NCBI GenBank assembly: GCA_951406725.2
Contig: OX597820.1
Span: forward strand, 25,172,001 to 25,236,000
Direction: 5' to 3'
Origin: Octopus vulgaris
Lineage: Eukaryota
Length of the DNA: 64,000 nucleotides
Shown here piece after piece: positions 1 through 64,000 of this stretch. How positions within the stretch are numbered: position 1 is the first letter of the stretch; each line of letters begins with the position of its first letter. The translations under genes and the position numbers were made by a program. Under the pieces are notes generated by a model. It ran no database searches and had not been told where the DNA came from. It saw nothing but the letters and a program-made list of their open reading frames with translations.

Positions 1-231
1 TATATAAATGTATGTATGTATATGTTTGTGTGTCTGTGTTTGCCCCCCCCCCCCCAACATTGCTTGACAACTGATGCTGGAGTGTTTACGTCCCTGAAAC
101 TTAGCGGTTCGGCAAAAAAAAAACGATAGAATAAGTACTAGGCTTATAAAAATAAGTCCTGGGGTCGATTTGCTCGACTAAAGGCGGTGCTCCAGCATGG
201 CCACAGTCAAATGACTGAAACAAGTAAAAGA
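1..231 (+). mobile_element. SINE family A, 3' half
   Basis: Ends ...CAGCATGGCCACAGTCAAATGACTGAAACAAGTAAAAGA, as in the full copies at 7651 and 51832. Confidence 0.8.
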
Positions 232-307
232 ATTATAAGTTTACAGTAAACTCTTAAAAAAAGTTGAATCACAATGTAAATAGTATTTTTTCAGAATTAA
301 AAATCAA

Positions 308-945
308 GGCGCTTCTTTAGAGGCGCACCTCTCCAAGAAAATGACGCCTAATTTCTAAAAAAAAAAAATATGAAAATGGCAAATATATCCAATATAAATG
401 AAGTATGCAAAAAACCTAGGAAGATTCATCTATTTTTAAATATTTTATACTAAAAAAATAAAACACGGGAAACGGACACTCGCGAATATAAACAAACGTA
501 TCAGACGATGTATCAGATATTATTAATGATACGAGGGGCCCGACAATAACGTTTGCAAATTCTTGATAGTTTTTAATCAGATTTTTTACTGTGCACACTG
601 GTTAGGGTTAATTTTAGATGAGTTGGGTGGTGTGGACTCGCTTTACCTTCGCCCATTTTATGATGTGATATTTTCCGTTCAGGCACAAAATTTGACATAA
701 CAGTATATATTAGTTACAAACGGTCTTCTTACAATTTGCAGACGATATTGTCGGGCCGCTTGTATAATTAATAATAATCTGACTGGTCTGTATATTATTT
801 TTTAGTATAAAATATTTAAAAAATTGATGAATCTTCCTAATTTTTTTGCATGCTTTATTTATTTTGGATATATTTCCCATTTTCGTCACTTTTTTTAACA
901 AGTAAGTGTATTTTCCTTGGAGAGGTGCGCTTTTAAAGAAGCGCC
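308..945. mobile_element. Non-autonomous foldback DNA transposon (Merlin-like MITE)
   Basis: Termini GGCGCTTCTTTA...TAAAGAAGCGCC; imperfect inverted arms about 308-560 and 735-945; perfect 8-bp TSD AAAATCAA (300-307, 946-953). Confidence 0.8.
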
Positions 946-1096
946 AAAATCAACATTCGACTTAAATAGCTGTATTTTAGACATTAAAATATATATTAGA
1001 AGCAAATCGTTTTCTCAAAAGAAAGTTTCTTCACTTATTCTTCACGCTGTGTATATATGGTGTAATTTTAGGCTCTTTACTCGTATAAAGTCTATC

Positions 1097-2503
1097 TGTC
1101 CAGATAGAGGATATGTAAACGGAACCCTTCACCCCTTAAATCTTTTTTTTTTTTACGGAATCCTACATTTTAGGTTATGGAGATTCCGATTCTGAAAAAA
1201 AAATTTTCAAAAATCGCAACTTCAATATTTTGATTCCGCCCCGCCCCACCCATTTCTTCATTTTACCCTTTTTCCGGAATTTTTTTTTTTCTTTTTGTGA
1301 TACGTACAAAAATACGGAGATTATGATTCTGAAAAAAAAATATTGTTTGTAAAATTTCAATTTTTCAAAAAAAAATAAATAAATAAAAATTAACCCTCCC
1401 TCCCCAGCAGGCTATTAACATGCTAGAAATAACAGCCAAACCTCACAAAACTGCGATAACATAATGTTACCTTTCAGGAAAGATTTCTTTCAGAGTACTT
1501 TCCCGCAGTGAAATGAAATTTATTTATTTTTGAAAGTTACAAAAAAATATGAGTTTTATCGAGAAGTGTGTTCAGGAAGCCGCGCTGGTGAGGTTTAGTG
1601 GGAATAAACATCCGCAATGTGTTCCAAGAAATATATAGAAATTCTGAAAGTTTTTCTCGATACATTGATTCATCAACGCGAGACCATTTCATGTCGCCCG
1701 ATGATCCAGTCACATACTTTAGCAATCTTTTGATACAGGACCAACAGGCCTCAACGTGGTTCATGCAAGCGCCAGTTTCAGGGTCGACGAAATTCTTTGA
1801 ATGGTTGACCGTTCTGTGAATGTAACCCAGCTGTTGTAAGTTCATATAGCTGGTCCATTTGTCTGTATGTATTATAGTACCGGGTAACATATTTTCAATT
1901 ATAACAGCTTCTAGTGTTGCTGCGCTTCTGTCGGGTACACGCTGTAGAAATCGTTTTTTTTTTGGGGGGGGGGGGTTCACAGTGGTGTCATAGCAACCGA
2001 CAACCTATATTACTGCGGAAAAATTACTCTAAAAGAAATCTTTGCAGAAAGGTGAGTAGATTGATTACACATTTCTTTCATTATGTTAACGCAGTTTTGT
2101 GAGATTTGGCTGTTATTTCTAGCATGTAAATAGCTAAAAGGCGGTGCTCCAGCATGGCCGCAGTCAAATGACTGAAACAAGTAAAAGAGTAAAAGAACCG
2201 GATCTTTTCCAAAGAGCCTGCTTGGGTTTTTTTTTTCTTTTTGAAAAATTGAAATTTTACAAACAATTTTTTTTTTTCAGAATCATAATCTCCGTATTCT
2301 TGTACGAATCTCACCAAAAAGAATTTCCGGAAAAAGTGAAAAATGAAGAAATGGTGAGGGGGCGCGGAATCGAAATTTTGAAGTTGCGATTTTTGAAAAT
2401 TCTTGTTCGGAATCGGAATCTCGATATCCTAAAACGTGGGAATCCGTAAAAAAAAAAAAAAATTAGGGGGAGGGGTTCCGTTTACATATCCTCCATCTGG
2501 GCC
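1097..2503 (-). mobile_element. Merlin (IS1016/ISXO2-like) DNA transposon, internally deleted, long TIRs
   Basis: ORF 1537-1980 has VPDRSAATL..IHTDKWTSY..HRTVNHSKNFVDP..NHVEACWS, an ISXO2-type DDE motif set. About 410-bp inverted arms at 1097-1509 and 2012-2503; the right arm is interrupted by a SINE tail at about 2137-2196. Confidence 0.85.
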
Positions 2504-5500
2504 CAACCGGTTATAACATTGTATGCTTGTATCATACACTTGAAACCTAAAGTAGCAGTGAAGTGGTAAGTCTATTATTTAATCGATTATACCGGTCCCT
2601 ATAACCTGTTCCGTGGCTTTGTATTAGAAATCAGCATTTACATCACAAATATTTACAAAAGTTGCATCTCATATGACGAAATTAATTACATCGAAACATT
2701 AGTTTATAAACAACTTATATTCGACATCTACATCACTCACTTTTCTACCCAATAAGGAAAATATGCTTTGCAGTATTTGTTTTGGCTCTTGTCATTGAGT
2801 TCAAATACTGTCGAGGTCAACTTGATCTTTCATCCTTCCAAGATCGATAAAATAAAGTACAATTCAATTAGTGGATGAGTGGGGTGTATGATGTACTCGG
2901 CTGGCCCCCTACCCCAAAAATCAGGCCTTGTGTATGTATTAGAAACAAATGTTATTAAAATGTTTAGAATGGTCCCTGTTATTAATTATCCTATCATTAA
3001 TTCCTCTCTACAATAGTAAATAATAGTACGAAAATGCGGCATAGCGTCGAATGATATTTATATATGGATACTGTCTTTACCTAATATAAAACAACGCGTC
3101 GTAATCGTTGGATACCTCCTGTGTTTAACGGATTAGACGGCGAGCAGAATAAAGTTTGAATAAAAGCCTTCTTTTAACTAGTTTATGACTGTCCCTTATA
3201 ATTTTTTTTTTTTAAAGTCAGGCGGTTCAATGAGAAGACAAAATCACGAAACTTAAAACCAACTCACTTGTGTAACAATTCCAGATTACCGGGAGGTAAC
3301 TTGAAGTCTACACTGGTATATCTAATTTACAAATTAGATAGTTTGATAAATTTCAGTGCACGAAACTCTCTGTCCTCGAGCCACTCTGTAACCGGTTATT
3401 GATATGTATGTATACGAGTTCTATTTTCCTTGCGTTGTCAAATCTAATTTGTAAATTAGATTGATCTCCCTTGGCTAACCCTATTCATTCGATTCGTCTG
3501 TCTATCCGATTTTTGATTTCATGTTCTGCTGAGATCAACTTTGCCTTTCATCCTTTCGGAGTCGATGAAATAAGTACCTGGTTGTGATGTAATCGGTTAA
3601 CCCCCCTTCTCCTATTTTCCAGGCTACTATGCCTATTGTACAAAGGATATATTAAATAAAACATACGAGAAATTCACGATAGATTTACAGGCTTTGCCAG
3701 TAGCTGAGACATTCGTATTAATTTCATCAAAGTTTTTTTTTTTTTTTCGAGCGATTTATATACGAGTTGTAAATTGGTGTATGATTTATACAAACATAGC
3801 TGATTTTGAGGTATCGTGAGAGCGTTTCTTTTTCTTTCTTTCCCTTTTTTTTTTTTGTACAAGACAAGTTATTGACTAATATTCATCATCCCTATTATTC
3901 TTAGGTTAGTGCTGTTGTTTGGTCTATGTTATTTTATGACCGGACGTACTCCCTAATAAAGGCAATACTGACGTATGCGTCCCGTCCCTTCTTGGGATAG
4001 GATAAACAAGACTAACACTATTCAGATTGTGCACCCCTTCAAAAACGGTAGGGTTTTAGTCTGAGGAACATTTGCCTCATATTTCTAGCTTGTTGAATGA
4101 CGTTTATTTTCTTTAACCCCCAGACCATCTCTGATCAGGTATACCTAGCATTAAAACATTCCTTAAATGCCTTTCGTCTTGTTATTTCTTTTTTAAAATT
4201 TACGTTCTTTCTTTTTTTAATGATAGTGTATCTAGGATCACATTATCTAATGCGTCCTGCTGTTTTATACAGTGTAATTATGAGGGCCATTTAGCTGCAA
4301 TTTCTAACAGGTTTAATGACCCCGTAGAGGTTCCCTCGTTGCCAGCTAAATTAGATATGATTTAACGATCCACCTACTTTAAGGGTGTTATTTAGCCCCA
4401 TGTCAACTCTGGTCAAATAGACCTTTGATCAAAGATGTTCTAGCTGTGATTACCCCGTTAAGTTCCTTAAAATGCATGTTAGACCACATCGTCCATTGTG
4501 CATCTCATTTTTCATGTCAGTAGAATATGGTTTGTGGGAAGTTGACTGCTATTTCTAATTGCTCTTTTGTTGAACGTTATGTATGTGGTCCAAATTAGAT
4601 ACGCACTTTCTGACAAGTTGTGGTGCACCTGAGCACTGTATACAATAATTTCATTATTATATATTAAATGAAAAGGCTGGACTAGATGTTTTATTGCGTC
4701 TTATTGACTTTCTAATTGTTTTAAGCTTGATGGAGCTCACTCTATTTCTATTCTCATTTTTGTTCCCTAGTTAGTGAGATAAAGTACCAGCAACAGACAA
4801 GAGGACATTCTCTTATTCAAAAATATTTAGAAATAAAATAGCATGTCACTTAAACAAATTTCATGCTGTCAAACTCTGGCAATAATTAGTAGTCGTATAG
4901 AATAGGAAAATAAGATAAATATAAGCAATTAACAAAATAGGATGGTGCAGCTGTAGCCATTAACATCACATTATCTCGTAGCCTTGCTATAAATTTGCAA
5001 AACAGGTCAGTATTGACTAAATTAAATATTGATATATACATAATAATGGAAAGAGACCAGATGGTCTTGCTTTCTGTCCCTGGGTTAGAGGTAGGTGCCT
5101 CATCTGAGATGCCACAGTATGTGACTCTTTTGCTCTCTCCCACATTCTGGATGCTGTAGTAAACGGGGGGTCACTGTTTCTGTAGCCAAACAGAACAAAA
5201 CCATGAAGTATTGGGACCTGACAGTGAGTTATCTCTTCCAACCTGTGGCGTCTGAGACGTTTGAAAGGGGTGGGCCACTAACCGTGAAGTTCTTGTTGTT
5301 GGCAACTTGGCTCACCGAGGTGTTGGGTGATCCTAGTGAGGGTGCTTGGCTTTTCCAATGCCTTAGCTTCGCCATCACCTGTGGTGATGCTGCGAGCGTG
5401 CTGGCTTGCTTCTGTGTGTTCCGTTGAATTTTGTGGTGTGCGACCAATTGAAGGACTTGGAGCTGCATTGATGCTTTTTTTCCTCTTTTTCTTTTCTTTG

Positions 5501-6127
5501 CCTTACTTTTGTAAAAACTTATATTATGGAAAAAACATGACTATTGTTTAGGATTTGTATTTTAATGTGGCTTTATATTTTTCATATATCATATACGTGT
5601 TGTATCTTCTATATTAATAACAGCAAAATTCTGCCCGTCTGTTTGGAACCCCTCTATCTCAGTCTACATTTGCTCTACATAGACATATTGTACATTCTTG
5701 GACTCAGGATGATCCCAGGAGTGAAAATTTGCCCTTCATTTGATTCTTGAACGTCCAGCATTGGGATCTGATTTAAAACCATTTGGGTTGCTATTTCTAG
5801 CAAGTAAAGCGACCGTGCGACGTTTCAAAGCTGTAGTACAAGAGTTACCTCCCTTAGCTTTAAGTTTTAATGTAGAATTTAATGGGGTTTTTTTTTATCT
5901 TCGCCTGTCATCAGACTGCGACCACGCTGGGGCACTGCCTTAAAGAATTTTAATCAAACAAATCACTACCAGTTCTTTCTTTTTGGTGCCTGGTACTTTT
6001 TTATTAGCTTCTTTTACCGAACCGCTAAGTTACGTGAATGTAAACACACTAACACCAATTATCAAGCAGTGGTGGGGTACAATCACAGACACAAATACAC
6101 TATATATAAACATATGTATGTATAATC

Positions 6128-6352
6128 TTCGTTTAACGTCCGTTTTCCGCGCTAGCACGGGTTGGACGGTTTCGACCGGGGTCTGGGGAGCTAGGGACTG
6201 CCCCAGGCTCCAGTCTGGTCTGGCAGTGTTTCTACAGCTGGATGCCCTTCCTAACGCCAACCACTCCGCGAGTGTAGTGGGTGCTTTTTACGTGCCACCT
6301 GCACAGGTGCCAGAGGGGTCTGGCATCGGCCACGTTCGGATGGTGCTTTTTA
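6128..6352 (-). mobile_element. RTE-LINE 3' UTR / RTE-related SINE fragment (family B; also about 6884-7150, 13020-13350, 19258-19515, 34900-35368)
   Basis: Shared GTGGCACGTAAAAAGCACC and GCGTTAGGAAGGGCATCCAGCTGTAGAAAC, (GAT)n tail; the same motif follows the RTE coding fragment at 53089-53590. Confidence 0.7.
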
Positions 6353-7650
6353 TGTGGGGGGGGGGTGCAGGAATATGGGGGAGCACCAGTGGGGAGGGGT
6401 GGTTCAGAGAAATGATGACAGGTTGTAGGCAGGTAGAAGGTAGGATATCAAGAGAGGGGTAATGCATGGTAAAATAGCGTATTGAAGAGGGGGGTTCGAA
6501 GAGAAGACACCTATAATGGTGGTGGGAGAAGCGACATCCGGTATAGATGAGAAAAATAATGTATGTATAATCTTGTATTCAAATTTTAAAAGAACTCCAA
6601 AAATTTGAACTTACAAGTTTTTCATTTAAACTGAATTTAAAGTAATACCATATTGTAAAGGTACCAATAAATGCTTTATTATTATTGATCTTTTTAGTTT
6701 TGGGACACAGGCCCAAATATCCCTCCTGCCCAGGAGCGAGCTTAAAAGTCCACATGGAATGCAGCTTTTTAAGCTAGTATGTAATAAATCTCATATTGAC
6801 TAAATTAAATATCAATATACACAGACATCTGAAAAGTATAGACACCATCTTTTTGAAAGGTTCATTTCTAGAAACATACCAGCGCTGCCTTGACTGGCTT
6901 CTGTGCTGGTGGTACATAAAAAGCACCGACCGATCGTGGCCGTTTCCAGCCTCCTCTGGCCCCTATGCTGGTGGCACGTAAAAAGCACCCACTACTCTCA
7001 TGGAATAGTTGGCATTAGGAAGGGCATCAAGCTGTAGAAACACTGCCAGATCAGACTGGAGCCTGGTGCAGTCTCCTGGCTTCCCAGACCCCGGTCGAAC
7101 CGTTCAACCCATGCTAGCAGGGAAAACGGATGTTAAACAATGATGATGACGAAAATAATGTCATTTGATGCATTTAAAAACTGCACAAGGTAGTTTTTAA
7201 TGATTTGACCCTGTTAGGCATTGTAGTAGTGTGTTAGGTCTGCACAAAGGGCAATTACTTTAGGATGCTGTTTAGTTAACTTTAATTTCTAAAAACACTT
7301 AAAATGTTTACTAAAAATTTTTAATATGTGATCTGCAACAAGATGAAGGCAGTTGTATTTTTACAAAGAAATGACCTTTTAGATGATGGCGAAAATGTTG
7401 CACCATGTTGTTGTTGTGGTAGAGAAATGAAAGAAACTTGGAAAAAAAAAGCAGGGCAGAGTGTGAAAGGGTGAAATTTTGCTAATTTTATGTTGCAAAA
7501 CTTGCAGCTGCCAAACTTGTGTGATCTACGTGCTTATTTTAATTATTTTATTTATTCTTGATTTCTTATTATTTACAAATGAAACCTGGTTTTATTATTA
7601 TTATTAAAATAGTAAGAGCTTTGAAAAAATATATTTATAATATATTTACA

Positions 7651-8058
7651 TAGGCATAGGAGTGGCTGTGTGGTAAGTAGCTTGCTTACCAGCCACATGG
7701 TTCCGTGTTGAGTCCCACTGTGTGTCACCTTGGGCATGTCTTCTACTATAGCCTCGGGCAGACCAAAGCCTTGTGAGTGGATTTGGTAGACAGAAACTGA
7801 AAGAAGCCCATCGTATATGTGTATATATATATACATATATATGTGTGTGTGTGTATATGCTTGTGTGTCTGTGTTTGTCCACTCAACATTGCTTGACAAC
7901 CTGGTGTGTTTACGTCCCTGTAAGTTAGCGGTTCAGCAAAAAAGACCAATATAATAAGTACTAGGCTTACAAAGAATAAGTCCTGGGGTCGATTTGCTCG
8001 ACTAAAGGCGGTGCTCCTGCATGGCCACAGTCAAATGACTGAAACAAGTAAAAGAGTA
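7651..8058 (+). mobile_element. tRNA-derived SINE family A, full length
   Basis: A-box-like TGGCTGTGTGG and B-box-like GTTGAGTCC head, internal TA/TG microsatellite, shared 3' tail; more than 15 related copies or fragments in the window. Confidence 0.85.
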
Positions 8059-9583
8059 ATGCTAAGTATATGCGAAAGAATTAATTAAAATTTGCATAGC
8101 AATTTGGTAATAAAGATGAAATACAAATTTGAATAATTTTAATGATGAATTGTGCGAACAGCTGCTAGAAATGCATGAACAGCATAAGGGTTTTAAAAAA
8201 TTGAAAAGTAAACTAAAAAGTAAGCTAAACTAAGTTGTAGGTCACAGACCAAAGTAGCACAGGTAAAATATACAGTGACAGATGTCTGTTTACTCTCAGT
8301 GTAAATTGATCTTATTGTCATGCATAAATAGATTTTATTTCAGTTCATATTTCTTTGTAATACTTTTGGTGCAATCTCATTTTGTATTCTAAAGTTGAGT
8401 TTGCACTATTTAATTACTGTAGAGTAATAGGAGCTGGTTGAACAGAAGCACTTCACAACAGTAATGCTATCAGAAATGAAAAGAAAAACGTATATATTTA
8501 TATACCATCATCATCTCCGTTTTAACGTCCACTTTTCAGTGCTTGCATGGGTCAGATGGAATTTATTATGGTGGATTTTTCCATGGTCAGATGCTCTTCA
8601 TGTCCCCAACCCTCACTTTTGTTTTCATAGAAGATTGGAAACAAAGGAGACTGCTTGCATGACAGTGTTACTTGCTTACAAACTTCATACAAAATCAAGG
8701 CTAGGAGACAGTAGAACACACACATATGGCCTACTTCTTTCATCTACCGAATCCATTAACAAGGCTTTAGTTAATCCAGATCTACAGTAGAAGATGAAAC
8801 TAAACTTAAGACCATGTGGTTAGGAAACAGACTTCTAACTGCACTGCTATCCGGACAAGTTAGCAGTGTTACTTGGGGTTATTGGGTGTTTTGAGTCTTT
8901 CAACAATCAGACGTCCTCGCTCAGGCAACCCACCCAGGATTGTTGAAACCCCAACTTATGTCCCCGCAGCAGTATCCCCAGTAGTGCTACTCCCTCTACA
9001 ATTTCCATCTGATACACTGCAATTTTTGAAATGACATCTGCTGCTTTGGTAGCCAAATGTTGACCTTCAGCCAACTGGCTTCTATGATGCCCAGTATGTT
9101 ATACACTTAACAGAGGAATTGATCTGCAAATTCTCAATAATTTCACACCTTGTTCCTCATTAGCAATGCATGTATTCCTCCATTTTCTTTCCTTCTTCAA
9201 TATGGTCCTCCCTGAGAATAAAAATCACCTGCTTGAACATTTCCAAGATTAGCACCATGTCCTGCTTTTGTAATTATGAGGCAACAATTTTTGGGAAATT
9301 TGGTTTCTTCTCCTTGTCAACTTTCAGCTTCCAGTCTTGTATCTTTCTTGGCAGGCCACATGAGGTAGCTGTAGTGGTTGATATCAGCTTCATTCAAGCC
9401 TTGATGAAAACGACGGTCATCTTCAGTGGCTAATCCTACTGAAGATAGTGTCTTCTATGACCTTCAACAATCTAGACATGGTACTAATGGTAGTGCCACT
9501 TATCAAGGCTTTTGGACATCTGCTGAGGATCAATTGGAGCCCTCATAGTTGTAACTTACAGTGCTAGTTATGTATCTATTTAA

Positions 9584-10062
9584 TTATCACCTCTGCCTTA
9601 GCAAAGGCAGAATTATTGATTTTAGTCACATTTGTTTGTTTGTCCATAGACAAGATATCTCAAGAACTGCCAGATGGATTCAAATGAAATTTTCAGGGAT
9701 GTTTGGCCTCGTGACTGGCACAAAGTGATTAGATTTTTGGGATCGATTCGGTACCGGACAAGGATTCTGAATTATTTTTCCTGGATTTTTACTTAATTTT
9801 TGAGAGTGGTCGGGTTCATTTTTAGTATTCTCATTTGTGAGAGCGGTCGGGTTCATTTTTAGTATTCTCATTTGTGAGAGCGGTCGAGTTCATTTTTAGT
9901 ATTCTCATTTGTGAGAGCGGTTGAGTTCATTTTTAGTATTCTCATTTGTGAGAGCAGTCAAGTTTATTTCAGATATTCTCATTTTAAAAATCATCTCGGG
10001 TTACTGGCTGAGAGGACGTTGATGTTGCCTTGGTGGAGGTTTGTGCTCTCTGAGTGCTCTTA
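9584..10062 (+). mobile_element. Helentron-associated (HINE/DINE-1-like) non-autonomous element with internal 37-bp tandem repeat
   Basis: Subterminal inverted motif ACCTCTGCC / GGTGGAGGT, (GTTT)n tract, 3' hairpin-like GTGCTCTCTGAGTGC, T-rich insertion site. Confidence 0.65.
9802..9985. repeat. 37-bp tandem repeat, about 5 copies
   Basis: GAGAGCGGTCGGGTTCATTTTTAGTATTCTCATTTGT at 9802, 9839, 9876, 9913 and 9950. Confidence 0.9.
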
Positions 10063-10187
10063 TTTATCTATTTTAAAATTTGTCTTCTCAAGTTTGTCAG
10101 TATGAAATATATCCCCAAGTTATCTTCTTTTCCCACCTCCTCCACTTATGTTTGTATTATTTTATGTCTGTTTATTTTCAGTGAAAC

Positions 10188-10498
10188 ATGGAAAACGTAC
10201 TTCGTAAATACTGTCAGCTTTATATACCTGCAGAGGTATATCCTTACATAGAACCAGGTTTATATGCAGTCCTGTTTAAAAATCATCTCGGGTTACTGGC
10301 TGAGAGGACGTTGATGTTGCCTTGGTGGAGGTTTGTGCTCTCTGAGTGCTCTTATTTATCTATTTTAAAATTTGTCTTCTCAAGTTTGTCAGTATGAAAT
10401 ATATCCCCAAGTTATCTTCTTTTCCCACCTCCTCCACTTATGTTTGTAAACGTGCAGAACAACTAAAAGCATTGAAAGAGAGGTTACAGAAATCAAGT
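10188..10498 (+). CDS. FAAH: FAAH copy 1 coding exon 1 (disrupted: 10188-10274 and 10446-10498 are exon, 10275-10445 is duplicated intron)
   Basis: Acceptor tttcag at 10181; MENVLRKYCQLYIPAEVYPYIEPGLYAVL and KRAEQLKALKERLQKSS|gtaagt align with paralogue exon 54713-54940; premature TGA at 10395. Confidence 0.8.
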
Positions 10499-10662
10499 GT
10501 AAGTATTTGAAATACAGGTTTCTATCTCTCTCTCTCTCTCTCTCTCTCTCCGTGTTTTGAAACAAGATTCGACACAATAAGATCAGAACCTGATTACTGT
10601 GCAGAACAACTAAAAGCATTGAAAGAGGTATTCAAGTGTAAGTATTTGAATACAGGTTTCTA

Positions 10663-10694
<32 letters not shown>

Positions 10695-13600
10695 CCCCGT
10701 GTTTTGAAACAAGATTCGACACAATAAGATCAGAACCTGATTACTGTGAAGCAAAATTCTTAGCTTTTCAGTCTATTTATAGCTCCTAGTTACACTCATG
10801 TGAACTGAGTTATTGAGCAATAACAGGGTCTATGATAGTAGTAACAAAACATCCTGATCTCGATCTCTCTCCCTCTTTGTCTTCTGCCTCTGTGTGTGTG
10901 TATGTCTGTTTCACTTTCCCTTTCTCACAAAATCCTTTTTCTTTCTCTTATCACCCCTTCTTTTTTTTTCTTTTTCGCTTTCACTCTTTCTCTCTCTCTT
11001 GCTCTCCATCATCCTTCTCTTATTTTCCTAAACTTCTTTGTCTTCTTTCAATTTTTTGTTACTCCACAAGGGAACTAAAAATTTATTCTAAATATGAAAT
11101 GGTGAATCATTAAGACTGCAGATAAGAAACTCTTGCACTGGCAGGAAGGCCTAAACATAGTCGCAATCCCAAAACAGAAAACAATATTTAAAATGTTGAA
11201 ATGCTGTTATTTTTGGTGGGGGTTTCTTCCTTTTAATTTTCATACAAGACCTTTTTTGGGTTTTTTTTTTCATGTCTTTCAGCTAACCGAAGAAATGAGA
11301 ACCAGAATTCTATCATTAGACATTGCTGAACTCCAGAAGAAACTCAAAGATCGTTCATTAAAAGCAATTGATGTTCTTCAAGCTTATCAGTACAAGGTTG
11401 CTTTTTTTTATTTTATATCGATTTTTCTGGGGTTTTTAAAACCATTCTTTGATTGTATTTTTTATGTTTCATTGTAAAACAAGTTTGAAAAATGCACTAC
11501 TGAAATTTTGAATCCTTCTAAGAAGAACCTCCATTCTTCTAAAAGGTAGGTGATGTGCAATGATTACTGATAATTCATCATTATTATCATTATCATTTAA
11601 TGTCTGCTTTCCATTCTGGCATGTGTAGGATGGTTTGGCAGGGAACCAACCAGCTGCAGGGTTGCATTGAGCCCCAGTGTCATCCTCAGCATGGTTTTTC
11701 CAACAGGATGCCCTTCCTAATGCCAACCACTTGGATACTTAGATGATCCTACTGCATGGCACCTAACACAACTGGCTTCCATTGTAGCCTCATGAAAGAT
11801 CTTGTTACTTACACTATGATTCAGTGAGCAAGTATTGGGTTGTCCAGAAAGTTTGTGCCGATTTATAGTAGCTTACCTTTCGACTTATTTTAGAACATGG
11901 TTGAGTTCATAAAATAGGATTTGACTACACCTCCATTTAGAGTACAGTTTAAGCTAACTTTTTATGGAAGAAGATTTATGTTCCTATAACCTGTGTTAAT
12001 TCTGTAACCCTTTAAAATGGAAGATAAGAAAGTTCATTTTCGGCACTTGATGCTTTGGGAACCAGACAAAAATTGCTGCAGCTCGGCTGGGATGTGTTAC
12101 CTCACCCTCCATATTCACCAGATATTGCTTCATTGGATGTCCACTTATTGAGGTCTCTGCAGGTCTTAATGGTAAACATTTTTCATTTAATTGAACAACT
12201 GGAATCGTTCATCATTCTGGCAGATTGCAATGGTGAATATACTAATCATTGTTGTATTTCATCATTGGAGAACAAGTTCTTCTTTCAGACAAATGTGTGA
12301 TTGTAACACAGTCAATTATTAGCATAAGGAGACATTTAGACACCTGGTGTTTTGACATTGTATCTCCTCAGCCAAAGCTATTGGAAACTAACACATCTTA
12401 AAAGAGATTGCAGCTCTTCAAAACAATGCCTTGCTCACTCTCTCCATGCATGTCCGGGCTACGCTTTCTAGATGGGATTGTCATGGCTGGTATTTAGTTG
12501 AAGAGAGGTTTGGTTGCTCAGTTTTGGCCTCTCAACTCACACTTTTGCATCCTACCAATTTACACATGTCATCTCTCTTTCTCTCAGCCTTCCCCTGTCT
12601 GCAGTATCATTATTACTATTCTGTTGTTCTTCACCCTTTTCTGTACTGCCAGTCATCCCTTACTCTCTCCTATCTTCCCCCAACTCATATGTATTAAATC
12701 ACCCCTCATTCCTTATCCTCCATTCATTATATCCACTCCTGAATCCTACCTAATCTCTACAGTCCTTACCTTCTGTTCCTTACCTGCTATCCAATGGATT
12801 TATCATCTCTCAATACTTATTCTTCATTCACCCATTCCCCATTACTTACAATCTCTCACTCTCATCATAAACTCTTGCTATCTCTACCCATCCACACTCT
12901 GTACTTCTGGCTCACTCATTTCTACTCACTTTGTACCTTGATGCTCCACATTACCACTGTTTTATTTTTATTTCCAGCTTCATCTCAGTTACTCCCATCC
13001 TATATATATATATATAACCTTGGATCGTAGAGTACCTGCTGTGCTTGAGGAGACCTATTGAGTCAAGTACATTAACATCAACATTAAAATAAAAATCAAA
13101 TGGAAATTATAGTTAAGATACCCGTGCTAGTGCCACATAAAAAGCACCAACCGATCGTGGCCATTTGCCACCCTCCTCTGGCCCCTTTGTCGGTGGCACG
13201 TAAAAAGCACCCACTACACTCATGGAGTGGTTGGCGTTAGGAAGGGCATCCAGCTGTAGAAACACTGCCAGATCAGACTGGAGCCTGGCACAGCCTCCTG
13301 GCACAGCCTCCTGGCACAGCCTCCTGGCTTCCCAGAACCCAGTCGAACCTTATATATAATTCTAATGTTTTCATTGCTGGAAGATAGCCACCCATCGCCG
13401 CCATAATTGTTGACCTTAATAGATTATTGTCTTAATCATTAAAGTTGCATACAAATTGCTGTGCAGTATTTTGTTATACACCTTTACATTCTGAATTCAT
13501 TTCCCACTGTAGTTGACTTTCTTTTATGCTCATCCTGGCTTAGGACAAAAACAAAATTATGTACCAGTATTACACTGAAAAACTGAAATAAATAACTGTA

Positions 13601-13969
13601 CTTATTTGCTCAAAATTACTGTCTTTTTGCTAATATTATAAATCAATATTTAGTGATTAACCTCTGGTTTTCTACAACAGGCACTTGAAGCACAAGAGGA
13701 AACCAATTGTTTAATTGCAGTAATTCCCGAAGCTGAGGTAAGTAACTTGCAGACATCAATGTGCATTTTTATGTATTTTTATATATATTGTTCGTTCAGT
13801 TCTATATTTAAGAGATGAGGAATTATGTACATTATTTACATTCGACAGATATTTGTCCTCATCTTGTTCGTTGTTAACACAACATTTCGGCTGATATACC
13901 CTCCAAGCCTTCTTCAGGTGTCTTTGGGAAATTTCGAACCTGGGTTCTCATTCCTAAGGTATTTTTCGA

Positions 13970-14003
<34 letters not shown>

Positions 14004-16880
14004 TAGTTTTATTTTTATTTTTATAGCGTGCTTTCACTTCACTACCGAGCGCAGCTCTGTGTGCCTTGGGTATGTGCTGTGATTTGTTGTGATGCTCTGA
14101 TGGTTATTGTATGGAAAGTGTTCTGCGTAGGATGTGGGCAGTGCCTAGTAGTGCAATTTTCTGTATGTTATATGTGTTTGTAAGTCCTGGTGTTTTTGTT
14201 ATGTATTTGTCTGAATATTTTTTTATCATGCCTAATGCACCTACTATGATAGGAATTGTTTCTGTTTTCAGATTCCACATTCTAGTTACCTCTATTTCCA
14301 GGTCTTTGTATTTTGAGAGTTTCTCCATTTCTTTTAGAGACACGTTGTCATCTGCCGGTATTGATACATCAATTAAAAAGCATTTTTTTCTTCATGATCT
14401 CTGACAACTATATCTGGTCTGTTGGCCTTAATTTCTCTATCTGTGTGTATCGGCATATCCCAGAGTATGGTTGCTTTCTCGTTTTCTGTGACCTTTTCTG
14501 GTGTGTGCCTATACCATCTTTTTTCTGTTGTTATTCCATAATGTTGGCATAGCTTCCAATGTATGTAGGTTCCAACTCTGTCATGTCTGTGAATATATTC
14601 CTTCTTAGCCAGGACTGGGCAGCTAGAGATAATATGATTTATTGTTTCTTGTCTATCTCCACATATTCTGCAGTTACTTGTAATATTTCTTTTCATTACA
14701 TGTTTTTGGTAATTTCTGGTGGGGAGGCTTTGGTCTTGTGCTGCAATTAAAAATCCCTCTGTTTCTGCTTTGAGTCCTGAGCTTCTCAACCATTGCTGGG
14801 ATTTTTCTTTGTCTATTTCTTTTGCGTTTAGTTTAGTGCAGTATTTACCATGAAGGGGCTTTTCTTGCCATCGTTTTATCATGGTTCGTTGCTGTTCTGT
14901 TTTTAGTTTGGATTTCATTTGTTTTATAGCTTTTGTTGTTTCTTCATCTTCTTCTTCTTCATGTTTATTAGGTGGTATGATTTCTTGTTTGTATTTGTCA
15001 GCTTCCTTAAATACTGAGAACAGTTTTTTGTTTTGCTCGTGTTTTGCCGCTATCTGGATCAGTTTTCCTTCCTTCTGAAGTAGATATTTTTGCAGTCCTA
15101 TGGTGGTTATTTTATAGTAGTTTTCCAGCTGTATAAGGCCTCTACCACCTTCTATACGTTGTATATATAGTCTTTCTATGTCAGATTTTGGGTGATGCAT
15201 CCTAGATCCTGTCATTATTTTTCTTGTTTTCCTATCTATTTTGGTCAGTTCATTTCGTGTCCAGTTAAGGATATTGTAGCTGTAACTTATAACTGGGACA
15301 GCTAAAGTGTTGATACCTATTATCTTGTTTTTAGCATTGAGCTCTGTGTTTAGTATTGATCTAACTCGTCTATAATATTCTTTTTTTACTTTCTCTTTCA
15401 TTTGTGTGTGTTGTGTCTTATCTAGTTCATGGATTCCTAAGTATTTGTAAGTTTGGCTTTGGTCTAATTCTTTTATTTCATTGGTTTTATCTAGTGTGAT
15501 GTTGTTACTCTTAACTAGTTTTCCTCTTTTCATGGTTACTTTGGCGCATTTTTCTAATCCAAATTTCATATCTATTTCTTTGGTAAATCCATGAACTGTC
15601 TTTAATAGTGTTTCCAGCTGTTTGTCATTTGCAGCGTATAGTTTTAGGTCATCCATATATAAAAGGTGGCTGATCGTTTTGCCGTAACATTTATATCCGC
15701 ATCCAGTTCTATTTAGCATATCAGATAGAGGTGACAGTGCCAAGCAGAAAAGGAGTGGAGAGAGCGTGTCTCCCTGGAATATTCCTCTTCTAATGGGGAT
15801 GTCTTTGGTTTTCATGAGTCCCTCTTTTGTTTGGAGGTGTAGGACTGTTTGCCATTTATTCATAGAGTGCTCTATGAATTTTATGATTGTTGGTGCTACT
15901 TTGTTAATGGCTAGTGTTTCGAGGATCCATGTGTGGGGGATGCTATCAAACGCCTTTTTGTAGTCAATCCAGGCCATACTGAGGCCTTTCTTCTTTCTGT
16001 GGCTGTCTTCAGTTATGGCTTTATTAATCATTAGTTGATCTTTACAGCCATATGAGCCTTTGCGGCATCCTTTCTGCTCTTCTGGGAACAGTTTGTTTTC
16101 GTCCAGGTGCTTGTTCAGCCTTTGTGATATCACTGCAGTAAATGCCTTGAAAATAGTAGGGAGGCAGGTTATTGGTCTGTAGTTTTCTGGTTTTTCTGTT
16201 TCATTTGATTTGGGAATTAAGATGGTTTTCCCCTTCGTGAGCCATTCAGGCATTGTCTCTGGCTCTGCTAGTACGTTGTTAAAGTTTTCAGCCAGCTTTT
16301 TGTGCATTCCTGTTAGATATTTCAACCAGAAGTTGGGGATCTTGTCATGCCCAGGTGCCTTCCAGTTGCTTAGTCTTTGCAGTGCCTGGGTGACCTCTTC
16401 AGTTGTTATGGGGGTCCAAAGTTGTTCAGATGCCGAGTTTGTAATTTTGATACTCCTCTTTTTTGGTGGTTCGTTCGCCGACCATATCTCTCTCCAGAAT
16501 TCTTCCAATTCTTCTGCCGTTGGTGCTGCAGTGACTTCTATTTTATTTTTGCCCAGTTCTTGGTAGAACTTTTTGGGGTTGGAGCTGAACTTTTTGTTTT
16601 CTTCAAAGAAGCGTTGGCGTTTCTTGTACCGGCGGATCCTTTGTGCTTTGGCAAGGATATCTTGCTTCAGCTTTTCTTTTATTTCAGGCAAATCTTTCTC
16701 TGTCATGTTATATTTGCGGAGTATTTTTGTTCTCTTTTTGTTGCTCAGTAGCGTTGATTCTTTGCTGATTTCATTAAGAATCGACAGGTCTTTTCTAATT
16801 TTTTTTATTTTGCTTTGGATGTTATTTATCCACAGGGTTTGTTTGGGTGGTGGTACTCCTGTTTGGGCGGGTTTGGGTGA

Positions 16881-16927
<47 letters not shown>

Positions 16928-19900
16928 CATCATCATCATTGTTATTGCTACTATATGCCCACGAGCATATGGCGTAGGGATTAAGAGGGCAGGCTACTAA
17001 CCTCAAGATTCCAAGTTTAATTCCAAGCAGTGACCTGAACAATAACAATAATAATAATAATAACATCAAAAAATACCTTAGGAATGAGAATCCGGGTTTG
17101 AAATTTCCCCCAAGACACCTGAAGAAGGCTGGAGGGTATATCAGCTGAAACATTGTGTTAACAACAAACAAGATGAGGACAAATATCCGTTGAATGTAAA
17201 TAATATTGTTCGTTGTTCTTTTAAGTCTTCTATATGTTTTACATAGTATTTTGTGTCCACAGTTGCTTCAAGTGTATTTTGTGTATGCCACAGATATATT
17301 CCCTGCCAAGTATATATTTACTGTTTTTCTTTCTGTGTACACATACACCTCTCTCTCTCTCTCTCTCTCTGTATTCTTTCACTCTTTTACTTGTTTCAGT
17401 CATTTGACTGCAACCATACTGGAGCACCACCTAAAGGGGTTTCAGTCGAACAAATCAACCCCAAGACTTATTCGTTGTAAGCCTAGTACTTATTCTATCA
17501 TAAAATAAATATTAACAATTTTGGTTCTTTTCCCAGGAATTAGCACTGAAGTGTGATTCTCTGCCATCGGTGATAAAACCTCTCCATGGAATCCCAATTA
17601 GTCTGAAAGAAAATATAATCTACAAGGTTGGTTTCTCATTTGAACTGCAGTTCATGTATTTTCTCATTTTACCTTAAACTTTTCTCTGTAACTGTGGCAG
17701 TCATTAACTCTCTTCCCAGTTTCACCCCAATTACTCCTATCCTCTCTTCTATAATATAAGTAACCATGTAATGCCTCTACAGCTAGAAACCTGGTTTTTG
17801 CAACTAGCAAATTCTAGGTTTACAGTTTTATAAATTTATAAAGGAGTGGTTAGAGATCATGCGGTCGTTAGCCTCAAATCGTCTGGTCTGGTCAGCATTT
17901 GTGAGAGATGCAGCATTGAGGATGATTGAAGCCAGTTCAACCCACCCCGAGTGAATGCTGTCTCAAGACAAGAAGAAATTAAATTTTCCACTAAAGGTCA
18001 AATAAGCAACAGACTGACTAAGAAAGTAAAAAGGCTTGAGTAAGGCTGTTTGATCAAATAGACTTATGAGCAAAGACATTTCACTTACGACCATCCTGTC
18101 AGTTAGTATATCAGGAACTATATTGCTATAACAGTAAGGTTTGAGAGAGGTTTGGTTGCTGTTAATAACAGATCAGTTGACCATGTAGCAGCTCTGTTGA
18201 CTAGTAAAATTAACTTGAATGTTTGTTGCTTGATCTTCTTATAGTAACTGATCTCATTTTTTATTTATTTATTTATTTTTGCATCCAATTAGGGACTTTA
18301 CTCAACCAATGGTTTAGGTTCAAAGCTGTTGAACCCACCTTCTGCTCATGATTCAAATCTTGTTAAGGTATGTTTTATTTTTATACTTAAAATGTTCTTC
18401 AGCCAATTTAAGCAATCTCAGGACCACAATGCAGTTATGGTAGTGAATAGTGAGGGCTTAACCTAATTGATGTCTTTCTTCCCAAGACTGACTTTAATCC
18501 TATAATACATGGCACTAGAAATGTTTTAAAATAATTGCATTTAAATTAAAATTTCTGTCATGTAATAACGTTATGTTCTAAATACTAATTTAATAACAGA
18601 TTTATTTATTTTATCAAATCCTTTCAATGTCTTGAGTATTTTCAAAATTAATAGAAACCAAGTATTCGTTTAGAAATATCATCATAAGAGATAACCAAGT
18701 GTCGGCATTCTTTCGATATAAGTCCCATTTACTTCAACTGGATCACGTGTATTTGTTTACATTTGAAGAAGATCATCGTCACTTTCCGTAAATGTTTTAT
18801 TTTTTTACATTGTGGGGTGGGGGGAATGGTATCTTTTCAAGTCAGCGTAATGTGGGTGGGGGTGGTTAGGGTATCCTTTCAAGTCGGCGTAAAAGCCAGA
18901 CAAATTGAGCGTGAAGTTCTTTTGAAGCTGGCGTTCCGTTTGTTTGTGCGTGTGTGCGTGTGTGTATTTGTTTCCCCCAAACCCATATTGTAAAAAAATA
19001 AAAACTTTTTAACAGAAACCGACGATCTTCTTCAGAAATGTAAATAAACCCACGTGGTTTATAAGTGACAGTTATGTTACTAGTAACAAATGATCGCCCA
19101 AGTGTCTTACTCAAGGGACATAATCCATAATTTGTAAATAGCCTATTAACTAGGGGATTATTTTGTGTTGCTGCTTAGAAATACAAACTGTGGACTTTGG
19201 TAATGAATGTCTGTGGTGAGGAAAATCACGACAAACATTTTCCTATTAATAAAATCAGCACTGTCTTGACTGGCTCCCATGCCGGTGGCACGTAAAAAGC
19301 ACAATCCGATCATGGTCAATGCCTGGCCCCTGTGCCAGTGGCACGTAAAAAGCACCCACTGCACTCTTGGAGTGGTTGGCAATAGGAATGGCATCTAGCT
19401 GTAGAAACATTGCCAGAACAGACAGGGGTTGGCTGCAGCCTCCTGGCTTTCTAGACCCTAATCGAACCATCCAACCCATGCCAGCATGGAAAACAGATGT
19501 TAAACGATGATGATGTCAGTAAACAATTTACAGCATAAGTGAGATTTATTATTTCATTTGAGATACAAACAGGGGAATTGTTTAAAGATTAAAATTCAAA
19601 TTTTCTTTCTTTTATGAAATTCAGTGTTGCTTTGATTTATTTTTATTATTAAAATATTTACTACATTAAAAATAAAGATCATTAGAAATAAAAATAGATT
19701 ATTTCTAAGATCTAATGTAGCAACAACTTAAACGGACCATGTTAACACCAAAAATTATTTACATCAAAATAGTGCTTTTTTTCTATGAAAATCCCTATTT
19801 TTTTACGATTTTTTGACTGCTGTGTCACCATTTTTTGGTGTATTTCAACCAGAAATTTTTAGTGCAAAATATTGATTGGTCAAATCTACAAACTGTGCCA

Positions 19901-22900
19901 TTTTGAAAAATAAAATTGGACTAGTTAAAGGGTGTATTAAGGGCTGATGCTATGAGTGTACTGTGTGAACCTGTCCAACCCATGCCAGCATGGAAAGTGG
20001 ATGCTAAACGACGATGATGATGATGAATTAATTTTTCTGCAGCTAGATTTTTCAGAAGTAAGTTGTGTGTATGTGTGTGTTTTTACTTCTGTAACTTTTT
20101 AGTTTTTCGTATTTTTCAGTTTCTCATTATTTTCCCTTCATTTTCCTTTTTCTTTAACCTTCTCCTGTTCTTTCCTTTCCTTTGATCTCCATCCTATTTA
20201 TATTTCTTCCATGTCACACAATAAAATAACCTGGAGATGGAAAGAAAACACCTAAATAATTTTATCAGCTGGCCAGTGCAAGTAATCTGTACTTATTTCT
20301 ATTGTATTACTAGCAGTATCGCCCGGTGTTGCTCGGGTTTGTTTCAACCCTTTAGAATTGGAAATTTTGGAAAGTAAAAATTTTGCATTATGTAGCTTGT
20401 TATTCTCTTTAAGTGAACATTTTTCTGGTTGAAATACACCGAAAAATGGCGACACAGCAGTAAAAAAATCGCAAAAAAACAGGGATTTTCATAGAAAAAA
20501 AGCACCTTTTTGATGTAAATAATTTTTGGTGTTAACATGGTCTGATTTGAATTTTTTCTTCTATGGAGTGAAGAGCAAGCCTTCTTCTATCATACTCTCA
20601 ATTTTGGTCAACTTGCACAGCAGGGTCTTGGAGGAGATAGTGTTAGTTGAAGGCTACCAAACCTGCCACACACAGACAACTTCAGCTTTATATATAGAGA
20701 GATTACAGTTACTCTCTCTCAATCTTTCTCATTTGATCACATACTGTCCCCCACTACACACACACACATTGTAAGTTGATGTCTCAGTGGGCTAGGTATA
20801 TATTGGTGTATTATCAGTCTCTCAGCTGATAGCCAGACAAATATACAGTGAACTGCTTGGTGGTGCCTGGTGCAATGTATCCTCATTTTATTGTTAGCGT
20901 TCTAATTTATTTTTTCTTTCTTTCTTCCTCATTATTTCTATCTTTTCCATCTTTTAGTTTCTTCAAAGTGTATTGGTCTTTGCCTTTCCCTTGGATAGCA
21001 TCAGTGGCATGGAGAGGGGGCACTGATTATTATTAGTGTTTTTATTATTAGTGCTTATTATTAGTGCTATTATTGTGCTTATTATTAGTTCTATTATTAT
21101 TATTAGTGCTATGTGAAGGTGCATGGCTCAGTGGTAGGAGCATCGAGCTTACAATCGTGAGGTTATGAGTTCAAATCCTGGACCCGGCTGCGTGTTGTGT
21201 TCTTGAGCAAGACTCTTTATTTCACGTTGCTCCAGTTCACTCAGTTGTATAAATGAGTTGCGACGTCACAGGTGCCAAGCTGTATCGGCCCCTTTGCCTT
21301 TCCCTTAGATAACACTGGTGGCGTGGAGAGGGGATGCTGGTATGCATGGGTGACTGCTGGTCATCCATAAACAACCTTGCCCAGACTTGTGCCTGGGAGG
21401 GTAACTTTCTAGGTGCAATCCCATGGTCAGTCATGACCGAAGGGGGTCTCAGTGCTATTATTTTTCCTGAATTCATTACTATTGTCTGGTGCAATTAAAT
21501 TGATGTTGAACATTTTTAATTTCTATTTCAGTGTCTGAAAGAACTTGGTGCTGTTCCATTTGTCACAACAAATGTTCCACAGACTTTGATGAGGTGAGCC
21601 TTCCTTAATTCCTTGGAGCCATATTATGGTCTTCTTTCTAGTCTTCAACCTTCTACTTACATATCGCATCTTGTATAAAATAGCACTAATAATAATCTCT
21701 TTTCTCTCAAGCTAAAGAGAAAGCGTTTATACAATTGCTTAACCTGCTACAACTTAGCCAGAAATTTGTAGGCTTTGTTGATTAAACCCATCCTTGTGCT
21801 TGACTAGTATTTATTTTATCATGCCTGGAAAGATGAATATCAAACTTGGCCTTGGCAAAATTTGAACTCAGAACATAAACTGCCTCAAGGCATTTTTTTT
21901 TCTGGTGCTCTACTGATTCAGCCAGGACAAATATTTTAATTGCTTCTGTTTGTTTTTATCAGTTGTTGGGATTTTGAGAAATGCATGGTTTGTACACGAG
22001 TAGCTTAGAGTTTCCAAGAAATCAATTCTGGCCTTGGATAAGGACAATTCCAAAGCAGCCGGCATCAAACTAGAAATACAAAATTTTATTTCAAATATAG
22101 CACAATACAAAAAAAATAAATAACCAAATGTGAATTTGCATCTCAAAATGCAAGAGCTTTTCTGAGAAATCTCAAAACGTAAATAATGTAAACTTCAAAA
22201 AAGTGACTAATAATTATAATTACGGTTTCAAATTTTGGCACAGGACTAGCAAATTTGGGGAGAGGGGTTCAACCGAGTACTTGACTGGTACTTTAGCAAT
22301 ACCTTTTTATCTGGTAAAAACTTAGTCATCATCTTTGAAGTGTTTAGGGTCATTATCATGTTGGAACATAGACTGCCTTCCTAGTTCCTTGATGCTTTTC
22401 AACATTGTTTTCTGCAATATGTCCCAATAATGCCTTGAATCCATTGTTCTCTCAATAAATGTGAGTCCTCCCACACCAGCTGCACTCGTGCATCCCCAAA
22501 GCATAACACTTTTGACACCGTGTTTCATAGTAGGCACAGTGCATTTGTCTCTATTATCTTTACCTGATCATCGCCATTTTCATTTAATACCATTTGGTCC
22601 AAACAAGTTAATTTTAGTCTCATCAGAATAAAGAATTTTATTCCCAAACTCCTTCCCTTTTATTCACATAGGTTTCAAGAAAAGAAAGACTACTTGATTT
22701 ATGCCTAGTAGTGAGAAGAGGCTTCCCACAAGGAATGCATCAATAAGGACCACACTGGTTCAAACTTTGGCAAACTGTTTGGATGGATACACTCTTTCCA
22801 CTAACAGAAGACATTTCTTGGACCAAAGATGAAACAGTACAATGCCTGTCATCCGTCATGTAACGTTGGATATAGCAAATATCTCATGCAGTTAAAATAG

Positions 22901-25487
22901 ACAATCTGGGTGATGTTTATTGCTTAGCCATCCAGTAGTTGCTAATTAACTTACATCCTAAACCATTCTTGTGCAAATGAACAATAATTTTCTTTAAATC
23001 TTTAGACAATTCTTTTCCTTTTGGTGCCATTTTAATCACAATGAAGAAGATTTTCACCATGGTACACAAATCAGAATTCCTGCAGATGCAATAACAATGA
23101 CCAATGCAAAAATGCCAGGAGAAATAATTTATTAGAATTGAAATTACCAGCAATATCTGAATTTAGTAAAGAAAAGTAGATAAAATATTGAATATAGCAA
23201 ATTTCCTTTAGGGTGTACATATTTTTGTAGCATTTGAAAATTTATATTTTGTTCATATCTTTGAAAATGTTTATTGTCTTGTGTTCCAAATTTCTATAAT
23301 CTTTGCATGTATGATATATTTTATTTAGTATAAATTTCATTTGATTTCCTCTGAAATTATCAGAGTAATGGCAATTTTACTAAAATTTTTTAGGGATGTA
23401 CATACTTCTGTAAGATACTCTGTGTGTGTGTGTGTGTGTCACTACAGTAGAATGAATTCATGGATAATTGCTTGTATTTGTTTTTATCAGTTGTTTTAAA
23501 CTTTTGTGTATGCATATTTTTCTTTGCAGTATCTCATGCGATAATAACATTTATGGTCAAACTAGAAACCCGCATAAAGCTGATCGTTGTCCTGCTGGGT
23601 CCAGTGGAGGAGAAGCAGCTCTCATAGGTTATGGTGGATCAATTTTGGGTATAGGATCGGATATTGGTGGTAGCATTCGCTGTCCAGCTCACTTTTGTGG
23701 CATTTATGGATTAAAAACAACTATTACTCGTGTGGGGTAAGTCTGTAAAATGTTTTCCACAACCCTCTTGATTCTATAGATCTCTTTATATTTAACTGAT
23801 ATCATATCTCCCCTTACTGAAATTATTTCATATTGGTGCAGGCATAGCTCTGTGTTAGAAAGTTTGCTTCCCAGCCACATGGTTTCAGATTCAGTCCCAC
23901 TCCATCGACCTTTGGGCAAATGTCTTCAGCCAACGAAAAGTCTTCTGAGTGAATTTGATAGATGGAAACTGAAACCCGTTGTGTGTTATGTGTGTGCCTT
24001 TGTGTGTGTTTGCCCCCACCACCCATTGACAACAGGTGTTGGTTTGTCTTTCCCTGTGACTTAGCAGTTTAACAAGAGACCAATAGAATAAGTACCTAAC
24101 TTTAAAAACATAAGTGCTGGAGTTGATGCATTCAAAAACATTTTTCAAGGTGGTGCACCAGCATGGCTGAAGTCTAATGACTAAAACAAATAAAGGATAA
24201 AAGATACTGGACTTTTGTTCATTCCAGTACTGCATAAAACATACATTTTCAATTAATGGTGAGCCATTGAAGCACAGATATGCAAATGAAGCTATTCACT
24301 ACAGTAACAGTTTCATTCCTGACTGTTTTGTATGCTAGCATGTAAATAATTTTGTATGCAGACATGTAAATAATTTAAAAAGTAAAAAATCCTCATGCAA
24401 AAAAACTGCACAAATCTGTCCTGATCAAGAGGCCTATCTGTTGAGGAAGGCATGATCTGACATGGAATAAATAAAAATTTATACAAGACATTCTATTGTA
24501 AAAAATTATTTTTTGTCAATTTTAATTGTAGGACTGGAAGTTTATCTATTGCTGCAGAGAAACAAGATCTCAGTAAGAATTATATTACTTTACCTTCTTG
24601 TCTATATGTATACACATCAATATAGCATGACCCATGAAAGATAATCTACATGGTAATAAACCTGCTAGAAATAGCAGTCAAATCTCTCTTAAATCCTACC
24701 TTAGTGTTTTAAAAAAAAAGAAGGACATTGGATAAATATAAGCTGTCTGGAAGTGAGACAAAATAGTTATAGTTGGAATGCCTTATCAGAGGCGTACTCA
24801 GTCAAGAGATGGCTAGTTTCAATAACATGTAATAGGTGGGGTAACCTGGGTTTAAGCAACAACAAATATATTGCCAATGTAGATATGTAATGTAATACAC
24901 ACACTCGTACATGCATCACCTGGATCGGCCAGGCTGATTGGTGCTGAGACGGTTCCATTGGCCACAGCATTCGCTCCATTCCCCTCGTGCTCTTACCATT
25001 CTCCTCCACATTTTTCTTAAATCATCTTCCCACCTGACTGGAGGTCTTCCGAGTGGTCTCTTCCACTTGCACAGGTACCACTCGATAACTACACAATTCA
25101 ACCGATTGTCTGTGAACCTTGTAACATGACTGGCCCTTCATAGCTCTGCATGGTGGTATTCTGCAAGGACGTCCTTCACTCCAGTTCTATCCCTGATCTC
25201 CTCATTTCAGGTGTGATCTCTTAGCAAGACACGCATCAATAAAATGAACATGAGCTAAGAGAAATAATCTCAGACTCCAATGGGTGCAGACATACAATCT
25301 CTTTTCCAGCTGGAGATAGAAAACTGTTACTGTCTGTTAATTTGTAAGCAAAAGAATATATCTGAGTCTTAAACAGGACAGTTTATTGCCCAGTCAGCAA
25401 ATTTTTATGGTCCTAATTGTGAATGAGGAATCTCTGCCCTTAGATTGTTACAGTCCTGATGAACTTCTTATTCACACACTCACACAC

Positions 25488-25521
<34 letters not shown>

Positions 25522-27135
25522 TACTAATTCATAAGAATTCTACTATTAATTACTAATTATTTATCTAATTACAGTTCATCCTTCTATTGGTCCGATGGCA
25601 CAGACTGCTGATGGTTTGATTATTGCAGCAAAAGCATTGTTTTCTAAGAACGTTTTTGAAATGGATCCCCGGATAGCACCTATAGAATTCCAGAATCATG
25701 TAAGGAACGGTTTTTGTTGATATTCATACATTTTTCAGAATTATATCTGCAGTGTCTGCTCATCAACGTTTGTCACCACCAATACCATCTCTACCATTAC
25801 CTTGACCACTATCGCCACAATTACCCTCGTTTTCTGTGCCATTACCAGCATTATCATCCTCATCACCACAATTATTGCCATCACTGTAACCATTAGTACC
25901 TCTCTCACCACTATCATTTCCAACATCATCATCAATACTCAGGTTATTCTCAAGCGCTGCTGGTAACATAGTCCAGTACAACCTGTCACATGATCAGGTC
26001 ACTGGCAACTAAACTGGTAACCCTCTAAGCTTGCTTTGTGGGGAGGGTGATTAACTGGACATCATGTTGGACGTAAAGGAGAAAAGCATCAAAGGACAGA
26101 GGAACTCGTGAGAGCCAATGACCATCCTATAATGTGTGAAGGCATGTGACTTAGTGGCTAGCATGTTGCATTCACAATTGTAAGGTCATGGTTTCATTTC
26201 TCAAGCTAGCTGTGCTTTGTGTTCTTGTACCAAACACTTTATTTTATAATGTTGCTCCAGTCCACTCAGCTTTAAATGGTTAACTTTGGGATTGATTGAT
26301 GTACAATTGTGAAATGCCAACTCTGAAAAAAATCACCTGAATGGAGGTCTTGAGAACCACATTTTTGTGTTCAGCAATCAGAAGGAAGAATAGTACAACC
26401 CTTACTGTGAATCCCAAGTGACTGAAATTGGTTGTTTAACCACGTCGAAGGATGATGATGATGATGATGATACTGATCAATAACAAGAGCTTGTACTGAA
26501 GTAGGTAGGTTTGTGCCAGTTAATGAGAGGTTAAAAAGTATAATTGCTTTCAAAATTAATTAAAATAAAGAGGGTGTAATTCAGCAGAAATATAGAAACG
26601 AAAGGTTTTAGCACATCAGATTAGTAGAATCATTGGCTAAAAGGCCTTGTGTTATTCTGTGAAGACAGAAATAACAATATTTGCTGCAAGGGTTATGGAT
26701 GAGAGGAATTTTTACAGAGATGTATTACAAAAATCATAGTGATGGTGGAGGTGGGGTTATGTAGAATTAACTTAGAGAAAACAGGCATAAGAAAGAAAAG
26801 TATGCAAAAGGCTTCGAGTGGAATATCCCAAAAAGAGAAACTCCGTCTAAGACCAATCAAGAACCACCAACTAGCCTGAATTATGAAGGGTATTTTCTCA
26901 ATAATGATAATAATTATTATTTTTACTCTAGGCACAAGGCCTTGAAAATTTTTGGTGAAGGGGACTAATCAATTACATCGACCCCAGTGCATAGCTGGTA
27001 CTTATTTCATTGACCCCGTTAAGAAAGGATAAGTCGACCTTGGCGGAATTTGAACTCAGAACATAGTGGCAGACAAAATACCGCTAAGCATTTCACCCAA
27101 CATGCTAATAATTCTGCCAGCTTGCCACCTTAATG

Positions 27136-27172
<37 letters not shown>

Positions 27173-30100
27173 TTGATGATAAAAATTATTGTAAATTAAT
27201 TTCTCTTTTCAGTTATTTGAAGGAAAGAAAAACCTGCGGATTGGATATTATGTGACTGATAATACAGTTAGTTCTATCCCAGCCTGCCGCAGAGCAGTTC
27301 TTATGGCAAAGAAAGCATTGGAAGCTAAGGGGCATACGGTAAGAATGTTATCATTGTCATGATTATTATCATTATTATTATTATTACTTACTTACTTACT
27401 TTTAATTTGTATATTTGTTGCAATCACTTACTGAGACACACCCCGCACCCTAGGGCAAGTGAAGGTTAAGCGATGTTGAAATATAATTGAAAGCTTGGGT
27501 GGGGAGAATGGCTAAAGCAGTAGAAAAATACCTCCATATAATACAATATAAATTGATAGGGTTTTTCTAAGGATATGGGCAGTACTGGTCAGCACAATCT
27601 TTTGGATTTTCTTGAGACATGGTTCTCCTGGGATGTTGTCTAGCTTTTTTCTGACATACCTTTTTTATCATACATAGGGCACCCATAATTAGAGGAGCAG
27701 TTTTTGCTTTAAGATGGCACATCTTTTGTATTTCAATTTCCAGGACCTTGTATTTACTAAGTTTGTCAAATGTTAGCATGCCGGACAAAATTTTTAACAG
27801 CATTTCATCCATCCTTACATTCTAAGTTCAAATTCCACCAAGGTCTATTTTGCCTTTAATCCTAACTTCTACTGAGTTATCTGTGTTACATTTTTCACAA
27901 TCTGAATTTATAAAGACAAGGCAAAATGCAAAATCACTAACAAGAACACACACATACACACATATACAATAGGCAACTTTAATTTCTGTTGACCAGTTTC
28001 ACTCACAAAATATTGGTCAACCCACTGTTATAGTATAGAACATTAGCTAGCATCATACCTGCAGTGGGACTGAACTCCTTTCACCTGGTTCAGAAGCAAA
28101 CTTCTCGACCACACAGCCATGCCTACACCTTTGGCTATCCTTATAGCTCGTCTGTCAGTGCCTTTACAAAAATTGCAACAATAACAAATAGAATGATAGA
28201 CATATTCTTTAACCTCCATTTAATTCAAAACTAGGTCAGGGTAATTTCTGAGCTTTTCAGTTCAATTCTACTCAATATGACTTTCAAGTTTTGACACAAG
28301 GCCAGCAATTTTGGAGGTGGAACAGGTTGAACTGATTGCCCCCAGTACTCATTTGTACTTATTTCTTTAACCCCTAAATGATGAAAGGCAAGGTCAACCT
28401 CAGCAGAATTTGAACTCAAAATGTAAAGATAGACGAAATGCTGCTAAGCACTTTGCTCAGTATACAAATGATCCTGCTAGCTTGATGCCCACCACCAATT
28501 TAACCCTTTTGCTACCAACCTGACCAAAACCGCCTCTGGCTCTGCAGTACAAATGTCTTGTTTTCATAAGTATTGAATTAAAATCTTCCACCAAACCTTT
28601 GTCACAATTTATGTTCCTAACACTAGCTTAATGATAACTAAGTTCTTTTACTAAATTCTTCGTTATATTTAAAATTAATTGAATGAAACACAGAGCATAT
28701 CAAAATAAATACAGTAACAAAAGGGTTAATAATGGTTTCAAATTTTGTCTCTAGGCCAGAAATTTTAGGAGAGGGGTTAAATCAATTACACCAACCCCAT
28801 TTTTCAATTGGTACTTATTTTATCAAACCTGAAAGGATGAAAGACAAAGTTGACCCCAATGGCATCTGCACTCAGAACAAGCATTTTGCCTGGCATGCTA
28901 ACGATTCTGCCAGCTTGCTGCCCTTATATATGGCTTAATTATTGCTAACAAACTATTACCAGTTTACTTAGATTCTGAACTTTACCATATCTCTATTTTT
29001 TATAAATTTTTCTCTTGAGTTAATTTACCACTCAATGGATTGGATATTGCTTTGGCTGATATCCTCTGTCCTTTCACTCTGTCCTTTCCTTCAATCTTCC
29101 ATATCCATCATCTTCTACGTTTCACTTTGATTTTCATACAAATAGATGACTAAGTTCTATCCTATTTGCTCCTATAACGAAGCATACATCACTGATAAAT
29201 GTTGTTGTTTCATTTGATTTACAGGTCGTTGAATTTACTCCTCCCAGAATCCTGTATGCTCTCTGCTTAGCATCACGCATATTGTGGTTGGATGGCCGCA
29301 GATTAAGCAATATGGTGTAAGTATCTTATATAGTAAAATTCCAGAATGCTAGGAAACTAGTGGGGATTAGTGCAGCTGTTGTAAACACAATTAGAGAATT
29401 TGCAGTATAATAAAAAAATTTGATTACCAGGAGTGGAAAAACTCAATGCTTCAACCTCTTGATCTGCAGTAAAGAATAGAGAAAGATGTGTGGAAGAGGA
29501 AGACATGGACAAGGTGGCGAAGCACGATCTTCGGATGTTAAATCTCATGGAGACAACGCCAAGTGAGCGACACATTTGGGGATTTGCTGTGCTTGAGAAG
29601 ATATGTCAAGTGGAATCATAAATGTGACCAGTGCTAGTGACACATACAAGGTACCTGTGCTGGTGACATGGGCAGGGCACCCATGCTGGTGACATGTGCA
29701 GGGCACCCGTGCTGGTGACATGTGCAGGGCACCTGTGCTGGTGACATGTGCAAGGCACCCATGCTGGTGACATGTGCAAGGCACCCATGCTGGTGACATG
29801 TGCAGGGCACCCGTGCTGGTGGAATGTGCAAGGCAACCATGCTGGTGGCACATGCAGGGCACCCATGCTGGTGACACGTGCAAGGCACCCGTGCGGGTGA
29901 CACCTGCAGGGCACCCGTGCCGGTGACACCTGCAGGGCACTCGTGCCACACGTGCGGGGCACCTGTGCCGGTGACATGTGCAGGGTGCCAGTGACATGTG
30001 CAGGGTGCCGGTGACATGTGCAGGGCGCCAGTGACACGTGTGGGGTGCCAGTGACACATGCGTGGCGCCCATGCTGGTGACATGTGTGGGGCACTGTCAT

Positions 30101-33100
30101 CATCATTTAACATCCTCCTTCAATGCTGGCATGGATTAGATGGTTTGGCAGGATCTGGCCAGGCAGGAGCCTGCGCCATGCTTCTGTATCTGTTTTGGCA
30201 TGGTTTTTATGGCTGGAAACTCTCCTTAACACCAACCATTCTGCAGAATGTGCTAATGCATGATTAATTAAAAACAATGTGAATAAGTAGGCAATTACTT
30301 TCAAAGTAATTTGTATAAGCCAAAGGTTTAGTATATTTCTGGGTTTTTTTTCCTTTCTGTTTTTCAGAAAACATGAGCCACCAAGTAAGGAGCTGTTCTT
30401 TCTAAGAATTACTGAAAATTTTGCCAAAATTTTAGCTTCCCTACTTTATTTTATTGTAAGTAATATTTTCTTAAATCTTCAGCATTTAAACTGGTCATAT
30501 CCAGCCAAAATATTCTACTTATTTAATGTTCAAACAGGCTGTATCTGGTCTCTTACTCCGACCCTACAATGTCTTACAAAAAGTAAACAATCACATCATT
30601 GAAGTCTCAAAACTACAAGATCATGCATGGTTAATTCAAGAGAATGTTAATAATCAAGCATTACATTTAACAGTATAATCTGAATGCTAAAGGGTTAATA
30701 CTAAAAGTTTTTCTCTCATATATTAATATATTTTGAAAAAATATTATTGCTCAAAATTCAAACTTTGCACATATTTATCTACATAGGCATAGGTATAGCT
30801 GTGTGGTTGAGAAATCTGCTTCCTAACCATTTCGGTTTGGGTTCAGTGCCACTGCACAGCACCTTGGGTAAGTTTTTTCTGCTATAATCCTTGGCAATCC
30901 AAAGTGTTGTGATTGAATTTGGTCAGTGAAAACTAAAATAAGACCATGGTGGATGTGTGTATGTGTGTGATCCCTTGTCTTGATATTACACAATATTCAT
31001 AAATGAGCATCACTGTCATACAAGAAGTGTTCTTCTGTGAAGATGTGTCCAGCCCTGAGAAAATATTACTTTGCCTGGAAGCAATTTCTACATGGTAGAA
31101 ATAATTTGCTACAAATTGACCGTCAACCATTATTATCACTTTTGGGGTCAAAAATACAGTGAATCAACTATAATGCTGGGGGACAATATTGCTAAACTAC
31201 AATTTTCAGATGCAGTATATCACATTGAAGAAAATTGGTCATGCGGACTGTTTACCGAGACTAGTCCCCAAGAATGCGGAACTGATAGAAGATACGGTGA
31301 TAGCCTCATTGAAGTCAGAAAATGAAATAAAAAGTATTATGTGTAATGTTCTTCATAAACTGCCAGTGACAGCATATGATATAAAAATGAAATCCACAGA
31401 GGATAATTACATTACAAGAATGAAAGAAATGTTGAAAAATAAGAAATGTTGAAATATGCATCGTTGCATAGCGAAAAATTATTCGCTATACAACGATGTT
31501 TAATTTACACACAGAGTGGTAGTACCAACTGCACTACAGAAACGAGTATTGCAGGAATTCCTCAGTGGGCACCTGGGAATGCCGAGAATGAAAGCCTTAA
31601 TGAGCAGCTGTGTATATTGGCTTACAATAGACTGGAACATTGAAAATTGTGTAAAATCATGTAGCGGTTGTGCACTAGCAGCCAAAGCACCACTGGTGAA
31701 AAACCAATTGTGGCCTGAGATGGATAGTCCATGGTCCAGGGTACATATCAACTATGCTGGACCAATGAACGGTGCTTACTATTTGTTGTTGGTAGCAGTA
31801 CAAAGTGGCCTGAGGTATGCAGGTGTAATAAACCAACTGCAAAGACAACAATAAAGTTCCTGTATGAATTATTTGCCTGATAAGGTGTTCCAGATGCATT
31901 GGTATCAGATAATGGGAACAAAATTTACAGGTTATGAATTCAAAAATTTCTGCAAGATACATGCAGTAAAGCACGTTTTTACCCTGCCTTACCACCTGAG
32001 GTCAAACATGCAGGTAGAAAGATTTGTTGATACTTCCAAGCAGGCATTAAATAAAAGCAAAGAATGATGTAGGAAATAACAAAGCACTAACGAAATTCTT
32101 GAGTGTATATAGAGTAACACCCAATCCGAATACCATTTCAGAAAAGTCTCCAGCAGAGTTAATGTGTGTGTGAAAAATAAAATCAAACTTCAATAAATTG
32201 TTGCTAGGAAAAAATATATTTAAAAGAAATACAGAAAAGGCAACAAATCATTTGAAAGTAGGAGATAAAGTTCATTTTAAAATTTACAAAAATGGTAAAG
32301 AAGGCTGGGTGGATGGTTTTGTAACTAAAAGATTAAGAAACATGATGTCTGTAATTAAAGGACAACATTGGGAACATAAGAGACACCTAAACCAATTAAA
32401 GATGAGACATACTGAAAAACAAAAGGAAATGTCAATAGAAGTCTGCTATGACATGTTTGAGGTGCCAACACCAAAAGAGATGGCATCTTTTCCAGGTGAA
32501 GATTTGTCTCTCGTCCATTTAATGCTATGGAGACTGGATATAAGTACCAGTCCATTAAACCATGGAGCTGTGTTACTGTTCACAAAATGAACAATGTAAT
32601 ATAAAGTATATTAATTTCAGACAAAATTAAATAAGTGTATTCTATTCATCTTTTTCCTTATAGTTCCTTATTTCAAAATCAAACTTCTAATCCCACCAAA
32701 TATTATTATGAAATGATTATTTCCCTTATATTAACTGCCCACTAGAGCAGTGTTACTCAAAGTGCCAGTCTGCGAGCCATCAGCTGCCAGTGTGCAACCA
32801 GTTTCCAAAAAAGAAAGAAACACTATAAAATGCTTATATAATATTGTATTTTTTGTTTACAAAATAAATATAAGATAAAAAAATTGTCACCTTTTATTAT
32901 ATTCATTATATGTATTTGTTTCCAGTATAAATTGATATTAGTAAAAAAAATCTACCGGTACTCCACATCAGATAGTTTGAGAACCATTGCATTAGAGGAC
33001 AACGCGTGAATGAAAAATAAATTTTTCGCTTTATTTTACAATAAAACTTCATCTAAATTATTTCAAACTTTAAAATATTTTTAAAAAAACATCTTTTAAA

Positions 33101-34551
33101 GTAGATTTTGTTCAGAAGTTTGTGTTTGTTTTCTTTTATTTTCTTGTTTTTATTTTTTTTCTGTTCTCTATTATCTTGCAGGACAACACTTCATATCAAA
33201 TCTTATGTTCACTGGATGGAAGTAGGTGAGTATGGAATTAGTTACCCTACCTTGGTTTCTGTGCGTGTGTAATGTATGTATCATCATTATTGTCTTCATT
33301 TAATCATCATTATCATCATCATTTAATAATCCGTTTTCTATGCTGGCATGGATTAGATGGTTTGACCAGTCTGATTTGGCAGGGTTCCTACTGCTGGCTG
33401 CCCTTCTTAATGCCAACCACTTTACAGTGTTTACTGTGTGCTTTTAACTTGGCACCGCACAACAACTCACAAATTGGTACCAATGTATGTACATATGCAT
33501 GTATGTATGCATGCATGTATGTGAGGTATCCATCTCTCATCTAAATGTGAGTAGCTATGTTGCTGTTCTATGACAAGGATCTCCTTGTCCTCCCTTTTTC
33601 ACCTACTTTAACCCTTCATCTTCTAGTATAAAGCTGACCCCATTCTCTGTCTCAAGGTTCATAGTCTTGTGAGCTCCACGGTGACCTCACTGGTGCCAGC
33701 GAACCAGGAAAAGCACTCAGTACACACTGAAGTGGTTGGCATTAGGAAGGGCATCAAGCTGTAGGAACCATGCCAAAGCAGACATAGGAGCATGATGTAG
33801 TTCTTGGACCCATTGAATCTCTGTCAGATAGTCCTACGTTTGGCAGCATAGAACTTGGACATTAAATGGTGATGATAATGTTTATACATAGGTGCAGGCA
33901 TAGCTGTGTGGTAAGAAGCTTGCTTCCCAACCACATGCTTCTGGGTTCAGTCCCACTGCATGGCACCTTGGGCAAGTGTCTTCCACTGTAGCCTCAGGCT
34001 GACCACAGAGCCTTGTGAGTGGATTTTGTAGATGGAAACTGAAACAAAAAGCCTGTCACATGTATGTGTGTGTCTTTGTGTTTGTCTTTTCCCCCCTCCC
34101 ATCACTTGATAACTGATGTTGGTGTTTTTACTTCTCTGTAACTTGGAGGTTCAGCAAAAGAGACTGATCTAATAAGTACTATCCTTACAAAGAATAAATC
34201 CTGGGGTCAATTTCTTTGAATAAAAAACCCTTTACAACAATTTACAACAAAATTTGTTTCAACACATGAAGCTTTGAGGATACGTCTCCTTGTCTTTGAC
34301 AGGTGATAGTTGTGACCCACTATCATTCAAGCAGTGACCCTTGTTTCTAAATCTCCTGTGGAAACATGTCTGGTTATGAAGAAATATTATTTTGGGTTGG
34401 AAAAGGCAAGGGCTGGTGTCAAGAAGTGCATTCAGCTGTAGAAAATCTGTCTCATCAATAATGTCCACCAATCCATGCAAGCATGGAAAGGTGGACATTA
34501 GACCAATGATGATGATATATTAGATAATCACAAAGTATTTAAATGCCAATC

Positions 34552-34629
<78 letters not shown>

Positions 34630-37600
34630 TTTTTCTTTTTTCTTTCCATTTCCAGAAAATATCGTCAAATATATAGTTTGGTTGCTGAAAAAGAAGTAAG
34701 TCAGTTTAAAATATTCTTCTGTTTAAAGTAAGATGAGAATTGTAGTTTGCTTGAAGTAAAATAAAAATAATGAAGATGAAGTAAAATAACAAATAATGAA
34801 GATGAAGAGCTTCTTATGATGCAAAAAGGAAAAAATAAGTAATCGTTATATATTTCAAGTACAAAGGCCTATCACCAAAAGTGAACAGAATCGTAATTGA
34901 AATCAAATTCGATGACTGGCATCTGTACTAATGGAGCACTAAGAGTACCATACGAGTGAGATCGTGGCCAGAGCAAGCTGGCCTCCATGCCAATGGCACG
35001 TTAAAAACACCATTTGAGCGTGATCGTTATCGGCATCGCCTTACTAGCACTTGTGCTGGTGGCATGTGAAAAAAACATTTGAGCGAGGTCATTGCCAGTG
35101 CCACTGGACTGGCTCCTGTGCAGGTGGCACATAAAAAGCACCATTTGAGCATGGCCGTTGCCAGTACTGCCTGACTGGCCCTCGTGCCGGTGGCATGTAA
35201 AAGCACCCACTACACTCTTGGAGTGGTTGGCATTAGGAAGGACATCCAGCTGCAGAAACTCTGCCAGATCAGATTGGAGCCTAGTGCAGCCATCTGGTTC
35301 ACCAGTCCTCAGTCAAATCATCCAACCCATGCTAGCATGGAAAGCGGACGTTAAATGATGATGATGATTGACCAGATCTGCATAAACTTAGATTTCTTTA
35401 ATCCATTCGTGCCTGATGATGGGCATTTTTACCTGAAATATATAGAAGTTACTTAACTTTTTTTGCAACATAAGCTCTCCCTCTTCATTAAATTCAACCC
35501 TCAGAACCCCTGCAGCCACTATTCCGGCCACCAGCTGCAGATACAAATAACCCAGCAGCCACTTTACCGGCCAGTATTTTCTGATTTGGAAAACCAGACA
35601 ATAACTGCTGGTTTTACTGGCACCACAAGCACCAGTATTGGCAAAAAAAAAAAAAACTAGTGGTAACGACAATGTTGCCCTCTATTTGTCATTTCATTTC
35701 AATATGAGAGACAGAAAACACATTTTAGTCACAGTAAAATAATATTAGGTTGGAAATCATTTGCATTGCCTCTTTTATCCAGGGAACTTGGGGTGAGGTT
35801 GCAAAGGACAACAGGTATATGGGATTCAAAGGATTAAAGTAGTTTGTATGAAATTGTCTTTGAACGGTATGGTCAATATTGGTGACCATAGTTATGTCAG
35901 TGATATTACATAGTACTGGTTTCAAATTTTGGCACAGAGCCAGAAATTTAGTGGGGAGGGTGCTAAGTCATTTACAGAAATTTAGTGGGGAGTGAGGGGA
36001 GGGTGCTAAGTTATTTACATCGACCTCAGGGATCAACTGGTTCTTATTTTATCAACCACAAAAGGATGAAAAGTAAAGTTGACTCCAGCAGCATTTGAAC
36101 CCAGAACAAAAAGATGAACAATATACCACTACAACTGATGGACAACTTGAGCTCATGCATACACTTTCTTTTGTTTTATTGGGTTTTTTTTTTTCATATA
36201 ATACATTAATGTCCTTGGATTCTGATATGTATCTATTACACTATGTATTACTCACACTCTTATATTGAATTTAAACCAGGTGTTGGGTTCAGTCAAAAAG
36301 ATTTGAAACTTTTTCAGGAGAGGCATTTATTAATTTTAAAAAAAGTATAAAACTCTAATCTCCTTTAAAATAAGATCTTCTGACTTCAATGTACTTGTTG
36401 TAGCACTCTGGCCATTTCGTAAAGGCTCCATGGAAGACCTTCAAAGTTAAGGTGTCTTGGAACCTTGTTACAGTTTCAATCTTCTCAATGTTTTCAAAAC
36501 AGCTACCTGCCAGCTTGGGGAATAACTAAAAGTCACAAGGAGCAATATTTGGACTGCAGGGTTGGTTAGGGACAGTTTTGAAGTCCACCTCTGTCAAGTA
36601 GTTGCTTACCAGGATAGAATTGTGACAAGCAGTGTTTAGTGGGTTGTGACAAGCAGCATTTAGTAGGCTGTGACAAGCAACGTTTGATAGGCTGTGACAA
36701 GCAGTGCTTGGTAGGCTGTGACAAGCAGCATCTGGTAGGCTGTGGCAAACAGCATTTGATAGGCTGTGACAAACAGCATCTAGTAAAGTGTATTCAATAT
36801 GCTGTTTCAGCCAGCTCCTCTAATTGGATTGTCAAATTAATTGCTGTTTAGTAATGAGGTACTAAAATTACAATAATCTAGAACAGTTATAACTGTATCT
36901 CCTACAAAATACTTCTGCAATGCATCTAGTATATTGATAAATTGCACATGAATAAGAGTATTTCACTACATAGTCATCTTTCGAAAGATTAAGACTTGAG
37001 ACTCTTGCTACCAGTTCATATAAATGCTTGAATTTGTTTGAAAAACATTCCATATTTTTGATATATTAGTAAATTGTAAGCATTTCATGAATATGAACAT
37101 CTCTAATATGAACATGTTATACATTTGTAGATTGCCACAATTTGGTCTGTATCTAGTATGAGGGATTTCTCTGTTACTCTTCAAGTGATTATTCAGCTAT
37201 ATTTGCACCATTTAAGTAAAGTACTCACTTGGAGTAAACAGATTTGTTGTCACACACTTAGAATCATTACTTATTACTGGTGATCCTGAATTAGATTTAT
37301 GATTTATGTTTCAGAAATACGATAAAGAATTTGCTGATGCTATGCAAAAAGATAAATTGGATGCTCTCATCTGCCCTGTCATGTCTTCGACATCACTACT
37401 GATAAAGTGTTCAAACTTTGGAAGTAAGTCCATAACACTTTAAATTAACCTAAATTGAACATTTGAAAAGTAAACTTCTAGAAAACTTAATCGCTTTACT
37501 CTTTTCTCTCTTTTACTTGCTTCAGTCATTTGATTGCAGCCATGCTGGAGCACCGCCTTTAATCGAGCAACTCGACCCCGGGACTTATTCTTTTGTAAGC

Positions 37601-37709
37601 CCAGTACTTATTCTATCGGTCTCTTTTGCCGAACCGCTAAGTAACGGGGACATAAACACACCAGCATCGGTTGTCAAGCAATGTTAGGGGGACAAACACA
37701 GACACACAA

Positions 37710-37742
<33 letters not shown>

Positions 37743-39115
37743 CATATATATGATGGGCTTCTTTCAGTTTCTGTCTACCAAATCCACTCACAAGGCTTTA
37801 GTCGGCCCGAAGCTATAGTAGAAGACACTTGCCCAAGGTGCCACACAGTGGGACTGAACCCGGAACCATGTGGTTGGTAAACAAGCTACTTACCACACAG
37901 CCACTCCTGCGCCTATATGTAAATATGTAAAAAAACATTATCTGTAATTGTAAAAGCACAGGTATGGCTGTATGGTTATGATGGTTGCTGAGGGAGTCTC
38001 TCCAGGTTGTGCCACTACTTACTCGCATTGAGAAGTCACAGTTCCAATACTACAGAGAAGTGATTGGAATGTCACTGGGAAGAATTACAAAACGGATACT
38101 TCAAGCCGAGCCAACCAGCAGGTGACCGATACAAGGGGTGTTGGAAAGTTCCTTGCTTTGAGGGTATCACAAAAAAAGGTCTGGTTGGAGGCCAATCCTC
38201 CTGTATTTTCTTTTATCCAAAGCCAGGAACTTTTCAGTACACCTTCATATAGTCCTGAATGTAAAAAAGACAAAATTATTCATGCTGGATATCATTGATC
38301 ATGGGATTGCTCAACGGGGTAGGGAATGACTTGTGAATATAAACAACACCAACAACAATCATTTTACTTTCTCGTGATTTATTTATTTTCTTTATAGGGT
38401 TTCCATCCTACACCTTGCTCTACAATCTATTGAACTACCCTGTTGTGTCTATGCCTGTTACCAAGGTAACAGAAGAAGATGTAAAGAACACTTACAGTGT
38501 TAAAACATTGACTGAATACTTTGTGAAAAAGGTGGAATTAATTTTTATTTCATTATTTTTGTTTTGTTTTCTGTATGTTGTCTGTGGAACCATAGCATCC
38601 TTAATTATAGGATTCCAATGGACTAGTCACTGATTTACTGCATTTCCAGTGGTGAGAGTGACAAGGGAATGTTTGTGTAACTCAGTTGGAAGAAATCACA
38701 AGGTATTTTTGTTCAATATACACCAATTTTTAGGTTGTATATATGTGTGTGTGTATATATATAAATTAGTAAAAAACCACCTTTAATCAATTCAACAATG
38801 AAAAAATTAAATTATGTCATTTAGAAAAAATTACATCTTATAGAAAAATTAAATATAAGATAAAACATATACCAATGATTAAGTAATGTGCAAATAATAA
38901 ATAAAACGTATATATTTGGTAGAATAACTACACATGTTTCATGGGTATATTTAAGAAATGACAACAGTAAATTTATAATTTAATTTTTTCTTTGTTGAAT
39001 TGATAAAAGGTGGTTTTTGTCTAATTTATATATATATATGTATATAATATTTTGTGAAATTTGATTTAGGATTTCTAAATTGAATTTTTCCCTGTAAGTT
39101 TGGAATAACATTCCC

Positions 39116-39156
<41 letters not shown>

Positions 39157-41313
39157 GTATATATCATATATATATATATATATATATATATACGTGGTCT
39201 GATCAATAAGTATCCGGACTGTTGCATTGTATGGAATCGAATGCATGCAGAGTCAAGCTGTTAGGACAGATTGACCTTGAATTCTGCTGATATGCACACT
39301 GTTTTAACATTCTAGCTCACTTCTGCTGTTTACAGCAGTTCTTGGAAGGAAGGTGTGTAGCATGTGATCATCACATTGACCATGGCAGAGAAAGTTGAGC
39401 AGAGAATCTGCATCAAATTTTGCCAAAAGCTGGTAATACTGGCTCAAAGGATCACGGTTTTGATTCCCAGACCGGGCGTTGTGAGTGTTTATTGAGCTAA
39501 AACACCTAAAAGCTCCACGAGACTCCAGCAGGGGATGGTGATCCCTGCTGTACTCTTTCACCACTCTTTCTTCTGTTGGCCTGCTCGCTTAGCCAGCGGG
39601 GTGGCGTCATTCGAAGGCTAAAACAATGCGAACACATTGTGACCAGCAATGTGTAACTTCATCTGATGGACTGGTTGATCACATGATGTATTTATGTATG
39701 TATGTATGTATGTATTTATGTATGTATGTATATATTTATGTATTTATGTATGTATGTATGTATGTATGTATTTATGTATGTATGTATGTTTTTACGTATG
39801 TATGTATGTATTTACGTATGTATGTATTTATGTTTGTATGTATGTAGGTATGTGTGTATGTAGGTGCATAGGTATGTAGGTGTATGTATTTATCTCTGTA
39901 TTTGCGTGTATGTATTTATCTCTGTATGTATGTTTGTGAGTTCTTTTTTTTTTTTTTATAAATTACAGGATAATCACCCCTCTTCAAAGCAAGCAGAGTT
40001 GGTGACATGAAGGGCATTTAGTCATAGTAAACTTTGCTCCAATGTACTCTCATTTAACCCATGCAAACAGGAAAAAGCAGACATCAAAATGATGGTGATG
40101 AAAATTATCTTATTAAACCCTGAAAGGGTTAAATGCAAAGTTGACTACAGTTGGATTTGAACTCAGAACGTAAATCTGGTGCCTAACTGATTCAGCAAAT
40201 AGGAAAATTTGGAAAATACAACTAACATTACTGTGTAGTAAGAAGTTTACTTCCCAAACACATGGTTCTAGGTTCAGCACCCCTGCATGGCACTTTGGGC
40301 AAGTGTCTTCTGTGGTCTCAGGTCAACCAAAGCCTTGTGAGTGGATTTGGTAGAAGAAAACTGAAAGAAGCCCATCACACACACAGACACGTGTTTTCGC
40401 TCAATAAACACACACAACGCCCGGTCTGGGAATTGAAGCCATGATCCTCTGACCACGAGTCCGCTGCCCTAACCACTGGGCCATTGTGCCTCCACTGTTG
40501 TCATATAACTTAATGTATTCTCTGAATTATCGACCTTGTTTTTCATATATATTTACAGAATTAACTTCTACTCTAGATTTTGATCTTTTTTATCACTTGA
40601 TGATGATCAGACATAAATCTAGTCAAAACATTTTGTAAAAATAAATGTTGTAAATATACATTCTAAAGGTATGGTTAATATTATGTATACTGTTTATATT
40701 AGTGAGACTGGTGTCCTCATCTTGATTGCTGCTTTCACTACATCTCGGCTGTTATAAGCTCCAGCCTTCTTCAGGTGTTTTGTGTTGAACTTAGTTGTTG
40801 TATTGGAATATCAAACTTAACCTTTTATTTGATCCATGGAAGTACCTTGTTTTCATTCTGCTCTCTGCATTTCATGGCATTTCATACTTTTGTGAATTAC
40901 CTTAGTGCTTTGCCTTGAATTGAACTCAGAACTTCTAGAATTGTAAGTTTAAATAACCTGTGAAATTGCATAATCTTAATTCATTCTTATGTATTCGCAC
41001 AGTCACATTAAATTAATATCTATTTATTTTCTATAAGAAGATAAGTAAAGTTATACATCTTAAGCAGCTCAGACATGCACCAAGGTTTAAATTTATGCCA
41101 TTGTGAACTGCAGTTCAGTGAGGTTATCTTAAACTTTATTGACATGGACTCATTTATAAACATTCCATATATATGTTTTGTTTTTTGCAGTCAATTCCAG
41201 GCAGTGTTGGACTCCCAGTCAATGTCCAGGTTGTTGTTCCTACATATAAGGATGAGCTTGCATTACACATCATGAAAGAACTGGATAGTGAACTGAAGAA
41301 GAAAAGCAACTAG
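10188..41313 (+). CDS. FAAH: Fatty-acid amide hydrolase (FAAH/VDHAP-like amidase), copy 1; 17 coding exons, first coding exon disrupted as assembled
   Basis: Exons 2-17 (1527 nt, 508 aa + stop) splice in frame with GT-AG sites. They encode PLHGIPISLKEN (catalytic Lys), PAGSSGGE and [11 protein letters not shown] (Ser-Ser), GPMA, LRIGYY, LDALICP, YNLLNYP and GLPVNVQVV. Confidence 0.93.
11283..11396 (+). CDS. FAAH: FAAH copy 1 exon 2 (114 nt)
   Basis: ag|LTEEMRTRILSLDIAELQKKLKDRSLKAIDVLQAYQYK|gt; matches paralogue 58465-58578. Confidence 0.92.
11835..12165 (+). mobile_element. mariner deletion derivative
   Basis: TA + TTGGGTTGTCC terminus; MEDKKVHFRHLMLW fused to TRQKLLQLGWDVLPHPPYSPDIA. Confidence 0.8.
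13681..13737 (+). CDS. FAAH: FAAH copy 1 exon 3 (57 nt)
   Basis: cag|ALEAQEETNCLIAVIPEAE|gtaagt; matches paralogue 61094-61150. Confidence 0.92.
13797..14000 (-). mobile_element. 3' half of hammerhead-containing SINE (family F)
   Basis: Reverse complement of 17040-17204, plus an extra 3' tail. Confidence 0.8.
13876..13922 (-). ncRNA. Minimal type I hammerhead ribozyme motif (slightly decayed)
   Basis: Minus strand reads GACAC CUGAAGA A GGCU..AGCC GAAA UGUU GUGUU; core boxes and stems I and II are present. Confidence 0.55.
14001..16882 (-). mobile_element. 5'-truncated non-LTR retrotransposon, R4/Dong-like clade (RT, CCHC, restriction-like endonuclease)
   Basis: NYRPITCL, EQKG, WIDYKKAFDS, GIFQGDTLSP, HLLYMDDLK, CRICGDRQETINHIISSC, RHD, RPDIVV, KLSKY; one frameshift at the T-run near 14385; stop at 14104; (TAA)n at both junctions. 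Confidence 0.92.
16962..17202 (+). mobile_element. tRNA-headed SINE family F with internal (TAA)n and hammerhead-like 3' domain
   Basis: A-box-like TGGCGTAGGGA (16970), B-box-like AGTTTAATTCC (17014), TAA tract, then GACAC-CTGAAGA-A-GGCTG..CAGCT-GAAA. Confidence 0.75.
17114..17159 (+). ncRNA. Minimal type I hammerhead ribozyme motif (CpG-decayed)
   Basis: GACAC CUGAAGA A GGCUG gaggguauau CAGCU GAAA CAUU GUGUU. Confidence 0.5.
17537..17626 (+). CDS. FAAH: FAAH copy 1 exon 4 (90 nt, catalytic Lys)
   Basis: cag|ELALKCDSLPSVIKPLHGIPISLKENIIYK|gt. Confidence 0.93.
18293..18367 (+). CDS. FAAH: FAAH copy 1 exon 5 (75 nt)
   Basis: tag|GLYSTNGLGSKLLNPPSAHDSNLVK|gtatgt. Confidence 0.88.
18718..19123. 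mobile_element. MITE-like foldback element
   Basis: Inverted arms CACGTG..TTTACATTTGAAGAAGATC (about 18744-18800) and GATCTTCTTCAG..TGTAAA..CACGTG (about 19000-19057); GTCCC/GGGAC ends. Confidence 0.55.
20310..20702 (-). mobile_element. Non-autonomous Helitron
   Basis: Minus strand A|TC start, 3' hairpin CCCGAGCAACACCGGG, CTAG|T end; second copy at 54124-54570, fragment at 19730-19856. Confidence 0.8.
21114..21450 (+). mobile_element. tRNA-derived SINE family D (other copies about 50350-50675 and 59745-59945, minus)
   Basis: TGGCTCAGTGG A box and GAGTTCAAATCC B box; body repeated elsewhere in the window. Confidence 0.75.
21532..21593 (+). CDS. FAAH: FAAH copy 1 exon 6 (62 nt)
   Basis: cag|CLKELGAVPFVTTNVPQTLM(S)|gtgagc. 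Confidence 0.93.
22295..23422 (-). mobile_element. Tc1-like transposon remnant
   Basis: MAPKGKELSKDLKKIIVHLHKNG and KHGVKSVMLWGC...FQHDNDPKH; direct-repeat motif GGGTGTACATA at about 23211 and 23393; multiple stops. Confidence 0.85.
23530..23736 (+). CDS. FAAH: FAAH copy 1 exon 7 (207 nt, amidase signature)
   Basis: [64 protein letters not shown]; cag acceptor, gtaagt donor. Confidence 0.96.
23840..24205 (+). mobile_element. SINE family A, degenerate
   Basis: Aligns with 7651-8058. Confidence 0.7.
24532..24572 (+). CDS. FAAH: FAAH copy 1 exon 8 (41 nt)
   Basis: tag|(G)TGSLSIAAEKQDL|gtaaga; phases 2/1 fit the neighbouring exons. Confidence 0.85.
24890..25235 (-). mobile_element. RTE-type LINE 3' fragment
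   Basis: KRPLGRPPVRWEDDLRK C-terminal motif. Confidence 0.7.
25575..25699 (+). CDS. FAAH: FAAH copy 1 exon 9 (125 nt)
   Basis: cag|HPSIGPMAQTADGLIIAAKALFSKNVFEMDPRIAPIEFQNH|gtaagg. Confidence 0.93.
26935..27130 (-). mobile_element. SINE family C (other copies about 28285-28490, 28735-28920, 57800-58010, 63540-63880)
   Basis: Reverse complement of the 56777-57010 type. Confidence 0.7.
27213..27338 (+). CDS. FAAH: FAAH copy 1 exon 10 (126 nt)
   Basis: cag|LFEGKKNLRIGYYVTDNTVSSIPACRRAVLMAKKALEAKGHT|gtaaga. Confidence 0.93.
27390..27775 (-). mobile_element. Old R4/Dong-like LINE 3' fragment
   Basis: KLSKYKVLEIEIQKMCHLKAKTAPLIMGALCMIKK is homologous to 14104-14343; ends at a (TAA)n tract. Confidence 0.75.
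28504..28725. mobile_element. piggyBac-like MITE
   Basis: TTAA|CCCTTTTGCTAC...GTAACAAAAGGG|TTAA; similar element at about 30475-30694. Confidence 0.75.
29225..29316 (+). CDS. FAAH: FAAH copy 1 exon 11 (92 nt)
   Basis: cag|VVEFTPPRILYALCLASRILWLDGRRLSNM|gtaagt. Confidence 0.88.
29625..30090. repeat. GC-rich minisatellite (26-bp unit, about 20-bp variants) following an RTE 3' fragment
   Basis: GTGCTGGTGACATGTGCAGGGCACCC repeated head to tail. Confidence 0.9.
30368..30455 (+). CDS. FAAH: FAAH copy 1 exon 12 (88 nt)
   Basis: cag|KHEPPSKELFFLRITENFAKILASLLYFI|gtaagt; phase-compatible. Confidence 0.82.
31100..32480 (+). mobile_element. Ty3/Gypsy pol fragment (RNase H end, integrase), degenerate
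   Basis: GHADCLPRL, GHLGMPRMKALMSSCVYW..CSGC zinc-binding motif, PWSRVHINYAGP, YHLRSNMQVERFV; frameshifts. Confidence 0.88.
32748..32989. mobile_element. hAT (Charlie-like) MITE
   Basis: CAGTGTTACTCAAA / TTTGAGAACCATTG TIRs; 8-bp TSD CACTAGAG/CATTAGAG. Confidence 0.75.
33182..33225 (+). CDS. FAAH: FAAH copy 1 exon 13 (44 nt)
   Basis: Long polypyrimidine tract, cag|DNTSYQILCSLDGS|gtgagt; phase-compatible. Confidence 0.8.
33891..34230 (+). mobile_element. SINE family A
   Basis: Aligns with 7651-8058. Confidence 0.75.
34551..34624. repeat. (CT)n microsatellite next to the exon 14 acceptor
   Basis: Seen directly. Confidence 0.95.
34656..34695 (+). CDS. FAAH: FAAH copy 1 exon 14 (40 nt)
   Basis: cag|KYRQIYSLVAEKE|gtaagt; phase-compatible. 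Confidence 0.83.
36285..36585 (-). mobile_element. mariner 3' fragment
   Basis: Minus strand QPCSPNIAPCDF*LFP ... YNKYIEVRRSYFKGD*. Confidence 0.7.
36620..36785. repeat. 24-bp tandem repeat, about 7 copies
   Basis: TGTGACAAGCAGCATTTGGTAGGC units. Confidence 0.9.
37315..37423 (+). CDS. FAAH: FAAH copy 1 exon 15 (109 nt)
   Basis: cag|KYDKEFADAMQKDKLDALICPVMSSTSLLIKCSNFG|gtaagt. Confidence 0.9.
37497..37913 (-). mobile_element. SINE family A, full length
   Basis: Reverse complement of the 7651-8058 type. Confidence 0.85.
38398..38531 (+). CDS. FAAH: FAAH copy 1 exon 16 (134 nt)
   Basis: tag|FPSYTLLYNLLNYPVVSMPVTKVTEEDVKNTYSVKTLTEYFVKK|gtggaa. Confidence 0.9.
38760..39030. repeat. Foldback element between (TA)n tracts
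   Basis: About 55-bp inverted arms AAATTAGTAAAAAACCACCTTTAATCAATTCAACAA and its reverse complement. Confidence 0.7.
39193..39435 (+). mobile_element. mariner 5' fragment
   Basis: TA|CGTGGTCTGATCAATAAGT terminus; MAEKVEQRICIKFCQKL. Confidence 0.7.
39445..39690 (+). mobile_element. SINE family E (related sequence at about 40388-40495, 60060-60256 and 62503-62612)
   Basis: Shared TTCCCAGACCGGGCGTTGTGAGTGTTTATTGAG segment. Confidence 0.65.
39688..39935. repeat. (TATG)n microsatellite
   Basis: Seen directly. Confidence 0.95.
41191..41313 (+). CDS. FAAH: FAAH copy 1 terminal coding exon 17
   Basis: cag|SIPGSVGLPVNVQVVVPTYKDELALHIMKELDSELKKKSN*. Confidence 0.92.
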   Translation, partial: SIPGSVGLPVNVQVVVPTYKDELALHIMKELDSELKKKSN

Positions 41314-41816
41314 CGTGTATATCCACCCTTACTTCATCAAATTCCAGTGATATATGATGACTGGTATCACATTGATTCCACTTTAGAAGAAGGTTGATAT
41401 TGTGTTGCAGGACCTTGGTTTTCTTTATAAAGAATAATGGCATTTAACTCCTATTGCTTGTTTAAGATGGTTAGCATCTGTCCTTTATTATGTCTTGTTC
41501 ATATTTGCAATGTAGAACTTTAAAATCACTATTTCTCCTCGTATGGACCTAAATTTATTGTCATGAAACTTGACAGGAATTAAAATATCATTTGCCTCTA
41601 ACATATTGCAAGAAAATCAAAAAAAACGATCCTTAGTAATACAATACTGATTATTATAATATCAGTATTATAGCCCATCTACCACCTACACCCCATTCAT
41701 CTCATATTCTACTCATGTATCTCCCAATAATATAACACAATCTACACTGCTACATATTCTACACAATCAACACCTGACATTAAAACACATCACACGACAC
41801 AAATATATGATACAGT

Positions 41817-42780
41817 TGTAGCGGACACTCTCTCTGTTATATATACATAAGTACGGATGTAATAGATAACAGCTAGTCTTCAGCCGCCCTTTTGGACCCT
41901 GTTGTGTCCACTACTCTGATTGGTTGGTATTGGTGCATTTTGTCTCTTGCTCTGTTACACGCCACTATGCAAGCCAAACAATCGCAGCCTTCTGATAAGG
42001 TTAGGTGAGACAATCTCTTCCAAACATTTCAGTGAGCCGATAGTACACTACAAAACGGTAGCTTCAACACCATCTGGATGTCAGTCGGTTCCAGACCCTT
42101 TTAGGTCTAGCCACTGACCACACAGGACACAGCCAGTTCCAGCGACAACAGACCACAGCAGCCACATGGAGACTTATCAATACTTGACCAACAGCATACG
42201 GCAATCTCTTTCATCGCCTCCGTCATCTTAACATCATCAACATCTCTCTATGTACACAGCAACCAGCAACCCACGTACAGGTTTTATCTTAACACTGTTC
42301 ATGAATTACTTCACCATGGCTAACAGCAAGTACAACCAGCGAGAACTCCTGTAACAAATCAACCGGCTCTGCATAGTAGCCACAGCTTTCCGCACGACAT
42401 GTGCCTCAATCAGTTCTGCATTGCAGCCTCAACTTCTTGTTACAGCACTTCATCTATCATGTACCTTGACTACGAACTGGTATTTATCTTCCTTGTGTCT
42501 GAACATTCTTCTAGCGTCCTATTATAGACTCTTTCAAAACTCTGTACTTAATGCTCACACATATACATTATGTATACGCACATACACATTATGTATACAT
42601 GATGGCCTGTCTATATGATGCACACACATATTAACCTATCAATAAACTCTTCTCTTAACATTCTACCGGTTGTGTCTCTCTTTTCCTTCTGGCACTTGTA
42701 CTCATTCATACTTTTCGTATTTATTGTAATCGACCGTCCAATGTATTAAAGGAGCCATTCATCATCACCTCTCCTTCACA
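41817..42780 (+). mobile_element. Solo LTR
   Basis: TGTA...CACA termini, 4-bp TSD CAGT (41813-41816, 42781-42784), AATAAA at 42641, homology to 45608-46595. Confidence 0.8.
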
Positions 42781-44339
42781 CAGTCATTCTACACAGTCAC
42801 CACACAATACACAAAGCACATAGCAACTCACACACCACAAATATGTAATACAGGCACCACACAACACCCAAAGCACATAGCGCGACTCACACAGAGCAAA
42901 TACGTGATACAGTCACTACGCAACTCCCAAAGCACATACTCTACACAACACAGATGAACAATCAAAGTATCATCTGAAGGAACCTAACAAACCCGTTAAG
43001 TAGAAATCATGCTAAGCGTGACACTGTAGCTCAACACAGGTCTCTGGTTCCCTTTCAAACAGTTCCATCCATGCCAGGATAGAAAGTGGACGTTAAATAA
43101 TGATGATTCCAATAAGTCACAATTCTAAAACAACAAAAGACAATGTTGTATGCACTTCAGTAAGACACAAGTGCATCTGGTGGTGCAGTAGAAACTCAGA
43201 GAAAGATACTGAGAATATGATAAAATATAATAATTATATTAATAAATATGAATAAGAATTTATTTTAGCATTTAGCTTCTTGATATTCATTACAGTTCAT
43301 TCCGGATATCATTACATCAAATATTTTCATCTGAAATGTTGTCTGAAAATAAAATGCTACTGTAAGGAGAGTTAGTGTAATGTTAGTAATTTATAAAGCA
43401 AAAACCAAATTTGAAATATGAAAGTAGCATTTGCATAGAGTAGTGTGTGATTCTTAAAAACGGTCTCCATCACAAGAATTAAGTTAGCTGTATTATTTAG
43501 CTAGCAATATTTTAAAAATTCACAAATTGTACTTGAAGATAATACAAGCAAATCATCTCCATATAAGAAAAGAATGAGATCTCTCTTAAATATCAACAAC
43601 AGTTTAATTAATGGTATCACACATTTTGTAGGTAGCTGGGTGACTATACCATTCATACATTACTTCAGGCAGCTTACCATGCCATCTTCTCATGTATTAT
43701 AAATTGTGTCTATTAATTTATTAATACTATTTCTTTTCCACTTTGGTCACATGGCACTAGCAGGGGAGTTTATTCTACTAATGGCAGAAATTTGTGCTTA
43801 TAATGTCTAATATTACTTCCATTAAATCTTAAAAGTTAATTGCAATATATTTATTTCATTAAGAAATATTGTTAGACACATATTTGATTCTGAGGGGAGA
43901 GTAATGGAAAGGGCAGCTTCTTTTATTCAAAAAGACTCTCAAAAATGATAGAGAGATTGCGAGAAAGATAAAAGATCTGTTGCAACCATGCTGTTGTAGG
44001 ATAATATCTACAAAAGATCATTGCATTTCTTTCTATATATACGTTTTCAGATCACACCTCTGCTAATCCCTATTAGCATAGACCATCACAGACAAGGATG
44101 TTTATGCTTTGGATGTCACATGACCACAAATTTAAAAGTTAACATTTGTTTCGACAGTGACAAAACTGTCAACAAGAATGTTGTACTAAAAGCTGGGAAC
44201 TGATACTTCTCTGAGTCCTGTGTAATTTTTACTCTGTAAAAATTAAAAGATTTATTCAATCAACTAAATGCATTCATGTTTTAAACAAGATTGGTTTATT
44301 GTTAACATTTCCATCACTCAATAGCAGAGTACCTATGAC

Positions 44340-44509
44340 CAGGGCTGTCTTAGCAACATTATAGGCTGCAGGAGAAATCAATGCACTGGGCCCTATAGTT
44401 ATGTGTTCATTGACAGAAAGCAGCAGCATACATACATTAGAACTGGCTCCCTAGACCTGTGAGAACTCTGTGCAACTGCTCAGAGTGCTCATGCTTTAAG
44501 ACACTACTG
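44340..44509. mobile_element. hAT-like MITE
   Basis: CAGGGCTGTCTTA / TAAGACACTACTG; degenerate 8-bp TSD CCTATGAC/CTTATGGC. Confidence 0.55.
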
Positions 44510-45607
44510 CTTATGGCTTTCACTGTGTATTAACTTAAGGTTTAAAAAAAATTCTACATTCTAGGCCACTTTGAATGATCTGCTTGCAACATTTGATTTA
44601 CAGGGATACAGACGGAGAAGGATATTTTTTCTTAGGTTTCCTAAGTTTAGATCGATACCAAATTAAATTGGATTACAGTCATAGGATTCAAATCACACAC
44701 AAGACCTATAAAGTAAGGATTCAGCTGAGACCTAGAGAGTAAAGAGGCTCTACAAAAACGTAATTGCGTCAGGTAATTAAATAGGTCTAAAAAATACTTT
44801 CATGTAAAGCTTTAATGAACTGAATAATTAAGTTGTGGTCTTATCAGCCCTATTCAGTTAGAAGTAATCCAAAGAATTACAGTGAAACCACAATACAGGA
44901 AAATATTTAAAATAACATAAAAAGACTTTTATCTTTTTACAATATTATTCAAATATATTATTTTTACAATGAAAAGCATATAATTTAGATTTCTTTTTTT
45001 AAATCTTGTCGAGAATTAAAAGAATATTAATATTACCTTTTAAATGATATTATATTGTCTTTATTTGTAAAATTTTATAATAAAACCAATGGACTGATTT
45101 TAATCTTCCTTTGTATTCATTTTAAGAACTCAATAAACTTGTGTACAGCAATACTGTCTTACTTCTCATTATTTCAGTTGGTAAAATTTTCAGATTTTTA
45201 TATATTGTGAAATTACAATTTGTCCAGTGAAATCAGACTGCAGCCTTCCAGTTTGCCAGCCTTGGTCAAACTATCCAATACATGCCAGCATGGACAACAT
45301 GTTAAATAATGATGATGATGAATATGGTGTTTACATGTTGTTCAAAGTTATAGTTCACTGACTTTAGGAAACATAGTGCAGAGAACAGTCACTGGTATCA
45401 TGATTAGCTAGTGAGCTTGTTAAAAGATCTCCATCAGAAAAAAACAAACTGGCTCCTTAAGAGAATCAACCAAGTGGAACAGTTGATGACCATTAAGCAA
45501 AAATTAATGACAGTCCCTATAGGCGTAGGAGTGGCTGTGTGGTAAGTAGCTTGCTTACGAACTGCATTATTCTGGGTTCAGTCTCACTGCATGGCACCTT
45601 GCGCAAG

Positions 45608-46595
45608 TGGTTGAGCTGTGTACGTAGAGATGTTGATGTCATTAAGAAGAAGATGGTGGCAACGAAGAAAGAGATTGCCATAATGCTGGACAGGTGTTAT
45701 CGTCTGGCTCACAGGTTGTGTCTTTGCTGTGAAATAATTCACGAACAGTACTATGTTGAAACTGGAGGGTCTGGCTTTGTCGCTGAAACTGGCTGTCTTA
45801 TGTGGTCAATGGCTATACCTTAGAAGGTCTGGAACCAAAGACTTTGAGACGAGAAATAGCTGGGTTTTTATAAAGAGCTATAGGCTCAAACTGAGTTAAG
45901 AACAGGCCGTCTCACGTGATCTTATTTAGAGCACCGATTGGTTATACACTGCAGGTTGGCACGACAGAGTAAGAGACAAATTGTGCCAGCACCAACCAAT
46001 CAGAGTAGTGAATACAATGGGGTCCAAATAGCAGTCAAGGGCTAGCTGTTATCCGCTACGTTTGAATGTATGTATATATAACAAAGGAGAGAGGAATTTC
46101 ACTCAAGTGTACACTACAGACAGCCCCTCAGAAGTCATTTTGTGGGAGACAAAATAGACGATAAAAGGAAGATATTTCTGTAGCGAAAAGGTGAAATTAG
46201 AAAGAACATTTGTTCATTAAAGTAAAATGAAAGCTGGCACTGAAGTATGAAATAGAATGTGTGTTCTAAGTCGGGTCACCTTAAAGATTGTGGACCATGG
46301 TACGTGTTCTACGTTGGGTCACCATTTTTAGAAGGACGTTGTGGAGCGTGTTCTATGTCGGGGTCACCATTTTTAGATGCTCGTTGTCTCACGTGATCTT
46401 ATTTAGGAGCATCGATTGGTTTATACGCTAAAGATTGGCGTGACAGTAAGAGACAAATTGCACCAATACCAACCAATCAGAGTAGTGGACACAAAGGGGT
46501 CCAAATCACGGCCAAAGGCTAGTTGTTATCTGCTATGTTCAAATGTGTATATATATAATAAAGCGGAGATGAATTTCACTCAAGTGTACACTACA
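45608..46595 (-). mobile_element. LTR element remnant: two partial LTRs with short internal segment
   Basis: 210-bp direct repeats 45909-46118 and 46386-46595 starting TGTAGTG on minus; GAGGGG purine tract just before the 46118 copy; same family as the solo LTR at 41817. Confidence 0.75.
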
Positions 46596-46835
46596 ATATA
46601 TACATATATATATATATAATATGATATAATATAATGTAATACACACACACACATACATACATACAATTGGCTTCTTTCAATTACTGACAAGTCTTTGGTT
46701 GACCCTAAGCTATAGTAGAAGATACTTCCCCAAGGGGTCACATGATGGGACTGAACTCAGAAATATGTGGTTGAGAAGCAATCTTCTAACTACACGGCCA
46801 TGCCCATGTATATCTATATGTATATAAGTATATAC

Positions 46836-47264
46836 TTAAATTGGTCAAACTAATGGAAACACCTTAAAATTTCAAACAAATTTATTTTAATATGTGGTAG
46901 GACTGCCTTTCGCAGTAATTACAGCTTGAATTCTACGAGGAAGTTTGAATTGTTTCCAAAGGAATTTTTATCCATTCTTCTTCTTGATGCACCAAATATT
47001 TCGGCTGTTTTCATTATGCTAGCGCCTGCCATACAAGCACCAACAATTTGACCTCTTTGAAAGTTTGAAAGATCTATCATTTTAATTACCTTTCTCTGAT
47101 GATATCTGAAAAGAGACAGCAATTTTAGCAAAACAAATTAAGCAACACTAATCATAAATAAAAAAAACATAAAAATAAACAAACTTTTGATGGTTTTACA
47201 GATATTTCAAAATTATGATGCTATGATGATGCTAGGTGTTTCCATTATTTTGTCCAACCCCTGT
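46836..47264 (-). mobile_element. Tc1 deletion derivative with both TIRs
   Basis: TTGGTCAAACTAATGGAAACACC / GGTGTTTCCATTATTTTGTCCAACCCCTG; MIDLSNFQRGQIVGACMAGAS. Confidence 0.8.
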
Positions 47265-47300
47265 ATGTATATATTTTTTTTAAAAATGAATAAGAACTAG

Positions 47301-47550
47301 AGTAATGTTTATTACCATTTTTACATGGCTATTTCATGCAGAACAAATGAACAAATGTTACTACATGTTAACTCCAGGAAAACTGCTTTTCCTGCTGGTT
47401 AATGACACACAACATGTGTCTGTTTACTTGCAATAAAACAGACAGTTTGTGTGTCATTATCCAGCAGGAAAAGATGCTTTCCTGGTATTAAAATGTAGTA
47501 ACATTTGTTCTGCATGGAACAGCCACATAAAAGTGGTAACAAATATTACT
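47301..47550. mobile_element. Near-palindromic MITE/foldback
   Basis: About 110-bp inverted arms around a roughly 30-nt spacer. Confidence 0.7.
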
Positions 47551-48419
47551 GTTTAGTACTGTTACTATGTAAATCTCTTTCAGAAATTTTAAAACCAGAT
47601 ACTTTAGATTGAATAAGAATTACTTTTCTGGTAATTATTCCTCAGTTTAATGATTAGATGTCTCAAAATCCTATCATAACTGTTATTTTTTTCTATGACC
47701 AGAAGTATTTTTAACCCTTTGCATAAGGAGAATGGATATATTCTTTTCTTCTTTTACTTGTTTCAGTCATTTGACTGTGGCCATGCTGGAGCATCACCTT
47801 AAAGGGTTTTAGTCAAAGGAACTGTAAGCCTAGTACTTATTCTATTGGTCACTTTAGCCAAACTGCTAAGTTACAGGGACATAAACAGCATTATTTCTTA
47901 AGTGATGATGGGGGGACAAACAAAGACACACACACACACACATAAATACATACATACATACATACATATATAATTAGTTAATTTGAAAACAGAGAAGAAA
48001 GACATGAAGACACAACATGAGCACGTAGCACATGCAAATTATTAATAAGATGTTCAGAGAAGGAAAATCTATGACTGGGCACAGCTGAGATATGACTTCA
48101 CTGTCACTTCATTCTTTAAGACAGTTTGATACAATCAAATGAATATCCAACCACTAGTTTAGCCAGGTAGGCCCAAATTCACACATTTACAGCTTAAAAT
48201 GAACATTGAAATCTATATCTCCTGCCAAAGCGTTTATTAACATTTATTTTATCCCTGCTGATAAATCTTCTAAATCAACATTTGTGAGCTTCTTGAGTTT
48301 TCAAGTTAAAGTTTTAATAAAACGCATATCTGTCCTGACACGAGCTGATTGCAATACATTTTTTAAAATAAATAATTGGTGAGTAATGTTTATCTTTGAT
48401 AACATAATTTCACTCTTTT

Positions 48420-48781
48420 ATATATGTATGTATATATGTATGTATGTATGTATCTATGTATGTATGTATGTATATATGTACGTATGGACATACGTACACA
48501 CATATACATGTATGTATGTATTTATGTATGTATGTATGTATGTATACATACATTCACTCACTCACAGATACATACATACATACAAACATACATACATACA
48601 TACAAACACACATACATACATACATACATACAAACACACACACATGCATACATACATATATACATACATACATACATACAAACACACACACATGCATACA
48701 TACTTACATACATACATACATACACATACATACATACATACATACATACATACATACATACAAATGCATGCACACACACAC
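48420..48781. repeat. (TATG)n/(CATA)n compound microsatellite
   Basis: Seen directly. Confidence 0.95.
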
Positions 48782-49329
48782 TGAAATACACAGATACCTA
48801 TCTGTGTTATCTTTCTTTGTTTTATCTTTTACTTGTTTCTGTCATTAGACTTTGACCATTCTGGAGTACTGCCTTGAAGACTTTAGCAAAATAAATCATC
48901 CCCCCACCAGTGCTTATTTTTCATGTTTGGTACTTATTCTGTTACTCTCTTTTGCCAAACTGCTAAGTCATGAAGACATAAACAGGTCAACACTAGTTGT
49001 CAAATGTTGATGAAGGACAGAAAGAAACAAAGACACCCACGCATAAATGTGGGACCCAGGGTAATCAAAAAATGGCCACAGCAAATATTATTTCTAGGAT
49101 CTTTTACGGTAGTTGAACAGCCATTAGTTCAACTGGAAAAAAATCATCCTCCCTCCACTCCACATCAAACTTGGTTTTATGAAGCAGTTTTTTTAAGGCA
49201 CTTTGTAAAGTTGGATCATGCTTTCACTATATCTGCAGCACATTTCCTAGTCTGAGCAGGAAAAAAATAAGCATTTTATTGGTCTTATATACGAAAATTG
49301 ATGAAAGGTGGCGAGAACTTTGTAAAATC

Positions 49330-49545
49330 GGTGAATTACATCTATCTACCCCCTGCAATCCACTGTATCTTGAGATGCTCCAACACCCCACCACCACTTC
49401 TATCTTCTTTCCAGCTACTGGCTATAACAACAAGTGTGATCTCTGCATTGCTGAGGTCTTCTTCATTATGCAGTCCACTGATTGTTTAAATGAACAGGAC
49501 AGCATAATTTTTACTTGCCAACATAAATTATGCAACTCATTCTCT
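49330..49545 (+). mobile_element. Penelope-like element, GIY-YIG endonuclease C-terminal fragment
   Basis: YNNKCDLCIAEVFFIMQSTDCLNEQDSIIFTCQHK matches the CxLCxxE...LN...CxH end of PLE endonucleases; C-rich tail follows. Confidence 0.6.
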
Positions 49546-51666
49546 AACTACAAATAACACCAATCCCCCCCAATCCCATCCCCACATCATCCCCTAACTA
49601 TCCTCCCTTCCCCCAACTGATAACCCTCTTACATATATCTTTACAACAAACAACCTTTTAACCACTGTTATATATTTTCTAAATTCCTCCCTGTTTTCCC
49701 TATCCTTTATACTTTAAGTTTTCATAACTTTTCTATCTCCACATACATCCCATCCACCCATAAAAATATGCAGATACCCATGTGTACATACACATCTACT
49801 AGATTCTACAGATGCACAACATATATGTGCATGTGCACTAATACACACATAATCTCAGATTTAAGCTACAACTACTATCTCCCACTTCACTCACCATCCC
49901 TAAATTTTAAATTTAAATTATTTCTACCAACTCAAAGGGTGACACTAAGTCTACTATGTTAACCCAAAACACGTTATCTTCCACCCCTCTCTCCTTCAAT
50001 CCCCCACCTTTTCCATTTCAAATACCACTCCTATATTTTCATCCTTTGACTCTGTTTAAATGGCTTTATAGAATGTTACAGTATGTTTACTTATCTATCC
50101 CACAAACAACCCATGAATGACTCCGACCTAAATTTCATAAAGGCATCTCCCCAGCCAATTTCAGAACCAAACCTTCTCTCCCCCATCCGCCCTATTTTAC
50201 TCATTTACTCACTTTACCTGCCCCACTTTACTCACTTCACTCACTTTACCCCTCATTTGGGTAATTTACAACTTCTGAGGTTCTACTAGTTATGAAACAT
50301 ATGTAGTGTGGATATTTTGAATATGTATATGTGATATATATTGGGTAAAGACTTCCTTCAGTCATGAATAACTATGAGATTGCACCTAGAAAATTCTCCT
50401 CCAAGCCAGGGCAAGTTTGTTTATGGAAGACCAGCAGTTGCCCAAGCATACCAGCCTCTCCTTTCCATGCCACCAGTGTTATCCAAGGGAAAGGCAAAGG
50501 CCAATACAGCTTGGCCGCAGTGATGTTGCAACCCATTTATACAGCTGAGTGAATTGGAGTAACGTGAAACAGTGTCTTGTTCAAGAACACAACACACTGC
50601 CTGATCCGGAAATTGAACTCGCTACCTCATGATTGTTAGCCCGACGCTCTAATCACTGAGCCATGAACCTTCACTGTGATATATATATGTGAGTGTGTGA
50701 TATACCAAATTCATTGACAAGGCATTAATTGGTCAGGGGCTATACTAGAAGACACTTGCCAAAGGTTCTGCACAGAGGGACTGGAATTGAACACAGAACC
50801 AAGAGGTTGCAAAGCAAGCTTCTTAACAACACAACCATTACTAAGTCAATGAAACATCACTCTCTTATCTGCAGTGCAGTTTATGACCCAATGAGAAGCT
50901 CTAGTTTTACAAGCTTATAGTATAGAGAAATATTTCAGTTGACTTTGATTCACATGAGTTTTTATCTTGGTTTTGAAACCCAGTAGATCAATTCAATAGT
51001 ACTTTATCTTAGGTTTATAATTTAGTATTCACCCTTGATTATACCCCATTCTCATTATGTGACACTTTTTTTATGCTTCACTACCATTATAAACTCATTT
51101 TTTCTTAGTATATTTTTCACTATACAACTACAAAGATACTTCAAGTGAAGGTTAACGGCTTTATTAATTAGCTGCAACTATATTTTGCTCGTGGCTGTGA
51201 CATTTGGTTGCTACTGAAAGTGATAAGGTAAACTTCAACTTTGATTACTAAATACGAATGATATATACTATTAAGAGACACAAAAAACAAACAGTTGTAA
51301 GTTGTACATAACATATATACAAGTTGTTTTTCATGTGTATTATTTGTTTTTATAGAATATTTTCTCTTGTATATAGATTAATATATTCATAACAAATGTC
51401 TTAATCTTGCTTAACAAAATATTGTTTACTATTTTTAGGTGATTTTTTTTGTTTATGATTCTCTTATTATAATGTGTATGCTTAAGTCTGCCTTTAAGCT
51501 GTAAATATATTTAAGTGCGTAAGTATAACATCACATCTCCACACACACACACACACACCACACACACACATGCACACACGCACACACTCACACACACACA
51601 CGCACACACACTCACACGTTCATGCATACATACATACATATATATTTTTATGTGTGTATATGATGA

Positions 51667-51705
<39 letters not shown>

Positions 51706-51831
51706 AAAATAAGGTGACAATGGAATAAACAATTAATTTACAAACTTCACTAGCTTTTATACACAGATCTATATAGACATACATACACATATCTATCTAT
51801 GTATCTATGTATCTATCTATCTGTCCGTCTT

Positions 51832-52261
51832 AGTTGTGTGGTAAGTAACTTGCTTACTAATCACATGGTTCCAGGTTCAGTCCCACAGTGTGGCACCTTG
51901 GGCAAGTGTCTCCTACTAAAGCCTCAGGCTGACCAAAGCCTTGTGAGTAGATTTGGTAAACGGAAACTGAAAGAAGCCTGTCATATATATGTATATGTAC
52001 ATATATATGTGTGTGATATATATGTATATGTACATATATATGTGTGTGTTTGTGTGTCTGTGTTTGTCCCCCTACACACACACAACATCACTTGACAACC
52101 GATGCTGGTGTGTTTACGTCCGTGTAACTTAGCAGTTCAGCAAAAGAGACCAATAGAATAAGTACTAGACTTACAAAGAATAAGTCCTGGGGCTGATTTG
52201 CTCGACTAAAGGCAGTGCTCCAGCATGGCCACAGTCAAATGACTGAAACAAGTAAAAGAGT
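51832..52261 (+). mobile_element. SINE family A
   Basis: Aligns with 7651-8058. Confidence 0.8.
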
Positions 52262-52507
52262 ATACATACACACACAGATGAATGATAAACTTTAATGCAT
52301 TATTTATCTATATTTATTTCTTTTCTGTCCTACTTATTAATAACATAAGGACATAATTTCTCACCATATAGTTCAAAGGTAAGCCATAAGCACAGCTTCT
52401 TTTGTAAGCAAAAATGCAAAAGTACATGTTTATCATTAGCTATATTTTCTATGATAAACTTTGTGAGCATGTGCGTCTGTTTGTCTCCCTGCCTCTCTTT
52501 CTCTCTC

Positions 52508-52752
52508 TATGTATGTATGTATGTATGTATGTATGTATGTATGTATGTATGTATGTATGTATGTATGTATGTATGTGTGTGTGTATTTATGTATGCGTGT
52601 GTATGTATGTATGTACATATGTATGTATGTATGTATGAATGTATGTATGTATGTATGTACGTATGTATGTGTGTGTGTATTTATGTATGTGTGTGTGTAT
52701 GTGTGTGTGTATTTATGTATGTATGTATGCATGAATGTATGTGTGTATATAT
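52508..52752. repeat. (TATG)n/(TG)n microsatellite
   Basis: Seen directly. Confidence 0.95.
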
Positions 52753-52759
52753 GAATTTT

Positions 52760-53590
52760 TATGCACTGGCAATGACCTCGCTCAAATATTTTGTTCACGT
52801 ACCACCGGCACAAGTGCCAGTAAGGTGACGCTGGTAACGATCACACTCAAATGGTGCTTTTTACGTGCCACCAGCACAGAAGCCAGACAGCTGCTCTGGC
52901 AGTGATCCTGCTCGGATGGAGGTGTAAGCACTCCACTGGCACGGGTGCCAGTCATCGAATTTGGTTCAATTTTGATTTCACTTGCCCCAACAGGTCTTCA
53001 CAAGCAGAGTTTAGTGTCCAATGAAGGAAAGTTGGCATGGTTGCCAGTCGTCAAATTTGGTTCGATTTCGAATTTGATTTCACTTGCCTCAACAGGTCTT
53101 CGCAAGCGGAGTTTTGTGTCCAAAGAAGGAAAAGTACGTATAAGTGGGCTGGCTACACCTCTGGTAAAGGCCATGGGTTATGGTCTCACTTGTTTTGCCT
53201 AGTCTCTTCAAGCACAGCATATTTCCAAAGGTCTTGTCACTAGTCATTGCCTCTGTGAGGCCTATTGTTTGAAGGTCATGCTTCACCACCACCTCATCCC
53301 AGGTATTCCTGGGTCTACCTCTTCCACAGGTTCCCTCAACTGCTACGGTGTGGCACTTTTTCACACAGCTATCCTCATCCATTCTTGCCACATGACCATA
53401 CCAGTGCAGTCGTCTCTCTTGCACACCACATCTGATGCTTCTTAGGTCCAACTTGTCTTAGTCACTAGTCATTGCCTCAGCGAGGCTTAATGTTCGAAGG
53501 TCATGCTTCACCACTTCATCCCAGGTCTTCCTGGGTCTACCTCTTCCACAGGTTCCCTCAACCGCTAGGGTGTGGCACTTTTTCACATCC
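52760..53590 (-). mobile_element. RTE LINE 3' fragment with UTR and internal duplication
   Basis: RRLHWYGHVARMDEDSCVKKCH..GRGRPRNTWDEVV; 53235-53365 duplicated at 53460-53588. Confidence 0.85.
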
Positions 53591-53899
53591 ATTACATGCT
53601 TTGACTACCCTGATTTTTATCTACCCATTTCTAAAAGCAGGATACTGAGGTATGTCAAATGACATCTAATAACCAAGGAGAGTCAGGAAGGACTAACTGT
53701 TCTAGTTACCTTCTGGATTTTCAGTATTCTCTTCTAGAAAGCCTGAATCATCACAAACATATGAAACTCAACATAAATCACTGGCACTGCTTACTGCATG
53801 TATTTATTATTTTTTCTTTGCTTGCATTTGTAAACATTCTTCCACCTGTTATCACCTCCTACTATAATGGGAGGACCATGAGGGTAGAGTCCTCAGGTA

Positions 53900-54092
53900 C
53901 CACCTCCTCCATAGGATCCTGTAAGAAGTAACTGTCATTGCACTTTCCCAAGCAGATATTATCAACCATCTCAGAATTAGTCTGCCCTTAAGTCTCCAAC
54001 CAGTTGGCTTGGCTTGAAGAATCTGATTTGCGATCCTTTCCTGCGGCATTCTAACCATATGTCCATAGTACTGTAGCTGTGGTCTCTCAGTA
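53900..54092 (-). mobile_element. RTE LINE fragment (second family)
   Basis: YYGHMVRMPQERIANQILQAKPTG..KGR...RW. Confidence 0.7.
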
Positions 54093-54123
54093 TATTTACT
54101 TATTTATATGTATTTATCATAAA

Positions 54124-54570
54124 CTAACAATATAGCCCAGCGTTGATTGGGTTTGTTTTTTAGTTGCGCTTAAAATGGCAGACTTTGATGTCATGTTAAC
54201 AAAGTTTTGATATAGTTTCAATCTTTTTTGAAAAGTAAAAATTTTGCATTATGTAGCTTGTTATTCTCTTTAAGTGAACGTTTTTCTGGTTGAAATATAC
54301 CGAAAAATGGCAACACAGCAGTCAACAAATTGTAAAAAATAGGGATTTTCATAGAAAAAAAGCACCTTTTTGATGTAAATAATTTTTGATCTTAACATGG
54401 TCCAATTTGAATTTTTTCTTCAACGGAATGAAAAGCCAGCCTTTTTCTATCATACTCTCAATTTTGGTCAACTTGTGCCACAGGGTCTCAGAGGAGATAG
54501 TGTTAGTTGAAGGCTACCAAACCTGCCACACACACACACACACAGACAACTTCAGCTTTATATGTATAGA
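54124..54570 (-). mobile_element. Non-autonomous Helitron (same family as 20310-20702)
   Basis: Long direct similarity to 20310-20702; decayed hairpin and CTAG end. Confidence 0.78.
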
Positions 54571-54712
54571 TTTTCAGTTATATGCATTTATTTATACATT
54601 TTAAAATTAGCCATCTCAGAAATGATGTGTGAAATACGTTTTGCAAAATGTAATCTCATCAGGTAGTTTCACATGCTTCTGATTAAAAATGTCCCTTCTT
54701 TTTCAGTGAAAG

Positions 54713-54940
54713 ATGGAAGAAACAATTCGTAAATACTGTCAGCACTATATACCTGAGGACATGTGTCCTTACATTAAGTCAGGGTTTTTAGCAATCCTGG
54801 TGGTGTCAGGTACAGCCTTTCTGTTTAGTTTATTCAACAGACTACGCATGCGTGGGAAAGTCAAAAGAGCTATGGAGGGAGCCCGCAGTAAACGTGCAGA
54901 ACAACTAAAGTCTTTAAAGGAAAAGTTACAGGAATCAAGT
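54713..54940 (+). CDS. FAAH: FAAH copy 2 coding exon 1 (76 aa, with N-terminal transmembrane segment)
   Basis: MEETIRKYCQHYIPEDMCPYIKSGFLAILVVSGTAFLFSLFNRLRMRGKVKRAMEGARSKRAEQLKSLKEKLQESS|gtaagt; acceptor at 54706. Confidence 0.9.
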
Positions 54941-57900
54941 GTAAGTATTTGAAATATATATTTCTGTATTTCTCTCTCACATCACTTCTCTTTCTCACTA
55001 TATATATATATATATATATCTCATGCTACCCTTCACTTCACTCACTTAAGCTCTTGCCTCCTATGGAGCTTAGGCCACTGACAACTTTTCTTTATTGTTC
55101 TTGACTCTTGGTAGTTTTTCTGCTCCCCTCCAGTTGAATCCTTGCTCATCTTTATCTTCCTTGCAGTTTCCTTTTTTTTTATTTAGTGGCATGGTATTCC
55201 CTGAGGGAAGGCCTTCCTCTCTCAAGTCTTGTTGGCTTTGAATTATCATTAATGCTTCTTTGAGCTTTTTTTTTTTTGCCCTACACAAACCCATATTAGT
55301 ATTAACCTCTATCCTTTGACCCTGTCCGGTATGGGAGGCCCTATCAAGGGGATTGAACATTACTGGTATAACTCTCAGAGTCAGTGGGGCACACAAGCCA
55401 AAACACTGCAACAAGTGTTGGACATTCTGTTGGCATGTTACCCATTATTTTCTTAGCCATATTTTTTTCTCCCTTACTCTTTTATTTTCTGTATCTTTTA
55501 CTTTCTACATGTTTCAGTCATTAAACTGTGGCCATGCTGGGGCACTGCCTTAAATAATTTTTAGTTGAATGAATCGAGACCAGTACATTTTTTCATTGCT
55601 TGGCACTTATTTTATTGATCTTATATGCCAAACTGCTAAGTTACCAGGACATAAATGAACCAGCACTGGTTGTCAGGCAGTGATGTGGTGAACAAACACA
55701 GACACACACAACTAGATATATACATATATATCTGTTTAACATTGTCCCAAAAGATATCAAAGAGGAAAAGGATCCCATCATCTTGAAACGGAGTCTGAAC
55801 ATATTTCTTCAAGGAATACCAGATAAGCCACCCATACCTGGATACAACTCACTCAACAAGAACTCACTATTTGAATGGACCATAAACAAAACTTGACTTA
55901 AACAGGATTTAGACAATCCTATCAGATTGTGCTATTAAGTTAGACATGGCCAGGACCAATCTTTTGTCAAAACATATCTAAGTTTATCTTAGTTTATATG
56001 TATATATACAGTGGGCTTCTTTCAGTTTCCATCTACCAAATCCACACACAAGGCTTTGGTCAACCCAAGGCTATAGTAGAAGACACTTGCCCAAGGTGCC
56101 ATGCAGTGGGACTGAACCCAGAACCATGTGGTTGGGTAGCAAGCTTCTTACCACACAGCCATGACTACACCTGGTTTATTCTTATTTTTCTCATTAGTTT
56201 ATTCTCTTTTTCTGAATCTCAACTAATTAGCTTGGTTTGGTGTTGGCTCCACTTGACAAACAACTGATAGCCAGTTTTTCATTTTTATATAAGTCACATA
56301 TCAGATTTGTATTCATTCCTTTGCTATCAGTATGCTGTGTCATTCTTACTGGAGGTGAATGCAGCATTCAGTGACTAAATTCAATTGACTGTAAATAAGT
56401 AGCACAGCATTTTGGGCAAATATCTTTGACTATAGCTACAAGCTGACCAAAGCCTTATGAGTAAAACTAATAGGAAACTGAAAGAAGCCCATCATGTGTG
56501 AAGCTTGCCGCCCAACCACATGGTTCTGGGTCCAGTCCCACTGTGTGGCACCTTGGGCAAATGTCTTCTTCTATAGCCTCAGGCCAACCAAAGCCTTGTG
56601 AATGGGTTTGGTGGATGGAAACTGAAAGAAGCCCATCATGTGTGAAGCTTGCCTCCCAGCCACACGGTTCTGGGTTCAGTCCCACTGTGTGGCACCTTGG
56701 GCAAATGTCTTCTTCTATAGCCTCAGGCCAACCAAAGCCTTGTGAGTGGAATTCGAGGACAGAAACTGAAAGAAGGTAGCGAGCTGGCAGAAATGTTAGC
56801 AATACGGGCGAAATGCTTAGCGGTATTTCGTCTGCCGTTACGTTCTGAGTTCAAATTCCGCCAAGGTCGACTTTGCCTTTCATCCTTTTGGGGTCGATAA
56901 ATTAAGTACTAGTTACGCACTGGGGTCGATGTTATCGACTTAATCCCTTTGTCTGTCCTTGTTTGTCCCCTCTATGTTTAGCCATTTGTGGGCAATAAAG
57001 AAATAAGAAACCCGTCATATATATATTTGTGTGTTTCTGTCCCTGTGTTTGTCTCCCTACCATTACTTGACAACTGATGTTGGTATGTTTATGTCCCCAT
57101 AACTTAGCAGTTAGAATAAGTACTTGGCTTACAAAGAATAAGTCTTGGGGTCAATTTCTTCAAGTAAAACCCTTTAATGTGGTGCTCCAGCATGGCCACA
57201 GTCAAATGGCTGAAATGAGTAAAAGAAAAAAAGAATATATATATATATATATATATATATATCAAAGGCAACTCCAGGTCATCAGTGTTACTCAGGCTCA
57301 TCACAGATTTTGCATAAGACACAAGCCTAAAAGAAGGTAAGAGACCTAATGCACACTGCAGATTTATGTGTGCACTGATAATTTAAAAATAAGACAGAAA
57401 TAAAGTTTTAATGTGTCTTTCTCAATTTTAAGTTAAGGGTCAAAATAAAGCAACCCTGTAAAACACAAATTAATGCCTGATTAATTCAAAACGATGTGAA
57501 TAAATAGACGTTACATTTGACAGAATAATCTGAACGCTAAAGGGTTAACAGTTGAAGCTCTCACTAGCAAAGTCAGTAATGAAGAATCCTTCTTCATGCA
57601 CTATAGCAGGAATTCTAAATAAAAAATCTTTCTTCTTTTTCTTTTTCTTACTCTTTTAAAACTTCATCATATCTAATTGTGAATATATCTCATTGCTACT
57701 GAACCTTCAGTCATGTGTGCTTGTTGTAAAATTCATTGGACATTTGAACTATTTTATTGTCTGTTTCTGTGTCAAGACAGTGAGCTGGTTGAATTCTGCC
57801 AGTGGTGAGCTGGCAGAATGGTTAGCATGCTGGGAAAAATGCTTAGAGGCATTTCGTCGGTCTTCTTGTTCTGAGTTCAAATTCTGCCGAGGTCAACTTT

Positions 57901-59470
57901 GCCTTTCGTCTTTTCAGTGTCAATAAGTACCAGTTGAATACAGGGATTGATGTGATCAACTTACCCCACTCCCAAAATGACTGGCCTTGTTCCAAAATTT
58001 GAAATCATTATTTCCTATTTCTGGGAAATGTATTGAATATTGGAATTTGTATGAGCATTTGGGTTTTTTAAAGCATGTTTTTCTGAATTTTCTCTCACAC
58101 CTTTATGCCCTATCAAACTTTTTTTATTTACCATTGTAAAGCAAAAACTTTTTGAAGAGAATTCTTGTATTAGTTCCTTCCCCTTCTACCGTTCACACTA
58201 TGTTTCTTTCTCTTCTAACTTCTTGTTCTCATGGTTCTGTGTTCCTTCTCAGTTGCAGCCAGTTTTTCTAACTTTAAGGAAGTTGTACCTCTGGAGGCTA
58301 ATTATGCTGATAATAAAAAAACACACACTGGTTCTGTTTCCCTTGTTTTATTATCCTTTCATAAAGTCAAATTCAAACTTGTAAATCCAGGAATAAAATA
58401 TTAAAATACTTTTTATTCCTTTTCATACAAGGTATTTTTCAACCCAATTCTTTATATTTTTCAGCTTACTGAAGAAATGAGAAATAAAATTCTATCATTA
58501 GACATTGTCCAACTTCAGAGACGACTCAAAGACCGTTCATTAAAAGCCATTGATGTTCTTCATGCTTATCAATACAAGGTTATTTTACTTTTATTACTTT
58601 AAATTTTTTCTGATTACTTTCTTTTTAAAACCATTCTTATATTTTATTCACTTGTATCATTATAAAGCAAGCTTGAAAGAAGTGCTAAAACTTTGAATCT
58701 TCCTAATAAGAACCTTTAGCCATTACCAGCTGCCAGTTGGTAATTGCTGGAGGCCCCTAAAGAACAGGTCATTTACAAAGATTATTGGTAATTTACAGGA
58801 ACAAAATTGTAGTAAAGTTGAAAAGTATAAGGAATAAAAACTGATATATCAGGTTACAGGCCTAGCTGTGTGATTAAGAAGTTGGCTTTGCAACCATAAG
58901 TTTTCACCTTTAGTCCCATTGTGCACCACCTTGGGGCCATGGGCAAATGTCTTCCACTATAGCCTTGGGCTTCCCATTGTCTTGTGAGTGAATTTAGTAA
59001 ATGGAATCTGTGTAGAAGCATGTCGTCATCATCATCATCCTTTAACGTTTGTTTTCCATGCTGGCATGGGTTGGATACTGGCTTTGGTTGGACATTATGT
59101 ATGTGTGTGTGTATGTCTTTGTGTTTGTGTTTCTACCACCACCATCTGACAACTAGTGTTGGTTTGTTTATGTCCATGTAACTTAAAAGTTCAACAAAAG
59201 CAACCACTGGGATAAAATAATTATCAGATTAAAAAAAGAAAAAATGTACTGGAATCAATTTGTTTCGCTGAACCTTTCAGGGCAGTGCCCCAGTATGACC
59301 ATGGCCCAATGATTAAAACAAGTAAACGATAAAAGATATCACTGTCTTTAAATATTGTTGTCAAAAAAATGAAAGGGGATAAAAGTGAATATTTTTGAAG
59401 TAAGCTTCACAATCATAAAGTGATAAAACACTTTATGATTATGAAGCCTACTTAGTTCTAGAGAGTGTAG

Positions 59471-59519
<49 letters not shown>

Positions 59520-62460
59520 TGATAAGGGAGGAGGTGTTCAAAGTTACATAAGTTTAAATGTCCTAAGTGATGAACACAGGTGGAGGGAGGTGGTAGTTGA
59601 TGGTTGATAAGAGATGGAATATAAGGGTCATGATACTGTGCTCTGAGTCACTGGACCCTAGTTGAACTGACAATGCCAGCGTAGAAGCTGGGTGTTAAAG
59701 GATGATGCTGATGATACCAATGATATATATATATATATTGTACTGTGACCCCCTTCGGTCATGAATGACCATGGGATTGCACCTAGAAAGTTACCCTCCG
59801 AGGCACAAGTCTGGGCAAGGTTGTTTATGGAAGATCAGCAGTCACCCATGCATACAAGCCTCCCCTCTCCACACTACCAGTGTTATCCAACGGAAAGGCA
59901 AAGGCCAATACAGTTTGGTACCAGTGACGTCGTAGCTCATTTATTAATATGCAAGTGGCTGAGCACTCCACAGACACGTGTACCCTTAACGTAGTTCTCG
60001 GAGAGATTCAGCGTGACACAGAGTGTGACAAGGCTGGCCCTTTGAAATACAAGTACAACAGAAACAGAAAGAAAGAGTGAAAGAAAGTTGTGGGGAAAGA
60101 GTACAGCAGAGTTCACCACCACCCGCTGCCAGAGCCTCATGGAGTTTCAGGTGTTTTCGTTCAATAAACACTCACAATGCCCGGTCTGGGAATCGAAACC
60201 GCGATCCTACGACCGTGAGTCTGCTGCCCTAACCACTGGGCCATTGTGCCTCCACAATGATATTTATAAATATAATTATAATTAGGGGCATAGAAAATAA
60301 TTCTTGCCTATATACTGAAAGGAGACACTAAATTGTTGAACCACATCAAATATCATCACTGTTATTATTACACACGTGTCAAAAATCGATATTTGGGGTA
60401 CTCATATGCATTCATGACATTGTATCTGCTTTTCTGTGGGTATACTCTCTCTTTTTACTCTTTTACTTGTTTCAGTCATTTGACAGCGGCCATGCTGGAG
60501 CACCACCTTTAGTCAAGCAAATCGACCCCAGGACTTATTCTTTGTAAGCCTAATACTTATTCTATCGGTCTCTTTTGCCGAACCGCTAAGTTATGGGGAT
60601 GTAAACACACCAGCATCGATTGTCAAGCCCAAGGTGCCACGCAGTGGGACTGAACCCAGAATTTAACTCACGATATTGCAGAGCAAATTGTGAACTGCCA
60701 GCTATATCAGACTGCTACTATTTATATGTAGTGGTCCTGTCTATTCTCATTAGAGAGTGTCATACTCTCACTACAACAGTAACAAAGCTTAGTTTTAAAA
60801 AATTACACATTTCACTCACCACCACCTTCCCCTCCGCCTCTCTTTCTCTTCCCCTCTCCTTCCATCCCATCCCATTCCTCCTCTTCCCCTCCCCTCTCCT
60901 TCCTACCTGTCCCATTCCCCCTCCATCTTCAACTAATCACATGGAAGCATTACAGATGGGCTAAGTAACAGAGTGACAAGCAAAATTATTATACGATAAA
61001 CTGTTACCCTTTCCTCACCTCAAAAATGTCAGCTTTTTTGCCAATATTATAAATCAAGATTTAGCATGCTTAACTTCTAATTTTCTACAACAGGCACTTG
61101 AAGCACAAGAGAAGATCAATTGTATAACTGCAATAATTCCTGAAGCTGAGGTAAGAGTATTTGATCTATTCTGTATTTATTCTCTAGGTAGACTACAATT
61201 GAAAATCTCTATTAGAAATGAAAGTATTAATTGCAGTGATAACCAGTTAGAGGAGGTTCCTCCTGGTGTTAAAATCAGTAGTAACGTTGGTTCTTATGGA
61301 ACAGCTATAATGAAGTGGCAATATATAAACATTACTTCTTAGTATAGTTACTACTTTCATCTCTTATAGAGATTTTCAAACTAGCTACTTTGCTTTTCTT
61401 TTTCTATATATTGTGAGCTGGAGCAGATTACTGCTATCTCTAGCAGATGGGTATCCACCACTGAGGATGAACACAGATAATTTGAAACTTGTCGCTGTTG
61501 CTAGACGATGATAGGAGTTCACTCCTCTGTTTGCAATATACTGTATTTTAACGTGTATAAGGAACCCCCTAATTTCTGGGACTTAAAATTTGGGAAAAAG
61601 GTTTTGTAAAGGATTATAATACTATCTATGCATAAGAAATTCCCATATTTTTTACAACTAATTTTTTACGAAAAAGGATTCCTTATACACGTCAAAATAT
61701 GGTATATCAGGTGCCAAAATCCGTTTTCTATGCTGGCATGGGTTGTACAGTTTGACAGGAGCTGGCAAGTCAGAGGGCTGCATCAGGCTCCAGTCATCTG
61801 GTTTGGCATAGTTTCTACAGCCGGATGCCCTTCCTAATACCAGCCACTTTACAGAGTGTACTGGAAGCTTATTACATGGGGCCAGCATGGATGCTTTATA
61901 TGTGGCACCAGCACAGCTGCTTTCCCCCTGATGCCAGCAAGAGTGCTTCCTATGTGGTGCCAACAATGGTGCTTTTTTATGTGGAACCAGCATGGATGCT
62001 TTTTATGTGGTGTAGGTACAGGTTATTTATACATGACACCAGCATGGTTGCTTTTTACATGGCACTGGTTATGCTACCTCTTGGATCACTTTTTATGATA
62101 AACACCTGCACCAATTCATCATCATCATCATCTTTTAGCGTCCGTTCAATTCTAGATTTTACCTTACATGGCAATGGCGATTCTCTAAAAGTTTCCTTGA
62201 GCTATCAGAGAGCATAGTTTGAATGCAAAATAAATCTTTTATTTTTTACTTGATTGAGGGAGGTTAGACTGTGACCATGATGGGGTACTGTTTTGAAGAA
62301 TTTTTAGTCAAATGTATCAACCACAGTACTTACTTTTTATAAGCTTGGTATTTATTATATTGGTCTTTTTTGCTGAACTGTTAAGTTACGGGGATGTAAA
62401 CACACCAGCACTAGTTGTCAAGCAGGGGTGGGAAACAAACACAGATACAAAGACACACAC

Positions 62461-62505
<45 letters not shown>

Positions 62506-62999
62506 CGTGATTGACCAGGCTATCAGATGTTGCTACACATCGCTGGTCACAATGCGCTTCGCATTGTTTTAGCCTTTAAATGACGCCACCCCACTGGCTA
62601 AGTGAGCAGGCCTATGTATGTATGTATGTATGTATGTATGCATGCATGCATGTATGTATGTATGTATGTATGTATGTATGTATGTGTGTGTGTATGAATG
62701 CATGAATGAATGACAGGCTTCTATCAGTTTCTGTCTACCAAATCCACTGGCAAGGCTTTGGTCAGCCTGAGGCTATAGTAGAAAACCCTTGCCCAAGGTA
62801 CCATGCAGTAGGACTGAATCTGGAACCATGTGATTGCAAAGCAAGCCTCTTACCACAGAGCCATGCTTGCAATTAAAAATGCTAATGATTTTGGTTTTTT
62901 TTTTCACAGGAATTAGCTCTGAAATGTGATTCTGTCCCATATGTGACCAAACCTCTTCATGGAATTCCAATCAGCCTCAAAGAAAACATAATCTACAAG
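54713..62999 (+). CDS. FAAH: FAAH-like copy 2 (tandem paralogue), coding exons 1-4; continues beyond the window
   Basis: Four exons with the same phases as copy 1, the same sizes for exons 2-4 and high amino-acid similarity. Confidence 0.9.
55732..55985 (+). mobile_element. CR1-like LINE 3' fragment
   Basis: LFNIVPKDIKEEKDPIILKRSLNIFLQGIPDKPPIPGY..NKNSL. Confidence 0.6.
56400..57235 (+). mobile_element. Tandem SINE A heads with a nested SINE family C (about 56777-57010)
   Basis: About 145-bp direct duplication 56475-56770; the GCGAGCTGGCAGAA-headed SINE interrupts family A at AAACTGAAAGAA|CCCGTC. Confidence 0.75.
58465..58578 (+). CDS. FAAH: FAAH copy 2 exon 2
   Basis: LTEEMRNKILSLDIVQLQRRLKDRSLKAIDVLHAYQYK. 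Confidence 0.92.
61094..61150 (+). CDS. FAAH: FAAH copy 2 exon 3
   Basis: ALEAQEKINCITAIIPEAE|gtaaga. Confidence 0.92.
62910..62999 (+). CDS. FAAH: FAAH copy 2 exon 4
   Basis: ELALKCDSVPYVTKPLHGIPISLKENIIYK|gt. Confidence 0.92.
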
Positions 63000-64000
63000 G
63001 TTGGTTCCTTATTTCTTTTGTCCTTTATTTATTTATTCTTTTTCTTGTTTCAGTCAGTGAATCAAAGCCATGCTGGAGCAGTGCCTTGGAGGATTTAGTT
63101 GAACAAACTGATCCTAGTTGTTTATTTTTAAACCTGGTACCTGTTTTATTGGTCTCTATTGCTGTAGTGCTAAGTTATGGGGATGTAAAGAAACCGATAC
63201 TAGTTGTCACATGGTGGAGGGTGGGACAAACACAAACCCAAAGGCACAAACATACAGGCTCACACAAACACACACACAAACACAAATACACATAGACATA
63301 CACACACAAACACACACATGCATATGACGGGCTTCCACACAATTTCTATTTACTAAATTCACTCACAAGGCATGGATTGTCCTGGGGCTATAGCAGAAAG
63401 ACACTTGTCAAAAGTGCAGCACAATGGGACTGAACCAAAAAGCACATGGTTGCAAGGTGAATCATTTCAGTGTCTATACATGGAAATATATTTCCAATTA
63501 TTAAATGACAAGGCAGCAACATCGGCGAACTGTTATTGCACCAGAAAGACTGCTTAGCAGCATTTCTTCCAACTCTATGTTCTGAGTTCAAATGCTGCTG
63601 GTGTTGACTTTGCCTTTCATCCTTTTGGGGTCAATAAAATAAGTACCAAGGCCCTCATTATTCTAACAGACGAATGTATATTAGAAACATATTAATATTA
63701 GTGGGTAATACCTAAGGTGGCAAATTGGCAGAATCATTAGCACACTGAGGTTGATTTTACCTTTCATCCATTCTGGGTTGATAAAATAAGTACCAGTTAA
63801 GCACTGGGGTCAATATAATTGACTTAACCCCTCTCCCAGAATTGATAGCCTTGTGCCAAAATTTGAAACTAATTTTAATATGTATTGTAAGTGTATCAAC
63901 ATTGTATTAAGACTATGTTGCACATTTTTATATATTACATTGTATTAAATGGTTACCATAGTTGTTTTGGGGAGTAAACAACAATATAACAATAATAAAC

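Follow-up and report, generated by a model that had tools for sequence, protein, structure and literature searches.

A probable single-event pair of head-to-head Penelope pLTRs holding a younger R4/Dong-like LINE in Octopus vulgaris, and the tRNA-like head of the parent element

Main finding

The 64,000-nt stretch of Octopus vulgaris DNA analysed here (the window) carries at 13785-17214 an insert that is very probably a head-to-head pair of truncated Penelope/Poseidon-type pLTRs within one 12-bp duplication, likely produced by a single event, and a much younger, TAA-targeting R4/Dong-like LINE likely landed in it later. As a composite it is nothing out of the ordinary, one known kind of element being nested in another. 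What is unusual belongs to the parent Penelope: a tRNA-like head before the ATG, a sense strand free of runs of four T, and a sister family that is also tRNA-headed. Judged from the sequence, transcription by Pol III is a possibility.

Structure of the insert

The insert is bounded by the 12-mer ATATTGTTCGTT, whose two copies on the plus strand (13785-13796 and 17203-17214) are an exact repeat, as the preliminary description had it, and occur nowhere else in the window when both strands are searched. Chance would give such a match at about 5e-7 per site, or 3e-4 when 25 x 25 positions of boundary slack are allowed; the first two bases of the right copy also match the element end. The minus arm follows the left copy and consists, on the minus strand, of a 34-nt 3' extension or tail (13797-13830), which in full-length copies is coding sequence of the ORF N-terminus, the pLTR body (13831-13972, with the A of the start codon at 13951), and a (TAA)n tract split by the LINE into a 3' part (13973-14000) and a 5' part (16882-16947). 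In place of a full head, ~15 nt resembling the head (16948-16961) then abut the TAA tract directly; this inverted copy of the head start, either a fold-back or an internally deleted head, forms the left half of a palindrome. The plus arm opens with a full tRNA-like head (16962-17037; A box 16970-16980 and B box 17014-17024, both slightly decayed), followed by a (TAA)n tract with no LINE inside (17038-17063) and the pLTR body (17064-17202, ATG at 17084), which ends without a tail.

Both arms correspond to the first ~270 nt of the full Penelope element. They show 91% identity across 166 nt, their bodies differ at 11 of 141 columns (7.8%), and they carry the same alleles at both diagnostic sites. 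They had been described as inverted copies of one SINE with tails pointing outward; the inverted arrangement stands, but the tail is found on the minus arm alone, and the unit is a Penelope pLTR. The palindrome said to lie where the heads meet (ATATGC-CCACGA-GCATAT) is likewise present, with a hairpin energy of -8.8 kcal/mol that 4 of 200 shuffles equal, but the minus arm keeps only its short head remnant, and the 5'-end hairpin is also found in single, unpaired copies (e.g. L009, L010, L017, L020). The palindrome is an extension of the element's own 5'-end hairpin and no proof of two heads meeting.

By motif and fold, the pLTR contains a predicted minimal type I hammerhead (CUGANGA, bulge, stem II, GAAACGUU and a closing stem). 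In the minus arm its CTGAAGA lies at 13911-13917, followed by stem II and a GAAA ending at 13885, and in the plus arm at 17119-17125, with the GAAA ending at 17150; both copies lack one base of helix III, which is palindromic. Rfam returned no ribozyme or tRNA at the gathering score, nor any among its 7 weak E-value matches.

In contigs of samples X1, X2, X3, X5 and X6, no joint skipping the insert is found among the joints listed. A 152-nt contig crosses the filled left junction, reaching 24 nt inside the element, at about flank depth in X2, X5 and X6, and is absent from X3. None of the sequencing runs listed as holders is recorded as RNA. The single-event reading rests on insertion signatures, since no empty allele is seen.

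The parent element

The full element has the order head, (TAA)n, ATG, an 835-aa RT/GIY-YIG ORF, 30 nt, head, (TAA)n and body. Its pLTR therefore comprises the tRNA-like head, the (TAA)n tract and the ~51 first codons of the ORF, with the hammerhead within. The sequence of the 835-aa ORF was derived by majority from copies that are each 84-94% identical to it, among which no intact full-length copy is seen. Body and tail read in frame into the ORF at L156, L165, L171 and L174, and 9 of 53 copies in the top-hit sample continue upstream into the thumb/GIY-YIG end. The N-terminus matches an independent protein, P0005, with 43% identity (E 4e-32), the RT-thumb-EN part matches an 836-aa RT + GIY-YIG protein of Anolis carolinensis with 33% identity (E 7e-48), and 131 relatives were found. 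Pfam recognises RVT_1 in the majority ORF (E 1.5e-7) and gives no match to the GIY-YIG domain, so that EN is assigned from motif and homology; natural copies carry the YVDD and VYSIPCSCG..Y.GET motifs. As in EN+ Penelope-like elements, one ORF encodes RT and, at its C-terminus, GIY-YIG; pLTRs that include the ORF start lie at both ends, and an inverted 5'-truncated copy is accompanied by a TSD and a one-sided tail. Domain order and homology place the parent as an autonomous Penelope/Poseidon-type retrotransposon. The arms of the insert are pLTR ends of this coding element rather than a free-standing SINE. Insertions genome-wide are estimated at ~40,000, extrapolated from 11 in 0.8 Mb. A sister family, ~72% identical, keeps a head-like segment and is tRNA-headed as well. 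Three loci (L027, L032, L033) were considered as evidence of a shared 5' boundary and discarded, as they carry a local inversion; most copies are continuous.

Paired insertions across the genome

The preliminary description took the inverted pair for one Penelope-type event and asked for a genome-wide excess of head-to-head pairs; the excess is strong, and the pair does look like one such event. The top-hit sample consists of 53 copies picked for their similarity to the full plus arm, after removal of L093, L100, L101, L107 and L115 as duplicates or overlaps; 34 of the 53 have an upstream inverted partner, and there are no tail-to-tail pairs. All 26 complete pairs have one tail, as at the insert, where one TSD encloses both arms. 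A TSD of at least 7 bp is shared by 21 of these 26, against 6 of 102 displaced controls. The TSD of one locus, L430, is weak, falling within a CA repeat. In an 800-kb fixed-position sample, head-to-head pairs are the commonest form (7 of 11 sites, all one-tailed), with a TSD of at least 7 bp in 5 of the 7. Arms differ less within true pairs than in shuffled ones (7.7% vs 8.5%; P 0.001, 35 pairs). In 9 of 30 pairs the two arms disagree at a transversion position of the hammerhead core, so many pairs draw on two templates or did not arise in one event. Head-to-head pairs with a TSD and one tail are already published Penelope anatomy, the same inverted pairs being reported, in the portions of the sources available, for Adineta Pen2a (PMC3846280) and for PLEs generally (PMC8557442).

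The LINE in the TAA tract

A LINE had been placed within the minus arm's (TAA)n tract, and it does lie there: 5'-truncated, it occupies 14001-16881 of the minus strand, with a TAA tract on either side. By translation and Pfam it encodes RT (RVT_1, E 4.9e-33), then a CCHC knuckle and a PD..D restriction-like endonuclease (RLE); its stop is at 14104, its 3' UTR spans ~100 nt, and a single frameshift lies in an A-run near 14380. R2 proteins are the nearest solved structures (best PDB matches), and its relatives have a single ORF of ~1200 aa. The R4/Dong label follows from these features and the target rather than from a tree with named references. In the available descriptions, R4/Dong RLE LINEs likewise have a single RT-CCHC-RLE ORF, insert in TAA repeats and include very young copies (PMC3774820, PMC13282606); Bombyx Dong has 7 TAA repeats upstream (PMC3774820), and Dong-R4 is given as the most abundant of the recently active LINE groups of O. 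vulgaris (PMC13282606).

The 3' ends of the LINE lie in (TAA)n in 30 of 30 cases, and all 8 visible 5' junctions are TAA-rich. Its junctions fall in a pLTR tract in 2 of 54 cases (3.7%), against ~4-5 pLTR tracts per 103 TAA tracts sampled. The LINE thus targets any TAA tract and uses those of pLTRs at about their chance share, which argues against the three-way system of SINE, Penelope and LINE that had been suggested. Over alignments of >1.5 kb it shares 99.0-99.7% identity with 23 copies and, set against the 7.8% between the arms, is by divergence roughly ten times younger than they are; this fits the earlier suggestion that it targeted the tract afterwards.

Alternative readings of the insert

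That the arms were inserted independently, or that the LINE was co-mobilised as part of a composite or coupled to the pLTR repeat, is very improbable. At least seven other LINE copies do lie inside the pLTR TAA tract (L058, L098, L212, L213, L218, L383, L386), and some pairs have discordant arms; yet one exact TSD encloses both arms, the one-tail rule holds in 26/26 pairs, the LINE is far the younger, and its share of pLTR tracts is that of chance. That the LINE was carried along, as the preliminary description had also allowed, is not supported: no second composite of LINE and arms is present among 40 scored matches, and no other match exceeds 91% over the 211-nt LINE/body junction. It has also been considered that the short copies are an independent Pol III SINE with solo pLTR masters, moved in trans by Penelope proteins, of which the window would hold a dimer. 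Copies do tend to begin at the head: 43 of the 53 top-hit copies have their 5' end within -28 to +12 nt of its start. Of the 11 fixed-position sites just 2 extend as far as that start, and none runs into the ORF 3' end. In the same direction, the A/G haplotype is found in 25 of 60 head-start copies against 11 of 53 ORF-linked ones, and the sister family has no ORF-linked copy in 30 loci. The A/G skew is, however, what the sampling itself would produce, the head-start copies having been picked for resemblance to the A/G arm of the window. Against an independent SINE, the short copies are the same in kind as the coding element's pLTR, 56 of 60 head-start copies retain the ATG, the two main haplotypes occur in head-start and ORF-linked classes alike, divergence is similar (5.1% vs 5.8%), and full-length RNA primed in the 5' pLTR yields an identical product. 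An independent SINE is unlikely, and the arms do not qualify as a non-coding unit independent of an autonomous parent, their body being the parent's first ~51 codons and no solo-specific haplotype appearing at four sites in a small, biased sample. The preliminary idea that a distinct Pol III SINE makes use of Penelope enzymes is not supported, the unit being Penelope's own pLTR with its ORF start.

Proposed mechanism and known systems

A single Penelope event at this site would begin with the GIY-YIG enzyme cutting both strands, with nicks 12 bp apart. The cDNA primed at each nick would start at either of two positions within the RNA, separated by ~34 nt, so that one arm comes out tailed and the other tailless; both steps are modelled on Poseidon biochemistry as given in the available part of its description (PMC11167929). 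The plus-arm cDNA would be extended as far as the head, a frequent end point of copies and likely the 5' end of the RNA; folding back at the terminal hairpin, it would gain ~15 nt and then be joined with the minus-arm cDNA, which would have stopped within its TAA tract. The element may use its tRNA-derived A and B boxes as a promoter. That Pol III transcribes the entire T-run-free ORF has slightly less than an even chance, and priming in the 5' pLTR of such full-length RNA would alone give SINE-sized copies.

EN+ Penelope/Poseidon PLEs, in the accessible parts of the reports on Poseidon_Ac of Anolis (PMC11167929) and Adineta Pen2a/Pen3a (PMC3846280), resemble the octopus element in a single ~835-aa ORF with RT and then C-terminal GIY-YIG, in a pLTR holding the ORF start and a hammerhead, and in an inverted 5'-truncated pLTR with a one-sided ~30-40-nt tail, an 8-15-bp TSD and a palindrome at the pLTR 5' end. 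Unlike them, the octopus pLTR opens with a tRNA-derived A/B-box head and (TAA)n, and its sense strand lacks T4 runs; those parts describe no such head. The hammerhead retroposons SM-alpha/Sj-alpha of Schistosoma likewise combine a Pol III promoter (putative in octopus) and a hammerhead in one short repeat, but in the available text they are non-coding and tandem (PMC6765202), whereas in octopus an autonomous element has the unit as its coding terminal repeat, found mostly in inverted pairs. The Cassandra/Helenus/Ajax TRIMs, as far as their source is available, recall the octopus pLTR and its putative promoter in having a small-RNA-derived Pol III promoter in a terminal repeat, but are non-autonomous LTR elements without an ORF (PMC10886601), while the octopus element is a PLE with an ORF that begins 112 nt past its head. 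Animal non-LTR retrozymes are also PLE-derived hammerhead repeats, described in the accessible text as tandem non-coding units (bioRxiv 10.64898/2026.07.22.740005); the octopus insert contains no tandem array.

The tRNA-like head and its transcription

The head precedes the ATG by 112 nt, and its A and B boxes are kept at tRNA spacing in the family. It is identical to genomic tRNA-Arg(TCT) at 50 of 74 positions (score 58, against 25+-4.5 for shuffles), an assignment that is weak because only 17 distinct genomic tRNAs were compared. ARAGORN found no tRNA in 18 loci and none in the majority sequence under relaxed settings, and a tRNA profile matches some heads of the family, but not the window's copy. 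An A/B-box pattern was found in 3 of 30 own loci and in 1 of 80 controls, that one inside an ORF. The pLTR carries the predicted A/B-box head of a tRNA-derived SINE, with its source tRNA uncertain.

The sense strand of the 2.88-kb majority sequence contains no run of four or more T. Two codon-aware nulls predict 3.0 and 5.0 such runs in the ORF (P 0.021 and 0.004), and the LINE, as control, has 5 where 4.6-5.2 are expected. Thirty natural copies hold 24 against 74 expected, and 80 other PLE loci 569 against 514, with no overall depletion. These control PLEs come from metagenome contigs, since an Anolis protein query of the same genome gave 30/30 loci of the tRNA-headed family itself. The depletion is one family, one data point.

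That the head is instead a relic captured in the 3' UTR/pLTR, the element being transcribed by Pol II from its own pLTR promoter or by read-through and the missing T runs reflecting chance or A-rich codon bias, is close to evenly balanced, on the doubtful side. It would account for the 6 of 80 control loci that are equally depleted (ratio <=0.33; 4 have no T4 run at all), none of which has a detectable head, and TATA/Inr-like motifs are described in other PLE pLTRs in the accessible part of one study (PMC3846280). It fares less well with the retention of both boxes at tRNA spacing, the head-like segment in the ~72%-identical sister family, the clustering of copy 5' ends at the head, and a depletion that survives both codon-aware nulls. 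Capped mRNA is the usual path to translation. Pol III RNAs are uncapped, so that under Pol III the translation of the ORF needs explanation. Tentatively, and with somewhat less confidence than either reading of the head, autonomous Penelopes of the octopus lineage may have swapped their promoter for a tRNA-derived internal Pol III one and purged terminators from a 2.5-kb RT ORF; one Pol III transcript would be both mRNA and template, and internal priming in the 5' repeat would mass-produce SINE-sized copies. Literature searches, judged by title and abstract, brought up no tRNA-headed or Pol III Penelope and no Penelope-mobilised SINE; Repbase, Dfam, most subscription journals and the repeat library of PMC13282606 lie outside this coverage, and earlier annotation is possible.

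Significance

Protein-coding retrotransposons are taken to be transcribed by Pol II, and SINE heads to mark non-coding parasites, which is why a tRNA-headed Penelope family matters. If true, a tRNA-headed Penelope with a terminator-free ORF would blur the line between coding elements and SINEs, and would offer a direct model for SINE-like repeats arising from a PLE. How Penelope integrates is unsettled, and the ~40,000 extrapolated insertions, many of them paired, make up a large natural data set in which two start sites, priming on both strands, and the use of one or two templates can be addressed. Some repeats annotated as SINEs in such genomes may be PLE ends.

The insert and its surroundings

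The 12-bp target-site duplication (TSD) ATATTGTTCGTT is found at 13785-13796 and 17203-17214, with no further occurrence in the window, and encloses two inverted arms that are 91% identical over 166 nt, with their 3' ends facing out. The arms are unequal: the plus arm has a full tRNA-like head, and the minus arm, which carries 34 additional nt at its 3' end, has only ~15 nt of head ahead of its (TAA)n tract, so that the full second head of the preliminary description is absent. This tract is divided by a 5'-truncated R4/Dong-like LINE (14001-16881, minus strand) with RT, CCHC knuckle and RLE motifs. Judging by splice signals, the whole insert appears to lie within an intron of a plus-strand gene, between one likely exon (13681-13737, plus strand, followed by a GT donor) and the next likely exon (17537-17626, plus strand, preceded by an AG acceptor), which has a weak Pfam Amidase match (E 0.003, below the cut-off). 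The LINE is antisense to this putative host gene. No empty allele was found among the joints listed in contigs of other sequencing samples. The window also harbors minisatellites at 29627-30056 (26/20 nt), 36621-36785 (24 nt), 9796-9984 (37 nt) and 56473-56775 (144 nt), and several abundant dispersed repeats (families D7-D20).

The arms are ends of a coding Penelope element

Comparison of the plus arm with its own genome (2.8 Gb) gave 4773 first-look candidates, of which the best 40 were scored. In seven of 29 other loci, the shared sequence upstream encodes the RT thumb of a Penelope element and a GIY-YIG domain, which ends ~30 nt upstream of the head. Walking upstream stepwise from copies led to the other end of the element, where head, TAA tract, body and tail continue directly into the ORF at one locus (L156), as do body and tail at three more (L165, L171, L174). 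The majority tally of copies holds a single 835-aa ORF, whose ATG lies 112 nt after the head, within the supposed SINE body, and whose first ~51 codons are the hammerhead and tail. The N-terminus has a homologue in an independent database protein, P0005 (43%, E 4e-32); an 836-aa Anolis protein is similar to the RT-EN part (33%, E 7e-48). As the arm sequence is thus linked to a Penelope ORF at both ends and has homologous proteins, the arms are pseudo-LTRs (pLTRs) of a Penelope-like element (PLE), ORF start included, and not the separate SINE first proposed. A distinct SINE lineage is not supported, since head-start and ORF-linked copies have haplotypes in common and the ATG is retained in 56 of 60 head-start copies. 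Poseidon_Ac is described as similar, its ORF also beginning at the hammerhead and its tail being the interval that separates two RT start sites (PMC11167929).

An internally deleted form (L008/L107), in which the pLTR and the first ~130 codons are followed directly by the next head, with an inverted partner, is a possible short non-autonomous derivative. Compared with the majority, a segment of ~110 nt surrounding the RT catalytic region is locally inverted in three Penelope copies (L027, L032, L033).

The hammerhead agrees with the minimal form known from PLEs, with CUGANGA, one bulged base, stem II, GAAACGUU and a closing stem; weak activity, restricted to dimers, is reported for that form (PMC4209133). 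The palindromic CG is altered in both window copies, which are probably inactive ribozymes. Hammerhead fold energies were no better than those of shuffles, and an Rfam search gave no hammerhead match.

Insertion signature and mechanism

Among 53 distinct other copies (58 loci minus 5 duplicates), an inverted partner lies on the 5' side in 34 and on the 3' side in none. Exactly one arm is tailed in all 26 pairs with both arms reaching the 3' end, and a TSD of 7-15 bp flanks 21 of these 26 complete pairs vs 6/102 displaced controls. Because these copies had been picked by likeness to the query, a second sample was drawn at fixed positions, comprising 80 segments of 10 kb each. It yielded 11 insertion sites, which extrapolate to ~40,000 insertions genome-wide; seven are head-to-head pairs with one tail, five of them with a TSD of at least 7 bp. 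Most arms in this sample end within the body, the start of the head being reached at only 2/11 sites. The excess of head-to-head pairs, the one-tail rule and the TSDs bear out the earlier attribution to Penelope machinery, and the anatomy matches that described for Adineta, with inverted pLTR, 8-10-bp TSD, optional 31-bp tail and a palindrome at the pLTR 5' end (PMC3846280), and for PLEs generally (PMC8557442).

Paired arms diverge by 7.7% vs 8.5% in shuffled pairs (P 0.001) and have 54 variants in common vs 39. The window's two arms are concordant at both diagnostic sites. Among 35 head-to-head pairs, an A/T transversion site in the hammerhead core is discordant in 9 of 30, therefore two templates are often used: frequently, it seems, the two arms derive either from separate RNAs or from the two different pLTRs that one RNA carries. 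The proposed model is that both strands would be primed, at two RNA sites, within one event, and that cDNA would run off at the head and then fold back briefly, the LINE presumably inserting later.

The LINE is a probable late arrival

The LINE RT is recognized by Pfam (E 4.9e-33), and the nearest solved structures to its protein are R2 proteins. In the best 40 scored matches, 331 nt at its 3' end and 321 nt in its 5' part are 100% identical, and 23 copies aligned over >1.5 kb are 99.0-99.7% identical, against window arms that differ by 7.8% from each other, and by 4% and 7% from the majority sequence of their family; this favors the later insertion considered at the outset. In Octopus vulgaris, Dong-R4 is reported to outnumber every other recently active LINE group (PMC13282606), and a Dong element of O. 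bimaculoides is described as showing no sign of recent activity (PMC9115989).

All 30 LINE 3' ends examined enter (TAA)n and none the pLTR body, and a pLTR head precedes the LINE in 2 of 24 other 5' junctions. These 2/54 junctions are close to a chance share, because ~4-5 pLTR arms include a TAA tract among 103 TAA tracts in the fixed-position sample. Seven other LINE-in-pLTR cases (L058, L098, L212, L213, L218, L383, L386) differ in their truncation points as far as these can be seen, and the composite did not recur among the best 40 scored matches. The LINE is a generic targeter of TAA, and the three-way system envisaged before does not hold.

TAA tracts adjoining young LINEs extend from hundreds of bases to >1 kb (L385, L401, L070, L071), and LINE-TAA-LINE tandem arrays occur frequently (L061, L072, L077, L085); with every insertion the target would seem to be lengthened and renewed. 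The LINE has a frameshift in an A-run (14371-14393), which is A7, as in the window, in 19 of 28 matches in 30 other loci (L061-L090), A8 in 7 and A9 in 2; it may reflect an assembly homopolymer error or a defective but prolific subfamily.

A tRNA-like head

The family head has A and B boxes at tRNA spacing and agrees with genomic tRNA-Arg(TCT) at 50/74 positions (score 58, shuffles 25+-4.5; 17 distinct tRNAs compared). With a tRNA profile, a number of family heads are recognized (best E 4e-5) but the window's copy is not; in 80 control PLE loci, part of which may be missing their ends, the profile has a single weak match (E 0.55). Copies start within -28 to +12 nt of the head in 43 of 53 top matches.

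Pol III terminates at runs of at least four T. The 2.88-kb majority sequence has none on the sense strand, where the ORF would be expected to contain 3.0 under synonymous shuffling (P 0.021) and 5.0 under a third-position model (P 0.004); the window's LINE, as control, has 5 (4.6-5.2 expected). Thirty natural copies hold 24 vs 74 expected, and 80 PLE loci from metagenomes 569 vs 514. Since 6 of these 80 are as depleted as the family and 4 lack any T run, the family-level signal is modest (about P 0.05-0.08). Head and T-run depletion hint at a possible Pol III promoter in the family.

A sister family and comparable systems

An older sister pLTR-like fragment lies at 40672-40800 (minus strand; 958 first-look candidates, loci L271-L300). 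Its family has a body ~72-80% identical, encoding a similar peptide, and the same hammerhead frame, without the TAA tract; the head is A/B-box-like, with A-B spacing ~10 nt longer, in 9 loci chosen for alignment out of 30. Inverted partners are frequent, and no ORF-linked copy was seen in the 30 loci.

Among the papers listed by literature searches, which did not extend to repeat databases, none treats an autonomous PLE with a tRNA head. Comparable cases are schistosome repeats described as combining Pol III and hammerhead features (PMC6765202) and non-autonomous LTR elements with Pol III heads (PMC10886601). The locus itself is ordinary; its interest lies with the Penelope family.
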